Shown: piece by piece, positions 1-64,000 of the stretch
How the letters are laid out: each line of letters begins with the position of its first letter
Position numbering within the stretch: position 1 is the stretch's first letter
Origin: a virus
Lineage: Duplodnaviria; Caudoviricetes
Length of the DNA: 64,000 nucleotides
Virus record (IMG/VR): IMGVR_UViG_3300028591_000072
Location: 238,582 to 302,581 of that record
Reading direction: 5' to 3' (one strand)
Position numbers and translations under genes: made by a program
The notes under the pieces: model-generated
What the model saw: only the letters and a program-made list of their open reading frames with translations
What the model was told of the DNA's origin: nothing
Database searches by the model: none

Positions 1-77
1 ATATTAAAAATATTTATTAAAATGTTATTTTCTTTATATTTAATATAATATACAAATGTTTTTTTAAAAAATCAACT

Positions 78-923
78 ATGGAAAAGAAAGAAATTTCTAA
101 AGAAAAGAAAAAACGTAAGAAAAGTAAGCCAAAAAAGAAAAAAAGGCCAATTGGTAGGCCAAAAAAACGTGGCCCTAAGAAGAAATACAGAAAAAAGAAA
201 AAAGTTCTTAAAAAAAGAGGGAGAAAAGCATTACCACCATTTGCATATAAAATTATTTCGTGCAAAAACGGAAAGCAAAACAAATTGGTGGGAAAATATA
301 GGGATATAAAGGAAGCATATGCCGTTTTTGATGAATTGAAAGAAGAAAGTAAAAAAGTTGTGTTTCCAATGTCTTTTACTGGATGCGAAGAGTTAAAAAA
401 TTCAATAGATGAATATATATTGATTGAGAAGAGTGAAACCAAAGAAAGTTCCATGTTAAGAAATGAATATGGGGTTATTGTAGAGCATAAGACAAATTTA
501 GACGGGTGGGTTATTTTGGATAAATTTAGATATGCTAGGGAGGAGACTTTTTGGGTTTGGGGATATAGTAACAATCGTGACAGAAAGACTTTCATGTGGA
601 TTTTTGAAAATCTTATACTCGATTCGTTTGACAATGTTTATGACTATAAAAGGGTGTGTACATATAAAAACAAGGTCGTTATAAAATCCGATGACGGATA
701 CATGGATATAGTGTTTTGCAAATCTATGGAAGACGCTGTAAGATTTTATAATTTGTTGGAAAAGCATTCAAAGAAGAATAAATTAAAACGAATGCTATTT
801 ATTGGGGATTTTAGTAAATTTGGGAAACAACGTCTCAAACTTGAGTCTGAATTGATTGAATTTACTGGCTTGCCAAAGGAAAAAATACGCATGAAAAACA
901 ATAGCTTTTTCTTAAAAAAATGA
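78..923 (+). CDS. Hypothetical protein with Lys/Arg-rich N-terminus
   Basis: 281-aa ORF with AT-hook-like GRPKKRGP in a very basic N-terminus; no family recognised. Confidence 0.75.
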   Translation: MEKKEISKEKKKRKKSKPKKKKRPIGRPKKRGPKKKYRKKKKVLKKRGRKALPPFAYKIISCKNGKQNKLVGKYRDIKEAYAVFDELKEESKKVVFPMSFTGCEELKNSIDEYILIEKSETKESSMLRNEYGVIVEHKTNLDGWVILDKFRYAREETFWVWGYSNNRDRKTFMWIFENLILDSFDNVYDYKRVCTYKNKVVIKSDDGYMDIVFCKSMEDAVRFYNLLEKHSKKNKLKRMLFIGDFSKFGKQRLKLESELIEFTGLPKEKIRMKNNSFFLKK

Positions 924-999
924 AATAATTGTGCGTTTTTATGCTATTGCTACTATTTATGGTAGATTATTAATAATAACTTAAAAACTAAAAAACAAC

Positions 1000-2292
1000 A
1001 TGCCGGATATTAGACAAAAATTAATTCATTTACACAGTTCTAGTGTAAAAGTACCAACCGCAGCTCAATTAGAGTATGGTGAAATAGCAGTTCAATATGA
1101 TGCTACTGCTCCTGTATTATACATTAAGAATTCAAGCGGCCAAATTGTAAAATTCATTGATGAAGTTGCGGTTAAAGCGCTTTTGACAAATGTATATACA
1201 TACAAAGGAAGTAAGTCAACTTATGAAGAATTACCTGAAAGTGGTAATGTAACCGGCGATGTGTGGAATGTTGTTTCTGCTCATGGAAATGTTCCGGCAG
1301 GTACAAACTATGCATGGGATGGGAGCCAATGGGATTCACTTGGCGGTAGCGTTGATTTGTCAAATTACATTACAAATGAGACGTTTACTGCACACACAAG
1401 CAATAAAGATGTTCACGTATCATCAGCAGAAAAGAATGTTTGGAATAATAAACAAGAAGCATTTGAAAATGCTTCCGTTTTGAAAGAGATTACAGCACAA
1501 CAAGTTTCAAATTGGGATACTGCTGTAACAAGTTTGAGTGGGCACATTGATGATGACACAATTCACGTTACAACGGTACAAACAGGCAAATGGGATGATG
1601 CTGTTTCTGATATAAATACACATATATCAAATGGAACAATACACGTAACAACAGATGATAAGGAAGAGTGGAGTGGAAAACAAGATGCATTTAGCAATTC
1701 AGGCACATTGGCAACAATTACAGATACTAAAGTAACAAATTGGGATAATGCTGCAACAAATTCACACACACATTCTAACAAGGCTTTGCTTGACACTTAT
1801 TTGCAATCAGAATCTGATTTGGCTGACGCTGTTTCAAAGAAGCACAATCACGCTAATTCTGCTGCATTGGAAACGATAACAACAGAAAAAATAGCTGATT
1901 GGGATGAAGCAGCCGCTTCAGCACATACTCATGATAACAAGAGTGTTCTTGATGGAATTGATTCAACAAAGGTTACAAATTGGGATTCTGCATATAATAC
2001 GGTAACTGCTCATACAGCAGACACAGACATCCATGTAACAGCACAAGACAAGACTACTTGGAGCGGAAAACAAGATGCTATTGAAGATTTGACTGACATT
2101 AGAAATAATGCTACATCAGGAAAGAACGCATATGATACAGTTGTGGCCAATAAAGATAATTGGGACGCAGCATATGCAGTTTCACAAAATGCTTTAGTTG
2201 GTATTGAATCAGGTAAAGAAAGCGGTGCTGCTGTAAATGCAAGCAGGAAACTTGATTTCTCAGGCCTTTGTATTGATTGCGGAGAATACTAA
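1000..2292 (+). CDS. Putative virion fibre/structural protein with His/Trp repeats
   Basis: Repeats such as HT.D.DIHVT..DK..WSGKQDA and HTH.NK..LD; N-terminal P...LEYGEIAV...LYIK motif typical of phage fibres; C-terminal IDCGEY; ACTATTTAT motif upstream. Confidence 0.7.
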   Translation: MPDIRQKLIHLHSSSVKVPTAAQLEYGEIAVQYDATAPVLYIKNSSGQIVKFIDEVAVKALLTNVYTYKGSKSTYEELPESGNVTGDVWNVVSAHGNVPAGTNYAWDGSQWDSLGGSVDLSNYITNETFTAHTSNKDVHVSSAEKNVWNNKQEAFENASVLKEITAQQVSNWDTAVTSLSGHIDDDTIHVTTVQTGKWDDAVSDINTHISNGTIHVTTDDKEEWSGKQDAFSNSGTLATITDTKVTNWDNAATNSHTHSNKALLDTYLQSESDLADAVSKKHNHANSAALETITTEKIADWDEAAASAHTHDNKSVLDGIDSTKVTNWDSAYNTVTAHTADTDIHVTAQDKTTWSGKQDAIEDLTDIRNNATSGKNAYDTVVANKDNWDAAYAVSQNALVGIESGKESGAAVNASRKLDFSGLCIDCGEY

Positions 2293-2310
2293 TTAACTGT
2301 TTCTAATAAT

Positions 2311-2341
2311 AAAAAAGGATGTCTTAAAGGCATCCTTTTTT
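2311..2341. terminator. Bidirectional intrinsic terminator
   Basis: aaaaaaggatgtct-taa-aggcatcctttttt between convergent genes. Confidence 0.85.
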
Positions 2342-2344
2342 GTT

Positions 2345-2596
2345 TTATAATGAGAATAAATTTTTTAGCCAACAAGTTTTCTTTTTTTCTTTTGGATTCT
2401 CTTCGGCGTTTAAAACCATCGGAGGAGGTTGCTGAAGCGGAATATATGCTTGATTTGTAAATCCTAGTTCAATTTCTTTTCCGTATTGTTCAATTAGTTT
2501 TTTCTTAAAGGTTTCATTGCTTGCTTTTATTGCAATTTCGCTTGCCTTCAAGTCACCTTTTAAACCATTTAATTCTTTTTTTGTGAAAAAATCCAT
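2345..2596 (-). CDS. Hypothetical protein
   Basis: 83-aa ORF tightly packed in a minus-strand operon. Confidence 0.7.
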   Translation of the reverse strand: MDFFTKKELNGLKGDLKASEIAIKASNETFKKKLIEQYGKEIELGFTNQAYIPLQQPPPMVLNAEENPKEKKKTCWLKNLFSL

Positions 2597-2597
2597 A

Positions 2598-3008
2598 TTA
2601 GTGTACGTTTATTGTATCATTATCTTCTTCAAAATCCTGTATTTGGTTTCCTTGGCCTAAATTTTCAAAGAAACTTTCAACATTATGCATAATCCATACT
2701 ATTCCAGATGTAAAGAAACAGTCTAATATTAAAGCGAGCCACCAGAGGCCAGTTCCTGCCAATAGAATGTTGAATGGTGTGAAAGCTATATCTTTTATCA
2801 AAAACCAATCAATAAGACTTAAAACCCACCCTAAATTAGCTGGAAAGCACATCATACATTTAAATAATGAGCCGAAATGCTCTGAAATCTTATCTGTAAT
2901 GCTTCTTATGTGCTCAAAAATTCTAAATGGCCCGCTTCCAAATACCATCATATTTGAAAACCCATAAGCGGCAATACAATATAGGAATAAAATAAACCAA
3001 TTACTCAT
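2598..3008 (-). CDS. Membrane protein with CxxC (DUF1360-like)
   Basis: Three hydrophobic segments and LFKCMMCFPANLGW. Confidence 0.65.
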   Translation of the reverse strand: MSNWFILFLYCIAAYGFSNMMVFGSGPFRIFEHIRSITDKISEHFGSLFKCMMCFPANLGWVLSLIDWFLIKDIAFTPFNILLAGTGLWWLALILDCFFTSGIVWIMHNVESFFENLGQGNQIQDFEEDNDTINVH

Positions 3009-3471
3009 CTTTATCTTCTTCGTTTTTATTATTTATTTCTTCTTTTTTTTTAATGTCTTGTTTTGGTATAATTAGTGAAGATTCTTGATTTTTTGACTTG
3101 TAGTCAAATTTTAATGTCCTTAATTCTTCTATTGTTATGTTTTCATCTTCAAACAATGATTTTAGTTCTGTTGTTTTTTTTGAAAGCAGTTGTGCCCTTT
3201 CTATTGCTTCTTTCATTCTATCAATATTGTAGTCTATTGCATCAAATAATACCTGTTCACCTGATTCGATGTCGGTACAGAAATAATATTCATTTATATT
3301 TGTTCCTTGGCTTATAGTGACACCGAATTTTTGTTCTAAATCTTCATCTATAATCCATCCGTGTGGGAATGAAACAACTACATATATAACCTGTGAGCCA
3401 TCGTCAACAGTTGTTATTTGCATTTGTTTAAAATATTTTGAAATTTTTTTGATTCTGTCTTTGATATCCAT
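3001..3471 (-). CDS. Hypothetical protein
   Basis: 156-aa ORF overlapping the next start; host-like promoter motif (aatatacaaa on +) upstream. Confidence 0.75.
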   Translation of the reverse strand: MDIKDRIKKISKYFKQMQITTVDDGSQVIYVVVSFPHGWIIDEDLEQKFGVTISQGTNINEYYFCTDIESGEQVLFDAIDYNIDRMKEAIERAQLLSKKTTELKSLFEDENITIEELRTLKFDYKSKNQESSLIIPKQDIKKKEEINNKNEEDKDE

Positions 3472-3567
3472 TATTTCTTTTTAGAAAAATATACAAATTT
3501 TGGTTTATAATGTCAAACAAAAAAAGCCGCTTTTGGCGGCTTATTTGTTAAATATATAAGATAGTTA

Positions 3568-4260
3568 TTATTCGTTATTAAATAAGACTGCAAATGTTGA
3601 TGAATATTTCATTAAGACTCTTCTTATTTCTTCTTTACTTGGGATATTGTCTTTTGATGTATATACAACTCCGATTACGCCTGATGGATTATATGTTCCA
3701 TACATCATTATTGCTGCCATATATACAACATCTTCGTTTTTCAATCTGTAGTAAAGTTCAGGGTCTAAATTCACCAAATAATCAACAGGTTCTGCATAAA
3801 AGTTATTTTGGTATAATTCAGTTGCCCATGGATATCTTGATAGTCTTACATTTTTATATTCGCTTTCAAGCCATTGGTATGCTGATTTTGGTTCTGCATA
3901 TGTAAGGTCAACATATAAGAACGGAAGACCGGCAAGATTTGAGCCACCGTTATGTGTTTCCAATATATAAGCTCTGTCTGCGTTCAATTCTGCTTTTAAA
4001 GCAATTAGGTTTTGTCTTATGGATGGCTCATTGTTTAATCTTTTTATTACAGATTCTGTATGCTGTTCGCTGACGATTTTTTCAAAACGCTTTACCAATC
4101 CTTCTGGATTAAATACAAATTGGCCAACGACAGAAACTAAGAAAACCATCATTAAAGTTATTATTATGTTTTGTATTCCTGCTTTTTTTATAAATCCGAA
4201 TAATTTTTCAAACCATGTTAATGTGGCGTTTACTTGTTCAATTTTTTTATCGTTTTCCAT
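3568..4260 (-). CDS. Single-TM protein with possible GAF-like C-terminal domain (holin-like)
   Basis: N-terminal amphipathic helix, one TM, then LNADRAYILETHNG...GVIGVVY pattern reminiscent of GAF folds; function is inferred. Confidence 0.5.
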   Translation of the reverse strand: MENDKKIEQVNATLTWFEKLFGFIKKAGIQNIIITLMMVFLVSVVGQFVFNPEGLVKRFEKIVSEQHTESVIKRLNNEPSIRQNLIALKAELNADRAYILETHNGGSNLAGLPFLYVDLTYAEPKSAYQWLESEYKNVRLSRYPWATELYQNNFYAEPVDYLVNLDPELYYRLKNEDVVYMAAIMMYGTYNPSGVIGVVYTSKDNIPSKEEIRRVLMKYSSTFAVLFNNE

Positions 4261-4278
4261 TTTTTAACCTCAACTTTA

Positions 4279-5538
4279 TTATTTTATTTTTCTTGCGTTG
4301 TTCAAAGTTGAATTAAAGTTTGCGTCTTCGTTCAGCCTTGAGTTTAATGTTGTGTTTGTGTCTGTTGATGAATATGAATAAAGGTCTTTCATTCTATTTA
4401 ATGCTTCGTTCATACCTTGTTTGTTGCTGTGACTAATGATAACTCCTTTGTTGTTTTTCCATTCAACTAAATAAGTATTACCTGTTTTATCTTTCATTTT
4501 GAATTGTTCGCCTTCAGTTTTAAATTCATCAGGAATTCTTGAAAGCATATGACCTTCAGTTAAGAATTCGGTCTTTTTGAAATAAACAGTCTTAATGTTT
4601 TTGTGTTCCATTAATCCTTGCGCTTTTGTTCCTAATTGTGCATTTTTAACACGTGTCATGAAATCATCATTGTATTCATTTTCACCTGGTGCTGATTCAT
4701 CAACCATAAGTTGCCCATAAATGTCTTTGAATATAACATTTCCAACTCTTGTTATTTCTCTTCCGTGGTAACCATATCCACTTCCAAGTTTTTGCCAAGT
4801 AAATGGAACATATTCACAACTAATTTCATTCCACCAAGACTTTAAATAGTCTTCTAAAGACATACCTTCTTCACTGGCTTCTTTTTCAAAGTTTTCAACG
4901 CTGTTATTCCACCCTATATCATATGATTTAACCATTCCCGGTTCCCCGTATTCACCTCTGTCATCTTCTTCTTTGTAGAAATCATCAAGTGAGCCATCGA
5001 AATTTTCTTGAAGGATTCTCATTTTATTAATCATTTGCTTCATATCAAATCCTTCTTTGCTTTCGTACATTTCTTCTCTGTCAAAAACTTTTTCAGGCCA
5101 TTCTCTTCCTTGAAGCCCGGATTTTTTCATGTATTTTTCTCCGTTGTTGAGTTCTTGTCCGGATTTTTTAATTCCGTTGTAAATGTTTTCGTTATCAGAA
5201 AAGTCTCCTGATTTTTCGATTTTGTTGTTTTTTTCAAGTTCTGAAGTATAACCATTAACTTGTGCTTTTACTCTTTTTTTGTAATCGTCACTAACATTAT
5301 CAGGCTCATAATCTAATGTGGTTCTGTTTGCATCATTTTTTTCGTATTTAACTCGTTTGCCTCCTACGTTTTCAAGGCCACCATCATAATTTTTGGCCCT
5401 TTGTTTTGCATCTTTGTAAGCCTTGTCGTTAATGGACTTATTGTCTTTTTCAACATTCGGGCCGAGAACTGGCTTGAATTCATTTGAACTTTCCGCAATA
5501 AATCTTTTTAAATCGCCTACTTTGAATGTTTTTTCCAT
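4279..5538 (-). CDS. Hypothetical protein, possible internal head protein
   Basis: 419-aa hydrophilic ORF with several (I/L)xE sites. Confidence 0.7.
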   Translation of the reverse strand: MEKTFKVGDLKRFIAESSNEFKPVLGPNVEKDNKSINDKAYKDAKQRAKNYDGGLENVGGKRVKYEKNDANRTTLDYEPDNVSDDYKKRVKAQVNGYTSELEKNNKIEKSGDFSDNENIYNGIKKSGQELNNGEKYMKKSGLQGREWPEKVFDREEMYESKEGFDMKQMINKMRILQENFDGSLDDFYKEEDDRGEYGEPGMVKSYDIGWNNSVENFEKEASEEGMSLEDYLKSWWNEISCEYVPFTWQKLGSGYGYHGREITRVGNVIFKDIYGQLMVDESAPGENEYNDDFMTRVKNAQLGTKAQGLMEHKNIKTVYFKKTEFLTEGHMLSRIPDEFKTEGEQFKMKDKTGNTYLVEWKNNKGVIISHSNKQGMNEALNRMKDLYSYSSTDTNTTLNSRLNEDANFNSTLNNARKIK

Positions 5539-5568
5539 TTTATTTTATTTTATTTAGTTATTATATTC

Positions 5569-5766
5569 TTAATATGGGTAATACCCACCTCTTACTATTC
5601 CAATTGTTCCTGCATTTATATCAAACCCACGGCACATTCTTTGCATTAAAAGTTTTGTTAATTCTTCAGGATTTTGCTCTTTTTTAATTTTTTCGTTTAA
5701 AGAATTAATGTCTTTTACTGCTTGTGGGTCGAATCCGTTATTATATCTGTCTAATGAATTATTCAT
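5569..5766 (-). CDS. Hypothetical protein
   Basis: 65-aa ORF within the operon. Confidence 0.6.
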   Translation of the reverse strand: MNNSLDRYNNGFDPQAVKDINSLNEKIKKEQNPEELTKLLMQRMCRGFDINAGTIGIVRGGYYPY

Positions 5767-6811
5767 CGTAATTGAAAGTTGTTTTTAATATGTTTTTATG
5801 ATTTAATGTTTCATCGTCACCCGCAAACGGGACATCGTATTGGTAGTTTCCCGCATTACTTGTTGCTGTTGCCTCTTTTATATAGTCAATTTGTTCTTGA
5901 GTTAAATATACGCTTTTTCTTTTTATTGGTTTTCCGAATAGTGGTGTTGTAAATTGTCCGCTACTTTGTGCGTTTGTAGCACCAGCAACACCATCCATAG
6001 TTCCACCACCAACAGAACCGCCTTCGCCTTCTTCATTTATTCTTCTTTGTGCAATTGGCGTTTGTTCTGGCGTTGGAATTTCTTTCTGTGCGTTCATTAT
6101 GTCATCCTGATATTGCAATAATGAAACATCCTTGAGGACTTTTTTCAAACTTGATTTTATTTTTCTTGGCTCATCCCAAGAAGATACAAACTCTTCGTTG
6201 TTATATAAACTCCTTACTGCGTTTTTAACTAATTTAATTGCGTATGTGTATTTGTCGCTTAGTTGTATTTCATCGTCTTTGTATTTTTTAAGGAAATCAA
6301 CCAAAACGCCAACGTGTGCCCATAAATTTTGGAAATCATATGAATACATTGAGTTTGAAACATTTGAACACAATACATTTAATGAAATTCCTGCAAATTC
6401 AGATTGTAAATCAAGTGCTGAATCGTTTTGTAGAATGTCATAACCCCAAGCGCCCTCTTCTAATGTTCTTGCTATTAAATTTTGTTCAAACAAATTAGTG
6501 TATAAGTTTCTTAACTTTTTCTTAAAGTCTTTTCTTGGTATGCAATATTTTATTTCAAATGTATCTTTATTTCTGTTTCCATTTTCATCATATCCATTAT
6601 CCTTTATTCGTTCATTTCTTATGATAATTGCACTGTATTCATCATTTGGGTCTGTTTTCATTAAAAGCATTTTAAGTGCTGATGGGGCATCAATACCAAA
6701 TCCATGCAAGAAATCGTCAGTATCTGCCTTTAATGGTTGATTTAACAATTCTTTCATGTAGTCTTTCATGTGCTCAATGAAAGCATATCGTGTCATTTTT
6801 TCTTTACCCAT
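5759..6811 (-). CDS. Hypothetical protein, possible internal head protein
   Basis: 350-aa ORF with INEEG, LEEG and VYLTQEQ-type segments. Confidence 0.7.
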   Translation of the reverse strand: MGKEKMTRYAFIEHMKDYMKELLNQPLKADTDDFLHGFGIDAPSALKMLLMKTDPNDEYSAIIIRNERIKDNGYDENGNRNKDTFEIKYCIPRKDFKKKLRNLYTNLFEQNLIARTLEEGAWGYDILQNDSALDLQSEFAGISLNVLCSNVSNSMYSYDFQNLWAHVGVLVDFLKKYKDDEIQLSDKYTYAIKLVKNAVRSLYNNEEFVSSWDEPRKIKSSLKKVLKDVSLLQYQDDIMNAQKEIPTPEQTPIAQRRINEEGEGGSVGGGTMDGVAGATNAQSSGQFTTPLFGKPIKRKSVYLTQEQIDYIKEATATSNAGNYQYDVPFAGDDETLNHKNILKTTFNYDE

Positions 6812-6814
6812 AGT

Positions 6815-7060
6815 TTATCCCCTTTTGATTTCATCTTCATAGAAGTTACGGCGTTGCCATAATGTCCTGAATAAAGTGTTAACGGATGCGGCTACAAGTT
6901 CCCTAACTCGTTTTTCGATGTCTCCTTTAACCCTGTGGTCTTTTAATGCATCTTTAACGGCAGAAACAATGTCTTCTTTGTTGATTCCATTTTCCTCAAG
7001 AATTTGGTTTTCAACAATCGTTTTCATCATTTCTTCCGTTATTATCACTTTTTTTGACAT
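6815..7060 (-). CDS. Small hypothetical protein, possible internal head protein
   Basis: N-terminus KKVIITEEMM; ACTATTTAT motif upstream on the minus strand (7091-7099). Confidence 0.7.
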   Translation of the reverse strand: MSKKVIITEEMMKTIVENQILEENGINKEDIVSAVKDALKDHRVKGDIEKRVRELVAASVNTLFRTLWQRRNFYEDEIKRG

Positions 7061-7161
7061 GTTATATCAATTAACAATTTTTATTCACATATAAATAGTA
7101 TAAATAAACAAAAAGCCAGTCAAAAGACCGGCTTTTATTATATTATCAAATATAATAACAA

Positions 7162-7677
7162 TTATGATTCTTTAATGTGATTTGCCATTTGCTCAAGCGT
7201 TGATGATTCCATATTCCACTGCTCTTTCCAATTTTGGTAGAATCCGTAAAGTTTGTTAAGGATTTCCAAATTTTTGTCGTTAAGTAAAAGGCCATTTGTG
7301 GTTAAAAAACAACCATCACCAGTATTTGTGCGTAATTTAAATTGGAACTTAAGATTGTTTAGGCAAGGAATAACTCCACTGAATATTAGGTTGTTTTCGT
7401 TTGGCATGTATATAAGTGGAGATTCGCTAACGTTGTTTGAATCTGGCTTTGAAAATTGTGCACCGCTTTCAACAGATACCCTAAACTGTTGTATTTGGTT
7501 TGTCAATGTGTTTTGCCCGAACATTGGGTCATCTGTAATTGCTATTCCGTCAGCTGCTATGTGTTTTTTTTCTTCTTCGTTAAGAAATGTTTTTTTCCTA
7601 TTGCTTGATTCTTCTATTTTTCTGATTTTATCAAGCATTGTTCTTGTGTAGTCAATGTTTTCTATTTTTTTCCCCAT
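7162..7677 (-). CDS. Hypothetical protein
   Basis: 171-aa ORF. Confidence 0.7.
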   Translation of the reverse strand: MGKKIENIDYTRTMLDKIRKIEESSNRKKTFLNEEEKKHIAADGIAITDDPMFGQNTLTNQIQQFRVSVESGAQFSKPDSNNVSESPLIYMPNENNLIFSGVIPCLNNLKFQFKLRTNTGDGCFLTTNGLLLNDKNLEILNKLYGFYQNWKEQWNMESSTLEQMANHIKES

Positions 7678-7679
7678 AA

Positions 7680-8147
7680 TTACATGTCATATCCAATTCC
7701 ATTCCACCAAGAAGTTATGTTATCATTTCTTTTTGTGGAATTTATTATTTTTTCAGCATCCTTTTTTAATAATTGTGCTCGTTTTAATTCTTCTTCTATT
7801 ATTTTTTTTGCCTGCTCCGGCTCTTTTTTTAACTTATCATTAAACGCCTTTTTTGATTCTTCAAAATCGCTTATCTTTTCTTCAGTTTCTTTTATGGAAG
7901 CAATGGCCTCTTGTGTTTTCTTCTCTATTTCTTCTTCAATGCCATTTGTGCTAAATTCTGCATTGACGCTGTTCATTGAATCGTATATTTCGTTGAAATT
8001 CGGTCTGATTTCTGATACTTCTTGCTTTTCTTGCGTGTTTTCAAGTTCGTTTATTTTTTCTTCAATTATGTCAAGTTCACTTTTTTTTACTGTTTTCTTT
8101 TTTTTTGTGACTTGTTTTGAATCTTGATTTTTTGTCTGTTTTTCCAT
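7680..8147 (-). CDS. Coiled-coil hypothetical protein
   Basis: E/K-rich 155-aa ORF. Confidence 0.7.
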   Translation of the reverse strand: MEKQTKNQDSKQVTKKKKTVKKSELDIIEEKINELENTQEKQEVSEIRPNFNEIYDSMNSVNAEFSTNGIEEEIEKKTQEAIASIKETEEKISDFEESKKAFNDKLKKEPEQAKKIIEEELKRAQLLKKDAEKIINSTKRNDNITSWWNGIGYDM

Positions 8148-8220
8148 AAATTATTTATTTATAATAAATATAATGTTATAATAAATATTATCAATAAAAA
8201 GGCGGATTTTTGACACCTTT

Positions 8221-8937
8221 TTATTTGAACGTATCTGATGTGATTGAGTTTTTCAGCGCTTCAGTTCTTAGTTTTTTTAATGCACATTCTTTTATTTGCC
8301 TTATACGTTCTTTTGTTAATCCTATTTTTGCGCCTATTTCTTCCAAAGTAAGTTCTTCAGTATAATTTAGGCCAAAGTAATTTGAAATTACGTATTTTTC
8401 ACGGTCATTAAGTACATTCATTAAATTATTTATTACAGACAAGTCATCTGTTTTTTTTATTTCATCAAAATTAAATACTTCGATAAAATTGTCATGCTCT
8501 ATAATCTCGTATTCTGAATCCTGACTTGATTCTTCTTCGTTGTTTTCTTGTGTAAGTGTTTCATCTCCTTTCAATAAATTTCGTTTTTTTAATGCCTCCA
8601 ATATTGTTTGCCTAATCCACCAAACAGAGTAACTAATTGTCTTAAAGCCTTTTTTGTGGTCAAATTTATCAAGTGCCTTAATCAGCCCAATGTTTCCTTC
8701 TGATATTAGGTCGGAATACGATAATCCCATTCCAATATAAGGTTTTGCAACACTTGCAACAAATTTTAAATTTGATTTAATTATTTTATCTCGTGCTGAT
8801 AAATCATTGTTTTTTTTATATTGTTCCCATAAAGTATATTCTTCTTCTTTACTTAATGGGGACAATTTGCTTATTTCTTTAAAGTAATCCACTGAACTTC
8901 TTTCAAAATCAATAATTTTCTTTTTCTTTTTATGCAT
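8221..8937 (-). CDS. Sigma-70 family RNA polymerase sigma factor
   Basis: Region 1.2 (YFKEISKLSPLSKEEE), region 2 (NLKFVASVAK...DLISEGNIGLIKA..KFD...SYSVWWIRQ), region 4 (TLEEIGAKIGLTKERIRQI); region 3 largely absent. Confidence 0.93.
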   Translation of the reverse strand: MHKKKKKIIDFERSSVDYFKEISKLSPLSKEEEYTLWEQYKKNNDLSARDKIIKSNLKFVASVAKPYIGMGLSYSDLISEGNIGLIKALDKFDHKKGFKTISYSVWWIRQTILEALKKRNLLKGDETLTQENNEEESSQDSEYEIIEHDNFIEVFNFDEIKKTDDLSVINNLMNVLNDREKYVISNYFGLNYTEELTLEEIGAKIGLTKERIRQIKECALKKLRTEALKNSITSDTFK

Positions 8938-8961
8938 TTAACCATATAAGATACCTTATTA

Positions 8962-11331
8962 TTAATAGTTTGATTTAATACTTGAAATATTATTTTCTTT
9001 TACAATTGTAATTATATCTGTATACCAGTCTAAATCAACGTGACATACATTTAAAATGAAATCATAATATTCTGTTATCTTGTCATAAAGTTTTTTCATG
9101 TCATCGTAATTTTCTTTTGCTACTGTTCCTAAGATTTCATCAAGCAATATAAACGGGGGCTTTGATAACTTAGATAATCTTCCAAGAATAACACGCAAAG
9201 CCAAAGATGCTTGTGTTCTTTCAAGTCCTGAAGCGGCAGACAGCCTGGTTTTTATTCCGTCACGTATTAATAAGAAATCAATATCATTTTTATCATTCAT
9301 AGTGATTTCTACGTTAAAATCGGAAACATCGTTAAGAAGTCTATGCAATTCAGCATTGATAATTGGCAATGTATTCCTGAGCACCATTTTACTGATACCA
9401 TCCTTTCCAATCATTTGTAAATAGAGCTTCCAATATTTTTCAACTTTTCTTTCTTCTTCAATTTTCACTATGAAGCTATTTTTTTGTGAAATTGCTTCAG
9501 TTATTCTTGAAATTTCCTTTTCGTCACTTGAAATTGTGGAAACTGAAGCGTTCTTGATTCTGTCTTCGGTCTTTATGTTTGTGTCTATTATATTGATTTG
9601 TGCATCAATTTCACCGTTTTTCGTTATAGCATCCTTGCTTTTGTTTACATCGGATAACAATTGGGATTGCTCTTTATAGTCAAGCCTCATTGTTGAAATG
9701 TCAGACCTTAATGTTGCAATTTTCAATTCTAATTTTGATTTTTCTTGCGATTGCTTTCTTTTTTCTTCTATCAATGCAATTTCTTTTTCAACTTCTTCAA
9801 GCCTTTTCTTTGATTCAATCCCTTCTTTTGTGTATGATTCGATTTTATTTTTATTTTCCTCTATAACTGATGAGTTATCTACATTGTCTAACTTTCGTTT
9901 GCAAGTTGGACAATATTCGGCTTTTTCCAATTTAACATTTGTATCTCTTAAATTGGTAATTAATACTCGTAATTCAGATGTTTTTGAAACCAAAGTTGAT
10001 TTTTCATTGTTTAGTTTCTTGTATTCTTCTTCTGAAAATTCTATATTTCCGTATTGCTTAAGTTGCGATTCAAGGTATTTTAGGTCTTCACCTTTTTTCT
10101 TTCCGTCTTCAACAAGTGATTTAATTTTTGCTTCAAGAGTCGTAACGTTTATTTTGAGCAAAGAAGGGTCTACTTGCTGTTTTGAAGATAATAATACATC
10201 TCTTGTTTTGCTATATTCTGTAATTTTTTTGTCACATTGTTCAATGATTGAATTGTTTTTTTCAATATCTTTTGAAATGGCTTCTTTTTGCTCTTTAAGA
10301 CCGGATATTTCTTCTTCGAGTTGTACCTTATTGTACATATCAGAATATCTTCCAACTGATATTTCTTTGTTCCATTTTTCTCTTGCCCTTACGTCCTTAT
10401 CTTCAATAACAGATAATCCAATCCATCTTGCAAGAAGTCTTCCTTTTTCTGTTTCTGTTAGCGAGATAAGGCTGTCAAGGTCCTTTGCGTTGGCGCTGAT
10501 TATCAAGTCGAAATCACTTTCATTACCGAGTGCTTCTTTAATTATTGCACTTGTTTCTTTTGCTGAAGTTCCTTGTTGGTTTTCATCCGAAAGGAGTTCT
10601 TCACTTCCATCGCAAAGTACCTTATAATATTCAACTTTATTGGTTACTGTCTTTGTCTTTTTACCCTGAGCAGGTCTTGTTAATGTTCTTTTAATGACAT
10701 AATCATCACCATCAATGTTTATACAGCCTTCAACCGTTAATGTTCTTTCATCAGGCAAATAGTTATTAAACAATTCTCCTAATGTTTTTGCCTTATCGGT
10801 GTTTGTTTTTCCAAATAACAAAAAATGCAAAATATCGTATGCAAATGTTGATTTTCCGCTTTTGTTTGCTGGCTCACCGTTGAGAAGGACCAATCCATGA
10901 AGTTTTGTAAAGTCAAAAAAGTTACTTGGACCATATGATAAGAAATTGCTCCACCTAACCCATTTAATGGAATAACTTTTTGCCTTATTGTATAATGTAT
11001 AGTCAATAAGTGAATTTATTTGGCTATCAATTTTTATAATTTCATTAAAGTCAATGTCTTCAATTTTGTTTTCAACAATGTATTGTTTCATTAATTCTTG
11101 TTGAAACTTTGGGTCATTAATGTCTTGAATGGCTTCATATGCAATTGAGCCATCTTTTCCGTGTGATGTTGAAAATTTTGGTTCAACTTTAATGTTCTTT
11201 GATGGTATTCCATATTTTTGTGCCATCAACGAAATTATGCTTTTTTCTTGCTCTTTTGAATAATTTGTTGGTGATACGTTCCACACAATACAAACTTTTG
11301 CGTTTTGGCCTATTTCTATTTTCTTCGTCAT
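8962..11331 (-). CDS. sbcC: SbcC/Rad50 (T4 gp46-like) ATPase
   Basis: NFLSYG, Walker A (NKSGKST), coiled coil with CPTC zinc hook, signature SGLE, Walker B LLDE. Confidence 0.92.
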   Translation of the reverse strand: MTKKIEIGQNAKVCIVWNVSPTNYSKEQEKSIISLMAQKYGIPSKNIKVEPKFSTSHGKDGSIAYEAIQDINDPKFQQELMKQYIVENKIEDIDFNEIIKIDSQINSLIDYTLYNKAKSYSIKWVRWSNFLSYGPSNFFDFTKLHGLVLLNGEPANKSGKSTFAYDILHFLLFGKTNTDKAKTLGELFNNYLPDERTLTVEGCINIDGDDYVIKRTLTRPAQGKKTKTVTNKVEYYKVLCDGSEELLSDENQQGTSAKETSAIIKEALGNESDFDLIISANAKDLDSLISLTETEKGRLLARWIGLSVIEDKDVRAREKWNKEISVGRYSDMYNKVQLEEEISGLKEQKEAISKDIEKNNSIIEQCDKKITEYSKTRDVLLSSKQQVDPSLLKINVTTLEAKIKSLVEDGKKKGEDLKYLESQLKQYGNIEFSEEEYKKLNNEKSTLVSKTSELRVLITNLRDTNVKLEKAEYCPTCKRKLDNVDNSSVIEENKNKIESYTKEGIESKKRLEEVEKEIALIEEKRKQSQEKSKLELKIATLRSDISTMRLDYKEQSQLLSDVNKSKDAITKNGEIDAQINIIDTNIKTEDRIKNASVSTISSDEKEISRITEAISQKNSFIVKIEEERKVEKYWKLYLQMIGKDGISKMVLRNTLPIINAELHRLLNDVSDFNVEITMNDKNDIDFLLIRDGIKTRLSAASGLERTQASLALRVILGRLSKLSKPPFILLDEILGTVAKENYDDMKKLYDKITEYYDFILNVCHVDLDWYTDIITIVKENNISSIKSNY

Positions 11332-11337
11332 ACTATG

Positions 11338-11694
11338 TTATTTTAATTCTCTTGTTCTTTTTTTTCTTGTTTCAGGCTGTTTTTTTGCCTCTTCTATATT
11401 TTCAGTAGGAATTTCATCGGGAAAAACTTCAGTTTTACTAATTGGCGTTACAGGAATTAGTTCTGTTGCAACTGGTTCAATATGCGGCTCAATTGGCTCT
11501 ACATATTTAATGGGAACTACATTACCTTTTAATTGCTCAACAATGCCAAATGGAATGTCACCATATTTTATTGTGTTTAGCCCTTTTTTTAGTAGGTCAC
11601 AGCAAAATACGTTAACTTTCAGTCCGTTTAAATCACAATATTTTTTAATATCGTTATATAAATTATCGTTTATTGATATGCTATGATTTGCCAT
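11338..11694 (-). CDS. Hypothetical protein, possible ribbon-helix-helix N-terminus
   Basis: HSISINDNLYNDIKKYCDLNGLKV. Confidence 0.6.
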   Translation of the reverse strand: MANHSISINDNLYNDIKKYCDLNGLKVNVFCCDLLKKGLNTIKYGDIPFGIVEQLKGNVVPIKYVEPIEPHIEPVATELIPVTPISKTEVFPDEIPTENIEEAKKQPETRKKRTRELK

Positions 11695-11794
11695 TTATAT
11701 TTTTTATATTATATACAAAAAAAATGTGTAAACCACAAACTTTTTATTTACAAAATCAATTAAATATGTTATTTTTTATGAAAATTGTATATAG

Positions 11795-12610
11795 ATGGAA
11801 ATTAATGAGAAAATATATCCGAGAATTATACTTGGAATGGATATAAGCACCGCTTGTATTGGCGTTTGTGTTGTTAAGGATTGTGGAGATGGCGATAAAC
11901 CTGAAATATTGTATATAGGCCATAAAACCCCCAAAGTATCAAATAAGATTAAAGGAATAGAATCTTTGTTCATTAAAAAGCAAATATTTGAAGAAGAATT
12001 TTTGCCTGAAATATCAAATGCTTTTAATATAACAGATGTTATTATAGAAGAGCCATTGCTTTCATCTAATAATGTAAATACGGTTGCTACGCTTTTAAGG
12101 TTCAACGGAATGATTTCGGAGGCAATTTACAGAATAATTGGCGTAGTTCCAAATTTCATATCTTCCTATGATGCGAGGCTTTATTCTTTTCCTGAACTTG
12201 TTTCTATAAGAAAATATAACAAAAAAGGTGAAGAATACCCATTAAAACATATCAAAAAGGCTATAGAAGAACAAAAGGCCGTTTTATTTGGCTCTTATCC
12301 ATTTGATGTGGACAAGAAAATGGTTATGATGAATATGGTGAATGAATTGTACCATGACGGAGAAATTGAATGGATATATAATAAAAAAGGCGAATTAAAA
12401 AAGGAAAATTTCGATGCTTGCGATTCTCTTATATGCGCACTTGCTTATGTAAATATAAATCACCATGGAATTGATAGTGTTAAAATTGAGGAAGCAAAAT
12501 ATTTGCCAATAACAGAAAGCAAAGAAATAAGGATTGATTATAAAGAAAAAATATGGAATAGGGTGTATGACAAGGTTTTAATAATTGAAACTGACTACTC
12601 CCACAGTTAA
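11795..12610 (+). CDS. RuvC-like Holliday junction resolvase
   Basis: ILGMDISTACIG, VIIEEP, FDACDSLICA catalytic motifs; last codons overlap an IS605-end-like hairpin. Confidence 0.8.
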   Translation: MEINEKIYPRIILGMDISTACIGVCVVKDCGDGDKPEILYIGHKTPKVSNKIKGIESLFIKKQIFEEEFLPEISNAFNITDVIIEEPLLSSNNVNTVATLLRFNGMISEAIYRIIGVVPNFISSYDARLYSFPELVSIRKYNKKGEEYPLKHIKKAIEEQKAVLFGSYPFDVDKKMVMMNMVNELYHDGEIEWIYNKKGELKKENFDACDSLICALAYVNINHHGIDSVKIEEAKYLPITESKEIRIDYKEKIWNRVYDKVLIIETDYSHS

Positions 12611-12625
12611 AACTGTGGGGTTCTT
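12591..12625 (-). mobile_element. IS200/IS605 right-end-like hairpin (copy 1 of 3)
   Basis: Reverse complement reads aagaaccccacagttttaactgtgggagtagtcag, nearly identical to 22953-22987. Confidence 0.6.
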
Positions 12626-12746
12626 GGGGCAAGATAATTGGGATTTGTTTAAAAAATTCTATTATGATAATTTTGTTTTGAATTGTGAAAAATTGACAAA
12701 AGGTATGGTAATTGAAATAGAAAAATTTTTAAGATATAGAGGCGTT

Positions 12747-12802
12747 GATGTTAATAAGGTTATAAAGTGTATAAGATGTTAATAAGGCTATAAAGTGTAT
12801 AA
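12747..12802. repeat. 28-bp tandem duplication
   Basis: gatgttaataagg(t/c)tataaagtgtataa twice. Confidence 0.85.
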
Positions 12803-12898
12803 ATAGTATTTGTATTTTTAAAGCGGTTAAAACCGCTTTTTTTATTTTTTAAAATATAGTAATTTTGTGTAAAGATGACTATTTATGATTAAGTAATA

Positions 12899-14008
12899 AT
12901 GAGAAATAAATCTAATTTTATGTCAGAATATTTAAACGACCCAAGAGAAAGGGCCATAAGGCCGGATAAAGGGATTACGCTTGAAGAAGACGATAGATTT
13001 GAAACAATGTATCATTGGGGCGCTATGGTGCTTGATTTGTGCGATTTTCCAATAGAAGAATACATGAAGCCTATGACTGTTATTTGCCAGGGTGGAAGTG
13101 GCGGAGGAGGAGATTCAGAATCAGGTGGCACGCCAACCCCAACAAAAAGAAATGTTTCAATAATAATTGATGTCATAAGTCCTGAAGGCAATGTTATTGG
13201 TCCGGATGGAAGCATAATAGGAACAACTGATGGTGACGGAACGTGGAAAGTAAGATGGGAATGGGATAAGGATTATAGTGTTGTTATTGCATCTTCTGTA
13301 AATCTATATGATAATAATGGGCAAGAGTATGTTGTTAATGCCTTGTTAATGGATAATAACAATAATAAATATGAAGCCATAATACAAGGAATTGGTGACA
13401 ATAGCATTGAAAGGATTGGAAGCTTTGGTATTGGTACAAATCCAAATGAAGCAACAAATACAGATATTAATATTAATGATTCCACATCAAATATTGTTTA
13501 TTCGATAAGCATAAAGCCAAATTCAGGACAGGAATCCATTGAGTATAACATATATTATGGGGCAAAATCAAAAAGTGAGAATTTGCGTAACGATGAACTT
13601 GAAAATATATTATTAAAGGAAGCAAACAATGAAGGAGGAGTTGCTATTGAATTTTTAGTTCCAATTTCAGACGTTTACGAAGCGGAATCTGAATTGTTTG
13701 ATAATGGTGAATCTCCATATGATGGTGACGATGCACAAGATATTTGGGATTCGTGGTCAGAACAATATGAAAATGAAAATAGATATACATTTAGATTATA
13801 TATACCTGTTGAAATAGAAGGAAATTATACCTATAATTTGTTTAATGACAATGCCGGACAATTAACAGATGCAAATCTTGTAAAAACAAATAACACACGA
13901 ACAATTAATGATATTGAATATTCTGAATATGTTAATGAAGATATTAATTATGCATATGATGATAAAATTCGCTCATTTAAATTGGTTTTTATAATAACTG
14001 ATAAATAA
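12899..14008 (+). CDS. Acidic hypothetical protein, probably virion-associated
   Basis: 369 aa with Gly linker; first gene of a structural-looking operon after ACTATTTAT (12878-12886). Confidence 0.7.
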   Translation: MRNKSNFMSEYLNDPRERAIRPDKGITLEEDDRFETMYHWGAMVLDLCDFPIEEYMKPMTVICQGGSGGGGDSESGGTPTPTKRNVSIIIDVISPEGNVIGPDGSIIGTTDGDGTWKVRWEWDKDYSVVIASSVNLYDNNGQEYVVNALLMDNNNNKYEAIIQGIGDNSIERIGSFGIGTNPNEATNTDININDSTSNIVYSISIKPNSGQESIEYNIYYGAKSKSENLRNDELENILLKEANNEGGVAIEFLVPISDVYEAESELFDNGESPYDGDDAQDIWDSWSEQYENENRYTFRLYIPVEIEGNYTYNLFNDNAGQLTDANLVKTNNTRTINDIEYSEYVNEDINYAYDDKIRSFKLVFIITDK

Positions 14009-14016
14009 ATTTAAGA

Positions 14017-16320
14017 ATGGCTAATTTAACTCAAAAACTAAATTATCCAAAAGGCTATGTGGATGAGGTGATGTCCGTTGAGACATTCGCTGATTTGTTG
14101 AATGTACCAAACGGAAATAGATTCATTGGTCTTACTGTTACTGTTTTGAATTTATATAACGGATTTCCTGCTGATTTTTGGCTAGTTGGAGGAACTGCAA
14201 AGAAAAACTGGAAATTAAAGAATTTGCCACAAGTAGATTCAAAAAACGATTTGAATGAAATTAAGGAGTTGTGCGTTTTTTCTAATTCGCAAGGAACTTT
14301 TAATTTAATAGATAATGGTTTTATTGCATCAACAAAGGATGGGAAAAGTTATACGTTTAATGGTGATGCGGGTATTTCTGAGTGGAATGAATATTTTGGA
14401 GAAATGGGGCCACAAGGCTATCAAGGACCACAGGGTGCCGATGGCGCTAATGGTGCTGACGGAGAGCAAGGCTATCAAGGACCACAAGGTGCTGATGGCA
14501 TTGATGGTGCTGACGGAGCGCAAGGCTATCAAGGACCACAAGGTGCTGATGGCATTGATGGTGCTGACGGAGCGCAAGGCTACCAAGGACAACAAGGCGC
14601 TGATGGGGTAGATGGTGTTGACGGAGCGCAAGGCTACCAAGGTCCTCAGGGTTCCGATGGCGTTAATGGTATTGACGGAGCACAAGGTTATCAAGGACCT
14701 AAGGGTTCCGATGGCGTTAATGGTATTGACGGAGCACAAGGCTACCAAGGTCCTCAGGGTTCCGATGGCGTTAATGGTATTGACGGAGCACAAGGTTATC
14801 AAGGACCTAAGGGTTCTGATGGAACAAGCGTTACTATATTAGGAACACTTGGCGATGAATCAGAACTTTATGATATAGAAAATCCTTCAAATGGTGACGG
14901 ATATATTATATACGGTGATTTGTGGGTTTATAATGGAGGCGATTGGACAAATGTCGGACCAATTAAAGGACCACAAGGTCCTCAAGGCGCTGACGGTGCT
15001 GACGGAGCGCAAGGCTACCAAGGACCTCAAGGCGCTGATGGTGCTGACGGTGCTGACGGAGCACAAGGTTATCAAGGACCTCAGGGTGCTGATGGCGCTG
15101 ATGGTGCTGACGGAGCACAAGGTTATCAAGGACCTCAAGGCGCTGATGGTGCTGACGGAGCACAAGGTTATCAAGGACCTCAAGGCGCTGATGGTGCAGG
15201 TATTACAACAAACGATATAATAGTTGCCGGTGGTCCACTTTCAGATGATGTTCAAGATAATTGGCCATCTGAATGGACTGATTTGCAAGGAAATAAAATA
15301 ATACCATCGGGTTCTACACTTGATGAAATTTTATCAAAGTTGTTCAGTAAAGAAACATGGTACATGCCATCTATAACATATGGATGGAATAATACAATAA
15401 CGAAAGCACCAACTGTAAATATTTCAACAGCACAAACTGGGAACATTGGAAACGCAACGTTAGAGGTTGGTACTATAGTATATTTCAATGGAGCAACAGC
15501 AAATACATCAGATGTAACATATAAAGTTGAATCGAGTGGATGTGATAATGGATATAAGAAATTTGAAAACGGCTCTCATATTGAAGGAAACTATTCAAAA
15601 ACATATACTTGCGTAAAAACAGGTGACTATAATTTAGAAGCATATGCAACTGGATTCAAATCTGATACTGGTGGTACAGCAACTGCATATATAACTACGC
15701 CTAATGCTAATTCCAACATTCCTGCTGAAAATAGTCCAATGTATGTGAATGATGGCCAAAATTATGTAACTGCAAGCCAAACAGGAAGAACATATAATCC
15801 TGTTAGCAGTGCCGATTTTGAATCTTTTGTTTTGCTTGCTGCATCAAATATGAATAATTATTCTCAAGATTATTCTGCTGATGTTAACTATTTACAATAT
15901 GAAGGACGTTCAGTAACAGCAAGCGGAACAAAGAAAAGTTCTACTATAACTGGATATCGTAAGTATTTCTATGGATTATTGGATAATGAAATTTCTGCAA
16001 ATATGATTAATTCAAATACGATTAGAAATTTGACAGGCTCAACGGCAGCAGCAAATGGAAACCAATGGACATTAGACATTGTTGCAGGAAAAGCACAAGT
16101 GATAATCGCAGTTCCAAAGTCTCAGTTTAATTCAATTGAAGTTTTCCAAGTATCAATTAATGATAATATACAAAATGTTGCAAGGGCAAATTGGAAAGAA
16201 GTTAATGTGGCGGGAGCAAATGGATATAAGCCAATAACATATGTTGTTTGGAGTTATTCAACGGCATCTGGCTCGTTCCCTGCAAACGATACGTATAAAA
16301 TAACATTTAAAAATGTATAA
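14017..16320 (+). CDS. Collagen-like (Gly-X-Y) fibre protein
   Basis: Long GAQGYQGPQGADG repeat tracts followed by a beta-rich C-terminal region. Confidence 0.88.
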   Translation: MANLTQKLNYPKGYVDEVMSVETFADLLNVPNGNRFIGLTVTVLNLYNGFPADFWLVGGTAKKNWKLKNLPQVDSKNDLNEIKELCVFSNSQGTFNLIDNGFIASTKDGKSYTFNGDAGISEWNEYFGEMGPQGYQGPQGADGANGADGEQGYQGPQGADGIDGADGAQGYQGPQGADGIDGADGAQGYQGQQGADGVDGVDGAQGYQGPQGSDGVNGIDGAQGYQGPKGSDGVNGIDGAQGYQGPQGSDGVNGIDGAQGYQGPKGSDGTSVTILGTLGDESELYDIENPSNGDGYIIYGDLWVYNGGDWTNVGPIKGPQGPQGADGADGAQGYQGPQGADGADGADGAQGYQGPQGADGADGADGAQGYQGPQGADGADGAQGYQGPQGADGAGITTNDIIVAGGPLSDDVQDNWPSEWTDLQGNKIIPSGSTLDEILSKLFSKETWYMPSITYGWNNTITKAPTVNISTAQTGNIGNATLEVGTIVYFNGATANTSDVTYKVESSGCDNGYKKFENGSHIEGNYSKTYTCVKTGDYNLEAYATGFKSDTGGTATAYITTPNANSNIPAENSPMYVNDGQNYVTASQTGRTYNPVSSADFESFVLLAASNMNNYSQDYSADVNYLQYEGRSVTASGTKKSSTITGYRKYFYGLLDNEISANMINSNTIRNLTGSTAAANGNQWTLDIVAGKAQVIIAVPKSQFNSIEVFQVSINDNIQNVARANWKEVNVAGANGYKPITYVVWSYSTASGSFPANDTYKITFKNV

Positions 16321-16334
16321 TGGAGGTATAATAG

Positions 16335-16898
16335 ATGAGTGCTAAAGTATTTACAAAAGAAGAATTATCAAATATTTCTGTTATAAGTTTACCAAAAGCG
16401 TATCAAAGGGCTGACCAAATACCGCTTGACCCAAGTACGATATTTGCATCATATGCAGATGCCATTGAATATGCAAGTGGTGAAAGTACTTATGGGGATA
16501 TTTCATATGCTGGACAAATTTTATCAGTAATAAATCAATCTGAAAGTAGGGTTGATGTTTATAAAATAGATTATGACGGAAGCTTAGTAAAAATTGGAGA
16601 AGGAGAATCTAAAACTCTTTCTGCACAAACATATAGCAGTGCTCTTTTGTTGGCTGAATCTGATAATATAGGAAGTATAATAAATGTAACTAATTCTGAA
16701 ACAATAAGTGGAGAAACATATTCTTCGGGCCTTTATATTGTTACTGGTCAAGGAACCGTTTCAAAATTGGGTGTTACATCAGCAACTGGTGATGTTGAGG
16801 GTGATGTAGAGGCGCTTAAAGGTCGGGTTAGTGTGTTAGAATTAACTGTTTCTGCAATTTCAGAATCTTGTTATTGGATTGAAGGTGATAATGAATAA
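16335..16898 (+). CDS. Fibre-associated hypothetical protein
   Basis: PLDPS...SYAGQILSV motif common in phage fibre modules; short C-terminal coiled coil. Confidence 0.65.
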   Translation: MSAKVFTKEELSNISVISLPKAYQRADQIPLDPSTIFASYADAIEYASGESTYGDISYAGQILSVINQSESRVDVYKIDYDGSLVKIGEGESKTLSAQTYSSALLLAESDNIGSIINVTNSETISGETYSSGLYIVTGQGTVSKLGVTSATGDVEGDVEALKGRVSVLELTVSAISESCYWIEGDNE

Positions 16899-16924
16899 AT
16901 TTTAAAACAGTTTAATGAATAGAT

Positions 16925-17356
16925 ATGGCAAAACACTTAGTTAGAAATTGGAAAGGGTCAAGGGGCTCATATAATTTGTTAAAGGCCAATAATATGATTG
17001 ACCCATGGACAAAGTATTATGTTGTTGACAATGATGGATTTAGTCAATCCATTACTGAATATTTTGGCCTAAACCCAATCAATACAAATAATGGGGATTT
17101 TGTTGCTGTTAATGATATTCTTGACGAAGCGCCATTAGAACCAAATCCATATGACAGATTTTTGATAGGTGATGATGAAAATGGCTATCATATATATGAA
17201 TATACCCCAATTAAAAATAGCGATGTCCTTGATTGCTCAATAACAGATTTTGATTGGAAACGTGGAGTTAGAGTTCGTTCAATGGGCCTAAAATGTTATG
17301 TTTATTTTAATGGCAAACTAATCACATATGATGATGTTGATTGTGGAGAATTTTAA
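16925..17356 (+). CDS. Hypothetical structural protein ending in DVDCGEF
   Basis: 143 aa; shares C-terminal DCGE(Y/F) with the 1000-2292 product. Confidence 0.65.
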   Translation: MAKHLVRNWKGSRGSYNLLKANNMIDPWTKYYVVDNDGFSQSITEYFGLNPINTNNGDFVAVNDILDEAPLEPNPYDRFLIGDDENGYHIYEYTPIKNSDVLDCSITDFDWKRGVRVRSMGLKCYVYFNGKLITYDDVDCGEF

Positions 17357-17461
17357 TATTCGATTTTTTTAATGTATTTATAGAATCCCATAACATTTTT
17401 GTTGTGGGATTTTTTGTTTTTTACAATTAATGTTTGTATCTTAGTATAAAATATTTGTTGA

Positions 17462-18511
17462 ATGCAGAGAATTTATAAAATGATTTCAAATTTGCTTGGA
17501 GAAAGCAAACAGGGGTCATATGATAATGGTATAACTCAATATCAGTTCAATTGTCCTAATTGTGCTGAGGAAAAGGGCTATGTGGACAACAAATATAATT
17601 TGGAAATATCATTTTCTATCGGAAAATATCATTGTTGGTCTTGTGGCGTTTCAGGAAATATATCTTCGTTGATAAAAAATCTTGGAGGAAAAGAACTATA
17701 TAATGAATATTTTAGAATTATTTCAGACATTAAAGAGAGTAAATATTATAATCTTGATTTGTTTAAAGATAATGGTGATATTTTTTCTGAAAAATACATA
17801 AAATTACCATCAACATTTACTAAAATAGATTTATCAACGTGTAAAAACACGAAGTTAGTTTCTTATCTTGAAAAAAGAAAAATAACACAAGATTTGATAG
17901 ATTATTATAATATAGGTATAACAAAGTGGGATGGGGAAGAATATGCTTGGAGAAACAGGATTATATTTCCATCATATAATTCTGCTGGTGATTTGAATTA
18001 TTTTGTTGGAAGAACATATTGCGACACGGACAAGAGGGTGAAATATAGGAATTGTGACGTTGACAAAACACAAATAATTTTGCATGAAGATAAGATTCAA
18101 TGGGACTGTGACATTTATCTTGTTGAGGGTGCAATAGATTGTATATATTTTCCTAACACGATTTCAATGATGGGTAAATTTTTAAAAGAGGATACTGAAT
18201 TATATAAAAAGTTGGTCCAAAAAGCAAATGCAAACATTATAATATGTCTTGATGGTGACACTGAAATAAATGAGACGAAAAGGATATATTGTACACTCAA
18301 CAAGGGTAGATTAAGCGGTAAAATAAAATACATTAGGCTTGGAAGCGATGAACTTCCATGGAAAGATTTCGGTGAAATCTATGAGGATAAAGGAAAAGAA
18401 GGAATAATAATGGCCATGAAATCGGCAAAACAATTTACAACAATAGAAATAACAGGAATATATGGTAACAAAGATAATCGCATGCGCAGATATTCACATT
18501 CCGGCAGTTAA
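17462..18511 (+). CDS. dnaG: DNA primase (DnaG-type)
   Basis: Zn-binding CPNC...HCWSC, YLEKRKI, RIIFP, FVGR, TOPRIM LVEGAID and CLDGD, KDFGE. Confidence 0.9.
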   Translation: MQRIYKMISNLLGESKQGSYDNGITQYQFNCPNCAEEKGYVDNKYNLEISFSIGKYHCWSCGVSGNISSLIKNLGGKELYNEYFRIISDIKESKYYNLDLFKDNGDIFSEKYIKLPSTFTKIDLSTCKNTKLVSYLEKRKITQDLIDYYNIGITKWDGEEYAWRNRIIFPSYNSAGDLNYFVGRTYCDTDKRVKYRNCDVDKTQIILHEDKIQWDCDIYLVEGAIDCIYFPNTISMMGKFLKEDTELYKKLVQKANANIIICLDGDTEINETKRIYCTLNKGRLSGKIKYIRLGSDELPWKDFGEIYEDKGKEGIIMAMKSAKQFTTIEITGIYGNKDNRMRRYSHSGS

Positions 18512-19319
18512 AGGAATTGATGAATTAAAAGAAATTTTATCAAAATTTATTGACCAATGCAAAAATATTATTAATGAAGAAGGAAGCGATTCTGTTAGAA
18601 TTGTTATAGCCGGCGATGTACTTCATAATAAAATTTCAATTACAAACGAATCAATTCTTGCCGCACATTGGTTTTTTTCTGAATTGGATAAATTATGTAA
18701 GACAATTGTTATAATTGGAAACCATGATTTTCTTATGAATAATATGGACAGGGTTGATTCATTAAGTCCTTTGTTTGATATTGGTGGATATAAGCAAGTT
18801 ATTTTCTTGGACAAAGAACTTGGTTGCCAATCTGGGATATATGACGATGATAATGTATCGTGGTGTTTGTATTCTTCGTTTAGTGGCTTTAATAAGCCCG
18901 ATATAGATGCACACAAGGCACTTAATGCAGAAAACGATAAAAAGGATAACTTTTACGTTGGATTAATTCACGGAGAAGTAAACGGCGCAATAACAGTAAC
19001 AAATTACGTTTCTGAAACAGGAGTTTCACAAGATATGTTCGATGGGTGTGATTTTGTCATAGCTGGGCATATACATAAAAGGCAGGAACTTAAAAAGAAC
19101 GATGTAAAGATTGTATATTGCTCAAGCATAAATCAAAAAGATTTTGGAGAATCAATTACAGGTCATGGATTTGTTCTTTGGGATATTGACGTTGATGATA
19201 AATCAGACATATCATACAAATATGTTGATGTACCAAATAAAGACTATGGATTTTATAAATTTGAAATAAACGATATTTCCGATTTGGAAAAAGATGAAGA
19301 AGAATTAATAAATTATTAA
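18462..19319 (+). CDS. sbcD: SbcD/Mre11 (T4 gp47-like) nuclease
   Basis: ADIH, AGD, GNHD, GHIH metallophosphoesterase motifs and SINQKDFGE. Confidence 0.85.
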   Translation: MVTKIIACADIHIPAVKGIDELKEILSKFIDQCKNIINEEGSDSVRIVIAGDVLHNKISITNESILAAHWFFSELDKLCKTIVIIGNHDFLMNNMDRVDSLSPLFDIGGYKQVIFLDKELGCQSGIYDDDNVSWCLYSSFSGFNKPDIDAHKALNAENDKKDNFYVGLIHGEVNGAITVTNYVSETGVSQDMFDGCDFVIAGHIHKRQELKKNDVKIVYCSSINQKDFGESITGHGFVLWDIDVDDKSDISYKYVDVPNKDYGFYKFEINDISDLEKDEEELINY

Positions 19320-19330
19320 AAATTTGAAAT

Positions 19331-19999
19331 ATGCACGAAGATTTTAGAAAATTTGCAGTTAGCAATGGAGTAAATGGACTTGTTTTTGATGATTATGCAA
19401 AAAAAACAAACACTATTATAAGTCCTACAATTGTTGAGGAACGTTCCCTTAATGCAGTTACTATTGATATTTTTTCAGCATTGATTAGGGAAAGAATTAT
19501 ATTCCTTGGAACTGAAATTAATAGCGATGTGTCAAATATCATTACATCACAGTTAATGTATTTGAATTCAATTGATTCTGATTCCGATATTAAATTGTTC
19601 ATTAATAGCCCTGGCGGTGACGTAATATCTGGCTTGGCTATTAGAGATATTATGGATTGGGTTGAACCAGACGTTTCAACATATGCAATTGGTATGGCCG
19701 CTTCCATGGGCTCTATTTTACTTTCATCAGGGGCAAAAGGCAAAAGATTTGCATTACCAAACAGTAGGGTTATGATTCATCAAGTATCATCCTATACTGG
19801 ATGGGCACAGACCTCAGATGTAAAAATCCATTACGAGGAAACAAAATCATTACAAGATACATTGTATAAAATTCTTTCTGAAAACACTGGCAAAAGTTTT
19901 GAACAAATTGAAATTGATGCCGATAGGGACCATTGGTTTTCAGCTGAAGATGCTCTTAATTATGGCCTTATTGATGAAATAATCACAAAAAAGAAATAA
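19331..19999 (+). CDS. clpP: ATP-dependent Clp protease proteolytic subunit
   Basis: RERIIFLG, INSPGG, GMAASMG (Ser), MIHQ (His), DRD (Asp), YGLIDEI. Confidence 0.96.
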   Translation: MHEDFRKFAVSNGVNGLVFDDYAKKTNTIISPTIVEERSLNAVTIDIFSALIRERIIFLGTEINSDVSNIITSQLMYLNSIDSDSDIKLFINSPGGDVISGLAIRDIMDWVEPDVSTYAIGMAASMGSILLSSGAKGKRFALPNSRVMIHQVSSYTGWAQTSDVKIHYEETKSLQDTLYKILSENTGKSFEQIEIDADRDHWFSAEDALNYGLIDEIITKKK

Positions 20000-20005
20000 A
20001 AATAT

Positions 20006-20332
20006 ATGAAGAAATTTGCAACAAACTTAATAGAAGAAACTAAAAGAAACATTTGTTCTCATATCATGGAAATGCTTTGTAAATTAAAAGAATTTAAACC
20101 AATAACAACATTTGTTTCAAATGAGTGTAATATAGAATTACCTTCTAAATATATTATTGATAACATTAAAAAAATTATAATTGAAAATGATAACATATTA
20201 TATTTTGTAAAAAATAATGGTGACCTAGTAAAATTAGAAGAACTTAATTTGTATAATTTTAAAAATTTATCTGATAATCTTGATTGCTTGTATGAGGATA
20301 TTGTTTATAGTGCTGATAAATTTGTGCTGTAA
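20006..20332 (+). CDS. Hypothetical protein
   Basis: 108-aa ORF in operon. Confidence 0.6.
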   Translation: MKKFATNLIEETKRNICSHIMEMLCKLKEFKPITTFVSNECNIELPSKYIIDNIKKIIIENDNILYFVKNNGDLVKLEELNLYNFKNLSDNLDCLYEDIVYSADKFVL

Positions 20333-20369
20333 TTTATATTCTTGAATAATTTAAATAAATTTAAAAACT

Positions 20370-21467
20370 GTGTCAAAAATATCTTACTTTAATCAAGTAA
20401 CTCCTTGGAAAAGAGTGCTTAATGCGGCAAGAAGAACAATAGGGAAGGCTCCGTTAGATAAGGAGCCTTCAGATTCTTGGAAAGCAAAAATGCTTCTTGC
20501 TGAACATAGCCCAATTAGACTTCTTGAATTTGATTGGGTTTGGGATGACATCCAGCAATGGATTACAACACACTTAGTAAGACACCATGAAGGATGCGAA
20601 AAGTTTGTTCATTCACAAAGACAAGACAGACGTGAACTTGGCTGCTCACGTGATGAATTGCCACAAGGTGCTTTAAATGATATGGGAATGTCTGCTAATG
20701 CGCAAGCATTGATTAATATTTCAAGAAAAAGATTATGTTCTTGCGCATCAAAAGAAACTAGAGAGGCTTGGAAACAGGTTGTAGAAAAAATAAGAGAAAT
20801 TGACCCTGTATTAGCAGATAAGATGGTTTGTGAATGTTTGTACAGAAGTTTCTGCCCAGAATGGATGAATTCGTGTGGCTACGTAAATACCCCACAATAT
20901 CAGCTTGCAAGAGTTAGATATTTAAGAACCGATTATAATGACCAATGGACTCCAATTAAAGGATATGAAGGCTTATACGAAATATCTAGATTTGGAATTG
21001 TAAGAAGTATAGAAAGAGTTGTTCCTGATGGCGAAAATCGTTCAAAAACAATTCACGGAAAAGAGATAGCAATCATTCCAAATAAAAACAGAAGAGGATA
21101 TTGTTATGTTCATTTGTTTAAAGAAGGAAAAGAAAAGAGTTGTTTATTGCACAGACTTGTAGCTGAAACATTTATCCAAAATCCTGATAACAAACCAGAA
21201 GTAAACCATATAGACGGCAATAAATATAATAACCAGGTATCAAATCTTGAATGGGTTACTTCGGAAGAGAATAAACAACATGCGTGGAAAAATAAACTTT
21301 GCAATGCAGAACATAGAAAAACTAAAATAAAATGTATTCAAAATGGAGTTGTTTATAATTCTGTAGTTGAATGCTCTAAATTGCTTAACGTTGACAGAAG
21401 AAGTATTTTTAGACAATTAAAAGGAGAAAAAGAGTATGTTAAAGGATATTCGTTTGAAAGAGTTTGA
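20370..21467 (+). CDS. thyX: ThyX-like flavin-dependent thymidylate synthase fused in frame to a NUMOD4-HNH homing endonuclease
   Basis: EHSPIR and HLVRHH...SQR (ThyX-like), then W.PIKGYEGLYEISRFG.VRS (NUMOD4) and HRLVA...VNHIDGNKYNN..SNLEW (HNH); GTG start. Confidence 0.85.
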   Translation: MSKISYFNQVTPWKRVLNAARRTIGKAPLDKEPSDSWKAKMLLAEHSPIRLLEFDWVWDDIQQWITTHLVRHHEGCEKFVHSQRQDRRELGCSRDELPQGALNDMGMSANAQALINISRKRLCSCASKETREAWKQVVEKIREIDPVLADKMVCECLYRSFCPEWMNSCGYVNTPQYQLARVRYLRTDYNDQWTPIKGYEGLYEISRFGIVRSIERVVPDGENRSKTIHGKEIAIIPNKNRRGYCYVHLFKEGKEKSCLLHRLVAETFIQNPDNKPEVNHIDGNKYNNQVSNLEWVTSEENKQHAWKNKLCNAEHRKTKIKCIQNGVVYNSVVECSKLLNVDRRSIFRQLKGEKEYVKGYSFERV

Positions 21468-21555
21468 ATTTATGCGTCTCTGTGGATATTCAAAGACAGA
21501 ACAATTCCAAAAAGATTTGGAAAAATACAGGAGCACAAACTATGAAGACAAATGA
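21466..21555 (+). pseudogene. Displaced original 3' end of thyX
   Basis: Reads EFMRLCGYSKTEQFQKDLEKYRSTNYEDK*, aligning without gaps to EWMNSCGYVNTPQYQLARVRYLRTDYNDQ (from 20859), 12/29 identical. Confidence 0.85.
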
Positions 21556-21702
21556 TTACATGTGTCTTTTGAATATAACTTGCCTTCTTTGAACTTTTTT
21601 ACTCGTGTTTTGGTTTGTTGAATGGACTTGTGGTTTTGTCTTTACAACTTGTTTCACTGCTGAAACTTGCCTTGATGAAGAATTTCCTTTACATGCGCAC
21701 AT
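21556..21702 (-). CDS. Small basic 48-aa protein (MCACKG...), absent from the ORF track
   Basis: Open frame MCACKGNSSSRQVSAVKQVVKTKPQVHSTNQNTSKKVQRRQVIFKRHM*; ACTATTTAT motif upstream (21720-21728, minus). Confidence 0.65.
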   Translation of the reverse strand: MCACKGNSSSRQVSAVKQVVKTKPQVHSTNQNTSKKVQRRQVIFKRHM

Positions 21703-21789
21703 AATATAATAGTTTTAATATAAATAGTTCATAAACAAAAAAAGTCAGCCGTTATATGGATGACTTTTTGCTATTTATTACATTTAATT

Positions 21790-22257
21790 CTACTTTTTAA
21801 TTGGTTCTTCTTTTTTTTCTGCTTCTTTTTCGTCTTTAATCATACACAAAACAGAAAACATTCCATGACTTAGTTCTTTAACAATCTTTTCGGGCCTCAA
21901 TATGAATGCATCGAAAATCTTGTTATCTACTATCTTAATGCTCAATATTATCAATTTGTAAGAATCAACAGAAAGCGCCGAATCATCGTTTGGGGTTTGT
22001 GACATGCTTAGTATCTGATTTATGCTGTTAATATCACTCCTTGTTTTTGGCATTATTGCATAGCATTTATACCCCAATTTAGCGCATGGTATGAAATCTT
22101 CAAGTTTTGTTACTGATAAAATGTTGTTTTTCATACGTTCAAGTATTACACCGAATGAGCTGCATTCATACAGTCTGCATTGTTCTTCTTCATCAAACTC
22201 AGTTCCATCGAAAGCGATGTAAATGTTCTTCTTAATTTCAATTGTTGTTACTCTCAT
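21790..22257 (-). CDS. Hypothetical protein
   Basis: YIAFDGTEFDEEEQCRLYE motif common in phage early proteins. Confidence 0.7.
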   Translation of the reverse strand: MRVTTIEIKKNIYIAFDGTEFDEEEQCRLYECSSFGVILERMKNNILSVTKLEDFIPCAKLGYKCYAIMPKTRSDINSINQILSMSQTPNDDSALSVDSYKLIILSIKIVDNKIFDAFILRPEKIVKELSHGMFSVLCMIKDEKEAEKKEEPIKK

Positions 22258-22575
22258 AATACAGTCTTTTAAAATAAATATCTTTTATATTTGATTTTTA
22301 ATTATTTTTTTTGTATAATATAATAAAATCATATCATTCCTTGCGTGATATTGATTTTAATAAACTGCAAGGTAATAATAATTTAATATTTTTTAAAGTT
22401 ATGAAGTACTAGGTTTTATGGCCCCATTAATCGTTAATTCTTATTATGTTGGGTTAAAAATATGTGAAAACAAAAAAATAATAATTACCTTGCGCTGCTG
22501 ACAGTGCCATTGGATGTATCTAATGTGGTTAATAAGTATAATTTATTAACAAATACATGTTCTTAAAATTGGTTA

Positions 22576-22610
22576 AGAACCCCACGATTTCAATCGTGGG
22601 AGTATGTCAG
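22576..22610 (+). mobile_element. IS200/IS605 right-end-like hairpin (copy 2 of 3)
   Basis: aagaaccccacgatttcaatcgtgggagtatgtcag: hairpin followed by gagtatgtca. Confidence 0.6.
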
Positions 22611-22668
22611 GGAGTACAACGTGCCGTGTGGAAGCGGATGTTTTCAGGTTCGAATCCTGATGTTTGCA
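22611..22668 (+). pseudogene. 3' remnant of a tRNA gene
   Basis: T arm tcagg-ttcgaat-cctga and 3' acceptor strand tgtttgca; no matching 5' strand seen; directly follows the IS-end hairpin. Confidence 0.5.
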
Positions 22669-22744
22669 CAATTTTTTAAAAAAAAATTATTGAAAATTGA
22701 ACTTTTTGAAAAAAAAATTATATTTATATAAGAAGTCTGCTACC

Positions 22745-23255
22745 TTATGTTCACAAAGGGATAAAGAACCTTTCTTGTTGGTTGGAATGGTATGGTAACT
22801 TTCGGATGCCCAAAATCACCTCGGAAAAACAAGAAGGCAAGTCTGAAAACCAAGGGCTAAGCATATATTTGGGACAGGGGAGGGCTACCTCTGTGTGGAG
22901 TTAAAGTAAGTCAATGGGCTATGCTTCCCAAAAGCACAATGTGCTTGCTCCCAAGAGCCCCACGGTTTTAACTGTGGGAGTAGTCAGAAGTGTAAAATAT
23001 TGAAAAAATTAAAGGATTTATGCAATTGATGAGTAATAATATGAGTTTGATTAAAAACACAGGCTGTAATCTCAAAGGCTACGGCAATGGCTCATCATAT
23101 GCATGCTTACCAAGAAAAGATTGGCACTTTAGGAGTAAAGGGAAACGAGCGATAGGAAGTTGAACATAAAAGCACATAGGTTTCTAACCACAACATATTC
23201 CCGACCTCTGAAAAGTTTCCCAATCGAAGAAAAAACTGAATCAGAGGTTTTTTTA
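22745..23255 (+). ncRNA. Candidate large structured RNA of unknown class
   Basis: ORF-free, GC-richer than intergenic DNA; stems cctttcttgtt/aacaagaagg, gctgta/tacggc, atgttca/tgaacat; ends in acctctga/tcagaggt + T tract. Confidence 0.45.
22953..22987 (+). mobile_element. IS200/IS605 right-end-like hairpin (copy 3 of 3)
   Basis: aagagccccacggttttaactgtgggagtagtcag. Confidence 0.6.
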
Positions 23256-23284
23256 TTGCAAAAATTTGAAGAATAAAAAAACTT

Positions 23285-23301
23285 TGGCACGATATTTGAT
23301 A
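23285..23301 (+). promoter_or_regulatory. Sigma-54-like -24/-12 promoter
   Basis: TGGCACG-ATAT-TTGATA upstream of 23334. Confidence 0.7.
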
Positions 23302-23333
23302 GAAACTTATCTGATTCGAAATTCAACTTAAAC

Positions 23334-23585
23334 ATGGAGAAACGAAAATATAGGTCACACTATAAAATAGGTGTAAATGGAATTCTTGAGGAAAAGAAAT
23401 CTTTTGAAACCGAAGGCGAGGCATTAAAAATGGCACAGTTTTTGAATACAAAAGAAAATATCATCCATAAAATGGTCGCCTATAAATGTGAAAAATGCGG
23501 CAAATGGCACGTTGGAAGCAACAACACCGTGCTAACTGATGAGGAAAGAAAAAAAATAAAAAAAAAGTTGCAGAAAAATTTGTGA
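23334..23585 (+). CDS. Small zinc-ribbon protein
   Basis: AYKCEKCGKWHVG. Confidence 0.75.
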   Translation: MEKRKYRSHYKIGVNGILEEKKSFETEGEALKMAQFLNTKENIIHKMVAYKCEKCGKWHVGSNNTVLTDEERKKIKKKLQKNL

Positions 23586-23634
23586 TATTCAAAAATAGTT
23601 TGTATATTTGTTGTATCAAAAGTTCTTTGAAAAT

Positions 23635-23705
23635 AGGCGGTTGGTGTAATGGTAACATAGAGGTCTCCAAAACCTTTGTTGAGGGTTCGAATCCTTCACC
23701 GCCTG
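23635..23705 (+). tRNA. tRNA-Trp(CCA)
   Basis: Full cloverleaf; gaggt-ctccaaa-acctt. Confidence 0.93.
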
Positions 23706-23713
23706 CAAATAAC

Positions 23714-23794
23714 GCTCGTTAGGTCGTATAGGGGATTAGTACACTATAAGCGGGACGCTAAGAAACACTGGTTCGAAACCAGTCCAAACGAGCA
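23714..23794 (+). ncRNA. tRNA-like RNA without a normal anticodon arm
   Basis: Extended acceptor gctcgttagg/ccaaacgagc, D arm, T arm actgg-ttcgaaa-ccagt; only agcg-gga-cgct in the anticodon region. Confidence 0.7.
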
Positions 23795-23799
23795 AAAAT

Positions 23800-23871
23800 G
23801 TTGATGTGGCCGAGTGGTTAGGTAATGCTCTGCAAAAGCATACGACATGGGTTCGAATCCCTTCATCAACT
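23800..23871 (+). tRNA. tRNA-Cys(GCA)
   Basis: atgct-ctgcaaa-agcat; U73. Confidence 0.93.
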
Positions 23872-23880
23872 CAAAAATAT

Positions 23881-23980
23881 GGAGGATGTGATGTAATGGT
23901 AGGCATAGCAGGGTAGACCTGTCGGGTGTAATAAATTGGCCATGAATAAGCCCGTGAAAGTTCGAATCTTTCCGCCTCCG
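23881..23980 (+). ncRNA. tRNA-Ser-like RNA with 5-nt anticodon loop and oversized variable arm
   Basis: ggagg/cctcc-g acceptor, gcagg-gtaga-cctgt, ~32-nt variable arm, intact T arm. Confidence 0.7.
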
Positions 23981-24001
23981 CAAAAAAAGTTCTTTGAAAA
24001 T

Positions 24002-24085
24002 GGGGTTGTAACCGGTAATTGGTAGCCGAAAGGTCTGTAAAACCTTTCCCTTTTGGGACTGGTGGTTCGAGTCCACCCAACCCCA
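24002..24085 (+). tRNA. tRNA-Tyr(GTA)
   Basis: aaggt-ctgtaaa-acctt; long variable arm. Confidence 0.92.
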
Positions 24086-24166
24086 CGAATGTTCAGGTAG
24101 CGCCTGACTGAGTGCAGTTATACATCACGGGGAATCTGCACGAGAAAAAAACAAAAGGTCCGTCAA

Positions 24167-24240
24167 CGGGGTGTGGTGCAGTTGGCTAGCACACGGCATT
24201 TGGGATGCTGAAGTCGTGGGTTCGAGTCCCGCCACTCCGA
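24167..24240 (+). tRNA. tRNA-Pro(TGG)
   Basis: cggca-tttggga-tgctg. Confidence 0.93.
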
Positions 24241-24295
24241 CTCAGGATGTCCACCGAGTAATGCAAGCATAGGTGGAAAATCGTCCTGAACGAAA

Positions 24296-24452
24296 GGTGC
24301 TCTGGCAGATATGGTATATGCACTGGACTGAATACAGAGTAAACTGTAAATCAAACTCTATAGTAATTCAGTTGGTAGAAACGTGAGTCGGTGGTTCGAG
24401 TCCGCCCTATAGAGCAAATCCAGCTAAAGTGGTTCGAGTCCACTGGGCACCA
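24296..24452 (+). tRNA. tRNA-Phe(GAA) interrupted by an 84-nt insert (24333-24416) containing a nested tRNA-like fold
   Basis: Removing 24333-24416 restores ctgga-ctgaaaa-tccag and a complete cloverleaf. Confidence 0.85.
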
Positions 24453-24543
24453 CAACTAAAATAACTAAATTGGTACAGATTAAAAAATAAAATTAAACGA
24501 CAATGATAAAACGAAAGTACATAAAACGAAAACATTTAAGTAG

Positions 24544-24616
24544 GCGCTCTTAGCTTAATTGGTAGAGCTACACACTCTTAATGTGGGGGTTGTGGGTTCG
24601 ATTCCCACAGGGCGCA
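24544..24616 (+). tRNA. tRNA-Lys(CTT)
   Basis: acaca-ctcttaa-tgtgg (27:43 mismatch). Confidence 0.9.
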
Positions 24617-24634
24617 CGAAAATAAAAACAAGAT

Positions 24635-24712
24635 GCGCTCGTAGCTCAGTTGGTAGATAGCACCACACTTTTAATGTGGGAGTCCTGGGTTCGAGTCCCA
24701 GCGGGCGCACCA
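24635..24712 (+). tRNA. tRNA-Lys(TTT)
   Basis: ccaca-cttttaa-tgtgg; encoded CCA. Confidence 0.93.
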
Positions 24713-24715
24713 AAA

Positions 24716-24787
24716 GCCCCAATGGTGTAACGGATAGCACTAAAGTCCACGGAACTTTTAGTGAGGGTTCAAATCCTTCTTGGGGTA
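24716..24787 (+). tRNA. tRNA-Arg(ACG) with C33
   Basis: aaagt-ccacgga-acttt. Confidence 0.85.
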
Positions 24788-24795
24788 CAAAAATC

Positions 24796-24812
24796 TGGCA
24801 CGGTTTTTGATA
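24796..24812 (+). promoter_or_regulatory. Sigma-54-like promoter followed by boxA-like gttctttgaaa
   Basis: TGGCACG-GTTT-TTGATA. Confidence 0.7.
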
Positions 24813-24844
24813 ATGTGCAATGGTTCTTTGAAAAAATGAAAAAA

Positions 24845-25371
24845 AATTCATTGTGCATAGGCGGGAAACCCCTATGTAGAATCTCCTAAATTCGGTGGAA
24901 ATCCTTTGGTGTGCTGGTTAAACTCCAGCCTTGTAGAAATACAAGAAGAGATTTGTCTGACTAGAAAGCACTAACCAATAATGTGTAAGGACTATACCGA
25001 GCGAAAATAAGATGTAAGGGTTGAATAAACAGGTCGGCACTTTAATATGTAGAACAGAAAGAGTGAATTACATCCACAGAAACTTACTATAAACTTATAA
25101 TCGTGTAGACTGAAATGGGAGATACCTAAGTTGATTTTAGCCTCATAGGAGTAATATTCGAGTAGGGAGTATAAACAGGCACTATGTCTGTCTCACTGAA
25201 AGAAGGCTATCTTGCAAGATTTCAATATGGTAATGTCAGTTAAGACTACAACAAGCATTTAGCTCCTTGGTTCGACTCCAAGGGATGCCTGTCACGTGTT
25301 GGAAAAGGTGTCATAAGTGGGTTCCACTTGTTTGGCTATGGTAACATAGTGTGGTAAATATCAATGTAATT
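24845..25371 (+). ncRNA. Exon-less group I intron-like RNA, copy 1
   Basis: P2, P3 (tctcc/ggaga), P4 (ttcggt/accgag), P5 (tcctt/aagga), P7 (gactg/cagtt), P8, P9.0 and P9 in canonical order; no interrupted host gene. Confidence 0.78.
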
Positions 25372-25378
25372 TATATAT

Positions 25379-25453
25379 GGCCCCGTAGCTCAATTGGATA
25401 GTAGCGACAGCCTTCTAAGCTGTAGGTTCTGGGTTCGACTCCCAGCGGGGTCA
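25379..25453 (+). tRNA. tRNA-Arg(TCT)
   Basis: acagc-cttctaa-gctgt. Confidence 0.93.
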
Positions 25454-25487
25454 CAAATTTAGTTCTTTGAAAAAATTGAAAAATACA

Positions 25488-26097
25488 AATTCATTGTGCA
25501 TAGGCGGGAAACCCCTATGTAGAATCTCCTAAATTCGGTGGAAATCCTTTACCTAGATATGAAAAGAAGTAGGAAAATTCATCCTAAGTTTCATTAATTT
25601 GAAATAGGTTCCGCAACACTAACAAATAATGTGTAAGGACTATACCGAGCGAAAATGAGAATAGAATGAAAAGCAAGTACAAGCAGAAGCAATTGCCTCC
25701 TTGTAGACTTCTTTATTTCTTTATATGATACTTATTGGTGGCAATTCGTAAGTATCATTTATTCTTATAAACGTGTAGAGACTGAACGGGAGATGCCTAA
25801 GTTGGAATTATATTAAGACGATGATAGCCCAGGATTCAAAAGAGCACCCATAATGAATGGGAGGTGGTTGGTATGAAATCCAACAATTCGTTGATAATAT
25901 TACTTGCAAGAATTTCAATATGGTAATGTCAGTCAAGACCACAATAAATAAACATACATGTCTAATGGTGAAGACAAGCGACTTGAAAAGAAAGGCTGAT
26001 GTCCGAGAGGAGACGCAAATGTGGCATTGATGTGGGTTCGATTCCCACTATGTTTGTTCGGCTATGGTAACATAGTGTGGTAAATATCAATGTAATT
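25488..26097 (+). ncRNA. Exon-less group I intron-like RNA, copy 2
   Basis: Same core blocks as copy 1 (64-nt and 45-nt identical ends), R-like gtagagactgaacgggag, different peripheral loops. Confidence 0.8.
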
Positions 26098-26105
26098 TAT
26101 ATATT

Positions 26106-26278
26106 ACTCCTATAGTTCAAGGGATAGAACGGAAGTTTCCTATACAAGAGTAAACTTGTTAAAATCAAAACTTCATGTTGGTGAAGATGGTCACACGTGC
26201 GTTAAAATGTCTACACGATGGTTCGAGTCCATCACATGAAGCAAACTTCTAATCTTGGTTCGAGTCCAAGTAGGAGTA
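26106..26278 (+). tRNA. tRNA-Arg(CCT) interrupted by a 101-nt insert (26143-26243) containing a nested tRNA-like fold
   Basis: Removing the insert restores gaagt-ttcctaa-acttc and a complete cloverleaf. Confidence 0.85.
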
Positions 26279-26305
26279 CAAAAAAAAATAACCAGATGAA
26301 AATTC

Positions 26306-26322
26306 TGGCACGGTCTTTGATA
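26306..26322 (+). promoter_or_regulatory. Sigma-54-like promoter
   Basis: TGGCACG-GTCT-TTGATA, 10 nt before a tRNA. Confidence 0.7.
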
Positions 26323-26332
26323 ATATTGCAAT

Positions 26333-26403
26333 GGTGATGTAGTCTAACGGTAGAACGGGGCTCTCATAAGGCCCATACGGAAGTTCAACTCTTCCCATCG
26401 CCA
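26333..26403 (+). tRNA. tRNA-Met or Ile2 (CAT)
   Basis: gggct-ctcataa-ggccc; identity not resolvable by eye. Confidence 0.85.
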
Positions 26404-26411
26404 CAAAACTT

Positions 26412-26428
26412 TGGCACGATTTTTGATA
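26412..26428 (+). promoter_or_regulatory. Sigma-54-like promoter
   Basis: TGGCACG-ATTT-TTGATA. Confidence 0.7.
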
Positions 26429-26518
26429 AGGAATGACTGCTGAGAAAAAATTTTGCAAAATATATTTGTTTTTTTCAAAAAAAAACTATATATTAGCAAC
26501 ATCAAAAGTTCTTTAAAA

Positions 26519-26637
26519 TAATGGTCAGGCAAGTCCAGGCAGCGTTTGGGTTGAGGTCGAAAAACTCCCCACCTTATATAGGTGTAATAATCCAGGTAGC
26601 TCAGACACAGAGATTAAAAAGGTGTTACTGACCATTA
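26519..26637 (+). ncRNA. Unknown end-paired structured RNA
   Basis: 10-bp terminal stem taatggtcag/ctgaccatta; flanked by two boxA-like sites. Confidence 0.6.
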
Positions 26638-26714
26638 AAGTTCTTTGACATATTGTGAAATCTGATAAAATACAAAAAATAAGGTTGTCTGTAGAGATAC
26701 ACACAACCTATTAC

Positions 26715-26802
26715 GGAGGGGTGCCGAAGTGGTCATAACGGCCTAGACTTGAAATCTTGTGTGCTCTTTACGGGCCCGTGGGTTCGAATCCCACCCCCTC
26801 CG
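26715..26802 (+). tRNA. tRNA-Ser(TGA)
   Basis: ctaga-cttgaaa-tcttg; long variable arm. Confidence 0.92.
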
Positions 26803-26819
26803 CAGTTGTAATTGAAATT

Positions 26820-26941
26820 TGGGATGTGGTGTAATGGTAGCACACGTAGCACTTTATGATTTCAGACACGGAATTTTACAGCAATTATTTTAGCGATGAA
26901 TTTGGGTTTCCGTGGTTTTGGTTCGATTCCAGACATCCCGA
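26820..26941 (+). ncRNA. tRNA-Pro(TGG) body with a 51-nt CAGCAA-handle insert (26847-26897)
   Basis: Removing the insert restores cggaa-tttgggt-ttccg; insert holds gatttc-agacac-ggaatt-ttacagcaa. Confidence 0.75.
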
Positions 26942-26951
26942 CTAATATGAT

Positions 26952-27035
26952 GGCCAAGTGTCGTAATTGGTAACCGAGCTGGTCTCAAAAACCAGTGGGC
27001 GAAAGCCCGTGTGGGTTCGAGTCCCACCTTGGCTA
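26952..27035 (+). tRNA. tRNA-Leu(CAA)
   Basis: ctggt-ctcaaaa-accag. Confidence 0.93.
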
Positions 27036-27077
27036 CAATGGTTAAAAACCAAATAATAATTAAATTAAAAATAAATT

Positions 27078-27692
27078 ATGAAGAGAATTTTATCAGTATT
27101 AATGATTGCTTTGATGGCAATTTCTTTGACATCTTGCGATTGGTTTAAAAAGAAAAACGACAATAAGAAAGAGATTGTTGTTGAAAATTTGGTTTCGGAA
27201 GATACCAAGTACATGGTAGAAAATTATGACACATGTTTTGTTTATTACGAGACACAAATTGTTTTAAATAACTATCTTGATGAGGAATGTGATGGTTCAT
27301 TTGAAAGTGTAACAAATATATTCCAAGGATATACACTTGTTGATAGCACGTTCCAACCTACAGTAGTTATTTTTGAACACATTGGAGATTCGTCAAGCAT
27401 TGAAAAGGTTAATGATGCATGGATGGAAGATATGGTAATGAAAAAAAATGACATTGCCATTTCATATAAGGATGCATTCAAATGTATGAACGAAGTAAAT
27501 TATCCAAAACCACACGCAAAGGCTTGTACTTTGAGAAAAGAAGTAGGACCTTGCCAAGCAAACGCCCAATATATTTTTGGTAACGTTGAATCACAATTGT
27601 ATGTTGATGCAATAACAGGCGATGTTTCACCAAATAGTCCAACATTCAGTTGTCTTGGCGCTGAAGAAAATGTTGAAGAAGTGGTCGAATAA
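27078..27692 (+). CDS. Lipoprotein
   Basis: Signal peptide with lipobox SLTSC; C-terminal LYVDAITGDV (PepSY-like). Confidence 0.8.
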   Translation: MKRILSVLMIALMAISLTSCDWFKKKNDNKKEIVVENLVSEDTKYMVENYDTCFVYYETQIVLNNYLDEECDGSFESVTNIFQGYTLVDSTFQPTVVIFEHIGDSSSIEKVNDAWMEDMVMKKNDIAISYKDAFKCMNEVNYPKPHAKACTLRKEVGPCQANAQYIFGNVESQLYVDAITGDVSPNSPTFSCLGAEENVEEVVE

Positions 27693-27711
27693 TGATTAAG
27701 AAATAAAAGTA

Positions 27712-27779
27712 GAAAACCTAACAGCAATTTTTAGTAAAAAATCAGAACTTTCACTTCCGACAATAACTAATGGTTTTCG
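27712..27779 (+). ncRNA. CAGCAA-handle RNA carrying a tRNA-Glu(TTC)-type anticodon stem-loop
   Basis: gaaaacc-taacagcaa ... tcagaa-ctttcac-ttccga ... ggttttc-g. Confidence 0.75.
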
Positions 27780-27846
27780 TTTTTAATAAAAGGTGACACT
27801 TTTAGGATTTTTTGCACACCGATAGACAAGGTAAAAATCCAAGTAA

Positions 27847-27999
27847 GCCTCTTTAGTATAAAGGTTATTACACTTGACTTGTACATCAGAAGGAACTGAT
27901 TAAAACCAAGCTATATTTGAAAGACAAAGCATATGCTGAAACAGCGATAGTTTCATATAGCTCAATCATGAGATGGCAGTTCGATTCTGCCAAGAGGCT
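27847..27999 (+). tRNA. tRNA-Thr(TGT) interrupted by an 81-nt insert (27884-27964) with tRNA-like geometry
   Basis: Removing the insert restores cttga-cttgtaa-tcatg; acceptor gcctctt/aagaggc. Confidence 0.8.
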
Positions 28000-28001
28000 C
28001 T

Positions 28002-28118
28002 AAAATCTTCGAGGGATTGATGCTTGGTTTAGTGTTTTGGTTACCTGACGAGGTAAACTGAGACAATAATAAGGAGTAAGAAGGAAGCATGCACTTGGCT
28101 TACTGTGTAGAAGATTTT
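28002..28118 (+). ncRNA. Unknown end-paired structured RNA
   Basis: aaaatcttc/gaagatttt; internal ttacct-gacg-aggtaa. Confidence 0.55.
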
Positions 28119-28123
28119 TTAAT

Positions 28124-28195
28124 GCGTTGTTAGTACAACGGTCAGTATATGGGCTTCCCAAGCCTAAGATGTCAGTTCGATTCTGATACAGCGCT
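28124..28195 (+). tRNA. tRNA-Gly(CCC)
   Basis: tgggc-ttcccaa-gccta. Confidence 0.92.
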
Positions 28196-28200
28196 CAAAT

Positions 28201-28344
28201 ACGGTGCGTAGTTTACGATATGGGTTTGACACGAACTGGAAGCATGGGCATCAGAGCCGTGCACGAAAGAGAATCAGGAGTGAAGCCTGACTAAACAACT
28301 ATATCAAAGAATGGTACGAAGACCTGGTGACAAGAACTCACCGT
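28201..28344 (+). ncRNA. Unknown end-paired structured RNA
   Basis: acggtg/caccgt; internal gcatgg/ccgtgc and tcagg/cctga. Confidence 0.55.
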
Positions 28345-28387
28345 TACTTGTTAAAAAAGGACCTCATCAGTAGTATCATTTAGATTT

Positions 28388-28469
28388 ACCTCAGTACCCG
28401 AACTGGTATAGGGACTACACTTAGGATGTAGCGGCTGAGCCACTGTGGGTTCGACTCCCACCTGGGGTA
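28388..28469 (+). tRNA. tRNA-Leu(TAG)
   Basis: ctaca-cttagga-tgtag. Confidence 0.92.
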
Positions 28470-28624
28470 CAAAAATAAATGGGTGAAGCTTTGTTATTGA
28501 AGCCATGGATTTTACCGTGAGAAGACGAATGTCCGCCCAAAAACACAGAGGAACTTGCCAAATTGATACTGTACAGCTTTTGGTAATAAGGATAAGTAGA
28601 CTCAGAAGGTTATATTCCTTATAT

Positions 28625-28696
28625 GCGGTGTTAGTACAACGGTTAGTATATCAGCTTGCCATGCTGAAGATGTCAGTTCGATTCTGATACACCGCT
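28625..28696 (+). tRNA. tRNA-Gly(GCC)
   Basis: tcagc-ttgccat-gctga. Confidence 0.93.
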
Positions 28697-28698
28697 CA

Positions 28699-28786
28699 AG
28701 GAAACATGCAGCAATCTTTCTCAGGTTGAAAATTTTGACTGTAAATCAAATAAGGTGGTTCGAGTCCACAAAAATATTGTTTCCTG
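28699..28786 (+). ncRNA. CAGCAA-handle RNA carrying a Tyr(GTA) anticodon stem-loop and a T arm
   Basis: aggaaac-atgcagcaa ... tttga-ctgtaaa-tcaaa, gtgg-ttcgagt-ccac ... gtttcct-g. Confidence 0.78.
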
Positions 28787-28793
28787 TTTTTAT

Positions 28794-28867
28794 GGGAGAG
28801 TAGCGTAGCTGGTTAGCGCAACGGACTGTTAATCCGTGGGTCGTGGGTTCGATTCCCACCTCTCCCG
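28794..28867 (+). tRNA. tRNA-Asn(GTT)
   Basis: acgga-ctgttaa-tccgt. Confidence 0.92.
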
Positions 28868-28872
28868 CTTGA

Positions 28873-29005
28873 AGAAATCTAACAGCAATTAATAAATTCG
28901 TTTGACTGTAAATCAAAAGGTTGTGGGTTCGAGTCCCGCTGTCGCCAAAGATTATATTAGTTGAAGGCGACATAGCTCAATGGTAGAGAAAGAAAATGAT
29001 TTCTG
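28873..29005 (+). ncRNA. CAGCAA-handle RNA enclosing a circularly permuted tRNA-Tyr(GTA)
   Basis: 3' part (28899-28947) precedes 5' part (28966-28988); acceptor ggcgaca/tgtcgcc; handle agaaatc-taacagcaa ... gatttct-g. Confidence 0.85.
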
Positions 29006-29035
29006 AGAAAAACAATGACGCTTAACCGTCAGAAC

Positions 29036-29188
29036 ATGTTTCTAAATTCATTAAAGATTTAGCGCACTTGTAGAGCGATAGGACTACACCTAAACCGAGG
29101 TGAGTGGTGAAGTACCGAGGAAGCTTTATTTGAAAGGTTACGAGCTCTTAAACAGATGATGGCATAGTTAAGAAGGTGCCATAAACAT
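29036..29188 (+). ncRNA. Unknown multi-hairpin RNA
   Basis: atgttt/aaacat closing stem; cacct/aggtg, atggcat/gtgccat, ctaaatt/gatttag. Confidence 0.5.
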
Positions 29189-29201
29189 TTCTTTTTAATA
29201 T

Positions 29202-29274
29202 GGGGGTATGGTTGAATGGCTACAATGCGGGCTTGTCACGCCCTGTGGTGCGGGTTCGAATCCCGTTATCCCCG
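29202..29274 (+). tRNA. tRNA-Asp(GTC)
   Basis: gggc-ttgtcac-gccc; G73. Confidence 0.9.
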
Positions 29275-29353
29275 CAATATTGGGGTTTCGAAAAAAAACG
29301 ATAAAATTGCGTATAATTTGGCTTTCGAAACTATTTATAATAAAACAAAGTTT

Positions 29354-30073
29354 ATGTGTGATGGTTTAAATTTTAAATGTAAACAGTGTGGCGTAACATT
29401 TGAAAAAACAAAGTCTGAGTTATCAAAAAACCATAATGTTGTTCCTGTCTTTTGTTCTAAAGACTGTCAACAAAAATGGTATAAAGAAAATTCGTATATA
29501 ACTGTAGAATGCAAATGTTGTGGAAAAGAATTTACAATAAAAAAAGGTGAATACAATAAAAATAAAAACAAAAACTTTTTTTGTTCACATTCTTGTGCTG
29601 CTAAATTTAATAATAAAACTAGAACAATAAAAAAAACTGTTTTTGAAAAAGATAACAAAATTAAAATATCTAAAAAGAAAGAAGATATATATGGTGTATG
29701 TCCAATTTGCGGAAATAAAAAATTTAAGAAATCAATATTGTGCAAAAAATGTAGAAACGAGCAAAAAAGAAATAACATAAAAAAGAGAACACTTGGATAT
29801 TTTATTGAAGGAAAAAAATATTTGGGTTCAAAATGTAATGAAATAAGAAAAGACGCAAAGAGAACAATTGAAGAAAGCTGTGTCGAAAAAACTTGTGCAT
29901 ATTGTCATAACCACGAGTTTGATGGCATATTAGAAGTACATCATATAAAAGGAATTTTGGAGTTTGATAAAAGCACGACAATAGAAGAAATAAATGATAT
30001 TAATAACCTTGTTTGGTTATGTCCAAATCATCACAGGATGCTTGAACTTGGATTAATTAAACTTGAAAAATAG
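29354..30073 (+). CDS. HNH homing endonuclease with zinc-finger repeats
   Basis: CxxC...FCS..C repeats; LEVHHI...NLVWLCPNHH; start moved to 29354 because the longer frame overlaps tRNA-Asp and ACTATTTAT lies at 29330. Confidence 0.85.
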   Translation: MCDGLNFKCKQCGVTFEKTKSELSKNHNVVPVFCSKDCQQKWYKENSYITVECKCCGKEFTIKKGEYNKNKNKNFFCSHSCAAKFNNKTRTIKKTVFEKDNKIKISKKKEDIYGVCPICGNKKFKKSILCKKCRNEQKRNNIKKRTLGYFIEGKKYLGSKCNEIRKDAKRTIEESCVEKTCAYCHNHEFDGILEVHHIKGILEFDKSTTIEEINDINNLVWLCPNHHRMLELGLIKLEK

Positions 30074-30079
30074 ATTAAA

Positions 30080-30209
30080 AGGAATTTAACAGCAAGTTAC
30101 AATAGGTAAACACATTTGTAAACAAAACAAAGATTGTTGGTTCGAGTCCAACTGCGGCTTTAGGGGAACCGATGGCTGCATAGTGAAATGGAAGATAAAT
30201 AGATTCCTG
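30080..30209 (+). ncRNA. CAGCAA-handle RNA with permuted T arm / closed acceptor stem / degenerate D arm (YrlA-like order)
   Basis: aggaatt-taacagcaa ... gttgg-ttcgagt-ccaac, tgcggct...ggctgca, tagtgaaatgg ... gattcct-g. Confidence 0.75.
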
Positions 30210-30338
30210 TAATCTAAAAAATATAAGGAAAGAAGGACACACGTACCTTAAACAAGTACGAAAAGTTAGTGCTGGCCACATAAAGTCGCCAAGCGTCTCA
30301 GGGTGGATGCACGATAGTGAAATGTAAATTTCTTAGAT

Positions 30339-30411
30339 GGGGAGTTCATTTAGCGGTTTAGGATGCAGGTTCGACAGACCTGTCACTATGGTTCGATTCC
30401 ATAACACCCCA
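30339..30411 (+). tRNA. Atypical tRNA, nominal Val(GAC), with C33 and G38
   Basis: caggt-tcgacag-acctg; one acceptor mismatch; body resembles Glu/Gln/Asp-type tRNAs. Confidence 0.6.
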
Positions 30412-30415
30412 CAAT

Positions 30416-30650
30416 CGGTTTGTTGTTGATAATCAAAGGAAAGTTGAGTTGGACATGGGTTCGAGTCCCATATGGTCCACTAAGTAATTGATTTTCAAGT
30501 AAATACGGGCCATCTTGGTTTTGACAGCTAATGAGTACAATGGAAGTAGACATCCGAGATGCCATAAAATAACTGGCAACGAAAATTATGCTTATGCTTA
30601 TGCAGCAGCCTAAGGCAGTGCATTGAGCAGGTTGGCAGCGAACCAAATCG
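30416..30650 (+). ncRNA. ssrA: Circularly permuted (two-piece) tmRNA
   Basis: Acceptor piece gac-atggg-ttcgagt-cccat-atggtcc-a ends at 30479, before the coding piece gggccat-cttggttttgacag at 30507; G3:U70; tag ataact-GNENYAYAYAAA* (30575-30613). Confidence 0.9.
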
Positions 30651-30658
30651 CTGCACAT

Positions 30659-30734
30659 GGTCGGTTCGTCTAGTCTGGCCTAGGACATCAGGTTTTCATC
30701 CTGGGAATCATGGGTTCAAATCCCATACCGACTA
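30659..30734 (+). tRNA. tRNA-Glu(TTC)
   Basis: tcagg-ttttcat-cctgg. Confidence 0.92.
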
Positions 30735-30740
30735 CATCCA

Positions 30741-30945
30741 GATAACTACAAATCTGCATTGGCAAAGTTGCTTTCCATAACAATGTGCAACCAGTTTCAG
30801 CGTTTCAACTGTAAAAATGCGAGATTTTTATTTGTTTGGCTAAACGAAAACAAATCCTTATAGTTGGTATATTGGTAAAAAAGGCGGAATGGTAGATAAC
30901 CGTTTTTATCCAACATTTATGGCGATTCATGATGTAGCCATAAAA
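30741..30945 (+). ncRNA. Unknown multi-hairpin RNA(s)
   Basis: gttgc/gcaac, cagtt/aactg, atttgtt/aacaaat, aaaggcgg/ccgttttt, tttatggc/gccataaa. Confidence 0.5.
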
Positions 30946-30946
30946 T

Positions 30947-31020
30947 CGGCCTGTAGCTCAGTTGGTTAGAGCATCACACTGATAATGTGGGGGTCGGTGG
31001 TTCGAGTCCACCCTGGCCGA
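30947..31020 (+). tRNA. tRNA-Ile(GAT)
   Basis: tcaca-ctgataa-tgtgg. Confidence 0.93.
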
Positions 31021-31077
31021 CAAAATTTACAAATTTATTTGTTCTTTTAAAAAATAGTTTGTATATTTAAAATAAAG

Positions 31078-31210
31078 AAAGTAAAAATCCCACCAAGGGC
31101 GAAACAATTGGTGGTTAGTTCTATCCCGTTAGTAATCACGGTCACAAGGTAGGAGATAAAGAACTGTAAGAGGCTCAGAAGTCGGATGACAAGAAACGAT
31201 AGTTCACTTT
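31078..31210 (+). ncRNA. Unknown structured RNA
   Basis: aaagt/acttt ends; ccaccaa/ttggtgg, agttct/agaact; follows a tttgtatattt promoter-like motif. Confidence 0.5.
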
Positions 31211-31216
31211 CTAAAT

Positions 31217-31290
31217 GGGCCCATGCCTTCAATTGGTACAGGACCGCCTTTGCACGGCGACATTTATCGGTTCGAATCCGATTGGGTCCA
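31217..31290 (+). tRNA. tRNA-Ala(TGC)
   Basis: cgcc-tttgcac-ggcg; G3:U70. Confidence 0.9.
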
Positions 31291-31309
31291 CATCTTTATT
31301 ATTATTATA

Positions 31310-31455
31310 ATATGAAGATGGTAGCGCCACAACGTAACGTAATTGGTCCCTGATGTTCTTCAAACCAATTCCCTATCGTAGTTAGGGTAAAGTCTTTACA
31401 CGAGTTTCTATAATACGAAAGCCAAAATGTACAGTTTATGTCGGAAGAAACTCTT
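31310..31455 (+). ncRNA. Unknown multi-hairpin RNA
   Basis: aattggt/accaatt, cccta/taggg, gagtttct/agaaactc. Confidence 0.45.
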
Positions 31456-31461
31456 TATAAT

Positions 31462-31586
31462 GCCAAGGTAGCTCAGTGGTTTAGAGCAATGGGAGTGTAT
31501 AAATGATTTTTGATTAAAAATCTAACAGCAACTTCCAAATACCTATGTAAACCCATTGGTCGGAGGTTCGAATCCTTCTCTTGGCT
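31462..31586 (+). ncRNA. tRNA body (Thr-like acceptor, loop remnant tgtaaa) with the CAGCAA handle inserted in the anticodon loop
   Basis: Intact acceptor, D and T arms; atggg/cccat stem encloses gattttt-gatt-aaaaatc-taacagcaa. Confidence 0.78.
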
Positions 31587-31594
31587 CAAAAAAT

Positions 31595-31671
31595 GCATGT
31601 ATGAAAGCAGACGGGATGTGCTTCTGTCGTAATTCGGACAGGATATGTTGGTTCGAATCCAACTGCATGCG
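31595..31671 (+). ncRNA. tRNA-like RNA with 8-nt non-canonical anticodon loop
   Basis: gcatgta/tgcatgc, 5-bp D stem aagca/tgctt, ctgtc-gtaattcg-gacag, canonical T arm. Confidence 0.7.
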
Positions 31672-31676
31672 CAATA

Positions 31677-31751
31677 GGAAAACATACAGCAAGTTTTATC
31701 AAATTCAAGTTACAATCTTTTAAATTGTGGGACTAAATTTTTTGTTTTCCG
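31677..31751 (+). ncRNA. CAGCAA-handle RNA carrying a tRNA-Lys(TTT) anticodon stem-loop
   Basis: ggaaaac-atacagcaa ... acaat-cttttaa-attgt ... gttttcc-g. Confidence 0.8.
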
Positions 31752-31756
31752 TTTAT

Positions 31757-31838
31757 GGGGAAGTGGTGGAACTGGTAGACACGTATGCCCAAGGAGCATA
31801 TGCCGAAAGGCGTGTGGGTTCAACTCCCACCTTCCCTA
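31757..31838 (+). tRNA. tRNA-Leu(AAG) with C33
   Basis: tatgc-ccaagga-gcata; Leu-type D loop and variable arm. Confidence 0.82.
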
Positions 31839-31846
31839 CTTAAAAT

Positions 31847-31917
31847 GCCTTGTTAGTTTAGTGGTAGAATGATACCCTCGTAAAGTATAGACGATGGTTC
31901 GATTCCATCACTTGGCT
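31847..31917 (+). tRNA. tRNA-Thr(CGT)
   Basis: atacc-ctcgtaa-agtat; two U:U mismatches in acceptor stem. Confidence 0.75.
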
Positions 31918-31949
31918 CAATATTTTTAAAAGAAAAAATTATATTAATT

Positions 31950-32189
31950 ATGAAGAAATTATTTTTAACAATTGCTTTTGTTTTTGCATTGCTTACGGGC
32001 TGTTTTGCACAAAGTGGTGATGTATTATTCCAAAAAGAAACGGTTATTTATGAAAGTAATGAAAAGTTTGGTCCTGGACTTCCAGGACATGGACAAAGTG
32101 GTAATCAGTCAGCACCTATTGGTGCCGGAACTGTCTTGCTGATTGGCTTTGGTGCTGCTTATGCAATGTACAAGAAAAACAAAAAGTAA
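31950..32189 (+). CDS. Small exported protein with C-terminal sorting-signal-like anchor
   Basis: Signal peptide, Gly/Pro linker, APIGAG + TM + KKNKK, resembling Bacteroidetes PID-CTERM/PEP-CTERM-type tails. Confidence 0.7.
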   Translation: MKKLFLTIAFVFALLTGCFAQSGDVLFQKETVIYESNEKFGPGLPGHGQSGNQSAPIGAGTVLLIGFGAAYAMYKKNKK

Positions 32190-32215
32190 AAAAACTCAAT
32201 ACTAACGAGTATAAA

Positions 32216-32461
32216 GACAGGCGTACAGCCAGAGGCGTAAACGGTAGCAGTAAGTGCTAAACTGTTAAAATAAAGGCAATAAGGGAGAGGTAACGTTACT
32301 CCTTAAAACTAGCGAATTTCAAGTAGATTCATGGATTATCGAAAGGCTTTAGAAATGTTAAGGAAAAAGACCTTATGCCAGCGAATGAGAACCACATCGG
32401 TTATGTGGCGCACGATGAAACGTGTGGGCTGAAAAAGTGCCAGGGTTCAACTCCACTTGTC
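32216..32461 (+). ncRNA. Unknown ~245-nt structured RNA
   Basis: gacagg/cttgtc ends; T-loop-like ggttcaactcc near the 3' end; ccacat/atgtgg, taagg/cctta, cacg/cgtg. Confidence 0.55.
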
Positions 32462-32482
32462 ATTTTAGGAAATCCATTTTAC

Positions 32483-32557
32483 GGTGTATATAGTGTCAGT
32501 GGTCTAGCACGGTAGATTGTGATTCTACAAGCCTCAGTTCGAACCTGAGTATACACC
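32483..32557 (+). tRNA. tRNA-His(GTG)
   Basis: G-1:C73; gtaga-ttgtgat-tctac. Confidence 0.93.
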
Positions 32558-32615
32558 CGCTAATTTCGACTTTACTTTTTCACCCTTTTTACTATTTATG
32601 TATAAAAGTGGTTTT

Positions 32616-33290
32616 ATGAAAGAAAAAGAAATAGATAAAATAAGCGTGGAACAAATAAACGAAGCTTTTGAAAAGTGTGGTAATCTTAAAGAAGTTGTTT
32701 TTTATTTTGGAAAAAAATACAATGGCGGAAGTCAACGATTTGTATATGCTTTAATGGAAAAAGCCGGAATAAAGTATTCTGATTTTTTCAAAAAAGGGAA
32801 AGAGTATTATAAAAAAAATGTAAAGTATTGTGAAAATTGTGGAAAAGAATTGCCATATGAAAAAAGGAATAATAAATTTTGTTCTTCTTCTTGTGCAGCA
32901 TCTAAAAACAATCTTGGGGTAAGAAGAAACTTTAATCCAAATAAACCAATAATACAAACAAAAGAAGAAAAAGAAAGACTGAAGTTGGAAAGATGGAAGA
33001 ATGGAGAAAATTTTTTAGTTGGCTCTTGTGAAATACCAGTTTTTATAAGAAGATATTTGTTCAGTAAAAACGAATGTAAATGTGAGCGATGTGGGTGGGG
33101 TGAAATAAATGAGGACACAGGAAAAATTCCGTTGCAAATACATCACATAGATGGTGATTGCACAAACAACAAAGAAGAAAATTTACAACTACTTTGTCCA
33201 AATTGTCATAGTTTGACTAACACATTTGGTTCGTTGAACAAAAAGTCAAAAAGATTCCATAGAAAAAAGAAAACTTTAAAAGATATATAG
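32616..33290 (+). CDS. HNH homing endonuclease
   Basis: CENCG...FCSSSC; CERCG...LQIHHIDGD..NN..ENLQLLCPNCHS; start 32616 preferred because the 32598 ATG overlaps the promoter motif. Confidence 0.88.
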   Translation: MKEKEIDKISVEQINEAFEKCGNLKEVVFYFGKKYNGGSQRFVYALMEKAGIKYSDFFKKGKEYYKKNVKYCENCGKELPYEKRNNKFCSSSCAASKNNLGVRRNFNPNKPIIQTKEEKERLKLERWKNGENFLVGSCEIPVFIRRYLFSKNECKCERCGWGEINEDTGKIPLQIHHIDGDCTNNKEENLQLLCPNCHSLTNTFGSLNKKSKRFHRKKKTLKDI

Positions 33291-33516
33291 CAAGTACAGA
33301 CCACTTAGTAGCGTCCAGGGTAAGTCATAGAAGTATCAGCTGTATGTCTATGGCGTAGTCACGGGATTCAAAGCAATCTCACAGCCTGGTGAACGGTGTC
33401 AGTTACCGTGAGGTGCTGTAAGGTGCAACGCAACAGAAGAATAAAATCTAAAATAGATAATGCAATCCTCGTTTAGCCGAGGTTTCTTTAGTCCGTAGCT
33501 CGTAAATTTACTTGCT
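33289..33516 (+). ncRNA. Unknown ~228-nt structured RNA
   Basis: agcaagta/tacttgct ends; gtcataga/tctatggc, acagc/gctgt enclosing acggt/accgt, cctcg/cgagg. Confidence 0.6.
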
Positions 33517-33522
33517 TTTTAT

Positions 33523-33608
33523 GGAGGGATACCCAAGTTGGTGAAGGGGACAGATTGCTAATCTGTTAGGCCTTTATAGGCGCATGGGTTCGAGTCCCAT
33601 TCCCTCCG
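33523..33608 (+). tRNA. tRNA-Ser(GCT)
   Basis: acaga-ttgctaa-tctgt; long variable arm. Confidence 0.93.
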
Positions 33609-33612
33609 CAAT

Positions 33613-33750
33613 AATAAATGAGAGGTGATTTACGGATTGTACAACCGTAATGATGGCCAGTGGGAAAACGGTTACTGCAAATACTAACAATTGCGGGAGT
33701 GTAGCAAAGGAATATGGGTGTTAGTGAAACCCATATGTGTATCATTTATT
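33613..33750 (+). ncRNA. Unknown end-paired structured RNA
   Basis: aataaatga/tcatttatt; ttacgg/ccgtaa, atatgggt/acccatat. Confidence 0.55.
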
Positions 33751-33781
33751 TATTTTTCAGATTTTGCAATGTGTTGTTAAT

Positions 33782-33812
33782 AAAAAAAGCCCCTAATAAT
33801 CGGGGCTTTTTT
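33782..33812 (+). terminator. Intrinsic terminator closing the RNA island
   Basis: aaaaaaagcccc-taataatc-ggggctttttt. Confidence 0.85.
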
Positions 33813-33876
33813 ATAATAAATAGTTGTTTGTTTGGTATATTTTTTGTATAGTAATAATACTAATTTCCAAAAATAA

Positions 33877-34812
33877 ATGTCAAATAATAAATTAAAGCAG
33901 CGTTTTGTAAAAGATTACAATCTTCCAATCAATGTGTTTGATGAAGAATTGTTTAATTATTATATGAATTTGTATCATTTTTTTCCTAAGGAAAAGTGGG
34001 AAAATTTGAAAAAAGACATACAAGACAAATATCGTGGGAATGTTGAAGTATGGCTTGAGTATTGCGCTGAAGTTAGGGATAAGGCCATTAATGGCGTTAT
34101 GGAAACTCAAGAATATAAAGAGTTCAACAACAGTGATTTATCAAAATATAAATTAACGAAAAATATTGGAGAGCATAGTTATTATACCAATGAAACAAAT
34201 GGGTGCAGGTTTGTGTCAATTGATTTGAAGAAGGCAAATTTCCAAGCCCTTAAATACGTTGGTGTTATCGGCGATAAGACATATGGTGATTTTATTGAGC
34301 GTTTTGATGGAAGCGATTACATTAAAGACAGCAAATATTTGAGACAGGTGATTTTTGGTAAGATGAATCCTGGCAGAATTATTACCATAGAAAAATATAT
34401 TATGGAAAAAATAATGTCAATTGCCGATGAGGTTTTACCTCCTGAGTTTAAATTATATTCTCAAAACAGCGATGAACTTGTATATAAACAGACAGGAAGT
34501 TTTTATGGTGACATAAGAATTATATGCGCTGTTATTGAAAAAATGGTTCTTGATAATTTTGGTGTTGAGGTACGTGCTGAATATGTTGAGGTTACAAAAC
34601 TTCCAATTGTTAATTGCAATGGTAATAATGTTGATGCTTTTGTCCGTAAGAACATTAATACGGGAGAAGAGGTTCTGAAAAAGGCATCAACAACATTTTA
34701 TCCGCAGATTTACAAATTATGGAAAGGAATGGAAATTGAAGATAGAGACCTTGTTTTCTATTTCGAGGACCAATTATGTAGATTTAATAATCCTTTAAAA
34801 TTGATTGAATAA
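33877..34812 (+). CDS. Hypothetical protein with polymerase-palm-like motifs
   Basis: FVSIDLKKANF and NSDELVY; function is speculative. Confidence 0.6.
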   Translation: MSNNKLKQRFVKDYNLPINVFDEELFNYYMNLYHFFPKEKWENLKKDIQDKYRGNVEVWLEYCAEVRDKAINGVMETQEYKEFNNSDLSKYKLTKNIGEHSYYTNETNGCRFVSIDLKKANFQALKYVGVIGDKTYGDFIERFDGSDYIKDSKYLRQVIFGKMNPGRIITIEKYIMEKIMSIADEVLPPEFKLYSQNSDELVYKQTGSFYGDIRIICAVIEKMVLDNFGVEVRAEYVEVTKLPIVNCNGNNVDAFVRKNINTGEEVLKKASTTFYPQIYKLWKGMEIEDRDLVFYFEDQLCRFNNPLKLIE

Positions 34813-35543
34813 TGAAAATAATTGCGAGTAGTGACTTTCATGGGCGTATGCCTGAAATAAAAGAGCCTTTTGACTTATTTTTGATATGTGGGGATATTTG
34901 TCCTGTGGAATGCCACGGAAAAAAATTCCAAGAAGATTGGCTTCAAAATGATTTTATTGAATGGGTTAATGGATTACCGTTTAAGACACCTTGGAGCAAA
35001 GTTGTTATGACTTGGGGAAATCATGATTTTTATGGCGAAAAATGTTCTGAAGATGATATGTTTATGCTTGAAAGACTAACAAATTTCAGGCTTAGAATAT
35101 TGAGGCATAATTCATATGAATTTGAGTTTCCTGTTAGTGATGGCATTGATTCTTTGAAAATTTTCGGAACGCCTTATTGCGGACAATTCGGAAGATGGGC
35201 ATTTATGGATGATGATGAGACACTTCGTCACCTTTTTACTGAAATACCAGATGATACTGATATTTTAATTAGTCACGATAGTCCAAACGTTTATGGGCTT
35301 GGAGATATTACACAAGGATATTGGAAACAATCAGGAACAGGAAACAGGGTTCTTTATGACCATGTATTGAGAGTGCGCCCTAAATTGTTTGTGTGTGGAC
35401 ATTTTCATAGTGGAAACCATCAATTGCAAAACATTGATGGAATATATATGGCAAATGTTTCATATATTAACGAAGATTATGAGCCATTTTGGGATGTTTT
35501 AACTATTTATTATGATGAAGAAGCAAGAAAAATAATTGAATAA
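34812..35543 (+). CDS. Calcineurin-like metallophosphoesterase
   Basis: SDFHG, CGD, GNHD, ISHDSP, CGHFH. Confidence 0.9.
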   Translation: MKIIASSDFHGRMPEIKEPFDLFLICGDICPVECHGKKFQEDWLQNDFIEWVNGLPFKTPWSKVVMTWGNHDFYGEKCSEDDMFMLERLTNFRLRILRHNSYEFEFPVSDGIDSLKIFGTPYCGQFGRWAFMDDDETLRHLFTEIPDDTDILISHDSPNVYGLGDITQGYWKQSGTGNRVLYDHVLRVRPKLFVCGHFHSGNHQLQNIDGIYMANVSYINEDYEPFWDVLTIYYDEEARKIIE

Positions 35544-35553
35544 AAAGAATAAT

Positions 35554-36681
35554 ATGGGAAAAGATTTTTTACTTGAAGTCAAGTCATTAATTAATAGAAT
35601 TGAAAATACAGAAACAATAAACGAAACAAAAGTTGGATTCAGGTTTATAGACAAAGCTGAAAATCTTCCTGATTTACTTGCCGGTCTAAAACCAGGCAAA
35701 ATGTTCACTTTTGGATACGTTAATGTGGCCCAAATTGTTGTACCAACAGTAAAAAGAAGAAATCCTGAAACAAATAGGATGAAATCATATGAAGATTACG
35801 CCCAACTTGGCAAAAATTTGGGAGAAGAAGGCGAAGTGGTAAATGTAATTAAATTATCAATGTATAATTTCCCATGGCAGGAACAAAACCGTGTAAAACA
35901 AAGATATTCAGATTGGAGGACTAAAAGGGATGAACTTGCAGGAAGATTTGGCGTTACATATGGAAAAGCAAGATATGGAACTGAAATGAATAATTTCGGT
36001 GGTGGTATAGAAAGTTACAAAGGAAATAATCCAGAACTTTCAGACCACACATATTTGAATTTCAATCTTCATAACATACGCCCATTTAATACTGCCTATT
36101 ATTTGCTTTTTGATGATGGTACAATTAAGCAAGTTGATGAAAAGAAATTGGAATTTAAAGCAAAAAATTCTTATGATGAACTTCAAAAATTAAGAGATGC
36201 CGGAGCAACAGAAGCGGATTTGGTATGCCTTATTGGTATGAATTATCATAAATTTGAAAATTCAAAGATTTTGTTCGTATCAGGAACTGAAATGGATGGT
36301 GTCCCAACACTTTTAATTAATGACAATTTATCTGATAAAATAAGCGGAATAGCTGGTGTAAATCGTGATGCAATTGTTCAAATTGCCAAAGATAGATATT
36401 CAAAAGTGCTTAATGTTCAAGAGGGAAAAGACATTATTTTCAATGAATTAATAAATGAAAACGAAGAATTTATTCCTCAAGGATATAAAGCAGATAGTAA
36501 TTTTGGGGGAAAAGAAATTCAAATAAGCAATAGTGGCGATGCTGCAAGAATTAGAACAAATTATAGCGGACAGCCAGATGAGCCTTCTGAATGGATGGAA
36601 ATACAATTCGATGATGAAGGCGTTGCATATGTGGATACGCCAAACGGTATTGAGAAGTTATCTGATTATATGAAATATTAA
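35554..36681 (+). CDS. Hypothetical protein, possible internal head protein
   Basis: Long ORF with LLE/INE sites; ACTATTTAT at 35502. Confidence 0.7.
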   Translation: MGKDFLLEVKSLINRIENTETINETKVGFRFIDKAENLPDLLAGLKPGKMFTFGYVNVAQIVVPTVKRRNPETNRMKSYEDYAQLGKNLGEEGEVVNVIKLSMYNFPWQEQNRVKQRYSDWRTKRDELAGRFGVTYGKARYGTEMNNFGGGIESYKGNNPELSDHTYLNFNLHNIRPFNTAYYLLFDDGTIKQVDEKKLEFKAKNSYDELQKLRDAGATEADLVCLIGMNYHKFENSKILFVSGTEMDGVPTLLINDNLSDKISGIAGVNRDAIVQIAKDRYSKVLNVQEGKDIIFNELINENEEFIPQGYKADSNFGGKEIQISNSGDAARIRTNYSGQPDEPSEWMEIQFDDEGVAYVDTPNGIEKLSDYMKY

Positions 36682-36782
36682 AGTGAATTATATGTAAGTT
36701 ATCATAAAGTCAGTCAGAAATGGCTGACTTTTTTTTGGTTTTTATTTTTATTTTTGTATATTAATTAAAAATTTAAGTTTTT

Positions 36783-37655
36783 ATGATTAGTAAAGAAGAT
36801 AGATTAAAGTTGTTTGTCAATGAACTTGACGATATTACCGAAGAAAATTTAAGGAAATTTGCTGAAGAGCTTATTTCCAATGCAGATGAATACTTTTTCA
36901 CTGTTGCTGCTTCAACAAGCGGTAAATACCATCCACAGTTTGACCTTGGCGAAGGTGGGCTTGTAAGGCACACAAGGTGTGTTGTGTTTTTTGCTGAGTG
37001 CGAATCAATTTCAAGAATGTTTACTGACCACGAAAAGAATCTTATGATTGTTGCGGCCATAGCACATGACATAAAGAAATTGGGTGATGGAAAGGGAAAA
37101 CATACGGTTGATGACCATCCAAGATTTGCGGCTGAATACATTAACGACACAAATAAGAGAACTGAGTTGTTAAGCGCAGATGATGAGAATATTTTGGCTA
37201 ATATGGTATTATCACATATGGGTAAATGGGGGCATGAAAAGATTGCTGATTTACCATTGCCAAAGACAGAATTGGAAAAGGCATTACAAGCGGCAGACTA
37301 TATTGCAAGCAGAAAAGAACTTCTTGGGTTTGATTTTAGACCGACAGAAAAAGTTGATATTAAAATTGACCCCGTTAAGCCTTGTGATTTTGTCGTTGGC
37401 TTCGGAAAACATTCCGGAAAAACAATAAAGCAAATATATGAAGAAGGTAAAAAAGGTGACACATATCTTCATTGGATGATGAAGCAGGAAGAGTTCAATA
37501 ACCAAGAAGCACGATTAAACGGAATGCTTTATCTTTATGAACTTGGAGAGTTGCCAAAGCAATATGAAAAGGAAATAAGCAATGAGCCACAAAAAGAAGA
37601 AACAACTATTGTTGAACAAAATCAATCAGCGCCTGAAGATGATTTACCATTTTAA
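36783..37655 (+). CDS. HD-domain phosphohydrolase with FGKHxG module and DDLPF tail
   Basis: GKYHP...GGLVRHT, AHDIKK, HMG, ADY; FGKHSGKTI; ends EDDLPF. Confidence 0.85.
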   Translation: MISKEDRLKLFVNELDDITEENLRKFAEELISNADEYFFTVAASTSGKYHPQFDLGEGGLVRHTRCVVFFAECESISRMFTDHEKNLMIVAAIAHDIKKLGDGKGKHTVDDHPRFAAEYINDTNKRTELLSADDENILANMVLSHMGKWGHEKIADLPLPKTELEKALQAADYIASRKELLGFDFRPTEKVDIKIDPVKPCDFVVGFGKHSGKTIKQIYEEGKKGDTYLHWMMKQEEFNNQEARLNGMLYLYELGELPKQYEKEISNEPQKEETTIVEQNQSAPEDDLPF

Positions 37656-37685
37656 TACTATTTAATAATCTAAAATGGTTTAATT

Positions 37686-37868
37686 ATGAAAATAGCAAAG
37701 ATTACTGTCTTTGATGACGGAAAAAGTGTAGTTACACTAAAAGATGGGTTGTTTGAAGAGTGGTACTGGGGTGATGAATTTGTTGACGAAGCAAAAGCAA
37801 AAGACTACACTAAATCGCTCAAATGTACATTTACTCTTGTAGAACACGAACACGAAAATAAAAGTTGA
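37686..37868 (+). CDS. Small hypothetical protein
   Basis: 60-aa ORF after an actattta motif. Confidence 0.55.
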   Translation: MKIAKITVFDDGKSVVTLKDGLFEEWYWGDEFVDEAKAKDYTKSLKCTFTLVEHEHENKS

Positions 37869-37913
37869 AATTAATTTGTAGATTTCAACTTTTTTTGTAT
37901 ATTTGTAATAGTT

Positions 37914-37930
37914 TGGCATGATATTTGATA
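37914..37930 (+). promoter_or_regulatory. Sigma-54-like promoter just downstream of a TAnnTTTG-type promoter
   Basis: TGGCATG-ATAT-TTGATA. Confidence 0.65.
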
Positions 37931-37969
37931 GTGGTATGGTACAACATTAAAATTTAATTAAATATTAAA

Positions 37970-38305
37970 ATGACGCACGAAGAATTGAAAAAGGCCGTTA
38001 ATGACGTTAACGAGTATTACAGAAAACAAATCGAAGAACTTGAAAGCAAAAAGAAGTCATTTGTTCAACAGCTAATGAATGATTGGGCCAATGAAAACTC
38101 AGAATTTAAAGTTGGTAACATCATCGAATCAAATATGAATGTCATTAAAGTCACAAAAATCACTGGTGAATATTCAAAATATGATTCATATTTTTATCCT
38201 GTTTACCATGGAATTATGCTGACAAAGCAATTTAAGCCAAGAAAAGACGGTTCCACTTTTACAATTTATGGCAATAAAGGAAGAGTAATAACTAAACTTA
38301 AATAA
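37970..38305 (+). CDS. Hypothetical protein
   Basis: 111-aa ORF. Confidence 0.7.
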   Translation: MTHEELKKAVNDVNEYYRKQIEELESKKKSFVQQLMNDWANENSEFKVGNIIESNMNVIKVTKITGEYSKYDSYFYPVYHGIMLTKQFKPRKDGSTFTIYGNKGRVITKLK

Positions 38306-38309
38306 AGAA

Positions 38310-38933
38310 ATGACAACGAATAACATTTTTATTTTATTATTAATTCTTGGAATTCTATTCTTGTGTGTTGCAATTTCAAAATTATTAAAAAGAAAAAATT
38401 GCAATCATTCTACAGGGAAGATGCATAATTTTCCTGTAAATGTAGATGGCAAGGAATATTGGATTAGTCGTTCCAATGCTGTTGTTGGTATTGTTTTCAA
38501 ATGGGAAAATGGCCAATATCACATTCTTGCTAACAAGAGAGGTAAGGGATGTCCTGATTATGTTGGTAAGTGGAACATAACATGTGGATATGTTGATTAT
38601 GATGAAAGCATTTTTGATGCTGTTTCAAGAGAAATATTTGAAGAAACAGGACTTTTAGTTCCTAAAAAAGATTGGAAATTATGGGTTGTAAACAGTGACC
38701 CTTCCGATGAAAAGCAGACAATATCTTTCAGATTTTATACCATTTATTGGAATGGATATGGAAATCTCACATCAGAAAATTCAGAGCCTAATGAGGTTGA
38801 TGAAATCAAGTGGATTCCATTTAGCAAAGTAGAAAACTATGAATGGGCATTTAATCAATTGCAAGTTATTAAGGATTTCATTGAAGAAGTGGAATCTGGA
38901 GAATTATCTAATGAAAAAGTAAAAGTGTATTAA
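38310..38933 (+). CDS. Membrane-anchored NUDIX hydrolase
   Basis: N-terminal TM; Nudix box GYVDYDESIFDAVSREIFEETGL. Confidence 0.9.
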   Translation: MTTNNIFILLLILGILFLCVAISKLLKRKNCNHSTGKMHNFPVNVDGKEYWISRSNAVVGIVFKWENGQYHILANKRGKGCPDYVGKWNITCGYVDYDESIFDAVSREIFEETGLLVPKKDWKLWVVNSDPSDEKQTISFRFYTIYWNGYGNLTSENSEPNEVDEIKWIPFSKVENYEWAFNQLQVIKDFIEEVESGELSNEKVKVY

Positions 38934-38935
38934 AT

Positions 38936-39136
38936 ATGAACATTGAAGAATTTAAAAACTTTGTAAAAAAAGAGAATCCTTTTAAATTGGATAGCATTGA
39001 TATGGAACACGGCAGAATGACAATCCATAGATGTAACATTAACAAGTATTTAGAACAATACGCTTGTAAGAACGAAGAGGATTTAAATGACACGCTATGG
39101 TATTCTTATGGCTGTTTGGTAACAGTTATTGATTAA
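38936..39136 (+). CDS. Small hypothetical protein
   Basis: 66-aa ORF in operon. Confidence 0.6.
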   Translation: MNIEEFKNFVKKENPFKLDSIDMEHGRMTIHRCNINKYLEQYACKNEEDLNDTLWYSYGCLVTVID

Positions 39137-39209
39137 TTTTTTTTGGAAATTGAAAAATAATTTGTATATTAATTGAAAAACTTATAAATTAACTTTAAAA
39201 AAATAATTT

Positions 39210-40358
39210 ATGTCACAGGTATTTTTAAGACGAGGTGATTTTTATTCACAAACCGAAGGTAATTTTGAGGTAATGCCAACACTTGATGATGGTATTTACC
39301 AAATACACCAAAACCCAATGACTGGCGAAATTTTCCTTGAGAGAATTGCCGATAAGTTTTATTTTGGGTTTAAACTTTACGGCATTGATGAAACATTTGT
39401 TACTCATGTATTGGATACATATAGTAAACAAGCATCAAAGCATAATTTGGGCGTTCTTTTGAATGGGGCAAAAGGAACAGGAAAAACTGTTACGGCAAAA
39501 ATGCTTTGTAACAAACTTGGTTTGCCGGTACTGATTGTTGACAAGCCGCTTCAAGGCCTTTCAAACTTTTTAGCAGGAATTAATCACGATTGCGTGTTTT
39601 TGTTTGACGAGTTTGAAAAGAATTTTAGATTGACAGATGACGATGGCGAAGATAGGGCTGGCGAATCTTTGCTTTCAATTATGGACGGTGTATATAATGG
39701 TGAAAATTGCCATATTTTCATTATGACAACAAATGAACTTAGGGTTAATGATAATTTGCTTAGTAGACCCTCACGTATTAGATATTTGAAGTCATTTGGC
39801 GATGTCATTGATAGGAAGATTCTTGAAGAGTACGTTGATGACAATCTTAAATATCCACAATACAGGGATGAGATTATGGATTTCTTTGACACATTAACAA
39901 TTGGAACCATTGACATTTTGCAAAGCCTTGTTGATGAAGTTAATCTTCATAATTGTGGGGTTTCTGAGTTCAAGGATTTCTTTAATGTTAAAGAAGCCCA
40001 TTATAGTTACTCTTGCAAGTATTGGAACATTGATTTGACCGAAAAGGACAATCCAACGCTTGAAGAGTTCATTAAACACGCTAAGGCCCCTTATAGTAAG
40101 GAACTTGATTGGAGGCCAAATTGGACAACTCTTAAACTTAAAAAGAGCATTAAGAGATATAAGGTTGGCGAATTCATCAATGAACGCTATAAGATTGAAG
40201 AAATGCACCTTGATAAGAGCGTAATCGTTCTTGTTGACACAAGATATAAAAATAATAAGCAATTTTATTATTTTGAGGATGTTGACGAAAAGCCAAGCAT
40301 CTACGACACAAATTATAGATACACCTACGGATATGGTGGATACTATGATTATGATTAA
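39210..40358 (+). CDS. AAA+ ATPase
   Basis: GAKGTGKT, LFDEFEK, TTN sensor, RPSR arginine finger. Confidence 0.9.
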   Translation: MSQVFLRRGDFYSQTEGNFEVMPTLDDGIYQIHQNPMTGEIFLERIADKFYFGFKLYGIDETFVTHVLDTYSKQASKHNLGVLLNGAKGTGKTVTAKMLCNKLGLPVLIVDKPLQGLSNFLAGINHDCVFLFDEFEKNFRLTDDDGEDRAGESLLSIMDGVYNGENCHIFIMTTNELRVNDNLLSRPSRIRYLKSFGDVIDRKILEEYVDDNLKYPQYRDEIMDFFDTLTIGTIDILQSLVDEVNLHNCGVSEFKDFFNVKEAHYSYSCKYWNIDLTEKDNPTLEEFIKHAKAPYSKELDWRPNWTTLKLKKSIKRYKVGEFINERYKIEEMHLDKSVIVLVDTRYKNNKQFYYFEDVDEKPSIYDTNYRYTYGYGGYYDYD

Positions 40359-40402
40359 TAATAACTAATAAAAATTTAAAAAAACTTAAAAATTAAAAAA
40401 GT

Positions 40403-41524
40403 ATGAAGAGAATTTTTTATTTTTTGATGGCTGCATTTATGATTATGAATGTTGCAGCAAATGCACAAACAATTAAAAATGATGGTGTGTTTTCACACAT
40501 GTACATTGGACTTAACTGTGGCGCAAACCAAAAAACCGTTTCAGATTACTCAAATTGGAATAACGGATTTAAAGAAGGTCTTAAGTCGCTTACTTATAAT
40601 GCCGGTATTGAACTTGGAAAGGATGTTACTCCAATTACAGGGTTTTCATTGCAAGGTGTTGTTTCACCCATCTATCACAATGTGACTAATGGTTCTGGTG
40701 AGTGGAAAATGAATCGTTCAGACGTTTTCGGAAATATAAAGTTCAATCTAATGAACTTATTTGGCGGATACAAAGGCTATCCGAGACGTGTTGAAATTAG
40801 AACAGTTACCGGTATCGGTTGGAATCATGATTTTGAAATCCCAAAAAATGACTTAGCTTTACAAGCAGGACTTGAATTTGATTTTAACCTTGGAAAGAAC
40901 CGTTCATGGTACATCACTTTCACCCCAATGGTGCAAGCGAATGAAATTCTTAAAGGTGAAGAGATTCAATATTTATGGACAGGTGGGCCAAATAAAGACA
41001 AAGCAGCTGACTTGAAAGCCAATATTGGTGTTGCATATCGTTTTGGCCGTGGAAACAAATCACATAATTTCACTATTTGCCCTTATACCTATACGGATGA
41101 ACAATACGCTGAACTTTATAACATGTATGATGAGTGCATGAATAGACCAACAGAAACAACTACGGATACGATTATCGTAGAAAAGATTGTTGAAACGGTT
41201 GTCGAAAAGGTGATTGAAAAGCCGGCAAATACATTTATTGATTTTGAAATTGGGACATCAAAATTAAATCCAACGGCGCAAAGAACAATTGATTTCTTTG
41301 TTGGTCAGGCTGAAAACTTTAAAGACGAAAAGATTAAGGTTATCGGTTCAGCAGATAGTAAAACAGGAACAAAGAAATTGAATGAAAGACTTGCTAATGA
41401 ACGTGCAAATGTAGTAGCTTCTGAATTGGTAAAGGAAGGATTCAAGAACGTTGTTACTGAAGTTGTAATTGACGTTGATGAAGTTGCTGAATCAAGCAGA
41501 TGCGCAATCATTGTTATGGAATGA
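40403..41524 (+). CDS. ompA: OmpA-family outer membrane protein (Bacteroidales type)
   Basis: Signal peptide, beta-barrel with NLMNLFGGY, C-terminal GSADSKTG..LNERLANERANVV. Confidence 0.85.
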   Translation: MKRIFYFLMAAFMIMNVAANAQTIKNDGVFSHMYIGLNCGANQKTVSDYSNWNNGFKEGLKSLTYNAGIELGKDVTPITGFSLQGVVSPIYHNVTNGSGEWKMNRSDVFGNIKFNLMNLFGGYKGYPRRVEIRTVTGIGWNHDFEIPKNDLALQAGLEFDFNLGKNRSWYITFTPMVQANEILKGEEIQYLWTGGPNKDKAADLKANIGVAYRFGRGNKSHNFTICPYTYTDEQYAELYNMYDECMNRPTETTTDTIIVEKIVETVVEKVIEKPANTFIDFEIGTSKLNPTAQRTIDFFVGQAENFKDEKIKVIGSADSKTGTKKLNERLANERANVVASELVKEGFKNVVTEVVIDVDEVAESSRCAIIVME

Positions 41525-41735
41525 TAATAATGCTTTTTGTAAAATAAAAGGTGGCGAATTATTTACCACCTTTTTTTGTTTGTAATATTCATATTGTTTT
41601 AATTGTGTTTCCATACAAGTTAATTGTCCATTCTTCAGGCTTGCTTATCAATTCCATTTATTGATTTTTTATAAATATATTATTGATTTTTTAAAAAAAT
41701 ATTTGTATTTTTATAGAAAAGTAAATTTATTTGTT

Positions 41736-42194
41736 ATGAGTTTAGAAGAAATAATTCAAAATGATTTGTTGAATGCAACAAAAGAAAAAGATACGTCTAA
41801 AGTAGATGCATTAAGACTTGTAAAGTCAGAAATAATGAAGGCAAGAACGGCGCCTGGTTTTGACGAAAGCAAATTTAACGATGAAGCCGTAATGAAGATT
41901 TTGCAAAAAATGTGTAAGGAACGTGAAGAATCTTCTGAAATCTATAAATCAAATAACAGAGAAGACTTAGCTGAAAAAGAACTTTCTGAAAAAAAAATAA
42001 TAAGTAACTATTTACCAAGACAAGCTTCCGAAAAGGAAGTTGAAGCGGTTGTTAAAAGCATTATTTGCGAACTTGGTGCAAAATCCATGAAAGACATGGG
42101 TAGGGTAATCAAAATTGTCTCAAATGAACTTGGTAGCCGTTCAGATGGAAAAACCATAAGTGAAATTGTTAAAAATGCATTATCCCAAAAATAA
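41736..42194 (+). CDS. yqeY: GatB/YqeY domain protein
   Basis: REES..IY..NNREDLAEKE..E..II..YLP...SMKDMGRV...DGK. Confidence 0.9.
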   Translation: MSLEEIIQNDLLNATKEKDTSKVDALRLVKSEIMKARTAPGFDESKFNDEAVMKILQKMCKEREESSEIYKSNNREDLAEKELSEKKIISNYLPRQASEKEVEAVVKSIICELGAKSMKDMGRVIKIVSNELGSRSDGKTISEIVKNALSQK

Positions 42195-42248
42195 TGAGTT
42201 GTGCCTATTTTTTTTATTTAGGTACTACTTATAATAAAAATATTATTA

Positions 42249-43274
42249 ATGGGTAATACGGCAAAAAAAACTTCAGAAATTTTTATTAATCAGGCAAAAC
42301 AAATTCATGGTGATAAATATGATTATTCAAAAGTTGAGTATGTAAACCAAAAAACTAAGGTGTGTATTATATGTCCTAAGCACGGTGAATTTTGGCAAAC
42401 ACCTAAGTCACACTTAATGGGTCATGGGTGTAGACTTTGTGGAAATGATAAGTGTAGTACTGTAAACAAGGGAATAAAAAAACCGTATTTTAAACGCATA
42501 AAATATAATAATGATACCTTTAAAATTGAGGCAAAAAAAATCCATGGTGATAAATATGATTATTCAAAAGTTGAGTATGTAAATAATCGTACTCCAATTT
42601 GTATAATTTGCCCTAAGCACGGTGAATTTTGGCAGAGGCCATACGACCATATAGATGGTAAATCAGGCTGTCCAAAATGTGCAAATGAAAAACGACATGA
42701 TTTTTTTGTTGAAAAAAAAGACAATTTTATAAAAAAATCAACCTTGCTGTTTTTAGGCAGATATTCTTATAATAAAGTTACTTATTACAATAATTCAACC
42801 AAAGTAATAATAACATGTCCAACTCATGGCGATTTTTTATGTACACCTCAGAATCATTTAAAAGGAAGAGGGTGCCCAATATGTAAGGTAGAATTGTATG
42901 TGTATGAAAATAGATTGTATATACTTCTTTTGACACTGTTTAAAGAAGATGAAATAAAAAGACAATATAAAGACACATGGCTTACAAATAACAAATCACT
43001 TGATTTTTTTATACCAAAATATATGATAGCTGTAGAACATCAAGGTGAACAACATGCAAATCCTGTTGCAATATTTGGTGGAATAGAAAAATTCAACAGA
43101 ACAAGAGAACTAGATATTGAAAAATATAATGAATGTAAACAGAATAATGTTAATTTGCTTTATTTTTCATATCAACCAAATGTTCATTTTGATGGATTTA
43201 TTGACAAAGTATTTTTAGATGAAAACAGTTTTATTAATAAAATAAAAGAAATAATAAATAATTTTAATAAATAA
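42249..43274 (+). CDS. Homing endonuclease with HG.KYDYS...CP.HG.F Zn-binding repeats and PD-(D/E)xK-like domain (Hef-like)
   Basis: Three repeats; LDFFIP....AVEHQGEQH. Confidence 0.82.
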   Translation: MGNTAKKTSEIFINQAKQIHGDKYDYSKVEYVNQKTKVCIICPKHGEFWQTPKSHLMGHGCRLCGNDKCSTVNKGIKKPYFKRIKYNNDTFKIEAKKIHGDKYDYSKVEYVNNRTPICIICPKHGEFWQRPYDHIDGKSGCPKCANEKRHDFFVEKKDNFIKKSTLLFLGRYSYNKVTYYNNSTKVIITCPTHGDFLCTPQNHLKGRGCPICKVELYVYENRLYILLLTLFKEDEIKRQYKDTWLTNNKSLDFFIPKYMIAVEHQGEQHANPVAIFGGIEKFNRTRELDIEKYNECKQNNVNLLYFSYQPNVHFDGFIDKVFLDENSFINKIKEIINNFNK

Positions 43275-43280
43275 TCAATT

Positions 43281-45173
43281 ATGAGTAAAATAATAGGAAT
43301 AGACCTCGGCTCTTGTTTAAGTGAGGTTGCAATAATGGAAGGAAATCAGCCAACTATTATTGTGAATGATGAAGGACACAGAACAACTCCATCCGTAATT
43401 TCTTTTTCAAAGGATGGCGAAAGAAAAGTTGGAGATGCCGCTAAAAGACAATCCGTTACTAACCCAAAAGGAACGGTTGTACTTATTAAGCGTTTTATGG
43501 GTAACACTTATGATGAAGTTAAAGAGGCAATTAAACATGTTCAATACGATGTTGTAAATTCAAATGGACAGCCAAGAATTAAAATTAATGACAAAGAATA
43601 CACGCCTGAAGAGTTGTCTGCAATGATTCTTACAAAGATGAAGACAACGGCTGAAAACTATCTTGGTGAAAAGGTAACAGATGCTGTTATTACCGTTCCC
43701 GCTTATTTTAACGATGCGCAAAGAGAGGCAACGAAGAAAGCCGGTGAAATTGCGGGTCTTAATGTAAGAAGAATTGTTGCAGAACCGACAGCTGCTATTT
43801 TGGCATCAAACATTGACATGAACAAGGGAGGTAAATACATGGTTGTTGACTATGGTGGTTCAACCCTTGACTTTTCAATTGCCGACATTTCAGATGGGGT
43901 TGTTGAAATAAAGGCTTCAAACGGCGATGTATATTGTGGTGGTAGTGACCTTGATAAGATTGTTTCTGATTATGTTGTTTCAGAATTCAAAAAGACCGAT
44001 GGTGTTGATTTGCACAAAGACCCAATGGCAATGCAAAGAATTCTTGAAGCCGTTGAAAAAGCAAAGATTGAACTTTCAAATTCAACATCAACTGAAATAA
44101 ATTTGCCATATATAACAGCTGTTGACAACAATCCAAAGCATCTTATTGTTACTCTTACAAAGGCAAAATTCGAATCATTGATTGACAATGAAATCCAAAA
44201 AGTAATTAATTTAGGAAAAGATGCTCTTGTAAAGGCGAATATGCAATCAAGTGAATTGGAAGGCATTCTTCTTGTCGGTGGTTCAACAAGAATTCCAAAA
44301 GTACAGGAAGAACTTACTAAAGCGTTTAATCGCCCATTGATTAAGAATGTAAATGTTGATGAAGTAGTTGCACTTGGTGCTGCTGTACAAGGGTCAATTA
44401 TTAGTGGAGAAAAAACAGATGTTTTGCTACTAGATGTTACTCCATTATCTCTTGGTATTGATACAATGGGAGGAGTTATGGCAAAAATCATTGAAGCAAA
44501 TACAACAATTCCTTGTAAAAGAAGTCAGATTTTCACAACGGCAGAAAATAATCAGCCGGCAGTGACTATTGTCGTTGCACAAGGTAATAGGCCAATGACA
44601 AAGGATAACAAGATGATTGGCATGTTTACTCTTGATGGAATTACGCCTGCGCCAAGAGGCGTTCCGCAAATTGAGGTTACGTTTGATATAGATACAAATG
44701 GAATCCTTTCAGTTTCTGCTCTTGATAAGGCAACCAATAAAGAACAGCACATCACAATTGAAAATTCTTCTTCACTTTCAGACGAAGATATTGAAAGAAT
44801 GAAGAAAGAGGCTGAAGAGCATGCTGAAGAAGATAAAAAAGAAATGGAAAGGGCTAATAAGATTAACGAGGCTGAAAGTTTTGCATTTATGATTGAAAAG
44901 TCGTTGGATGAAGTAAATGTTGAATCTTTAACTGACGATAAAAAGGAAGAGATTAAAACGGCAATTGGAAATCTGAGAGATGAAATCAAAAATGGTGATT
45001 TGGAAAAAATTGAAGAAAAGAAGAAGGAAGTTGAAAACCTTTGGAATCCAATAGCAGAAGAATTGTACAAATCATCTTCAAATAATGAAAACGGACAAGG
45101 ACAAAATTTTGAAGGCGGAAATCCATTTAGTGGGTTTACGGGAGATTTTACAAGCAATCCATTTGCTAAGTAA
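43281..45173 (+). CDS. dnaK: Hsp70 chaperone DnaK
   Basis: [48 protein letters not shown]. Confidence 0.97.
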
Positions 45174-45258
45174 AAATCAATAGTTTTTTTAGATAAAAGG
45201 CAGCACAAAGTGTTGCCTTTTATTTTAGGAATTAATACTATTTATATAAAAACGATTT

Positions 45259-46791
45259 ATGCAAAAAAAGACATCAGAAGATTTTATAAAGAAGGCTATA
45301 GAAATCCATGGTAACAAATACGATTATTCGAAAGTGGAATATAAAGGAAATAAGACAAAAGTATGTATAATATGCCCTGAGCATGGAGAATTTTGGCAAA
45401 CGCCTTCAAATCATTATAAAAACGAATGCCCTTATTGTGCCGGGCATAAAATGGATACTGAAAATTTTATAAAAAAAGCAAGCATAATTCATAAGAATAA
45501 ATATGATTATTCTAAGACTGTTTATGTTAAAGATAAAGTAAAAGTATGCATAATTTGTCCCGAACATGGTGAATTTTATCAAGACCCAAATTCGCATCTG
45601 AATGGATGTGGATGCCCTGAGTGCTTTGGAGTTAAAAAATTAACAAAAGACGATTTTATAACTAGGGCAAAAAAAATCCATGGTAACAAATACGATTATT
45701 CGAAAGTAAATTATAATTCTTTTAACAAAAATGTAATTATAACATGTCCTAAACATGGTGATTTTTTACAAAAGCCTTCAAACCATCTTGATGGATGCGG
45801 GTGTCAAAAATGCGCAAATGAATCACGTGCAAGAATTAAGTCTGATTCATTTGAAAATTATATAAAAAAGGCGAAACAAACACATGGCGAAAAATATGAC
45901 TATTCAAAAGTAGTATATAAAAATGCAAAATCCAATGCGGAAAATGAAATTTTTGACTATATAAAAAGTATTATTAACTTAAAAATAATAAGAAATGCAA
46001 GAAACATAATACCACCTCAAGAAATTGATTTATATATTCCTGAATTAAAATTTGGAATAGAATATAATGGGTTATTATGGCATTCAGATAAATTTAAACA
46101 TGAAAGCAAATATCATTACAATAAAATGATAGAATGCCAAAAAAGAGGAATAAACCTAATACAAATTTTTGAGGATGAATATGTTAACAATAAAGAAATA
46201 GTTTTAAGCAAAATAAGGCACTTGCTATTAAAAGACAATGGCTCAAAAATATATGCAAGAAAAACAAAAATTAAAGAAATTACATATAAAGAATCTTCTG
46301 TTTTTTTGGAAAAAAACCATATACAAGGAAAATGTTCTTCGACTGTATATCTTGGCTGTTTTTACAATGAATGCTTAATTGGAGTGATGCTTTTTAAAAG
46401 AATAAAAGAAAAATATTGGCGTTTAGAAAGGTATGCGTCAGATATAGAACATATTTGCATTGGTGTCGCAGGCAAACTATTGAATCATTTTCTAAAAAAT
46501 TATGAAGTTGAAACAATAGACACATTTGCAGATAGAAGATGGACATTTAATGAAATTGACAATTTATATGTAAAATTAGGATTTAAATTTAATGGGTATG
46601 TTAAACCTGACTATTCATATTATATTCCACAAAAAGGGTTATTTCGTATTCATAAATTTAATTTAAGGAAAAAGCAAATGAATGCAAAATATGGCTTTCC
46701 TTCTTCAATGACAGAGGAAGAAATGCGAAAAAAAATAGGAGCCTATAAAATATGGAATTGTGGGCTAATAAAGTATACGTTTAATTTGTAA
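45259..46791 (+). CDS. Hef-like homing endonuclease with Zn-binding repeats and C-terminal acetyltransferase-like domain
   Basis: Three full and one partial repeat; EIDLYIP...GIEYNGLLWH; FLEKNHIQG...GVAGKLL...FADRRW...LY.KLGF. Confidence 0.8.
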   Translation: MQKKTSEDFIKKAIEIHGNKYDYSKVEYKGNKTKVCIICPEHGEFWQTPSNHYKNECPYCAGHKMDTENFIKKASIIHKNKYDYSKTVYVKDKVKVCIICPEHGEFYQDPNSHLNGCGCPECFGVKKLTKDDFITRAKKIHGNKYDYSKVNYNSFNKNVIITCPKHGDFLQKPSNHLDGCGCQKCANESRARIKSDSFENYIKKAKQTHGEKYDYSKVVYKNAKSNAENEIFDYIKSIINLKIIRNARNIIPPQEIDLYIPELKFGIEYNGLLWHSDKFKHESKYHYNKMIECQKRGINLIQIFEDEYVNNKEIVLSKIRHLLLKDNGSKIYARKTKIKEITYKESSVFLEKNHIQGKCSSTVYLGCFYNECLIGVMLFKRIKEKYWRLERYASDIEHICIGVAGKLLNHFLKNYEVETIDTFADRRWTFNEIDNLYVKLGFKFNGYVKPDYSYYIPQKGLFRIHKFNLRKKQMNAKYGFPSSMTEEEMRKKIGAYKIWNCGLIKYTFNL

Positions 46792-46852
46792 TTAAAAAGT
46801 CAGCCATATGGTTGGCTTTTTTGTTTTTGTCTATTTATACTAAAACAAAGCA

Positions 46853-47518
46853 ATGAACACTTTCAGATTTTTTACAGAAAAAAAAATACGTATAATTTGT
46901 TCCATAATTACTATTTTGATTTTTATGGCGATTGGGTTTTATCTTGGAAGAAAAACCGTTAATATAGAAAGCCCGCATACAGAAGTCATATATGTAAAAG
47001 GCGAAACAATAGTAGATTCAATACCATATCCAGTTCCATATGAAATAATTAAACCAGTGGATACGGCAGATATAATAAGACAATGTGTAAAAGACGGAAT
47101 ATATTCAGAATTGTTCCCCGAAAGGATAATAACAGAACACATTGAAATAATGAAAGAAGACACATCTGAAATAATTCTGGATTGGGGAACGAGAAGGTTA
47201 TATTCTGAACAAATTTTTGACATTGATACAGTTGGGAAATGCACTATTAATGCAAGCGTTCAATATAACAGGCTAACATTGCTTTCATACAATTATGTTC
47301 CAATAACGAAAACGACAACAATTATAGAATCACGAGTTAAGTTATTTAGTCCATATATTGGAGTTGGATTTTTATTTGATAAAGATATTTCAGATTATAT
47401 TCTGACAGCAAATGCAGGGTTTTTCATAAAAGAAAAATATGGAATTAATTTTCAATATGGAAACGTTCCCAAAACTAAAAATAATTTATATGGAATATCA
47501 TTTTTATATAAGTTTTAA
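46853..47518 (+). CDS. Membrane-anchored hypothetical protein
   Basis: N-terminal TM; C-terminal beta strands ending in YKF. Confidence 0.7.
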   Translation: MNTFRFFTEKKIRIICSIITILIFMAIGFYLGRKTVNIESPHTEVIYVKGETIVDSIPYPVPYEIIKPVDTADIIRQCVKDGIYSELFPERIITEHIEIMKEDTSEIILDWGTRRLYSEQIFDIDTVGKCTINASVQYNRLTLLSYNYVPITKTTTIIESRVKLFSPYIGVGFLFDKDISDYILTANAGFFIKEKYGINFQYGNVPKTKNNLYGISFLYKF

Positions 47519-47553
47519 TGCCATTTGACCTATTTATATAAAAAAATAGTGTT

Positions 47554-47868
47554 ATGTCCAAAAATAATGTAAAAAATGCTAAAAAGCCATTAGAAAAATT
47601 TAAGTCAAAAATAAATGAACTTGATGCCAATGGAAGAAAATGGATTGGATATGATGGCCTTTTGAACATGGAAACATTTGCTTTAATAACAATGTTTTTT
47701 ATGATTTTTTTTAATGCATATTTATCAGCTGGATTCAGCTTGATAATCGCACTTATAAAATGTTATACTGACAAAAAGAAAGGGCATTTAAACGAGAAGC
47801 ATGATATAATGTGTGCAGGAATTGGAATAGTTTTTGGATGCATAATTGGTCTTGCTCTTGCAATTTAA
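47554..47868 (+). CDS. Small membrane protein
   Basis: Two to three hydrophobic segments. Confidence 0.65.
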   Translation: MSKNNVKNAKKPLEKFKSKINELDANGRKWIGYDGLLNMETFALITMFFMIFFNAYLSAGFSLIIALIKCYTDKKKGHLNEKHDIMCAGIGIVFGCIIGLALAI

Positions 47869-47890
47869 TTACTTTTAAAAAACAAATTAA

Positions 47891-50800
47891 ATGGAAGAAA
47901 ATAGAAATGTTGGAATTCAGGGTCCAATGGGGCCTCAAGGCCCGTCAGGAAGAAATGGATGTGATGGAATCAATGGTGCACAAGGCTCAATGGGATATCA
48001 AGGTCCTAAAGGTGAAAAAGGTAGTCAAGGCCTTGTTGGAAATATAGGAAAACAGGGATATCAAGGATACCAAGGGAAAATTGGTTTTCAGGGGCCAATA
48101 GGCGTTGGTGAGCAAGGATATCAAGGTGTACAAGGAAAAACTGGTACACAAGGTTATCAAGGTTATCAAGGGCCAATTGGAAAAGGAGAACAGGGATATC
48201 AAGGAAATCAGGGCCTACAGGGATATCAGGGTAGACAAGGAAGAATTGGAGATTATGGCCCTATAGGACCACAAGGCTATCAGGGTTACCAAGGGACAAC
48301 TGGCCAACAGGGTAACCAAGGTAATCAAGGTAGGCAAGGCAGACAAGGATATCAAGGTCCGATAGGCCCACAGGGTAACCAAGGATGGCAGGGCTATCAT
48401 GGATGGCAAGGCTATCAAGGGCTAAATGGTCCACAGGGTAACCAAGGTAATCAAGGTAGGCAAGGCAGACAAGGATATCAAGGCCAGATAGGCCCACAGG
48501 GTAACCAAGGATGGCAGGGTTATCAAGGATACCAAGGAAAAACAGGTCCACAAGGAAGACAGGGTTATCAAGGTGCAATCGGAAAAGGAGAACAAGGATA
48601 TCAAGGTTACCAAGGGACTATAGGTATGCAAGGATTACAAGGACCAATTGGCTTACGTGGATATCAAGGAAGACAAGGATATAAAGGAGATGAAGGAAGT
48701 CAGGGATATCAAGGATACCAAGGAGTTATAGGTGCGCAAGGATTACAAGGTCGCCAAGGAACCATGGGTATGCAAGGATATCAAGGAGAAATTGGTTACC
48801 AAGGGCCTGAAGGAAATGTTGGATATCAGGGATATCAAGGCATTGAAGGAAAACAGGGTAGACAAGGACAAATTGGTTATCAAGGTCCCGAAGGAAGAGG
48901 TGAACAAGGTTATCAAGGTCCTGAAGGAAAACAGGGTAGACAAGGAAGAATAGGCTACCAAGGTCCCGAAGGAAGTCAGGGGCCAAAGGGTGATAGTGGA
49001 AACACTGGTCCAACAGGTAATATGGGGCCAACAGGGCCAACCGGAGCAGATGGGGCGACAGGGCCTGAAGGGGCAACAGGACCAATTGGACCAACTGGAA
49101 GTCAAGGTCCTCTAGGACCACAGGGCCCTGTAGGATATCAAGGACCGGCAAGCGATATAACAGGGCCTCAAGGATATCAAGGCCCAATAGGATATCAAGG
49201 GCCTATTGGATATCAAGGGCCTGCAAGTGATGTTCCGGGCCCACAAGGATATCAAGGGCCAATAGGATATCAAGGACCGGCAAGTGATATAACTGGTCCT
49301 CAAGGTTATCAAGGCCCTATTGGATACCAAGGGTCAAGAGGATATCAAGGGCCTGCAAGTGATATAACAGGCCCACAAGGATATCAAGGTCCAATAGGAT
49401 ATCAAGGACCACGTGGACTTATTGGCGCAACAGGAAATCCTGGTTCTCCAGGTATAACAGGTCCAACAGGACTTCAGGGATATCAAGGACCAAGAGGATT
49501 TCAAGGGGCGGCAAGTGACGTTCCTGGCCCAACCGGTTTTCAAGGATATCAAGGGCCAAGGGGATATGGTGACCAAGGGTATCAAGGAGTTCAAGGGCCA
49601 AAGGGTGAAACAGGCGGAATAGATAGTGCTCCAATAAGTACTATTTCAATTGGTGGTGTTTCTCCAATAAGCCAATATATGAACTTTTTTGCTCAAAATA
49701 GTGAGAATTACAATATACCTTCAGGTGATTTGATTATTAACGGACAAAATTACGGAAAGATACTGAAGTATACAAGTGGAGATATTAATGTTAGCGTGGA
49801 TACTAGCCCAGGAGAATTTGGATTTAATATTGAAGCCAATGATAACCAAAACTATTTAATTTCATCATCGCACGATTTCATAAATGCAACCGATGGAATT
49901 ACAATTGAACATGTTGAACATGATGGACAGCATACATATACTTTTAAAGGAAATGGATTAGATGGACACGGTTCTCAAGGTTACCAAGGTCCACAAGGTG
50001 CTGATGGAAATAATGGTGCTACTGGAGCACAAGGTTATCAAGGAGAACCTGGGGTCGGAGAAATTGGCCCACAAGGTTACCAAGGATATCAGGGTCCTCA
50101 AGGTGCTGATGGTACTGATGGCACAGACGGAGCACAAGGCTATCAAGGCTATCAAGGACCCGGAATAGAAGGTCATGCAGTTCCAATTAGTTATGTTGGT
50201 GAAAGTGTTCTTGCACATGTTTATGTCTCAGATATTGATGTACAACAGATTCTTCTTCATGATTCAGGAGAAGGAGGAAGTGGTCAACAAGGATACCAAG
50301 GTTATCAAGGTCCAGCCGGACCTCGTGGAAGAGATGCAACTGGTCCACAAGGTTATCAAGGTTACCAAGGCATAAATTCAAGATTTTTATACAGATTTAC
50401 AGATGTATTAAATGCATATAGTGATATGCTTTATGTAGTTGAATATTCTGATGAAGAAGCGCTTGGATTCAATCTTAACCATTTATACTTATATAAAGGC
50501 GGAGACCAACGTGAAATATCTAGTTACCATGATTTGGGCTCAATACTTGGTAGACAAGGTAATCAAGGCTATCAAGGCGCAAATGGACCTTCTGGATATG
50601 AAGCAAATTTGTTGGTGCATCATAATTCAGATGATACTTATGAAACCGCAGGAACAATTTATAGCACAACAAATGGGGATATCATAATAGAGGATTATAG
50701 TTCAAATGGTGGAGAAGGTATTGGGCCAAGAGGATATCAGGGATATCAGGGATATCAAGGAGCCCAAGGTTATCAGGGTCCGCAGGGTGCTGATGGCGCT

Positions 50801-53581
50801 GACGGAACACAAGGCTATCAAGGACCACAAGGTGCTGATGGTGCTAACGGAACACAAGGCTATCAAGGACCACAAGGTGCTGATGGCGCTGACGGAGCAC
50901 AAGGCTATCAAGGACCACAAGGTGCTGATGGCTCTGAGGGAGCACAAGGCTATCAAGGACCACAAGGTGCTGATGGCACTGACGGAGCACAAGGTTATCA
51001 AGGACCCGTAGGAACATTTACCGGAAATACAGCAACAGTTACAATTTATCACACATATAATGGAAATTCTGATACTTTTACAATATATGCGCCAGATACT
51101 CAGGAAGATATTACAATTTATGATTATTCAGGAGATTCAGAAAGTGGAGAACCAATTCCAGGCCCAAGAGGATATCAGGGATATCAAGGCTATCAAGGTC
51201 CAATAGGGCTACAAGGTAACCAGGGTAGACAAGGATACCAAGGGCCACAGGGCGCTTATGGAATTGATGGTGCTGACGGAGTACAAGGATATCAGGGTTA
51301 TCAGGGGCCTATAGGGGGACAGGGTAACCAAGGAAGACAAGGAAGACAAGGATATCAAGGAAGACAAGGATATCAAGGAAGACAAGGCTATCAAGGTCAC
51401 AAAGGTGATGATGGCAATGAAGGGGCTCAAGGCTATCAAGGTAGACAAGGCTATCAAGGACCACAGGGTGCCTATGGCGCTGATGGTGCTACCGGAGCAC
51501 AAGGTTATCAAGGTAGACAAGGTTATCAAGGCAGGCAAGGCTATCAAGGACCACAGGGTGCCTATGGCGCTGATGGTGCTACCGGAGCACAAGGTTATCA
51601 AGGTAGACAAGGTTATCAAGGCAGGCAAGGCTATCAAGGACCACAGGGTGCCTATGGTGCTGATGGTGCTACCGGAGCACAAGGTTATCAAGGTAGACAA
51701 GGCTATCAAGGACCACAGGGTGCCTATGGTGTTGATGGTGCTACCGGAGCACAAGGTTATCAAGGCAGGCAAGGCTATCAAGGACCACAGGGTGCCTATG
51801 GTGTTGATGGTGCTACCGGAGCACAAGGTTATCAAGGCAGGCAAGGCTATCAAGGACCACAGGGTGCCTATGGCGCTGATGGTGCTACCGGAGCACAAGG
51901 TTATCAAGGTAGACAAGGCTATCAAGGACCACAGGGTGCCTATGGTGTTGATGGTGCTACCGGAGCACAAGGTTATCAAGGCAGGCAAGGCTATCAAGGA
52001 CCACAGGGTGCCTATGGTGTTGATGGTGCTACCGGAGCACAAGGTTATCAAGGCAGGCAAGGCTATCAAGGACCACAGGGTGCCTATGGCGCTGATGGTG
52101 CTACCGGAGCACAAGGTTATCAAGGTAGACAAGGCTATCAAGGCAGGCAAGGCTATCAAGGCAGGCAAGGCTATCAAGGCAGACAAGGTTATCAAGGCAG
52201 ACAAGGCTATCAAGGATGGCAAGGACATAACTCAAGGGTTTTAACCAATGCTGGACGTGTTAATGTCCCATATAGTGATATGCTTTATAAAAGTCCATAC
52301 ATAGATGATTCTTTTTACTTTTCAGGAGTACAAAATTATCATTTGTATTTATATAGCGGTGGAAGTGCATCGTCAGCTAATAGTTACATTGATTTAGGCT
52401 CAATGCGTGGCCCACAAGGCCCAGCTGGTGATAGTGGTTCTGGACAATCTAATATCGCCCATATAACAGGAGATGACTTAGATATTATGTATCCATTATC
52501 AATGTCGGCTTTGACCGGGTATAGCAATTCTGGGTACACAACAAGTGCAATTGGGTTTACATACAACGGAAATGAACTTGTTAAAAACATTTATTCATCT
52601 GAAATATTGCATAAAATAGATGGGGCACAAGCAGAAATTACAAATCTTCCAATAATAAAATTTAAAGGTAGTAAAATTTATGTTGGAAAATATGAATATA
52701 GTGAACCACGAAATGTTGGTGAAGATATATCAGCGGCGACAGAATCAATTAGAAATACTGGAGAGTATAACTACACAAACAAAGAAACAACTTCATCAAC
52801 AAGAACACAAGTTAACGTTGGAGACAGGCTAACGACTTCAGATGGAGCAAATTATATTGTTAATCATGATGAATATGGACAATATCAAGTGGTTAAATCT
52901 TCTAAAAATGATTATGATTTTGATATTCAAGACGCAGGTGTTATATTTTATCCTAGTCAAAATTCGACAATAAACATAAAAAAGATTGGCTACTATGACG
53001 GATGTGAAATAGCAACATTGTGTAATTTAAGTGGCGTATGTGCGTCAACGATTAGTTATGTTGATGAGTTGTTTGAACACAGTCACACTGTATACCATGA
53101 AGATATAGCAGGTGACCTCGGTAATGTAGGATATGTATTGTTCTCACCAAATTTAGAATCTGAGGCAACAAGTGCTTGGACAACAAATAAAATATATGTT
53201 GATAATACTAATAATAGCACGCCATCAGTGTCATTTATGGATTATCGTGTAAATGCCACATATGGTTTTTATGAAACTTCCGATGCCAATTTAAAGACAT
53301 TTGGTAGTGATATTAATGTTGACTTTGAAAGTTTATTAAATATTCCAAAGAAATATTTTGTATGGAATGATGACAAATGCAATAAATTAAACATTGGTAC
53401 TTCAGCACAGGAAGTAATGAAATATTACCCTGAAATTGTTTCTGAAGATTCAAATGGAAAGTTAACTGTTGATTACGCAAAACTTTCAATAATAGCTCTT
53501 GCTGCAATTGATAAATTACATAAAGAGAATATAGAACTGAAAGAACGATTAAAACGAATCGAGGCAATATTAGGTTTATAA
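47891..53581 (+). CDS. Giant collagen-like tail fibre with C-terminal S74-type intramolecular chaperone
   Basis: Hundreds of G-X-Y triplets (GYQ/GPQ/GRQ); C-terminal TSDANLK...IGTSAQEV..YYPEIV...LTVDY + coiled coil. Confidence 0.9.
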   Translation: MEENRNVGIQGPMGPQGPSGRNGCDGINGAQGSMGYQGPKGEKGSQGLVGNIGKQGYQGYQGKIGFQGPIGVGEQGYQGVQGKTGTQGYQGYQGPIGKGEQGYQGNQGLQGYQGRQGRIGDYGPIGPQGYQGYQGTTGQQGNQGNQGRQGRQGYQGPIGPQGNQGWQGYHGWQGYQGLNGPQGNQGNQGRQGRQGYQGQIGPQGNQGWQGYQGYQGKTGPQGRQGYQGAIGKGEQGYQGYQGTIGMQGLQGPIGLRGYQGRQGYKGDEGSQGYQGYQGVIGAQGLQGRQGTMGMQGYQGEIGYQGPEGNVGYQGYQGIEGKQGRQGQIGYQGPEGRGEQGYQGPEGKQGRQGRIGYQGPEGSQGPKGDSGNTGPTGNMGPTGPTGADGATGPEGATGPIGPTGSQGPLGPQGPVGYQGPASDITGPQGYQGPIGYQGPIGYQGPASDVPGPQGYQGPIGYQGPASDITGPQGYQGPIGYQGSRGYQGPASDITGPQGYQGPIGYQGPRGLIGATGNPGSPGITGPTGLQGYQGPRGFQGAASDVPGPTGFQGYQGPRGYGDQGYQGVQGPKGETGGIDSAPISTISIGGVSPISQYMNFFAQNSENYNIPSGDLIINGQNYGKILKYTSGDINVSVDTSPGEFGFNIEANDNQNYLISSSHDFINATDGITIEHVEHDGQHTYTFKGNGLDGHGSQGYQGPQGADGNNGATGAQGYQGEPGVGEIGPQGYQGYQGPQGADGTDGTDGAQGYQGYQGPGIEGHAVPISYVGESVLAHVYVSDIDVQQILLHDSGEGGSGQQGYQGYQGPAGPRGRDATGPQGYQGYQGINSRFLYRFTDVLNAYSDMLYVVEYSDEEALGFNLNHLYLYKGGDQREISSYHDLGSILGRQGNQGYQGANGPSGYEANLLVHHNSDDTYETAGTIYSTTNGDIIIEDYSSNGGEGIGPRGYQGYQGYQGAQGYQGPQGADGADGTQGYQGPQGADGANGTQGYQGPQGADGADGAQGYQGPQGADGSEGAQGYQGPQGADGTDGAQGYQGPVGTFTGNTATVTIYHTYNGNSDTFTIYAPDTQEDITIYDYSGDSESGEPIPGPRGYQGYQGYQGPIGLQGNQGRQGYQGPQGAYGIDGADGVQGYQGYQGPIGGQGNQGRQGRQGYQGRQGYQGRQGYQGHKGDDGNEGAQGYQGRQGYQGPQGAYGADGATGAQGYQGRQGYQGRQGYQGPQGAYGADGATGAQGYQGRQGYQGRQGYQGPQGAYGADGATGAQGYQGRQGYQGPQGAYGVDGATGAQGYQGRQGYQGPQGAYGVDGATGAQGYQGRQGYQGPQGAYGADGATGAQGYQGRQGYQGPQGAYGVDGATGAQGYQGRQGYQGPQGAYGVDGATGAQGYQGRQGYQGPQGAYGADGATGAQGYQGRQGYQGRQGYQGRQGYQGRQGYQGRQGYQGWQGHNSRVLTNAGRVNVPYSDMLYKSPYIDDSFYFSGVQNYHLYLYSGGSASSANSYIDLGSMRGPQGPAGDSGSGQSNIAHITGDDLDIMYPLSMSALTGYSNSGYTTSAIGFTYNGNELVKNIYSSEILHKIDGAQAEITNLPIIKFKGSKIYVGKYEYSEPRNVGEDISAATESIRNTGEYNYTNKETTSSTRTQVNVGDRLTTSDGANYIVNHDEYGQYQVVKSSKNDYDFDIQDAGVIFYPSQNSTINIKKIGYYDGCEIATLCNLSGVCASTISYVDELFEHSHTVYHEDIAGDLGNVGYVLFSPNLESEATSAWTTNKIYVDNTNNSTPSVSFMDYRVNATYGFYETSDANLKTFGSDINVDFESLLNIPKKYFVWNDDKCNKLNIGTSAQEVMKYYPEIVSEDSNGKLTVDYAKLSIIALAAIDKLHKENIELKERLKRIEAILGL

Positions 53582-53584
53582 ATT

Positions 53585-53614
53585 AAAAAGGGAGGCATTA
53601 AGTCTCCCTTTTTT
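53585..53614. terminator. Bidirectional intrinsic terminator
   Basis: aaaaagggaggc-attaa-gtctccctttttt. Confidence 0.85.
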
Positions 53615-53622
53615 AATTAATA

Positions 53623-53805
53623 TTAAGGTATATCACTTTCTATTTCAAAAGAAATTTCATTTATATGTTTTTTTAATGCTTCAATTGCCGGCTTTATTTT
53701 TGTCAAATCATTTCCAAACTTTTCATGCAATGCTTTTTCTGTGTATTGTAGAAAAAGTTCCTTTAACTTGCTTTCTTTAATTTTTATTACTTTCTTATTA
53801 TTCAT
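53623..53805 (-). CDS. Small protein, possible internal head protein
   Basis: KKVIKIKESKLKEL N-terminus; ACTATTTAT upstream (53820-53828, minus). Confidence 0.65.
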   Translation of the reverse strand: MNNKKVIKIKESKLKELFLQYTEKALHEKFGNDLTKIKPAIEALKKHINEISFEIESDIP

Positions 53806-53831
53806 TTTTTCTTTTTTTTATAAATAGTAAT

Positions 53832-54701
53832 TTATTTTTCAACTACATTGATATAATGTTCGTTTTCTTCTTTTTTGCATCTATCAAGTAATTGCTCGTA
53901 ATTGAATTCTTTGGATTTGTTTTTTGATGATTTAACAAACACCAAAAACATTGAAGTATAACTTCGTGAATGGATTTGTCCTGATTTGTATTTACCAGGT
54001 GAAATTAATCTTGCCTTTGCAAGTAACGTAAACTTATCAATCATTTTAAGTCCAAGTCTTTGAGCTGCCATAAAACTAAATTCTTCAACATTGTGCCTAA
54101 TTCCACCTGAAATCATGGATTGGCATTTGAAAATGCAAATTCCATTATCTTTAAGAACACGACTTGCTTCTGATAACCAATGATAATAAGATAAATACAA
54201 GTTATCAACAGGATAATATGCAGAAAAACGTTTATAAATCAAGCTTGCGCCTTCTTTGTTTGATTTTGCAGATGGTGCATTTTGTGGAGAAATTACAAAC
54301 GGTAGGTCAATAACCAATGAATGTATTGAATTATTTTCAATTGGCAATGCCCCCCATTTTTGGATTTCAATAATATCGTCTCTTGTTGGGCAAACATCCA
54401 TAAGGATTTTGGGTTCAGGAATGCTATAAGCATATCCATGACCTTTGTTATAGAATCCAAGAGAACTTGCAGTCATATCAGCATCAAATTGGTCTGAGCC
54501 ATTGTTATATAGCATCCCAATGTTATGGAGAATTTCTGTTTGGTCATATGAGAAATTTTTGATAATATTTGAATTATTCAATTTTTTCTCGTAATTTTCT
54601 TTATTTCCAATAATGATATTATCATCCATTGAGATTTCTTCATCAAAAAGAGGCTCATCATAGAGTTCTTCATTAAATTCAAGTTTAAATTGTTCATTCA
54701 T
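53832..54701 (-). CDS. Putative DNA amino-methyltransferase
   Basis: DADMTAS.LGFY, SLVIDLPF (DPPF variant), EASRVLKDNGICIFKCQ. Confidence 0.72.
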   Translation of the reverse strand: MNEQFKLEFNEELYDEPLFDEEISMDDNIIIGNKENYEKKLNNSNIIKNFSYDQTEILHNIGMLYNNGSDQFDADMTASSLGFYNKGHGYAYSIPEPKILMDVCPTRDDIIEIQKWGALPIENNSIHSLVIDLPFVISPQNAPSAKSNKEGASLIYKRFSAYYPVDNLYLSYYHWLSEASRVLKDNGICIFKCQSMISGGIRHNVEEFSFMAAQRLGLKMIDKFTLLAKARLISPGKYKSGQIHSRSYTSMFLVFVKSSKNKSKEFNYEQLLDRCKKEENEHYINVVEK

Positions 54702-55908
54702 AATATTTTAGTCTTGCTTCTATTAACAGTTTATTAATCATTTCATAATTAGGCCTTTCAGGAAGTGTACAATGTTTAATTGCCTCTTCCATTTCTTCTT
54801 TTTCTTTGTTAGCCTGAGCCATGATTTCATCATATTCAAGTTTATGGTTTTTAATTGAAAGAAGATATTCACGGTCATATGTGCGTTCAACATTGAACCC
54901 TTGGCCAAGTGCAAGTTCCTTACCCATTCTAGTAAGTCTCATACAGTGGCACATATTTTTACCATCATAGTTTTGGCCAAGATTACTCTTGTATCTTTCA
55001 GGGTTACGTTTTGCTTCCCATTCCTTATATTCCTTATATTCACGGCAATGAACAACATAGCCATCTTTGTTGTATGTCATTGTACAAATAGGTGTTTCGT
55101 ATTTCGGAATTGAACAAAGTCTTACATCGTTTGATTCATCAATGTTATCTGGGTTTACAATGCCAGGATATTTAAAATAATTGTTTATAAAAAGTCTTGA
55201 GTTACAATCCATAAGAGATATTGTTTTAAACTTTTCAAAATAGCCCATATCATTGCACCAGTTATTGAAATCATATAGTCCATATTTATCTTTATCAACA
55301 AATTCAAATTTGAAATATGCAGCAAAGTCGTAATAAACGCCATATGTGCAATTCATATTTGGGATATTGACAAGACCGCAATATTTTTGGTCAAGGTTAT
55401 TCTCTTTAAGCCATTCTTTCATTGGCTGAGAACCCTGTCCTTTAAATGTATAACAGAAATCAAGGACATCTTTTCTTTCGTAAATAGGGTTAACGATTTT
55501 CTTGTTAAGTCCACGAGCTTTACCAATTTGTGAAACTGCATAGCCAGTAAGAGTTTTAAAACATTCTTTTGAAAGAAACATATCTCTATGGTCAATAATA
55601 TATTGAACCATAGGATGTACTTCACCTACAATGCAGCGCTTTGGAATGAAAAGAGATTCCATAGCAGTAGGATTTGACTTTATAAGAAGTTCAACCCATC
55701 GTCCAAATTCATAGAATACTGTGTCATTCTTTTCATCAGCGACTTGTTCAATGTAACTGCCTCTAAGTCCGTAAAGCATTTCTTTTGGGCAAATGAAAAC
55801 GCCGCCATGGTCTTCATCAGATGTCGGGGTGTTAAGCCCATAAGCGTGTGAGCCTCTAATATACTCAAACGCAATCATTCCGCTATTTCTAAGTTCTTCA
55901 ATTGTCAT
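54694..55908 (-). CDS. RlaP/YcgL-like pol-beta nucleotidyltransferase
   Basis: RGSHAYGLNTPTSDEDHGGVF, NPT..E.L, GYA..Q, YDGKNMCHCMRL. Confidence 0.85.
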   Translation of the reverse strand: MTIEELRNSGMIAFEYIRGSHAYGLNTPTSDEDHGGVFICPKEMLYGLRGSYIEQVADEKNDTVFYEFGRWVELLIKSNPTAMESLFIPKRCIVGEVHPMVQYIIDHRDMFLSKECFKTLTGYAVSQIGKARGLNKKIVNPIYERKDVLDFCYTFKGQGSQPMKEWLKENNLDQKYCGLVNIPNMNCTYGVYYDFAAYFKFEFVDKDKYGLYDFNNWCNDMGYFEKFKTISLMDCNSRLFINNYFKYPGIVNPDNIDESNDVRLCSIPKYETPICTMTYNKDGYVVHCREYKEYKEWEAKRNPERYKSNLGQNYDGKNMCHCMRLTRMGKELALGQGFNVERTYDREYLLSIKNHKLEYDEIMAQANKEKEEMEEAIKHCTLPERPNYEMINKLLIEARLKYYE

Positions 55909-56091
55909 AGTTTAATTAATATTTTTAATAAGATACAAAGATAATTCAAATGCATTACACATGCCACTGCAAAAATCACGAACAGAGAATCCAAGTTCTT
56001 TATTGTCTTGTTCGGTTGCTTTTTCTTGCAAATTAAGATAATCTTTTTTTCTTTCTTCGAGTTTTGATATTACTTCTTCTTTTGTCATAAT

Positions 56092-58230
56092 TTAGCAATG
56101 TTTTTCGTAATATTCTTTTGAAACCTTGTATGCTTTGTAATCACACAAACTTTCTTCTGAATCTACAACTTCATCGCCTTCAGGGTCTTTGAATGTGTAA
56201 AGCCAATCCCCATAATCTTCGTCAGCTTCGATTTCAATTATTTCTCCGTAGAATTGTTCGCCCTCATAGTCTGAAGTGATTTCATAATTTGCAAGAAAGT
56301 CTCCAATTTTCCATTTTGGCTCTTTGCCAATGCGCCATTGATTACACCCATGCTCAGGTTGTTTTTGTGCATTCAAAAAATCGTACATTTCTTTGATTTC
56401 TTCCGTGGTAAATGGACTTATGCCGCCATCGCCACAAAATTCGATGGCAAGCTTAATTTTGTCAACAATTTCGTCAATGTTCATTTTCTTTCTTTTTTTC
56501 TAAGTTATCAATAATTTTTTGCGCCAAATCAATCATATTGTCAAGTGACTTTGTAAGTTCTGTTGGCTCATAACATGACATTTCATCATTCTTATATTGG
56601 TCATATGTGTTGTCTTTATTTCTATTATGCCAATTTTCATAGCCTTCATGGTTAATATCGCAATAGTGCTTATACCCTTTGAATTCTTTCATTTTAATGA
56701 AGCCATCGTCATAAATTTCATAAACGTCATCAATATGATGATGCCTACAAGTTCCCATACAATTCTTACAACTCATAATTTATATTTTTAAAGTTATACC
56801 TTACCATTATCAAAAACCGTGCCAGAAATTATCAGTTATACGAATATGACCATAAATTATATGAGCCATCGTACATATTTCCATTGTCATCATACCATGC
56901 ATCCAAAAATGTTTCCTCGTCAAAGCCCCTATATGCCTTAACAACATTATTGCCTTTCTTGATGTAAACAGTCTTAAACGGCTGAGGCAATTCATCTTTA
57001 ATGTCAATCCAATTATTCATCTTTATTTTCTGGTTTATATTTCCAATCTTCAATAACATAAGTTTTGCTCAAATATCTTCTCCCCATTGGGTCTTTTGCA
57101 CATCTTAATACAGCATTAAGAAGACATTCAAGTACGGTGTCACCGTATGCTTTGTTGTTTATTGTTTTAACACAAGCTCCACTAACCACATAAATTGGGG
57201 TTGTACAGCTCCAATCATACCCGTTAAATTCAATATTAAGTCCCCAATCTTCTGTAATTTTTTTGCCAAATTCAACATCTTCAGTTTGCCATTTCTTTGG
57301 TAGCATTGACAATAAATCACCAATGTCATATTTTTTTTTGAGTATCTTGATTCCGTATTTCTCAAGAAGACCCATTTCAAATTCGTCAAGATATTTTCTT
57401 TCCTTTGTCATTTTTAATCAAATTTTTTACCGCAAAAAGGACAATATTGAATGTCTGTTTGTGCGCATCCTTCGCCATATGCTGCAATCCATCCATACCC
57501 CATAACAAGAGAAGTATAGCAATTGTCTTCAAGATGTTCTTTACTTCCTTTTACTCGCTTTAGTTTCTCACAAACACATTCATTAACTTCTTCTTCAGGA
57601 ATTAGCTCAATATCACTATCTTTGTAAAACACGCCTGAAACTTTTTCCATCCAGACATATTTCTTACGAAATTCTTCATTTGTGATTGGTTCAAGTTCAA
57701 CAACTTCACCTGTTAATTTGATTTTTCCCTTTATTGGCTTTAACATAATTTTTCAAATTTTAATCCTGATGCTTTCCAACAAAATATATTTGTGATGATG
57801 CATATGTTTTTGACTTGATAACCCTACCGCTAGGTTCAAGTGAAACACATTCTCCCTCTACATATTCAGCGCCAGCTGGGATAATACAATCAAAAACTTC
57901 AAGTCCCTTGTTTTTATCCACTTTAATTTTTTTGCCTGAAGGGAATGTATGGATAAAATCCTTGCTATATACATACAATTTTTCTGCATTCTCATCAACA
58001 CATTTATACATAACAGTATCCCAAAACGAAATCTTTCCCAAAAGATTCCCTTTAAAATGGAATCCATCGCAAGCAGCAACAAGTGGAAATTCTCCACTCA
58101 TTATGTTCTTTTTAATGTAATGATGTGTAAATGGTGTACGATAGCCCTTTGCTTTCTTTTGCATGACTTTAATGACATGGATGTCGGTCTCAGCAGTTTT
58201 TGTCTTTTTTTCTTTTGAAATGCAACACAT
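56092..58230 (-). other. Cluster of small hypothetical CDSs (56092-56484, 56474-56776, ~56832-57020, 57013-57411, 57414-57746, 57760-58230)
   Basis: Tightly packed co-oriented ORFs; e.g. YCPFCGKK and NWIDIKDELP motifs typical of phage early genes. Confidence 0.7.
56808..56824 (-). promoter_or_regulatory. Sigma-54-like promoter
   Basis: Reverse complement TGGCACG-GTTT-TTGATA upstream of 56776. Confidence 0.72.
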
Positions 58231-58261
58231 AATTTTAATTTTTAAAGTTATGCCTTACACT

Positions 58262-58278
58262 TATCAAAAACCGTGCCA
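58262..58278 (-). promoter_or_regulatory. Sigma-54-like promoter
   Basis: Reverse complement TGGCACG-GTTT-TTGATA upstream of 58230. Confidence 0.72.
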
Positions 58279-58290
58279 GATTTCGATATA

Positions 58291-58911
58291 TTATTGTAAT
58301 GGTTCGACTTTATCTAATTCTTCGTAAAGTTTTTTAATGTACTCATTGCATTCCTTGGCATATTCAACAGCCTTTTTGTATTCATTTTCATGGTATCCAA
58401 TACTCCACTTAATTGCATTGATTTCAGACTTAGCCCATTCTTCAATTGATTGTTCTTTCTTGTCATAGTCATATATTGTGCAATCATACTTAATGCTGTC
58501 GTTAAGTTGGTCTTTCATCAACTTTACCAAAGAGTCAAATTCGCTTGGGGCATCCCATTTTTCAACTTTATCAAGAACAGACAAATAGTTTTCTTTTATT
58601 TCTTCTTTATGCTTTCTTGATTCTTCTTTATCTCCATTGATTAATTTTAAATGTTCTTCATACTTTTTACGCAAGGCATCAGGGTCCTTTTGAAGATTCA
58701 TAAAATCTTCAAGTTTCTTTTTTGCTTTTTCAAGTTCTTCTTTATGGTAGTTACTTGGCTTAATATCAGGGGCCTTGTCTAAAGGAAGCGCACTTTCTCC
58801 GAAGTTTGACGCATAATACCCAAAACCAAGTTGTCTTGCACAAGTCAAGGCGAAACCCCTTAGGGAAGTATCTTCGCCTTCATAAATTTTTGAAGTTAAT
58901 CCTGTAGGCAT
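58291..58911 (-). CDS. Conserved phage hypothetical protein
   Basis: MPTG.T...FALTCAR N-terminus; helical body. Confidence 0.75.
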   Translation of the reverse strand: MPTGLTSKIYEGEDTSLRGFALTCARQLGFGYYASNFGESALPLDKAPDIKPSNYHKEELEKAKKKLEDFMNLQKDPDALRKKYEEHLKLINGDKEESRKHKEEIKENYLSVLDKVEKWDAPSEFDSLVKLMKDQLNDSIKYDCTIYDYDKKEQSIEEWAKSEINAIKWSIGYHENEYKKAVEYAKECNEYIKKLYEELDKVEPLQ

Positions 58912-58942
58912 AATTTAAATTTTTAATGTTACTCTTTTATCT

Positions 58943-58959
58943 TATCAAAAACTGTGCCA
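58943..58959 (-). promoter_or_regulatory. Sigma-54-like promoter
   Basis: Reverse complement TGGCACA-GTTT-TTGATA upstream of 58911. Confidence 0.68.
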
Positions 58960-58965
58960 GAAATA

Positions 58966-59559
58966 TTAGTCTTCGTAAAAATCAGTTTTAAATTTGTATT
59001 TTCTGTTAAGTCTGTCAATTTCTGCGGCAATAAGAGCACCTGCCTTTCTAAGTTCTTTAATTCTGTCATCAGGAGTTGGCTTATAATATTTCTCATCCCA
59101 AGGCCATGTTGGTGGAATACCCAACAATTCACAATCATAAACAAGGTGCATTAAAGCGTCTCTACAATCAGCATCCATAGCATATGTTGCGGCTGCATTT
59201 GCAAGCTGATTTTCTGTATGCTCATCATCATGCTCAGGAGTCCATCCCTCTTTAAGTATTTGCCTATTTCTTTCTTCGGATATTTGCTCAACTCCGTCTT
59301 TAATATATCTGTCGTGGCGACCTTCATATGGTAATTTTACAAAACATACCCCACGGCATCCATTAAGATTACATGGGCATTGTAAAACACCGTCTTTTTC
59401 TTCATTGTCAAGAAAATAACATTTTCTATCTGTTGCAACACCAAAGCACACTTCTTCGCCACAATTGTCTGTTGCTGTGTTTTCTATCAATAATTTTTCT
59501 CCGTTTTTAAGCTCTATAATTGAGCCAGGTTTTTGATTAACTAATTCTTCAAAATTCAT
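58966..59559 (-). CDS. Conserved phage protein
   Basis: ERNRQ..KEGWTPEHDDEH...AA..Y...WPW....KP...ELRKAGALIAAEIDRL domain, widespread in phages. Confidence 0.75.
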   Translation of the reverse strand: MNFEELVNQKPGSIIELKNGEKLLIENTATDNCGEEVCFGVATDRKCYFLDNEEKDGVLQCPCNLNGCRGVCFVKLPYEGRHDRYIKDGVEQISEERNRQILKEGWTPEHDDEHTENQLANAAATYAMDADCRDALMHLVYDCELLGIPPTWPWDEKYYKPTPDDRIKELRKAGALIAAEIDRLNRKYKFKTDFYED

Positions 59560-59911
59560 ATTAAAAATGTTATTTATGAATTATTATTTTTATAATCAGA
59601 TTTCTTTATTAAGTCGGTATAATGCTTTATTAATCGTTGATGGGACATTACTTCCCGTATTCTCTTTTTTATTTTCACTCTTTTCTCTATATCTCGTATC
59701 TTCGTACTATTTCCTGCAAATTTTACTTTCATAATTTAAACATATTTTACTTCATTATTCCAGTCTAAACCTACGAATAATATTAATGTCAACATCATAC
59801 TTTGAATGTTGTTTTTCATCAGTTGAAAAGAATGTCCACTCATCGGTATAACTCCAATCATATTCCCTGATAAGGTTTTCAAGTTTTTCTTTAAATTCTT
59901 CTTTTGTCATA

Positions 59912-61078
59912 TTACCAATCAGTTAATTCATAATTTTCTGGTCTAAAAACTTTTCCATTTGGATACTTTTGCTTAAACTCTTCTACGGTTTCAATTGATT
60001 CAATATATAAGCCATAGTATGATTCTATAACGTGTTTCTTATTCACATCATAAATCATATAACGCTCACGAGGTTCTGACTTGTGAATATTAATGTTTAA
60101 TTCTCCACTGCCAAACAAAGCGTCTTCAACTTCATCGCTGAATATGTCATCCCATGTTTCCAATAGTATCTTCATAGTTCTGTACAATTTTCTCTTAAAT
60201 AATCTCTCAGTTCATCGGGAACCTCAAATTGTATTTGTAGCATTCTACGTATTGGGTATCCTTGGTTAACGTATGTTTTTCCAATATAGGCATTTGTAAC
60301 AGTATTAGCAAAGCCAAGTGTGCCAGAGGTTTCATAGCAAGCAATCTCGCAATCATCATATTTTTCTCCATATCCATTAAGGATGCCTTTAAGTTCTTTT
60401 ACTGTCATTCTCTTGGTAATTTTTCTATATCTTCGCTTATTAGTGCGTATGGAATGTTTTTACAAGAATCGTTATCGTCAACATTTACAAGCATTCCAAA
60501 CCATCCCATTTTATAATTGTAATGAACTTCCAAGTCATAACCCCATTTATTATGAACAATGTCACCACGCTTTAATTTGTTTCCGTTTTTATCTCTTTTG
60601 TTCTCATCGGATTTTAATCTTACTATTTCTGTTGCTTTCATATAATGTTAGTTTATTAAATAATCTTTATTTGACTCGTCATTTTACAATATTCATCATA
60701 TCTCCATTTTTCATTTTCCTCATCAGTTTCAAGGTTAAGATAGCAATATCCTCCTTCTGAACTTTGTCCGTATTTTGTACCTGTACGACCACATAAGTAT
60801 GCATATATTACGGCTTTGATGTCAGAAATGTTTTTTACAGGAATTGAATCGTTCATATCAAAACCGTCAATTGAAATTTTGTAGATTGTCTTTCCATCAT
60901 ATTTTTCAGCATATATTCTACCAATATCTCCATCAAAATAGTAATATTCACTATCTTCTTTAGTAAATGCGTGAATATAAACATATTTATCCCATTTATT
61001 CTTCTTCAATAATTTATCCGTTATAGGAGTTTCTATATCAGGGAACAAATCGCTTTTGTAAAATTCTTTATAGTCCAT
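59912..61078 (-). other. Cluster of small hypothetical CDSs (59912-60187, 60172-60408, 60405-60641 YopX-like, 60656-61078)
   Basis: Overlapping co-oriented ORFs; DKNG..L..GDIV in 60405-60641. Confidence 0.65.
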
Positions 61079-61080
61079 TG

Positions 61081-61896
61081 TTATTTGTATTCTTCAAGCA
61101 CTTTATTTTCAAATTCAAAGCAATTAAAGCCTTTGTCAAAGTCATTAACCTTTTTCCTGTAGGCCCTTATTATTTCCCTATCATTCAATTCATTCTCGAA
61201 ATGGAGTTTCTTTTGTTCGTCTAATTGATTAATAATGGCCTTGTAGCCATTTATGCCTCTTTTTGCTTTGTTGTATTTATCAAGCAATTCAGCATATGTC
61301 ATTTTTTGGTCAGCACCTTCAGCAAGAAGTTGCTTTTCCCTTTCCTGACGGAACTTATCTTTCCATGACAGCATATTGTAATAGAACTTTTCTCCAAGGT
61401 TCAAGTCATCATCAGAATATTTTACATTGTGTAATTTAGGTGCTTGCTTGGCAATACGAAACCATGTAAAATGGTATTCTCCGTCATCAGGAATAATATA
61501 TATCAATCCAGCGTATTCAGGTACTTCATCTACTGTGATAAGACCATCGGGAACAGCATAATAAAAGTAATTAGGCTTTTTGAAATTACTGACCAGATAA
61601 TTCTTTTCGTACATTTTCTGGTATATCGGATTTAAAGTTTCAAATATTGGCAAATGTGTTTGCCCGCCCTCAAGTATGATATGTTTGTCCTTTTTATTGA
61701 AGTCATTCTTGAAATCTGACCTGCTTATCTTAATCTCAAATTCATAAATAAGTCCTGACTTTGTTTCAATCAGTTTGTCAGATTCCCAGTTGAATACATA
61801 AAGGTTCTCAAGAACATATTTCTTTGTGCTCTCAGCAAAGAATCTGTCAAGTTTCTTTTGGATATACTCTTCTGTAAACTTAAAATTATTTTCCAT
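61081..61896 (-). CDS. MmcB-like PD-(D/E)xK nuclease
   Basis: WESD......YEFEIKISRSDFKND...PNYFYYAVP...VPEYAGLI. Confidence 0.7.
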   Translation of the reverse strand: MENNFKFTEEYIQKKLDRFFAESTKKYVLENLYVFNWESDKLIETKSGLIYEFEIKISRSDFKNDFNKKDKHIILEGGQTHLPIFETLNPIYQKMYEKNYLVSNFKKPNYFYYAVPDGLITVDEVPEYAGLIYIIPDDGEYHFTWFRIAKQAPKLHNVKYSDDDLNLGEKFYYNMLSWKDKFRQEREKQLLAEGADQKMTYAELLDKYNKAKRGINGYKAIINQLDEQKKLHFENELNDREIIRAYRKKVNDFDKGFNCFEFENKVLEEYK

Positions 61897-62461
61897 CTCT
61901 GTATTTTTTAAGTTCTTCTTTATATTCCACATCAAAAAAATGTCTCATTTTTGGGCATCTTCCATTATAGCATATTTCGCAATCGTGATGCCATCCTGAA
62001 GGAAGTGATGTCAAAGGAACTTTTTCTGTGCAAGAATTGCATGGATTATGCTCTTCGACCCATTTATCAAATGGTTTCATTCTTTCGATTTCTTGCTTTA
62101 TTCTTTCTTCTCTTTCGTCATTTTCCTTTATTATTCTTTCTCTTGTCTCCGCATTAAGTATGTGCTTTGGCGCAACACCCCACCATTTGCTTTCAAAGTG
62201 AAGATTCTTGAGGTCTAAGTTTCTTGTTTCGTCAGACGGTGCATTAATATAATCGCCATACTCAGTCATATATGAAATGATTTCGTATATATGAAACATA
62301 AGCCCCTCACTATCAATTTGCTCATATACTTCGCCATCTTTATTTTCAGCATGTACATCATACATTGGCTCACTATAGCCTACATTTGTTACTTCGATTT
62401 TTATGTTTCTATCATACCCGAATGAACACAATAAAAGGGTCAAAACATCTTTTCCGCTCAT
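61886..62461 (-). CDS. Hypothetical protein with Cys-rich C-terminus
   Basis: 191-aa ORF in operon. Confidence 0.65.
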   Translation of the reverse strand: MSGKDVLTLLLCSFGYDRNIKIEVTNVGYSEPMYDVHAENKDGEVYEQIDSEGLMFHIYEIISYMTEYGDYINAPSDETRNLDLKNLHFESKWWGVAPKHILNAETRERIIKENDEREERIKQEIERMKPFDKWVEEHNPCNSCTEKVPLTSLPSGWHHDCEICYNGRCPKMRHFFDVEYKEELKKYRDGK

Positions 62462-63774
62462 TTTACTACAATATTTTTTAGTTTAATGTCTTTAATAATT
62501 TCAACGCATTCGTCTCTTGTGATTTTTGGATTCATGAATGCACATTCAAGCAAATGGTCAATTATTGTTTTTACTTCTTTACATGGGCCAATACCACGGA
62601 TTTCCATAATATCATTACCGTTGACAGGGAGTTTGTATCCAATCATTTCCTCAATGTCAATTGTCTTGAGAAAATTAAAAACCCAACTTCCGTCTTTTAG
62701 TCTTGGGAATGATTTTGCAATTGCAACAATGTGGTTGAAGTCTTCAATCGTGTCGCATTCATAAGCAATCTCACGGATTTTGCTTCCAAGTTTCCACTTA
62801 CAAGCAAGTTCAAGCGGAAATGCTTTCATTGCATAGAAGTTGACTTTGTTGATAATATCGTTTGAGTACTTGAATTCCTTTAGGAACTTGTTTCTCTGCT
62901 TTCCTTCGCAATACCAATTTTGAACAAATGCGCCAAGAACAGTTTCAAGGTCGTAGTTGTATTTCTCAACAATCTCCAATACAGATTCAAATGCACCTTC
63001 TTTTGCAGCCTCATTTTTTTCTCCGTTTTCATAAGTGAACAGGTACGGTGTAATAGTATCGAAAAAGCCAATATCATTAAGATAACTCAATCCAATATAT
63101 GGATGTCCAGACATCAGAATCTTGTTGAATTCATCGGTGATTCGCTCTTGAGAAATGATTTTAAGGCGTTCAATGTTCCTTTTCATTGCCTCGAACACAT
63201 CATTGTCAATAAGGAAACCAAGTTTTGCTGAAAACCTTGCGGCTCTTAACAGTCTCAATGGGTCCTCATTGAATATTTCATCAGGAGAAGAACATGTGTT
63301 GATAAGTCCTTTTTCAAGGTCATCAAAGCCTCTACCAGTCAAGTCAAGGTCTTCATCCTTTGAAATGTTGTGGTACAATGAATTGATAGTAAAATCCCTA
63401 CGGAAACAATCGTCATTGATTGTTCCGAATGCTGTTTCAGGGTTACGGCTATTCTTGTCTCTATATGTTTCCTTTCTTGTGTGAACAGTTTCAATCTCTT
63501 CATCAGGAAACTCTTTGAGTTTGAACATGGCAGTACCGAAGTTCTCATATACAACTACAGAACCGTTTGTATAACCATTTGATTCAAGCCATTTTGCAAA
63601 ACGGATTCCACCATCCATAAGGTCAACAACAATGTCAATATCCTTGATTGCATCTGAGCCAAGATGTTTGTCTCGCTCACAACCTCCAACAGAATATACA
63701 TGGCCATCGAATTCAGTGCCATTGACAATGTTCTTGATATAATTTAATATTTCGTAATAAGTTTCAATTCTCAT
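62458..63774 (-). CDS. cca: CCA tRNA nucleotidyltransferase (class II)
   Basis: VGGCERD, DIDI, RRDFTINS, EDPLRLLRAARF, SQERITDEF; most tRNA genes here lack encoded CCA. Confidence 0.88.
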   Translation of the reverse strand: MRIETYYEILNYIKNIVNGTEFDGHVYSVGGCERDKHLGSDAIKDIDIVVDLMDGGIRFAKWLESNGYTNGSVVVYENFGTAMFKLKEFPDEEIETVHTRKETYRDKNSRNPETAFGTINDDCFRRDFTINSLYHNISKDEDLDLTGRGFDDLEKGLINTCSSPDEIFNEDPLRLLRAARFSAKLGFLIDNDVFEAMKRNIERLKIISQERITDEFNKILMSGHPYIGLSYLNDIGFFDTITPYLFTYENGEKNEAAKEGAFESVLEIVEKYNYDLETVLGAFVQNWYCEGKQRNKFLKEFKYSNDIINKVNFYAMKAFPLELACKWKLGSKIREIAYECDTIEDFNHIVAIAKSFPRLKDGSWVFNFLKTIDIEEMIGYKLPVNGNDIMEIRGIGPCKEVKTIIDHLLECAFMNPKITRDECVEIIKDIKLKNIVVK

Positions 63775-64000
63775 ATTATTTCTTTTTTGATATTTTACCT
63801 AATTTACCTGTTGCATAAAAACTCAAAATATGTGACCATTGTTTAATTTCATGATAACGTTCCAAGGAAACCCACCATTTCAATGGTGGGAGGAATTGGA
63901 ACACGCCTTTTGCTATTAAACATTATTCTTATTTAAGATAATATACGTTTTTTTTTGCAAAAAAACAAAAAAAATCGTTAATTTAACGATTTTTTCAAGA

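What the first reader, a model, noticed from the sequence alone, without database searches (positions are those of the whole stretch)
28873..29005. Complete circularly permuted tRNA-Tyr(GUA) in a phage
Seen: the 3' part cgtttgactgtaaatcaaaaggttgtgggttcgagtcccgctgtcgcca (28899-28947) precedes, via an 18-nt spacer, the 5' part ggcgacatagctcaatggtagag (28966-28988). Joined at position 24/25 they give a full cloverleaf with a perfect 7-bp acceptor stem but a short variable loop, unlike normal bacterial tRNA-Tyr. Known: permuted tRNA genes are described from some algae and archaea and mature via a circular intermediate. Inference: either a real permuted tRNA whose ends are brought together by the handle stem, or an unprocessed mimic.
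Basis: partly seen in the sequence, partly recalled or inferred. Interest (0 to 1): 0.8.

Follow-up and report, generated by a model that had tools for sequence, protein, structure and literature searches.

The report
Permuted tRNA-Tyr mimic on handle RNA
A giant gut phage carries a small RNA gene shaped like a tyrosine tRNA with its two halves swapped and its amino-acid end sealed, mounted on a conserved "handle" shared with many phage RNAs and with the unexplained Class I RNAs of social amoebae. It is most likely a tRNA look-alike bound by a Ro60-like protein, not a working tRNA.

Summary
At 28899-28947 and 28966-28988 the 3' and 5' parts of a tRNA lie in swapped order. Joined, they give a 72-nt tRNA-Tyr(GUA) cloverleaf.

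The unit is not an isolated permuted gene. It is the cargo of a module made of a 7-bp handle, U-A-ACAGCAA and a closing CUG. At least 9 such modules lie in this 302-kb phage record, and many more in related and unrelated phages and one giant-virus contig. Their cargo ranges from nothing, through a bare anticodon arm, to full permuted tRNAs.

Five phages show strong compensatory change in every helix. Among the Tyr-type orthologs:
- the anticodon loop CUGUAA is kept;
- the acceptor identity positions and the exact break point are not kept;
- each of the four phages also has an ordinary GUA tRNA.

No splicing motif and no RNA ligase was found. The handle matches the published pattern of Dictyostelium Class I RNAs. 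It also sits directly at the start codon of a DUF2828/vWA gene whose model matches Ro60.

Best reading: a Y-RNA-like tRNA mimic. That protein gene is missing from this 82%-complete record, and no RNA data could be obtained. Other agents in this scan had already noted the same handle family on other DNA.

The parts
28873..28879 (+). handle, 5' strand (AGAAATC)
   Evidence: Pairs with 28998-29004. 100% paired in 8 homologs, with 3 of 7 pairs changed on both sides.
28880..28888 (+). conserved motif TA-ACAGCAA next to the handle
   Evidence: Kept in all homologs. Matches the Class I RNA pattern CTTACAGCAA.
28889..28898 (+). 5' linker (TTAATAAATT)
   Evidence: Variable in length and sequence among homologs.
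28899..28947 (+). tRNA 3' part: C25, G26, anticodon arm (28901-28917, loop CTGTAAA), variable loop, T arm (28923-28939), acceptor 3' strand (28940-28946), discriminator A (28947)
   Evidence: (Rfam tRNA 27.7 bits, partial).
28948..28965 (+). 18-nt loop that seals the acceptor stem
   Evidence: It is 6-20 nt long and not conserved in homologs. No CCA is encoded, as in the neighbouring tRNAs read.
28966..28988 (+). tRNA 5' part: acceptor 5' strand, U8 A9, D stem-loop up to G24
28989..28997 (+). 3' linker (AAAGAAAAT)
   Evidence: Variable among homologs.
28998..29005 (+). handle, 3' strand (GATTTCT) plus closing G, giving CUG
   Evidence: The CUG end matches Class I RNAs.
28699..28786 (+). paralogous module E1: handle + GCAGCAA + Tyr anticodon arm + T arm only
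30080..30209 (+). paralogous module E3: permuted tRNA-like cargo with loop AAACAAA
   Evidence: 54.9 bits. Its ortholog L278 has loop AAGCAAA.
27712..27779 (+). 68-nt module
31677..31751 (+). 75-nt module carrying only a Lys(UUU)-type anticodon arm (loop CTTTTAA)
   Evidence: Rfam tRNA 50.5 bits. Sequence.
26821..26940 (+). tRNA-like frame with a handle+ACAGCAA module nested in its middle
   Evidence: read by eye.
24002..24086 (+). ordinary class-II tRNA-Tyr(GUA) of the same phage, with the same loop CTGTAAA
62458..63774 (-). phage tRNA nucleotidyltransferase (CCA-adding enzyme)
   Evidence: PHROG 2244, E 5e-50.

Best explanation
E2 (28873-29005) is a non-decoding look-alike of tRNA-Tyr displayed on a scaffold RNA. 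I infer that it is transcribed with the tRNA array, because no promoter or terminator signal rises above chance. Its 5' end lies 4-5 nt after tRNA-Asn, so ordinary tRNA-end processing of the neighbours could release it. It folds as a tRNA L-shape. The acceptor end is sealed by an 18-nt loop, and the chain enters and leaves at the hinge between the D stem and the anticodon stem. There a 7-bp handle plus the single-stranded motif UAACAGCAA clamps the two ends. The handle and motif are the conserved, probably protein-binding, part. Their likely partner is a Ro60-shaped DUF2828/vWA protein, by analogy with Ro60 and Y RNA (YrlA). The tRNA-shaped cargo, with its conserved Tyr anticodon loop, would tether or bait factors that recognise tRNA-Tyr, such as processing or modification enzymes or anticodon nucleases. 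Shown here: the fold, the family, the covariation, the link between handle and DUF2828 gene, and the Ro60-like model. Inferred: binding, release from the precursor, and what the cargo engages.
For: (1) The fold is conserved with compensatory changes in handle, anticodon arm, T arm, sealed acceptor and D hairpin. Homologs occur in G001, G003, G004, G005, G015, G021 and G024.
(2) Cargo is interchangeable on one handle. It can be Tyr, Cys, Lys, Thr or Pro loops, degenerate loops, no anticodon arm at all, a bare anticodon arm, or almost nothing.
(3) Among the four Tyr-type orthologs the loop CUGUAA is kept. The 1-72 pair and position 73 differ (G-C/A, U-A/G, U-A/A, and U-A with a 2-71 mismatch and an uncertain position 73). 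The D stem is closed across the break in E2 but within one strand in L145.
(4) All four phages with the Tyr cargo also hold a normal-topology GUA tRNA.
(5) Rfam's YrlA model aligns E2 in the same order, T arm, sealed acceptor, D arm.
(6) The handle and motif match the published Class I RNA pattern GTTGRC-CTTACAGCAA...GTCAAC-TG and its conserved positions T3, C6, C9, A10, A11 and CUG end.
(7) In 43 DUF2828-family loci, 9 have a strict module ending within -260..+80 nt of the gene start on the same strand. Seven of these end within 20 nt of it. There are none on the opposite strand and only 2 elsewhere in about 800 kb of strand searched (examples).
(8) An AlphaFold model of that protein has Ro60/TROVE chains as its 11 best PDB matches over the full length, E 6e-7 to 5e-5. 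Pfam finds DUF2828 + DUF7788 and a weak VWA_2 match.
(9) Of four complete related genomes, the three with the motif have a DUF2828(-like) ORF and the one without the motif has none.
Against: No DUF2828 gene, and no TROVE gene, was found in this phage record by HMM or tblastn. The record is only 82% complete, so this is not decisive, but the partner is unproven here. The protein model is of moderate quality (pLDDT 66.5, TM 0.37-0.43). E2 scores 26.8 bits against YrlA (threshold 69) and lacks the GNCGAAN0-1G Ro-binding motif. Rfam's Class I model does not detect any module. E2 has a perfect 7-bp acceptor stem, A73, G1-C72 and a canonical anticodon loop, more tRNA-like than a mere mimic needs. 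No expression or RNA-end data could be obtained.
Confidence: 0.55

Rival explanations
1. Bait or decoy acting on its own. The RNA presents a tRNA-Tyr anticodon arm and body to soak up or misdirect a host enzyme that attacks or modifies tRNA-Tyr, such as an anticodon nuclease or tRNA-guanine transglycosylase, with the handle serving only as a stabilising clamp. This overlaps with the best explanation and differs only in needing no Ro60-like partner.
For: CUGUAA is the one cargo feature kept among the four Tyr-type orthologs. Minimal modules carry only anticodon arms, most often Lys(UUU) (7) and Tyr (4). This phage holds four GUA-type arms. No DUF2828 gene was found in this record.
Against: Many family members have degenerate loops or no anticodon arm. 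The handle motif is far more conserved than a clamp needs and is tied to the DUF2828 gene start. No nuclease target is known for this host.
Confidence: 0.17
2. Two-piece working tRNA. RNase P cuts at 28966, the 3' tail after 28947 is trimmed and CCA is added by the phage enzyme. The two pieces stay together through the acceptor stem, the G10-C25 pair and the handle, as in two-piece tmRNA, and the molecule is charged and possibly decodes.
For: E2 has a perfect 7-bp acceptor stem, A73 and G1-C72. M. smegmatis YrlA, which has a 7-bp acceptor, is cut by RNase P and CCA-tailed in vivo (PMC4201824). The phage encodes a CCA-adding enzyme and a permuted tmRNA in the same array. In another phage whose tRNAs encode CCA, the permuted cargo's acceptor strand is also followed by CCA.
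Against: Orthologs lose the identity pair and discriminator, and one has a mismatch in the acceptor stem. A bulky helix would remain at the D/anticodon hinge. An ordinary tRNA-Tyr is present. The short variable loop is unlike bacterial tRNA-Tyr (established knowledge).
Confidence: 0.1
3. True permuted tRNA gene. Leader and trailer are removed, G24 is ligated to C25 through a circular intermediate, and the spacer is then cut out, as in red algae and Thermofilum.
For: The halves fit exactly, with no missing or doubled base. The same handle module lies as an intron-like insert in the anticodon loop of a tRNA at 31462-31586. Unexplained tRNA introns are reported in Lak megaphages (PMC6784885).
Against: There is no bulge-helix-bulge. 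The handle is a plain 7-bp helix 19 and 9 nt away from the junction. No RtcB, Rnl1, Rnl2 or reverse transcriptase is in the record. The break point is not fixed among orthologs. Many modules have cargo that could never form a tRNA.
Confidence: 0.05
4. Debris: remains of two tandem tRNA copies, each truncated, with no function.
For: Tandem tRNA genes with matching acceptor stems do occur in phage arrays and mimic the same layout (one search hit 24543-24665).
Against: Conservation with compensatory changes across five phages. The flanks hold the conserved handle, not relics of missing halves. E2 is not a recent copy of any resident tRNA (at most 72% identity).
Confidence: 0.03

Closest known systems
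YrlA-type bacterial and phage Y RNAs with Ro60/Rsr (Rfam RF02553; Chen et al. 2014, PMC4201824)
   Same: A tRNA-like domain in permuted order (T arm, sealed acceptor stem, D arm), with the RNA's own ends forming a stem beside a conserved motif, and a ring-shaped Ro60-type partner. M. smegmatis YrlA, with a 7-bp acceptor, is cut by RNase P and CCA-tailed.
   Different: E2 keeps a complete anticodon arm and opens at the D/anticodon hinge, not at the anticodon loop. The motif is ACAGCAA, not GNCGAAN0-1G. It scores 26.8 bits against a threshold of 69. The candidate partner is DUF2828/DUF7788, not Pfam TROVE, and was not found in this record.
Dictyostelium Class I RNAs (Rfam RF01414; Aspegren 2004; Kjellin et al. 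2021, PMC7919456; pattern in PMC5054030)
   Same: A short terminal stem, a conserved G near the 5' end paired to the C of a 3' CUG, an adjacent motif ...U.ACAGCAA, and a variable remainder.
   Different: Class I RNAs are 42-65 nt, eukaryotic, carry no tRNA-like cargo and were reported as unique to dictyostelids. Rfam's model does not score the phage modules. The known Class I RNA binder is the RRM protein Rnp1A.
Circularly permuted tRNA genes of Cyanidioschyzon and other algae, and Thermofilum pendens
   Same: The 3' half lies upstream of the 5' half with a short spacer, and the joined halves give a full cloverleaf.
   Different: Those genes rely on a bulge-helix-bulge motif, a splicing endonuclease and a ligase. 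None of these was found here, and the break point is not conserved.
Two-piece (permuted) tmRNA (Rfam RF04321), present in the same array at 30421-30613
   Same: The same gene order around the acceptor stem. The mature form is held together by base pairing after RNase P cleavage.
   Different: E2 has no tag reading frame or pseudoknots and scores 11.9 bits against a threshold of 47.
'Enigmatic' tRNA introns of Lak megaphages (Devoto et al. 2019, PMC6784885)
   Same: Gut jumbo phage tRNA arrays with short inserts in tRNA anticodon loops, including tRNA-Tyr(GTA), some holding tRNA-like parts.
   Different: ACAGCAA does not occur in the stored part of the Lak intron table, which was cut when stored. 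E2 is not an insert in a tRNA.

Membership tests
Circularly permuted tRNA gene (algal/archaeal type) | 3' half upstream of 5' half; joined halves form a canonical cloverleaf | tested here: met
   ARAGORN calls tRNA-Tyr(gta), 72 nt, on the joined halves.
Circularly permuted tRNA gene (algal/archaeal type) | Bulge-helix-bulge motif formed by leader and trailer at the junction | tested here: not met
   Leader and trailer form a plain 7-bp helix 19 and 9 nt from the junction, with no 3-4-3 bulge pattern.
Circularly permuted tRNA gene (algal/archaeal type) | RNA ligase available for circularisation | tested here: not met
   No RtcB, Rnl2-type or Rnl1-type ligase in the 302-kb record (the control for Rnl1 rang nowhere). 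A splicing endonuclease was not searched for. The host is unknown.
Circularly permuted tRNA gene (algal/archaeal type) | Circular intermediate and mature linear tRNA | not testable with these tools
YrlA / Y RNA (RF02553) | Order: T arm, sealed acceptor-like stem, D arm, enclosed by a terminal stem | tested here: met
   Alignment to the RF02553 consensus. Fold.
YrlA / Y RNA (RF02553) | Reaches Rfam's gathering score (69 bits) | tested here: not met
   26.8 bits. Adjacent ordinary tRNAs score 23 bits with the same model.
YrlA / Y RNA (RF02553) | GNCGAAN0-1G motif in the Ro-binding stem | tested here: not met
   The motif is named in PMC4201824 and is absent from 28873-29005.
YrlA / Y RNA (RF02553) | Encoded near a Ro60/TROVE gene | tested here: not met
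   PF05731 has no match in G000.
Class I RNA (RF01414) | Short terminal stem with a conserved 5' G paired to the C of a 3' CUG(U) | tested here: met
   AGAAAUC...GAUUUCUG. The feature is described in PMC7919456.
Class I RNA (RF01414) | 11-nt motif next to the 5' stem (CCTTACAGCAA; T3, C6, C9, A10, A11 nearly invariant) | tested here: met
   UCUAACAGCAA has all five positions.
Class I RNA (RF01414) | Reaches Rfam's gathering score (41.5 bits); length 42-65 nt | tested here: not met
   No module in G000 is hit at E<=10, not even the 75-nt one. E2 is 133 nt.
Phage handle+ACAGCAA RNAs with DUF2828 partner (undescribed; noted earlier in this scan) | 7-bp handle + NN + ACAGCAA ... handle + G, with covariation in the handle | tested here: met
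Phage handle+ACAGCAA RNAs with DUF2828 partner (undescribed; noted earlier in this scan) | DUF2828/vWA (Ro60-like) gene in the same genome | tested here: not met
   Absent from the 82%-complete record. Present in relatives G001, G002, G005, G020.
Permuted tmRNA (RF04321) | Gathering score 47 bits; tag reading frame | tested here: not met
   11.9 bits.

The most novel reading that the evidence does not exclude
The handle+ACAGCAA module is the viral counterpart of the amoebal Class I RNAs, and DUF2828 is the missing Ro60-like partner of both. Within that particle, E2 is cut by RNase P at 28966 and CCA-tailed after 28947, giving a handle-clamped two-piece tRNA-Tyr. That molecule is charged, or serves as bait that disarms tRNA-Tyr-directed host nucleases.
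Probability: 0.15. Interest if true: 0.9.

Novelty: new variant of a known kind. Interest (0 to 1): 0.65.

Why it matters
If the reading holds, giant gut phages carry a second, uncatalogued kind of Ro60/Y-RNA-like particle. Its RNAs share one handle and display exchangeable tRNA parts.

E2 is the most complete display case: a whole tRNA-Tyr body with its anticodon arm. That makes it the best substrate for asking what the tRNA-like part of Y-type RNAs is for. One can test directly whether it is processed, charged, modified or cut.

The shared handle also links phage and giant-virus RNAs to the Class I RNAs of Dictyostelium, whose function has been open since 2004. It names a candidate protein family to test there.

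Tried and rejected
- **BLAST against deposited phages.** Only ordinary tRNA matches, no relatives.
- **Strict script for T arm / acceptor / spacer / acceptor layouts in 137 loci.** Most hits were neighbouring tRNA genes. The repeated AGTCAGG...CCTGACTACCA units in L030, L038, L092 and L094 proved to be tandem whole tRNA-like genes, not permuted ones.
- **blastn-short of E1 and E2 against fetched loci.** Only T-arm matches.
- **Retron-like reading** (AGC after a terminal stem). Dropped: no reverse transcriptase in G000, and the cargo is conserved as an RNA fold.
- **Small self-cleaving ribozyme or other catalogued RNA.** Nothing in Rfam at E<=10 apart from tRNA, YrlA and tmRNA echoes.
- **TROVE, RtcB, Rnl1, Rnl2 and DUF2828 in G000.** None found.
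- **Synteny around DUF2828 in relatives.** Uninformative, because the neighbours are multi-copy collagen-like genes.
- **Re-permuting orthologs and calling ARAGORN at a lax threshold.** Too permissive to fix break points, so I read them by eye.
- **Rfam RF01414 on the modules.** No hit.
- **Promoter and terminator scan.** Nothing above chance.

Full report
**Setting.** The window is the last 64 kb of a 302,581-bp IMG/VR phage record that CheckV rates 82% complete. GC is about 32%. It holds a tRNA array from 23.6 to 33.6 kb with 25 ARAGORN tRNAs, a permuted tmRNA (Rfam RF04321, 65 bits, 30421-30613) and one tRNA with a large insert at 31462-31586. A CCA-adding enzyme is encoded at 62458-63774 on the minus strand. 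None of the neighbouring tRNAs read encodes CCA.

**The observation.**
- 28899-28947 holds C25, G26, an anticodon arm with loop CTGTAAA, a 5-nt variable loop, a T arm, the acceptor 3' strand and A73.
- An 18-nt spacer follows.
- 28966-28988 holds the acceptor 5' strand, U8 A9 and the D stem-loop up to G24.
- The joined halves are called tRNA-Tyr(gta), 72 nt, with a perfect acceptor stem.
- A 7-bp helix (28873-79 with 28998-29004) encloses the whole unit.
- The thermodynamic fold recovers the handle, the T arm, the sealed acceptor stem and the D hairpin (z = -2.75). The full permuted cloverleaf lies 4-7 kcal/mol above the minimum.

**It is a family, not a lone gene.** A covariance model built from the unit found a paralog at 30080-30209 (54.9 bits). 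It also found homologs in four related jumbo phages, which I had reached through a flanking protein.
- On eight sequences, 96.3% of cells pair, against 49-58% when the partners are slid.
- 21 of 28 pairs change on both sides, including all seven acceptor pairs and three handle pairs. The alignment was fitted to the model, so the slid control is the fairer comparison.
- A second model extended the family to G015, G021 and G024.
- All members share the handle followed by N-N-ACAGCAA and a closing CUG.

**What the module carries.** The same module in this genome encloses very different cargo.
- A 68-nt unit at 27712-27779.
- A Tyr anticodon arm plus T arm only, at 28699-28786.
- A Lys(UUU)-type anticodon arm only, at 31677-31751.
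- Two further units on the minus strand near 18 kb of the record.
- One module nested inside a tRNA-like frame at about 26821-26940.
- One module with the handle closed by a tetraloop, sitting inside the anticodon loop of the tRNA at 31462-31586.
- Across all loci held, about 60 clean modules came from many phage records. One giant-virus contig (L229) has five in tandem.

**Decoding tRNA or mimic?**
- Four phages have a Tyr-type permuted cargo (this window, L145, L146, L147). The loop CUGUAA is constant, and the anticodon stem covaries.
- The acceptor stems are unrelated. The 1-72 pair and discriminator are G-C/A, U-A/G, U-A/A, and U-A with a 2-71 mismatch and an uncertain discriminator.
- The D stem is completed across the break in E2, but within the 5' part in L145. 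There is therefore no fixed joint to ligate.
- Other members carry Cys, Lys, Thr or Pro loops, loops lacking U33, or no anticodon arm. That last form is the YrlA layout.
- All four phages also hold a normal-topology GUA tRNA.
- E2 is not a recent copy of any resident tRNA (at most 72% identity).
- There is no bulge-helix-bulge. No RtcB, Rnl1, Rnl2 or reverse transcriptase is found in the record.
- These points argue against maturation through a circle and against a conserved charging identity. They do not exclude RNase P cleavage at 28966. M. smegmatis YrlA, which also has a 7-bp acceptor stem, is cut by RNase P and CCA-tailed in vivo.

**What the handle is.** Rfam's YrlA model aligns E2 in the same order of arms. 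It reaches only 26.8 bits (threshold 69), and two neighbouring ordinary tRNAs reach 23 bits. So this is a shared layout, not membership.

After my own analysis had defined the family, the scan's earlier notes supplied two leads, which I then tested.
1. **Class I RNAs.** The handle matches Dictyostelium Class I RNAs. The published search pattern is GTTGRC-CTTACAGCAA...GTCAAC-TG. The conserved features are a terminal stem, a 5' G paired to the C of CUG(U), and T3, C6, C9, A10, A11 in the 11-nt motif. All of these are present in UCUAACAGCAA...CUG. Rfam's RF01414 model nevertheless scores none of the modules.
2. **A DUF2828 partner.**
   - Relatives G001, G002, G005 and G020 encode a 460-600-aa protein with DUF2828 + DUF7788 and a weak VWA match.
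   - An AlphaFold model (pLDDT 66.5) has Ro60/TROVE chains as its eleven best PDB matches over the full length.
   - In G001 and G005 a minimal module ends 3 nt before the gene's start codon. In G020 three modules lie within 0.5 kb upstream.
   - In 43 DUF2828-family loci fetched independently, 9 have a strict module ending within -260..+80 nt of the gene start on the same strand. There are none on the opposite strand and only two elsewhere in about 800 kb of strand searched.
   - Of four complete related genomes, the three with the motif have a DUF2828(-like) ORF and the one without the motif has none.
   - This pattern is what one expects of an RNA-binding protein that also binds its own leader.

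**Caveats.** The DUF2828 gene is not in this record by HMM or tblastn. The record is incomplete, but the partner is unproven for this phage. No binding has been shown anywhere. I found no paper that describes this RNA family or a function for DUF2828. Iyer et al. note TROVE proteins with tRNA-like partners in a few jumbo phages.

**Verdict.** The permuted tRNA-Tyr is real and conserved. It is best read as the cargo of a Y-RNA-like scaffold RNA, not as a tRNA gene. That makes it a new variant of the Ro60/Y-RNA theme, with an unexpected link to Class I RNAs.

Noticed in passing
window 30421-30613: Permuted (two-piece) tmRNA in the tRNA array (Rfam RF04321, 65 bits; ARAGORN tag GNENYAYAYAAA*). 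ARAGORN calls non-permuted tmRNAs in relatives G004 and G005.
   Followed up: partly
window 31462-31586: tRNA (Rfam 50.5 bits, missed by ARAGORN) with a 58-nt insert in the anticodon loop. The insert holds the handle as a closed hairpin plus TAACAGCAA. The last 7 nt of the insert read ATGTAAA, a Tyr-type loop, and the discriminator is U. It could be an intron or a permanent insert.
   Followed up: partly
window 28880-28888 versus 28906-28910: The common form of the motif, UACAG(CAA), is complementary to the Tyr anticodon loop CUGUA. In E2 (AACAG) four of the five positions pair, and the minimum-energy fold uses this pairing instead of the anticodon stem. It may be coincidence, since other cargo loops are not complementary.
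   Followed up: no
L229:5433-6182 (IMGVR_UViG_GVMAG-M-3300020185-49): Five handle+ACAGCAA modules in tandem on a contig labelled as a giant-virus MAG. This places the module in viruses of eukaryotes as well.
   Followed up: no
L030, L038, L092, L094 (unrelated phage loci): Tandem tRNA-like genes with identical acceptor, D and T arms (AGTCAGGTGGCGGAAT...ACAGGTTCGAATCCTGTCCTGACTACCA) and a hypervariable 50-60-nt middle.
   Followed up: no
L314:3180-3252, L315:16921-16993, L316:17155-17227, L317:19521-19592: Relatives G003, G005, G004 and G001 each carry a tRNA with anticodon CTA, an amber suppressor. ARAGORN found none in this record.
   Followed up: no
window 29006-29201: About 195 nt between E2 and tRNA-Asp with no ORF or known RNA family. 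Unexplained.
   Followed up: no
window 29216-30073 and 32598-33290: HNH-endonuclease-like ORFs inside the tRNA array. The first ORF's listed start overlaps tRNA-Asp.
   Followed up: no
L314:11322-11395 (G003): A 74-nt class-I-type tRNA with a GUA anticodon and U at position 37, lying 6 nt after the permuted Tyr module of that phage.
   Followed up: partly
window 26172-26242: ARAGORN 'tRNA-???' with a two-base anticodon (aa). Rfam tRNA scores only 31.9 bits.
   Followed up: no
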